A DNA stretch of 10,066 bases from Candidatus Thorarchaeota archaeon (GCA_003345595.1 PRDI01000118.1:1-10066); one strand, 5' to 3'; numbered from the stretch's first letter, positions 1 to 10,066 are shown. Program-made: numbers and translations. The notes: generated by a model not told the origin, from the letters alone.

Positions 1-1008
1 AAAGAGCTGTCAGATATGCTGTTTGAGCATGTTGGAATGGCCGAGGCCAGTAAGAGGGTCTTTGCTCGACTCTTTGCATCAAGTCCAGCGTACCAAGGAG
101 CAGTAGGAGGTCTTACCACAGGGATTCAAGCAGTCACATCCGAAGCTCAAGTCAAGAGGTTTCTAGGCTTCATTCACAGGATCTTGCCTCCAGCTCTCAG
201 AGGTAAGTACGCGGCACATCGGACTGTCAAAGGGATTGACGTGACTATGCCGAGACTGTGGCGAATAGAGATAGGCAAGACCTCCGAACCAAGGATGAAG
301 TCCATCTGCATAGACCGCTCGGACCCACTCGACTTCAGGGAACTGTCTCTGGGTGCTCTGACAGACGCTGGGACGGCAGCACTCCCAGACGTTCCCTTGG
401 CGATAGCATCCGAGGACTTCTGGGTTGAGAGTTCCGACCCCTCTCAGCTAATGCTTCCCATCACGAAGTCGGCAATAACATATCAGCTTCTCACGCCGAG
501 TGTTTCTCAGCGGTCAGTCGAGTCAAGCACCAAACATGTTCTATCGCGCTTGGAGTTCATCCGGGACAGCTTCGGCCTTGAGGACTCGGCTCTTGCCCGG
601 GGACATGTTCTTGATGCGGACGTCCTTGGTAGACCTCTCAGTGTCGTGAGGATTGCACGATCGACAGCTAGGACAGAGTGGAATGACAGTGTCACCAGTG
701 CTGACTTGAAGCAGTCATGGGATCAGGTGCTGGAGCCCGCTCTGAAGGAGTTTATCGAGCTAGCTGAACTGAAGACCGCTACAGAGACTAGATGGGGTCG
801 AGAAAGCAAGGTTGACAGATTCAACACGAAAGTGCTTCGTGCACTAAAGAAACTTGATCTTGGCACGACAGGTTCTCTTGGGCCCACCCTTGAAGAAATC
901 GCAGGCGAGGCAGGAGTGGAGAAACACATAGCCGCTGAGAGTCTGATGACCATGAAAGATGAAGGGGTCATCTATGAGCCTCGAACAGGTCACTACAGGT
1001 TAGTGTGA
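1..1008 (+). CDS. Divergent MCM-like protein (degenerate AAA+ core, MCM-type lid, C-terminal winged helix); probably 5'-truncated by the window edge
   Basis: The frame is open from base 1 (KELSD precedes M at 16). The C-terminus TLEEIAGEAGVEKHIAAESLMTMKDEGVIYEPRTGHYRLV resembles the archaeal MCM C-terminal winged helix (GxIYEPxxGxY). GRPLSVVRIARSTARTEWNDSVTSADL resembles the MCM sensor-2/lid. WRIEIG...ICID has the same spacing as MCM WxLEAG...CCID. The CDS itself is secure; the family call is by-eye alignment. Confidence 0.65.
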   Translation, partial: KELSDMLFEHVGMAEASKRVFARLFASSPAYQGAVGGLTTGIQAVTSEAQVKRFLGFIHRILPPALRGKYAAHRTVKGIDVTMPRLWRIEIGKTSEPRMKSICIDRSDPLDFRELSLGALTDAGTAALPDVPLAIASEDFWVESSDPSQLMLPITKSAITYQLLTPSVSQRSVESSTKHVLSRLEFIRDSFGLEDSALARGHVLDADVLGRPLSVVRIARSTARTEWNDSVTSADLKQSWDQVLEPALKEFIELAELKTATETRWGRESKVDRFNTKVLRALKKLDLGTTGSLGPTLEEIAGEAGVEKHIAAESLMTMKDEGVIYEPRTGHYRLV

Positions 1009-1047
1009 CCCTGAGTGCCGAGTCGATGACCCACTGAACTGATGGCT

Positions 1048-1644
1048 TCAAGGCAGAACTTTCTTGAAGCTTGCCGGCTCGTCGCCTTCGTCAATGATTT
1101 CTATGTCCTGATGTCCAACTCGCTCCGCATCGTAGCTGCGAGCGATTATTGTTCCATCCAGCTTCTCACGAGCACTGGCCTTGCTACCACGCCAGACGTA
1201 GATGTCGTCCCACGTGTCAAGGATGAACACATCATCAGTGGTGAGTGATGCACGCTTGAGAGGAACCTCGGTGAAGAAGGTCTGGCCCTTGACATTGCTC
1301 ACTCGCCAGAGCTTGTATTCGTGTTTCTGAAGCTGCACCTTCTTCAGGATGCCTTCCGTGTCTTGGTCTGTGACTTGGAACTTCTTGAAGAGCGCCTTGA
1401 ACGCTGGTGGCTCATTGCCACCCTCTATGCGCACCAACTTAGCTTGGCCCTTCCTCTCTGTGTCCCTGAAGACAGACTCGGCGGCAGCCATGAACTGTTC
1501 GTCGACTGAGGACTTCGGGCCAACCCAAGCGTACAAAGTGGCACCAGCATCAATCAGGTAACAGTCACCACGTCCAAACGTGCCTGGTTCCGGCACCTTG
1601 ACGAGCTTACCTTTCTGAACATGGAATACTATCGGTTCGGGCAT
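1048..1644 (-). CDS. Two-domain gelsolin/villin-family actin regulator (Asgard 2DGel type)
   Basis: 198 aa with two gelsolin repeats. Repeat 1: GDCYLID...YAWVGPKSSVDEQFMAA...EGGNEPPAFKALF. Repeat 2: DDVFILD...IYVWRGSKASAREK...DEGDEPASFKKVL. The linker carries LKKV (aa 100-103). Confidence 0.92.
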   Translation of the reverse strand: MPEPIVFHVQKGKLVKVPEPGTFGRGDCYLIDAGATLYAWVGPKSSVDEQFMAAAESVFRDTERKGQAKLVRIEGGNEPPAFKALFKKFQVTDQDTEGILKKVQLQKHEYKLWRVSNVKGQTFFTEVPLKRASLTTDDVFILDTWDDIYVWRGSKASAREKLDGTIIARSYDAERVGHQDIEIIDEGDEPASFKKVLP

Positions 1645-1668
1645 GAGGATACGGGTTGTATGAGGAGA

Positions 1669-1683
1669 CTGTTAAGTTATATC
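1669..1683. promoter_or_regulatory. Candidate TATA element(s) in the divergent gelsolin/Fpg intergenic region
   Basis: AT-rich patch GTTAAGTTATAT (1671-1682; minus strand ATATAACTTAAC) within the 93-bp gap. It lies about 27-38 nt upstream of the gelsolin ATG. Confidence 0.4.
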
Positions 1684-1737
1684 CGTGCGAACCTCCTTTT
1701 GGCTTGGAAGATTCAGACCTATCTGGTGACCGATTCC

Positions 1738-2544
1738 ATGCCCGAAATTCCCGAGTTGGAGGCGATTGCACAAAGGCTGACTGAAGCGTTCTCAGGTAAG
1801 ACCATACGGGGTCTGTCCGTCCACAACCACTTGGTCATCCATGGCACAACTGTGGAACGGTTTGAAGGGCTGCCAACAGGTAAGGTTTTCCAATCCTTCG
1901 ACGCCGACGGCAAGTTCATCATTGCGGGCATGAGTGACTCACTTCAGATAGTGATCAACCCAATGCTCACTGGACGCTTCCGCATCTCGACCCGCCCGAG
2001 AAAACCGCTGAAGTCAGATGTGCTCTCGGTTTCAACTGACGGTCCGACTCTCTGGTACGATGATAGGAAGTTCATGAGTCGCGTGTACTTGGTTTCGGGT
2101 GGCGACTACAAGCAGGTTGCAGGTTTCATAGGTAGAGGACCATCTGCTCTAGATCCCGAGCTGACGTTAGAGAGCTTCAGAACGCACATACGCAGCTTTC
2201 ACGGACAGACAAAGAACGTGATTCAGAACCAGCGTTTCGTGAAGGGCATCGGGAACGCCTATGCTGACGAAATACTCCTCTACGCGGGCATACTCCCATT
2301 TCGTAGACGTGGGTCACTTGATGATGGCGAGATGGCGCGTCTTTACGTTGCCATGAGAAATGTTCTCGGCCGATACCGTGACATGCTCTCGACTCGCAGT
2401 CTTATTGATCTTGGACCAGAGAAGCGCGACTTTCTGATGATTCACGGAAAGGGCGGCGGCATCTGCCCGCTGTGTGGGGGACGAATATCAGAGGTCACAG
2501 CCAACCGTTTCAAGACTAACTACTGCCAGAACTGTCAGAGATGA
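1738..2544 (+). CDS. Fpg/Nei (MutM-like) DNA glycosylase/AP lyase with H2TH and C-terminal zinc finger
   Basis: The real start is the ATG at 1738, giving the catalytic N-terminus MPEIPE, with GGTGA at 1725-1729 upstream. Also present: GKF lysine, H2TH motif GIGNAYADEIL, and Cys4 finger CPLC...CQNC. 268 aa. Confidence 0.95.
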   Translation: MPEIPELEAIAQRLTEAFSGKTIRGLSVHNHLVIHGTTVERFEGLPTGKVFQSFDADGKFIIAGMSDSLQIVINPMLTGRFRISTRPRKPLKSDVLSVSTDGPTLWYDDRKFMSRVYLVSGGDYKQVAGFIGRGPSALDPELTLESFRTHIRSFHGQTKNVIQNQRFVKGIGNAYADEILLYAGILPFRRRGSLDDGEMARLYVAMRNVLGRYRDMLSTRSLIDLGPEKRDFLMIHGKGGGICPLCGGRISEVTANRFKTNYCQNCQR

Positions 2545-2615
2545 GTGTCGGGCGATACGCTAATCTAAGGGCTCGACCTGACACTTGGGCAGAAATTGTG
2601 CAGAGCTGATACCAG

Positions 2616-3797
2616 ATGGACAAGTGGGAAGAGAGCTTCCTCAGGGAGATTGTTGAGCTGGACACCGAAACTGAACCGAAGAAGAACTATGTTGAGTGTG
2701 CCAGGATCATCAAGAGGTATTGTGAAGAGGCAGGTCTCAAGGTCGACGTCTTCGACTCGAAACACGATGGCATATCTCAACCAAATGTCGTCGCAACGCT
2801 AGATGCAGGAGCCAAGCAGACGATACTGCTGTGCACTCACTATGACATAGTCCCAGCTGGCGATGCGGCTTCATGGACTCGGCCACCTTTCAGACTGACG
2901 GTCCAAGGTGACAAGGCCTATGGTCGCGGAGTGACTGACAACAAGGGGAACATTGTGGCCTCAGTGAGTGCTGCTCGGGAGCTCATCAAGAAACGAAGCT
3001 CCAAGGTGAACTGGAAGATACTCATCTCTCCCAACGAGGAGATTGGGGGCGAGTGGGGGATTGACTACCTCGTAAATGGTCCTCCAAAGATCAGGGGTGA
3101 CTTCGCATTGGTGGTCGACTCTGGACCCGCGTACGTGAGCATCGGAGCCAGCGGCATCGTGTCAGGCACCATCACAGTGCATGGTACTCAGGGACATGCA
3201 GGATATCCATTTGCATTCAACAACGCCATCCATCTGTCTCTCCCACTACTCAATGTCATGTTGGATTATGTAGATGTCCGACGTAAGGTTGAGTCGAAGC
3301 TCCCTGCTCCTCCTGGCAGTCCGTACAAGAACCTATGGGGGCGGTTCTCAATCACAGTCTATCATGCTGGCACAAAGACGAATGTCATACCCGGGAAAGC
3401 TGAGATATCATTTGATTGCAGGCTGATTCCGGAGGAGAATCCTGATGACGTTGCCAGAAACCTAGAAGAGTTCTTCGAGAAGGCCAAAGAAGAAACCTCC
3501 GTTGAAGCCACACTGGAAATCAAGACGAAGGCAAGCGGCTGGGGCTCAGACCCCAACAACAGGCTCATGAAGGCATGGCATGCCGCTGTGAAAGAAGTGG
3601 TGGGCCCGAGTATCCCCTTGGCTGCAGATCTTGGAGGGAATGACGGACACTACTTCGTGAAGGTCGGAATACCCACGGCATGCTTTGGCACCATTGCTGA
3701 CGATACCAACTTCCATGGGATTGACGAGTTCATGCGAATTGGCGACTATGAGAAGGTGAAGAAGTCTCTCATCTGCTTCGCTGAGAGGTGGAAGTGA
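2616..3797 (+). CDS. M20 family metallohydrolase (ArgE/DapE-like deacylase)
   Basis: Metal-binding and catalytic motifs HYDIVP, YGRGVTDNKG, NEEIG, GTQGHAGYP, NVIPG and FHGIDE. An in-frame TGA at 2607 fixes the start at 2616. Substrate cannot be determined from sequence. Confidence 0.93.
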   Translation: MDKWEESFLREIVELDTETEPKKNYVECARIIKRYCEEAGLKVDVFDSKHDGISQPNVVATLDAGAKQTILLCTHYDIVPAGDAASWTRPPFRLTVQGDKAYGRGVTDNKGNIVASVSAARELIKKRSSKVNWKILISPNEEIGGEWGIDYLVNGPPKIRGDFALVVDSGPAYVSIGASGIVSGTITVHGTQGHAGYPFAFNNAIHLSLPLLNVMLDYVDVRRKVESKLPAPPGSPYKNLWGRFSITVYHAGTKTNVIPGKAEISFDCRLIPEENPDDVARNLEEFFEKAKEETSVEATLEIKTKASGWGSDPNNRLMKAWHAAVKEVVGPSIPLAADLGGNDGHYFVKVGIPTACFGTIADDTNFHGIDEFMRIGDYEKVKKSLICFAERWK

Positions 3798-4922
3798 ATG
3801 GTCGACCTGAGTCTTCTCAAGATAGGAAGCCCGGGGCCCTTCCTACCTCCTTGGGATAACGCCCTGAAGAATGCCAAGCTCATTGACACCTTGGGCTATG
3901 ACAGCATGGCGTTTCCAGATCACTTCGCCGGTTTTGTGCCTGAGAGCATCTGGACGCCAGACATAACACCACTGGCACTGGTTCAACCATCTCCTCATAC
4001 CTATTATGAGATGAGCACAATAATGGCGGCCTGTGCCGCAGTAACAGAGAGAGTCAAACTCATCTCAAGTGTGACTGAGCCAATTCGCAGAAACCCTGTG
4101 CTTCTTGCACAGACCTTCTTGACGCTTGACCATGTCAGTCACGGCCGCACCGTAATGGGAATCGGGGCTGGCGAGATCGAGAACGTCAAGCCCTATGGAC
4201 TGGATTACTCTGGTCAAGTGACCCGTCTGCGGGAGGCACTCAAGATAATTGGAAAGATATGGACGACTCAGGAGCCGTTTGACTATGATGGCAAATTCTA
4301 CAAGCTAAGAAACGCGGTCATGTCATTGCGACCTGCGGTTGAGGGTCAGCCTCCACAGATGTGGATTGCCGCACACGGCCCGAAGATGCTCTCGGTTGCC
4401 GCCGAGTTTGGTGATGGTTGGCTGCCTACAGTACTTCGTCCCGTAGACTACGGTGCACGGCTCAGAGAGATAATGCGGTACAGGAAGAAGCTCAACAGGA
4501 CTGGCCAGTTCACTGCAGCACTGTGGAACTGGTGTATACTGGATGATGACCCGGCAGAGTGTGATCGCATGATGCACACACCTCTCGCGAAAGCGTTTGC
4601 TCTTCTCTATCCCGGAAGCGAGTGGAAGCGATTGGGGTTTACTCATCCATTCGGAGATGACTTCTACCCGCTTCGTGACTACGTACCAATGGACATCAGT
4701 CGTGAGGCAGCTCTGCACGCGATAGATCAAGTGCCGGACAAAGTGCTGCGTGAGTTCTATATGTCTGGCAATGCCGATGCGATTGTGGGGATGCTTGAGG
4801 AATATGCACGGCAGGGCCTTCAACATATAATAATGTGGAACGGTACTGGAATGTTCGACTTGGAGAAGACACGTAGCTCATACAAGGTGATGAAAGACGT
4901 CCTCGCATTCGTCAAAGGGTAG
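3798..4922 (+). CDS. LLM-class (luciferase-like) flavin/F420-dependent oxidoreductase
   Basis: Motifs GYDSMAFPDH, RRNPVLLAQTFLTLDHVSHGRTVMGIGAGE, FDYDGKFY and WIAAHGPKMLSVAAEFGDGWLP. The ATG directly follows the upstream TGA. Confidence 0.92.
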   Translation: MVDLSLLKIGSPGPFLPPWDNALKNAKLIDTLGYDSMAFPDHFAGFVPESIWTPDITPLALVQPSPHTYYEMSTIMAACAAVTERVKLISSVTEPIRRNPVLLAQTFLTLDHVSHGRTVMGIGAGEIENVKPYGLDYSGQVTRLREALKIIGKIWTTQEPFDYDGKFYKLRNAVMSLRPAVEGQPPQMWIAAHGPKMLSVAAEFGDGWLPTVLRPVDYGARLREIMRYRKKLNRTGQFTAALWNWCILDDDPAECDRMMHTPLAKAFALLYPGSEWKRLGFTHPFGDDFYPLRDYVPMDISREAALHAIDQVPDKVLREFYMSGNADAIVGMLEEYARQGLQHIIMWNGTGMFDLEKTRSSYKVMKDVLAFVKG

Positions 4923-4923
4923 C

Positions 4924-5472
4924 TTGGTAATCATCACTCAGAACCAGCACAAGTTGACAGAAGTCCGACCCTTGTTCGAGAACCATGGCATAAAGCTAGA
5001 AACTTCTCCACTGGAGAAACTCGAGGTCCGGTCTGATGATGTGGTGGTCGTAGCACTAGAAGCTGCAAAGGCGGCGTACAAGGCAATCAAACGGCCCCTC
5101 GTCGTTGATGACACTGGGTTGTACATCAGTGCGCTGAATGACTTCCCGGGAGCATACGCGGCTTTTGTCCAGAAGACTATCGGCAACAAAGGGATACTAC
5201 GATTGTTGGAGAATGTCACCGACAGAAGAGCCAGCTTCATCACTGCAGTCGCCTATTCTGATGGAAGACATCTTGAGGCATTCGTGGGTGAGATGCCGGG
5301 GCACATAGCGCTTATCGCCGTAGGAGAGGAGGGCTTCGGATATGACCCAATCTTTGTGTGCGAGGGCGAAACAAGGACGTATGCCGAGATGAGCTTCTCG
5401 GAGAAGGTGGCTGTTTCCCACAGAACACGTGCGTTCAGTTCATTCTTAGAGTGGTATGATGGACTCCGTTAG
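4924..5472 (+). CDS. rdgB: RdgB/HAM1 family non-canonical purine NTP (XTP/dITP) pyrophosphatase
   Basis: Motifs TQNQHKLTE, VVDDTGL, FPGAY, GFGYDPIF and KxxxSHR. TTG start 1 nt after the upstream TAG; there is no in-frame ATG back to the TGA at 4891. Confidence 0.95.
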   Translation: MVIITQNQHKLTEVRPLFENHGIKLETSPLEKLEVRSDDVVVVALEAAKAAYKAIKRPLVVDDTGLYISALNDFPGAYAAFVQKTIGNKGILRLLENVTDRRASFITAVAYSDGRHLEAFVGEMPGHIALIAVGEEGFGYDPIFVCEGETRTYAEMSFSEKVAVSHRTRAFSSFLEWYDGLR

Positions 5473-5517
5473 CAACGCTTAAGACAGTGCACAGACCCGT
5501 TTCCGATGGTGTCCTAG

Positions 5518-6282
5518 ATGTCTGTCAGCGAAACCACACTGAGGGCTTTGAAGGATCTTGGCCTCACCGACTACGAAACGAGCTCGTATCTTGTGCTTGT
5601 AGAGGGAGGCCAGATGTCGGCTTCGGAGGTGAGCACTAAGTCTAGGGTACCTTACTCGAGGATATATGATGTCCTTGGCAGGCTGGAGGAGAAGGGCTTC
5701 ATCCAAGTCATGCGAGGCCGCCCCACTCTTTACACTGCGAAAGCACCCACGGAGGTCGTGCGCCTCGTACGACTGGCTTGGGAAGACAAGATTGAGAGGT
5801 CCAGCAAGACTGTGGTCGACGAGCTTCAGCCCAGGTTCGAACGAGAGAGTCACGCCAGCCCGAAGGACGTCTGGGTGATGCACGGAAGAGCAGCAGTGTT
5901 GGCCAAGGCAATCGAGATGGTGAACTCAGCGAGGGATGAGATCAAGCTGTCCATTCCCAGTTTCGACCTAGAGGAGAATGACGCCGTATCAGTAGCCGGG
6001 CGTGTGTTGCAGACAAAGGCAGAACGAGTGTACGTTCTCACATCTCACGTTACCGGCTCCGCCCGGAAACTCATCCCCAAGAACTTCGAGGTTCGAACCC
6101 GCGACAGAGTGTTTGGGGCAGGTCTCGTTGTGGACGGCAGACAGACGCTGATTATGCTTGCCGGACCCGAGGAGGAGAGAGAGTTCTTGGGCGTCTACTC
6201 CAGCCATGCTGTGTTCGCAGCGATGGCTGGCGCGTATTTCGATTCGCTTTACTCCGACTCGCAGTCCATACGAAGAGTGTAG
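5518..6282 (+). CDS. TrmB family transcriptional regulator
   Basis: N-terminal TrmB wHTH (LKDLGLTDYE...SRVPYSRIYDVLGRLEEKGFI...GRPTLY), a helical linker, then a short effector-type domain (VWVMHGR...SARDEI...VVDGRQTLI). Confidence 0.92.
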   Translation: MSVSETTLRALKDLGLTDYETSSYLVLVEGGQMSASEVSTKSRVPYSRIYDVLGRLEEKGFIQVMRGRPTLYTAKAPTEVVRLVRLAWEDKIERSSKTVVDELQPRFERESHASPKDVWVMHGRAAVLAKAIEMVNSARDEIKLSIPSFDLEENDAVSVAGRVLQTKAERVYVLTSHVTGSARKLIPKNFEVRTRDRVFGAGLVVDGRQTLIMLAGPEEEREFLGVYSSHAVFAAMAGAYFDSLYSDSQSIRRV

Positions 6283-6296
6283 GATTCTCATCGCTG

Positions 6297-6303
6297 TTTA
6301 TAT
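6297..6303 (+). promoter_or_regulatory. Candidate archaeal TATA box (TTTATAT) for the 6368 gene
   Basis: Matches the TTTAWA consensus in the 85-bp intergenic gap. GAGGA at 6359-6363 precedes ATGs at 6368 and 6374. Confidence 0.5.
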
Positions 6304-6367
6304 CATAAGTTTCTGTCAGAACTGGTGGAACTGAATCCTCACGTAAGGGATCATCCACGAGGACACG

Positions 6368-7744
6368 ATGGCCATGCCTAGCATGCAGGACGACACGATT
6401 ATCGAAGCGAAACTGTCGCCCTCCGCCAAGGCTGTTCTCGAAGTTGTGCATGAGATTGAGGACGGTCAAGATGCTAAAGTCTTCCAAGACGGTCCTGACA
6501 CCGATCATCTGAGGACAATGACGAAGACGTTTCGTGGGAGCATGTACTCAGCTCTCACGAAGCGACTGGCAGAAGTAATCGATATGGGTGGCGTGTCAAT
6601 AATAACGCAGTCTGATCTCATGTCTTTAGCTATCGATCTGTGGAATCGGAATGCTTCCCGATTGAGCGAAACTGAGGTCGCAGTGATAAAGGGTGCAACC
6701 GAATCACCTGGCTTAGCTCTGAATGAGCTTGCGTTGAAAGTAGGGCTGAGCTACCCTCAGGCGAGACGGGCGCACCAAAGACTCCGCGAATGCGGTATAT
6801 TCCGGGTGCTAGGGTCCCTGAATCTTGATTCAATGGGTCTTGAGAGGGTCCTCTTGGTCATGAAATCCCCCCAGCTAGTCCTGAGTGGACCCTATATAGA
6901 GAAGACGCTCTTTGTTGACGGGTCTTCTCCCACAGCGTATCTTGTGGCAGTCGTCGCCCGCGAACAGACCGCCAATCTTCTCCATCTTGTCAAATCGCTA
7001 AGGAGTGCTGCAGAGAGCATCTTCGTGTGGCGTCTGTCTGCAGGTAAGCTAGGCTTCTCGGACCTGTACCTCAACGCAAGAACAAGCTCGTGGGAACCTG
7101 ATCTCATCCACTTTCGGCTCATGCTTCGAGGCGGAGGGTCGCCCATTGTCCTAGGGGACTCTGCACTGTCGCTGCAACCAAGAGTGAGTTACACCCCTGC
7201 CGATCTCACAATCATTGACCAGTTACGTGACAACTTCATGAAGACCGCAAACGAGATTGTCGTTTCGACTGGACTCTCTGAAAGCACAGCCTTTCGGAAG
7301 CGACAGCAGATCCTGAACAGCGGAATCATCCTCCCTCGACCACGAGTACAAGTGCCTACTCTGTGTGAGCGTGTCATAGTGATACTGCCTCCGGATCTTG
7401 CAGGTGATGTGCTCCCAGCATGGTCTATGCTTCCAGTCACATACGTTTCGAGGGTGTGCAGCATCGAGGATGCTTCGCAGGAGCGTGTCCTACTGCTTGC
7501 TGCTGTCCCCAGAGGGGTCGGCAGAGTAGTGGTCGGGGTGCTGAGCTCTGAGCTCAGTCACGTAGAAGATCATTCAGCACATGTCGTTTCGAGTGGCTCC
7601 GAGGGCTTTGTTTCGATGGCATCGATGTTTGATCGCAGGTCCGGGACTTGGAAATGGAGTCGCGGTGACTTCTTCGACGTGCGGCCATACAGTATCGTGC
7701 GTCGTGAAGTCGATGATGTGTCATTGCCCATAGACTTGGCTTGA
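6368..7744 (+). CDS. Uncharacterised protein with two tandem Lrp/AsnC-like winged-helix units
   Basis: HTH-like segment at about aa 99-146 (LSETEVAVI...LNELALKVGLSYPQARRAHQRLRECGIF), followed by LNLDSMGL as in the Lrp linker. A second at about aa 275-322 (YTPADLTIIDQL...TANEIVVSTGLSESTAFRKRQQILNSGII). The exact start (6368, 6374 or 6383) is uncertain. Confidence 0.7.
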   Translation: MAMPSMQDDTIIEAKLSPSAKAVLEVVHEIEDGQDAKVFQDGPDTDHLRTMTKTFRGSMYSALTKRLAEVIDMGGVSIITQSDLMSLAIDLWNRNASRLSETEVAVIKGATESPGLALNELALKVGLSYPQARRAHQRLRECGIFRVLGSLNLDSMGLERVLLVMKSPQLVLSGPYIEKTLFVDGSSPTAYLVAVVAREQTANLLHLVKSLRSAAESIFVWRLSAGKLGFSDLYLNARTSSWEPDLIHFRLMLRGGGSPIVLGDSALSLQPRVSYTPADLTIIDQLRDNFMKTANEIVVSTGLSESTAFRKRQQILNSGIILPRPRVQVPTLCERVIVILPPDLAGDVLPAWSMLPVTYVSRVCSIEDASQERVLLLAAVPRGVGRVVVGVLSSELSHVEDHSAHVVSSGSEGFVSMASMFDRRSGTWKWSRGDFFDVRPYSIVRREVDDVSLPIDLA

Positions 7745-7805
7745 ATCACGTCGAGGCACAAGCAATATCTGCGACCCGATGGGCAGTTGTATACAAGGCG
7801 CTCCC

Positions 7806-8744
7806 ATGCTGGATGTGATCTTCCTAGGAACTGGCGGTTCGATGCCTACCGAGGGTAGGAACCTGCCAGCCATTGCGGTACAGTGCGGTGGCTCGGTTCT
7901 TCTCTTCGACGCTGGGGAAGACATCCAGAGACAACTTGGTAGAGCCGGCATAGGTGTGAACAACAGGCTTTCGGTCTTCATCACACACATGCATGCTGAT
8001 CATGTGCTTGGACTTCCCGGGCTACTTCTCAGGTTTTCACTGTTGGGGCGCACAAGGCCTCTCGCGATATACGGTCCCGAGGGTCTCATTGAGTATGTCA
8101 GAGTCAATCAGCAGACAATTCATCTTGGTACTTCATTCGAGTCCGTGGTCTACAAGATTGAGAAAGGTCCAGTCTTCCACTCTGAACATATAACTGTCAG
8201 CGCCTTTGAGGTGGACCACAGGGTGGTTGCCTTTGGGTATGAGATCGTGTACCAGCGGCCCACTGGGACATTTCTTCCAGACAGAGCACTAGAGCTTGAT
8301 GTCCCAAGAGGGCCTCTCTGGAGGGCACTGGCATCAGGAGAAGATGTGAAGCTTCAGGACGGACGAACGGTGTCGCCCTCTGATGTGACTACTGCCAAAC
8401 CACCTGGCTTGAAGATTGTGTACTCGGGAGACACTCGCCCCTGTCGAGCTCTCAGTGAGGCGGCAACGGGCGCAGACCTACTAATCTGTGAGGCTATGTA
8501 CACATCAGAGGACTCACAAATGGCAACCGAGAGAGGTCACATGACTGCCGCAGGGGCAGCACGAATTGCACTGGAATCAAGAGCCCATATGTTGGCACTA
8601 ACTCACTACAGCCCGAGATATGGTGACGGGTCGCCGATTCTTGCTGAGGCACGTGGTATCTTTCCTGAAACTGTCTTGGCCCGAGACCTGATGAGGATTG
8701 AACTTGGCAACTCAGAAGGCCCAAAGGTAACCAGCGGTGAATGA
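7806..8744 (+). CDS. rnz: Ribonuclease Z (short form, tRNA 3' endonuclease)
   Basis: Probable start MLDVIFLGTGGSMP at 7806. Motifs PxxxRN, LFDAGE, HMHADH metallo-beta-lactamase motif, GP-type exosite (VPRGPLW), YSGDT and LTHYSPRY. Confidence 0.95.
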   Translation: MLDVIFLGTGGSMPTEGRNLPAIAVQCGGSVLLFDAGEDIQRQLGRAGIGVNNRLSVFITHMHADHVLGLPGLLLRFSLLGRTRPLAIYGPEGLIEYVRVNQQTIHLGTSFESVVYKIEKGPVFHSEHITVSAFEVDHRVVAFGYEIVYQRPTGTFLPDRALELDVPRGPLWRALASGEDVKLQDGRTVSPSDVTTAKPPGLKIVYSGDTRPCRALSEAATGADLLICEAMYTSEDSQMATERGHMTAAGAARIALESRAHMLALTHYSPRYGDGSPILAEARGIFPETVLARDLMRIELGNSEGPKVTSGE

Positions 8745-8756
8745 TACTCCTCCCTT

Positions 8757-9962
8757 TCACCCCAACCCTATCTTGATGGCCTGCAGTGGGTGATGTATGA
8801 GCATCTGTTTCAGCAAGCGGTTCTTCACAGACTGTGGAGGCTTGGCACCGATAACCAAGTCGACGATCAGGTCACGTACTATCTGGTCAGCAGCGGCGAC
8901 GTTGCACACAGTCTCTAGTGTCCTCTTTGACCCATAGAGTTTCTCGGCAACGAACCTCAACACATCGAATTCGGGTTTCAGCAAATTCCATATCTTCTGT
9001 TCGTACGTGAGTATGAGTTTCAGACTGCGAGTCTTGACAGTTTCTACTGCCGTGTCAGCTGCCAACAGCCCTGAACTGACTCCGTAGAATATCCCTTCTC
9101 CCGTGATAGGCGACGCCAGACCAGCAGCGTCTCCCACGAGCATTGTCCTAGGGGTGACCAGTTTCCAGCGGGGCGGACCCAGCGGCACTCTGTGCACATT
9201 CGTTCTTGGCAGGCTGATTTCGACTCCGGCGTCTGCCTCAAGTCTTCCAATGAACCTAGTCCACTCTCTCCTCAGATCTGTAAGTCTGTCCATCCTGCAT
9301 CCGACCCCGATGCTGATATTGTTTCTCTTGGGAAAGCACCATGCATAGCCCCAGCTTGTTGCGCCGAAGTAGATGTGCATTGCAGGCTCATTGCCCTCTT
9401 CTGGAATCATTGTAATCCTCTGGATCTCAGATGGGTCCATGGGCACATCTGCTGAGATGCAAAGACCAACTCTGTCAGATGGCCAACTATGGCGGATACC
9501 GGTCGCGCGGGCAACAATGCTATTCACACCATCTGCCCCGATGAGGATGTGTGACCTGTGGGAGTCACCTAGACAGAGGACACGCATTGCATCTCTTGTT
9601 CGCTCTATGCCAACAACCTGCGCATCTTGAACCACTTCTACACCTGCGTCCTCGGCCATGTGAAGCAAGTAGTGGTCAAACCTTGATCTAGTGACCATGT
9701 TAACAGTAAGCCCTCTTCGCGCTACTGCAAAGCCCCGACCTGAAGGCGTATGGATACCGATAGCACGGATGTCACGGTCAACGACAGGTGCGATGTCAAA
9801 GTCTAGAGTCTGCGACACACGAGGGCTGAGAGCCCCACCACAGGGCTTCTGTCTGGGGTATACCGACCTGTCAAGGAGCAAGACATCCAAACCCCCGAGA
9901 GCGGCTCTTCTCGCGCAGGTTGCTCCTGCGGGTCCTCCTCCAACTACTATCAGGTCATACAT
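8757..9962 (-). CDS. Geranylgeranyl reductase family FAD-dependent oxidoreductase (DGGGPL reductase-like)
   Basis: Motifs YDLIVVGGGPAG, PRQKPCGGAL, IGADG, GYAWCFPK (YxWxFP) and LVGDAAGLASPITGEGI. GTGAGGA lies upstream on the minus strand. Confidence 0.92.
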   Translation of the reverse strand: MYDLIVVGGGPAGATCARRAALGGLDVLLLDRSVYPRQKPCGGALSPRVSQTLDFDIAPVVDRDIRAIGIHTPSGRGFAVARRGLTVNMVTRSRFDHYLLHMAEDAGVEVVQDAQVVGIERTRDAMRVLCLGDSHRSHILIGADGVNSIVARATGIRHSWPSDRVGLCISADVPMDPSEIQRITMIPEEGNEPAMHIYFGATSWGYAWCFPKRNNISIGVGCRMDRLTDLRREWTRFIGRLEADAGVEISLPRTNVHRVPLGPPRWKLVTPRTMLVGDAAGLASPITGEGIFYGVSSGLLAADTAVETVKTRSLKLILTYEQKIWNLLKPEFDVLRFVAEKLYGSKRTLETVCNVAAADQIVRDLIVDLVIGAKPPQSVKNRLLKQMLIHHPLQAIKIGLG

Positions 9963-9980
9963 CTCATTTCCTCACAGATT

Positions 9981-10020
9981 CGATGAGTTTCCTCATCGCC
10001 AACATCAATAAATCGATGTT
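9981..10020. repeat. Two adjacent inverted repeats upstream of the GGR gene; the second encloses a minus-strand TATA-like TTTATT
   Basis: CGATGAG-tttc-CTCATCG (9981-9998, perfect 7-bp arms) and AACATC-aataaatc-GATGTT (10001-10020, perfect 6-bp arms). The repeats are directly visible; their function is inferred. Confidence 0.6.
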
Positions 10021-10066
10021 CATGGACTACTAGTGCGGCGTCAAGAGTGTCATCAGGCAATAGGGC

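Follow-up and report, generated by a model that had tools for sequence, protein, structure and literature searches.

The window analysed here is a stretch of 10,066 nucleotides from a Candidatus Thorarchaeota genome (C118:1-10066, that is, from base 1 of contig C118 onward). Its first 1,008 positions hold the 3' part of a plus-strand gene, 335 codons and a stop, whose 5' end is open: frame +1 reads through from base 1 to a stop codon at 1006-1008. The product is referred to below as pseudo-MCM. Convergent with this gene, 3' ends facing, is a minus-strand gene (1048-1644) whose 198-aa product contains two gelsolin repeats (Pfam Gelsolin, E 1.3e-28), and this position is kept in 11 of 12 Thorarchaeota loci. 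Gelsolin-repeat proteins are eukaryote-like cytoskeletal proteins typical of Asgard archaea. A plus-strand Fpg/Nei DNA glycosylase gene follows at 1621-2544, its product ending in a CxxC...CxxC zinc finger; its listed start overlaps the start of the gelsolin gene, and translation probably begins instead at the ATG near 1741, which would place the catalytic Pro2 in an N-terminus reading MPEIPE. Further along, an uncharacterised 458-aa protein (6368-7744, plus strand) has only a sub-threshold HTH match and no NCBIfam match, and recurs at this place in 10 of the 17 loci that were compared, namely the window itself and 9 of the 12 Thorarchaeota loci. A first-pass annotation, made from the sequence alone, had proposed that the stretch comes from an Asgard archaeon. 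This is borne out by the adjoining gelsolin gene and by the close orthologues of pseudo-MCM, which are annotated as Thorarchaeota; the near-identical and 58-68%-identical proteins are entered as hypothetical proteins of Candidatus Thorarchaeota.

Because the window begins at base 1 of its contig, the pseudo-MCM gene is cut by the assembly and not by biology. In a sister genome of the same genus (G001), the orthologue (L008:1069-2505) is 479 aa long and 92% identical to the window copy, and thus about 144 N-terminal codons are absent from the latter; the missing part was not found on the other contigs of the assembly (2.73 Mb in 129 contigs, 83% complete). Two numberings have to be kept apart: the first-pass annotation counts from the M at base 16, and the features described below are counted in amino acids from base 1. 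In the former numbering, the peptides that it quoted all lie in frame +1 where it had placed them, with LFEHVGMAEASKRVFARLF at 2-20 and GIQAVTSEAQVKRFLGFIHRILP at 36-58, and W82, D100 and the terminal GVIYEPRTGHYRLV are likewise present in that frame.

A truncated gene at a contig edge could be a decaying pseudogene copy of mcm, and two orthologues are indeed split into two frames, one in the same-family genome G003 (G003:C15:115195-116198) and one in Bathyarchaeia (L074:8001-9435), with products of 267+227 aa and 256+244 aa. However, the truncation of the window copy is simply the contig end, and a comparison with the G001 orthologue by the Nei-Gojobori method gave a dN/dS of 0.094 (dN 0.044, dS 0.47); with more distant orthologues dS is saturated, and dN is 0.25-0.37. 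Additionally, a match was present in 18 of 18 sampled genomes of the same family, 17 of them with an intact frame and G003 with two adjacent ones, and uninterrupted frames of about 480 aa occur both in those 17 genomes and in hundreds of metagenomic clusters. Orthologues are thus conserved and under purifying selection, as opposed to the decaying copy for which the first reading had allowed, and the pseudogene explanation, which has a negligible probability, can be regarded as already refuted by the orthologue clusters, the same-family survey and the dN/dS value. The splits in G003 and L074 may stem from frameshifts, from errors of assembly or from genuine disruption; if genuine, the pseudo-MCM gene would be dispensable in some lineages.

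Several sequence comparisons relate pseudo-MCM to the replicative helicase MCM. A phmmer search of PDB sequences with the fragment matched archaeal MCM 8x7t (E 9e-4) from the sensor 2 lid helix to the last residue, and BLASTP against the genome's own MCM placed fragment residues 164-333 on MCM 516-692 (E 4e-4). A profile of ten family sequences matched SsoMCM with an E-value of 1.4e-10 and gave weaker matches to Mcm7, MCM8 and the RPA32 winged helix, whereas LexA, IclR and similar winged helices scored 0.05-1, against 1e-10 for MCM. Similarly, hhalign of the 52-sequence family alignment against 11 Asgard MCMs returned a probability of 96.6% (E 6.5e-10); its significance is confined to the C-terminal 120 residues, i.e. 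the last lid helix and the winged helix, and its extension through the core is colinear with essentially zero confidence. As judged from these alignments, the resemblance to MCM is beyond chance, and homology is demonstrable from sequence alone for the C-terminal third only. Pfam and NCBIfam models gave nothing above threshold on the fragment, the weak matches being to the archaeal MCM winged helix and the MCM C-terminus. The MCM AAA+ model PF00493 had no match in the fragment even at E 10 and none in ten full-length relatives at E 1, and the curated MCM threshold was not reached. In a six-frame search of the genome, PF00493 matched contig C49 and, weakly, three other places, all outside C118, and PF17207 (MCM_OB) found the canonical MCM only.

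Structure prediction extends the likeness upstream. The full-length orthologue, modelled from the 52-sequence alignment, has a mean pLDDT of 85.9 and a pTM of 0.83, and in a Foldseek search of the PDB every match listed was an MCM2-7 or archaeal MCM chain (best E 6e-12), with alignments spanning 400-570 columns and 414 matches at E <= 0.001. The model of the window fragment alone gave the same ranking. MoxR, RavA and BchI, which are active AAA+ ATPases of the same AAA+ clade as MCM and have neither an OB fold nor an MCM-type winged helix, had scores clearly below those of MCM. From the Foldseek matches of the orthologue model, we infer that pseudo-MCM is an MCM derivative along its whole length; for the AAA+ core, the likeness rests on predicted structures. 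The first-pass annotation had called the protein an MCM paralogue, and the fold searches agree, with MCM as the top match for each of the four parts (OB fold, AAA+ core, lid and winged helix); the likeness therefore extends well past the winged helix and is more than that of a generic wHTH.

The modelled domain order in the orthologue is an OB barrel (aa 47-129), linker helices, the AAA+ core, the lid, a long connecting helix and the winged helix, and the alpha/beta core and lid are of the MCM-type AAA+ fold. The window, in which all of these parts lie on the plus strand, contains the degenerate AAA+ alpha/beta core at 1..441 (aa 1-147), with a pre-core helix (aa 15-26), beta1 (aa 39-44), alpha1 (aa 48-61) and further strands at aa 73-76, 79-82, 87-93, 114-120 and 131-135. 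The MCM-type lid follows at 442..795 (aa 148-265) and includes the sensor 2-like helix GRPLSVVRIARSTAR (aa 210-224) and the long connecting helix, and the C-terminal MCM-type winged helix occupies 808..1005 (aa 270-335), with the wing GVIYEPRTGHYRLV at its end. In the phmmer and hhalign alignments alike, aa 208-335 correspond to the lid helix and winged helix of MCM. A lid segment and a terminal winged helix of MCM type had been recognised on first reading, and the phmmer, BLASTP, profile and hhalign matches confirm both. The wing motif IYEPxxGxYR is retained in the family.

The catalytic motifs have fared differently. At the Walker A position (106..189, plus strand; aa 36-63), the fragment has an invariant GG, the segment AVTSEAQVK in place of the MCM GDPGTGKS, and P63. 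The distance from GG, before beta1, to P63, which closes alpha1, is 25-26 residues in 52 of 56 members, the same as in MCM from RG to the proline of APR, so that the Walker A register originally proposed holds; hhalign also sets aa 36-63 on the MCM P-loop, with low confidence. A P-loop is present in 0 of 52 members. The few scattered GK[ST] triplets among them differ in position, and where MCM would have the Walker Lys and Ser/Thr, the family shows V/P and a poorly conserved R/K.

In contrast, the proposal that CIDRSD (307..324, plus strand; aa 103-108) is a Walker B remnant corresponding to CIDEFD did not hold. This segment lies in and just after the model helix 96-104, just 4 of 56 members retain its Asp (D105), and R106 is the sole conserved residue of the region (40/56). 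The likeness to Walker B is thus probably a chance coincidence of this genus, and the earlier alignment was probably off by one structural element. Tentatively, strand 87-93 would be the Walker B strand, helix 96-104 alpha3, strand 114-120 the sensor 1 strand and strand 130-135 the SRFD strand, a register that combines the zero-confidence colinear extension from hhalign with the model's strand pattern. With the exact register uncertain, no D-E pair that could represent Walker B is conserved family-wide at the end of any core strand, a conserved sensor 1 was likewise not found, and no Arg that could be an arginine finger is conserved across the family in strands 114-135. The two most conserved core strands (340..405, plus strand) carry E114-x-S116 (aa 114-120) and D130-x-P132 (aa 130-135), with E/Q114 in 56/56, S116 in 55/56, D130 in 55/56 and P132 in 54/56 members; D130 falls on the SRFD arginine in the low-confidence hhalign register.

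The core is also short. Between P63 and the lid proline P166 there are 103-113 aa in 53 of 56 members, as compared with about 174 aa in the genome's own MCM, a family deficit of about 65. A short hairpin at aa 73-82 is the sole one left in the fragment model, and the shortened core probably reflects loss of the helix-2-insert and pre-sensor-1 hairpins. The lid helix has kept its basic residues: position 211 (R211 in the fragment), which phmmer sets against the arginine of the MCM segment ITARQLE, carries R in 42 members, K in 13 and T in one (basic in 55/56), R217 is R/K in 55/56 members, and R224 is invariant.

Given these retained features, could pseudo-MCM still be an NTPase with a non-canonical nucleotide site? 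The P-loop segment has the length of that of MCM, strand 87-93 terminates in acidic residues in many members, such as the D-A-D motif of those outside Thorarchaeota, and the position aligned with the sensor 2 Arg is nearly always basic. However, neither the glycine-rich loop nor the Walker lysine is conserved, the residues at the Walker Lys and Ser/Thr places are those given above, and an aspartate, D130, stands at the place of the arginine finger in the low-confidence register. Retained NTPase activity is therefore very improbable. The first-pass description of the protein as ATPase-dead agrees with the absence of a P-loop and of a conserved Walker B, sensor 1 or SRFD, and pseudo-MCM would lack canonical ATP binding and hydrolysis and so would not be a helicase; because the P-loop is absent and the core shortened, it should be unable to act as a motor.

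The N-terminal MCM domains, which lie outside the window, were examined in the orthologue. Of those that had been anticipated, the OB fold is present (aa 47-129, aligning to the MCM OB region), and the Zn finger and the A subdomain are not: two CxxC pairs were found in the N-terminal 170 residues of 0 of 55 full-length members, and ahead of the OB barrel there are just some 45 residues, whose beginning is poorly modelled, leaving no helical A subdomain. Compared with archaeal MCM (P. furiosus AAA+ 4r7z, S. solfataricus 4fdg/2m45, 8x7t), pseudo-MCM has a common order of OB fold, AAA+ core, lid and winged helix, and the last lid helix and winged helix are homologous, with the wing motif common to both. 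It differs in length (about 479 aa, as against about 690 aa), in having no A subdomain, Zn finger, Walker A or conserved Walker B, sensor 1 and SRFD, and in lacking about 65 core residues in the place of MCM's DNA-gripping hairpins.

Archaeal MCM is generally regarded as a single-gene homohexamer. A separate intact MCM, which the first reading had led one to expect in this genome, is indeed encoded on contig C49; it is 696 aa long and carries the Zn finger, Walker A and B, sensor 1, SRFD and sensor 2. That pseudo-MCM is a non-catalytic paralogue of the replicative helicase is very probable. No published description of the family was found in the literature searched, and a 2025 survey of Asgard replisomes gives MCM as mostly single-copy and, in the passages searched, mentions no degenerate paralogue (PMC12680538).

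Degenerate MCM relatives exist elsewhere. Methanopyrus kandleri MCM2 (3f8t), named on first reading as an inactive archaeal MCM homologue, has no specific kinship to pseudo-MCM (family profile E 0.19, in the lid helix only); unlike it, the present family has a winged helix and spans Thorarchaeota, Odinarchaeota, Bathyarchaeia and Methanomethylicaceae. In eukaryotes, MCM-BP, MCMDC2 and the mei-MCMs follow the same logic, being MCM-derived proteins with no working ATPase motifs that occur alongside an active helicase. The MCM_bind model PF09739 had no match at E 10 in the six-frame genome search and none in the Pfam scans, and MCM-BP appeared in the ESM Atlas as a low-score lead only (0.82). Since there is no evidence of common descent with MCM-BP, MCMDC2 or the mei-MCMs, the motifs were probably lost independently of these eukaryotic proteins.

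Members of the family are numerous in one group of Thorarchaeota and scattered elsewhere. For the orthologue P0001, over 200 protein clusters match at 58-68% identity. Among 121 Asgard genomes, full-length matches occur in all genomes of family f1 and in only three or four others, the remaining Asgard matches being C-termini of canonical MCM or small winged-helix proteins. Relatives of 416-490 aa at about 20-25% identity are present in Odinarchaeota, Bathyarchaeia and Methanomethylicaceae, and the family, on these sequence matches, is thus not specific to Asgard archaea. In 150 evenly sampled Thermoproteota genomes, there was no full-length match at E <= 1e-12 except in the centre genome, G130. 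Unnamed look-alike clusters in the ESM Atlas are commonest in Methanobacteriota, which is a lead only. A homologue search that started from the short-form members yielded just 3 proteins. One whole family of Thorarchaeota, with scattered Odinarchaeota, Bathyarchaeia and Methanomethylicaceae, therefore keeps a second MCM-derived protein under purifying selection. Its patchy distribution indicates that pseudo-MCM is not a general replication component.

Gene order around pseudo-MCM is stable over 12 Thorarchaeota loci from 11 genera. It runs from a Fer4 protein and an N6/N4 DNA methylase through pseudo-MCM, gelsolin (on the opposite strand) and Fpg/Nei to an M20 peptidase, a luciferase-like oxidoreductase, Ham1, TrmB, the 458-aa HTH protein and an MBL-fold protein. 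Beyond the Thorarchaeota family, pseudo-MCM has unrelated neighbours (ABC transporter, fasciclin, histidine kinase, AbiEii, PIN, dCTP deaminase and methyltransferase genes), and no gene partner shared across lineages was found in the loci compared. A ParA/MinD-like ATPase gene lies near a family member in two cases: an AAA_31 protein (L062:1086-1772) is encoded about 3.5 kb upstream of the member in G063, and another (L064:8503-9363) two genes downstream of a distant 472-aa candidate member in G042. With two cases only, this proximity may be due to chance.

Archaeal plasmids and viruses often carry MCM genes, and an MCM-like ATPase, BrxL, takes part in defence. Pseudo-MCM might therefore be the relic of an MCM-like gene from a mobile element or defence system, domesticated or merely carried along. 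Its patchiness across Asgard archaea and Thermoproteota, the orphan DNA methylase directly upstream in Thorarchaeota, and the AbiEii and PIN toxin genes beside some Bathyarchaeia copies would fit such an origin. However, PADLOC gave no significant match (best E 0.04-0.07), the only PHROGs match was a weak one to an MCM-type helicase C-terminus (E 0.003), and two pattern scans of viral contigs found no relative. Strong purifying selection and stable chromosomal synteny in Thorarchaeota also argue against this origin, which is quite unlikely.

The main rival to a role connected with the helicase is that of a stand-alone DNA-binding factor in transcription, repair or chromatin, which would bind nucleic acid through its OB fold and winged helix and for which MCM ancestry would be merely historical, with no functional tie to the replicative helicase. 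Both folds are common nucleic-acid binders, and no association with replication genes was found: there was no physical or genomic tie of pseudo-MCM to MCM, Orc1/Cdc6, GINS or other replication genes, none of the loci examined has a family member adjacent to mcm, none of 30 Asgard mcm loci has one within 1.5 kb, and in a complete Bathyarchaeia genome pseudo-MCM and mcm are about 750 kb apart. Genes for the N6/N4 methylase and Fpg/Nei are nearby in Thorarchaeota, and a HhH-GPD glycosylase gene adjoins the distant G042 candidate. Nevertheless, such repair-gene neighbours are not kept beyond one family, and the winged helix and lid helix are nearer to MCM than to LexA, IclR and similar proteins by the profile scores given above. 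A stand-alone role is accordingly rather unlikely, though it has an appreciable share of the probability.

The preferred reading of pseudo-MCM as a non-catalytic MCM paralogue starts from the parts that are closest to MCM, the sensor 2-like lid helix and the winged helix. The MCM of Sulfolobus contacts Orc1-1 bound at the origin through its winged helix (PMC12141716). Because the closest kinship lies in this same region, a shared-partner mechanism appears the most likely one. Pseudo-MCM would then be a probable binding module that either shares a partner with the MCM tail, namely Orc1/Cdc6 or DNA, or uses its MCM-like faces to attach to MCM protomers. Either way, it could influence how the helicase is recruited, assembled or turned over, in the role of an adaptor, a decoy or a chaperone. 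Its most likely function on this analysis would be that of a non-catalytic MCM- or Orc1/Cdc6-binding factor, and it may serve as an MCM regulator, chaperone or loader. The explanation in full, in which a non-catalytic MCM paralogue acts as a binding module on MCM-tail partners or on MCM itself, is somewhat favoured. Against it count the missing physical or genomic tie to replication genes, neighbours that are kept in one Thorarchaeota family only, the patchy distribution, the two split orthologues, and an AAA+ core likeness that depends on predicted structures.

A narrower version holds that pseudo-MCM arose by duplication of mcm in Asgard/TACK archaea and is a dedicated non-catalytic partner of MCM (a loader, chaperone, decoy or extra ring subunit) acting through its winged helix and lid, with heteromeric control in archaea before eukaryotes. 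This is a doubtful proposition; if it were true, control of the helicase by degenerate paralogues, the logic of MCM-BP and MCM2-7, would predate eukaryotes and would be found in archaea. Should the non-catalytic paralogue bind MCM or Orc1/Cdc6, it would provide a case of prokaryotic helicase regulation by a pseudo-enzyme paralogue and would bear on the evolution of the eukaryotic MCM2-7 and MCM-BP system. Should it bind neither, it would still be an AAA+ motor turned into a binding scaffold, and the family merits a database entry.

Two further observations were made in the Asgard genomes. Small proteins with open frames of about 200-295 aa (for example, G082:C81:41193-41384, G103:C30:30971-31183 and G035:C27:7335-7565) have a C-terminal winged helix that matches the family/MCM profile with E-values of 1e-6 to 1e-10, and may be RPA32-like or belong to another MCM-tail-like family. 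Additionally, at Asgard mcm loci such as G051:C9, G045:C9 and G032:C152, many frames are 1,100-2,000 aa long with the MCM match in 2-3 pieces, which is consistent with inteins in the ATPase domain.
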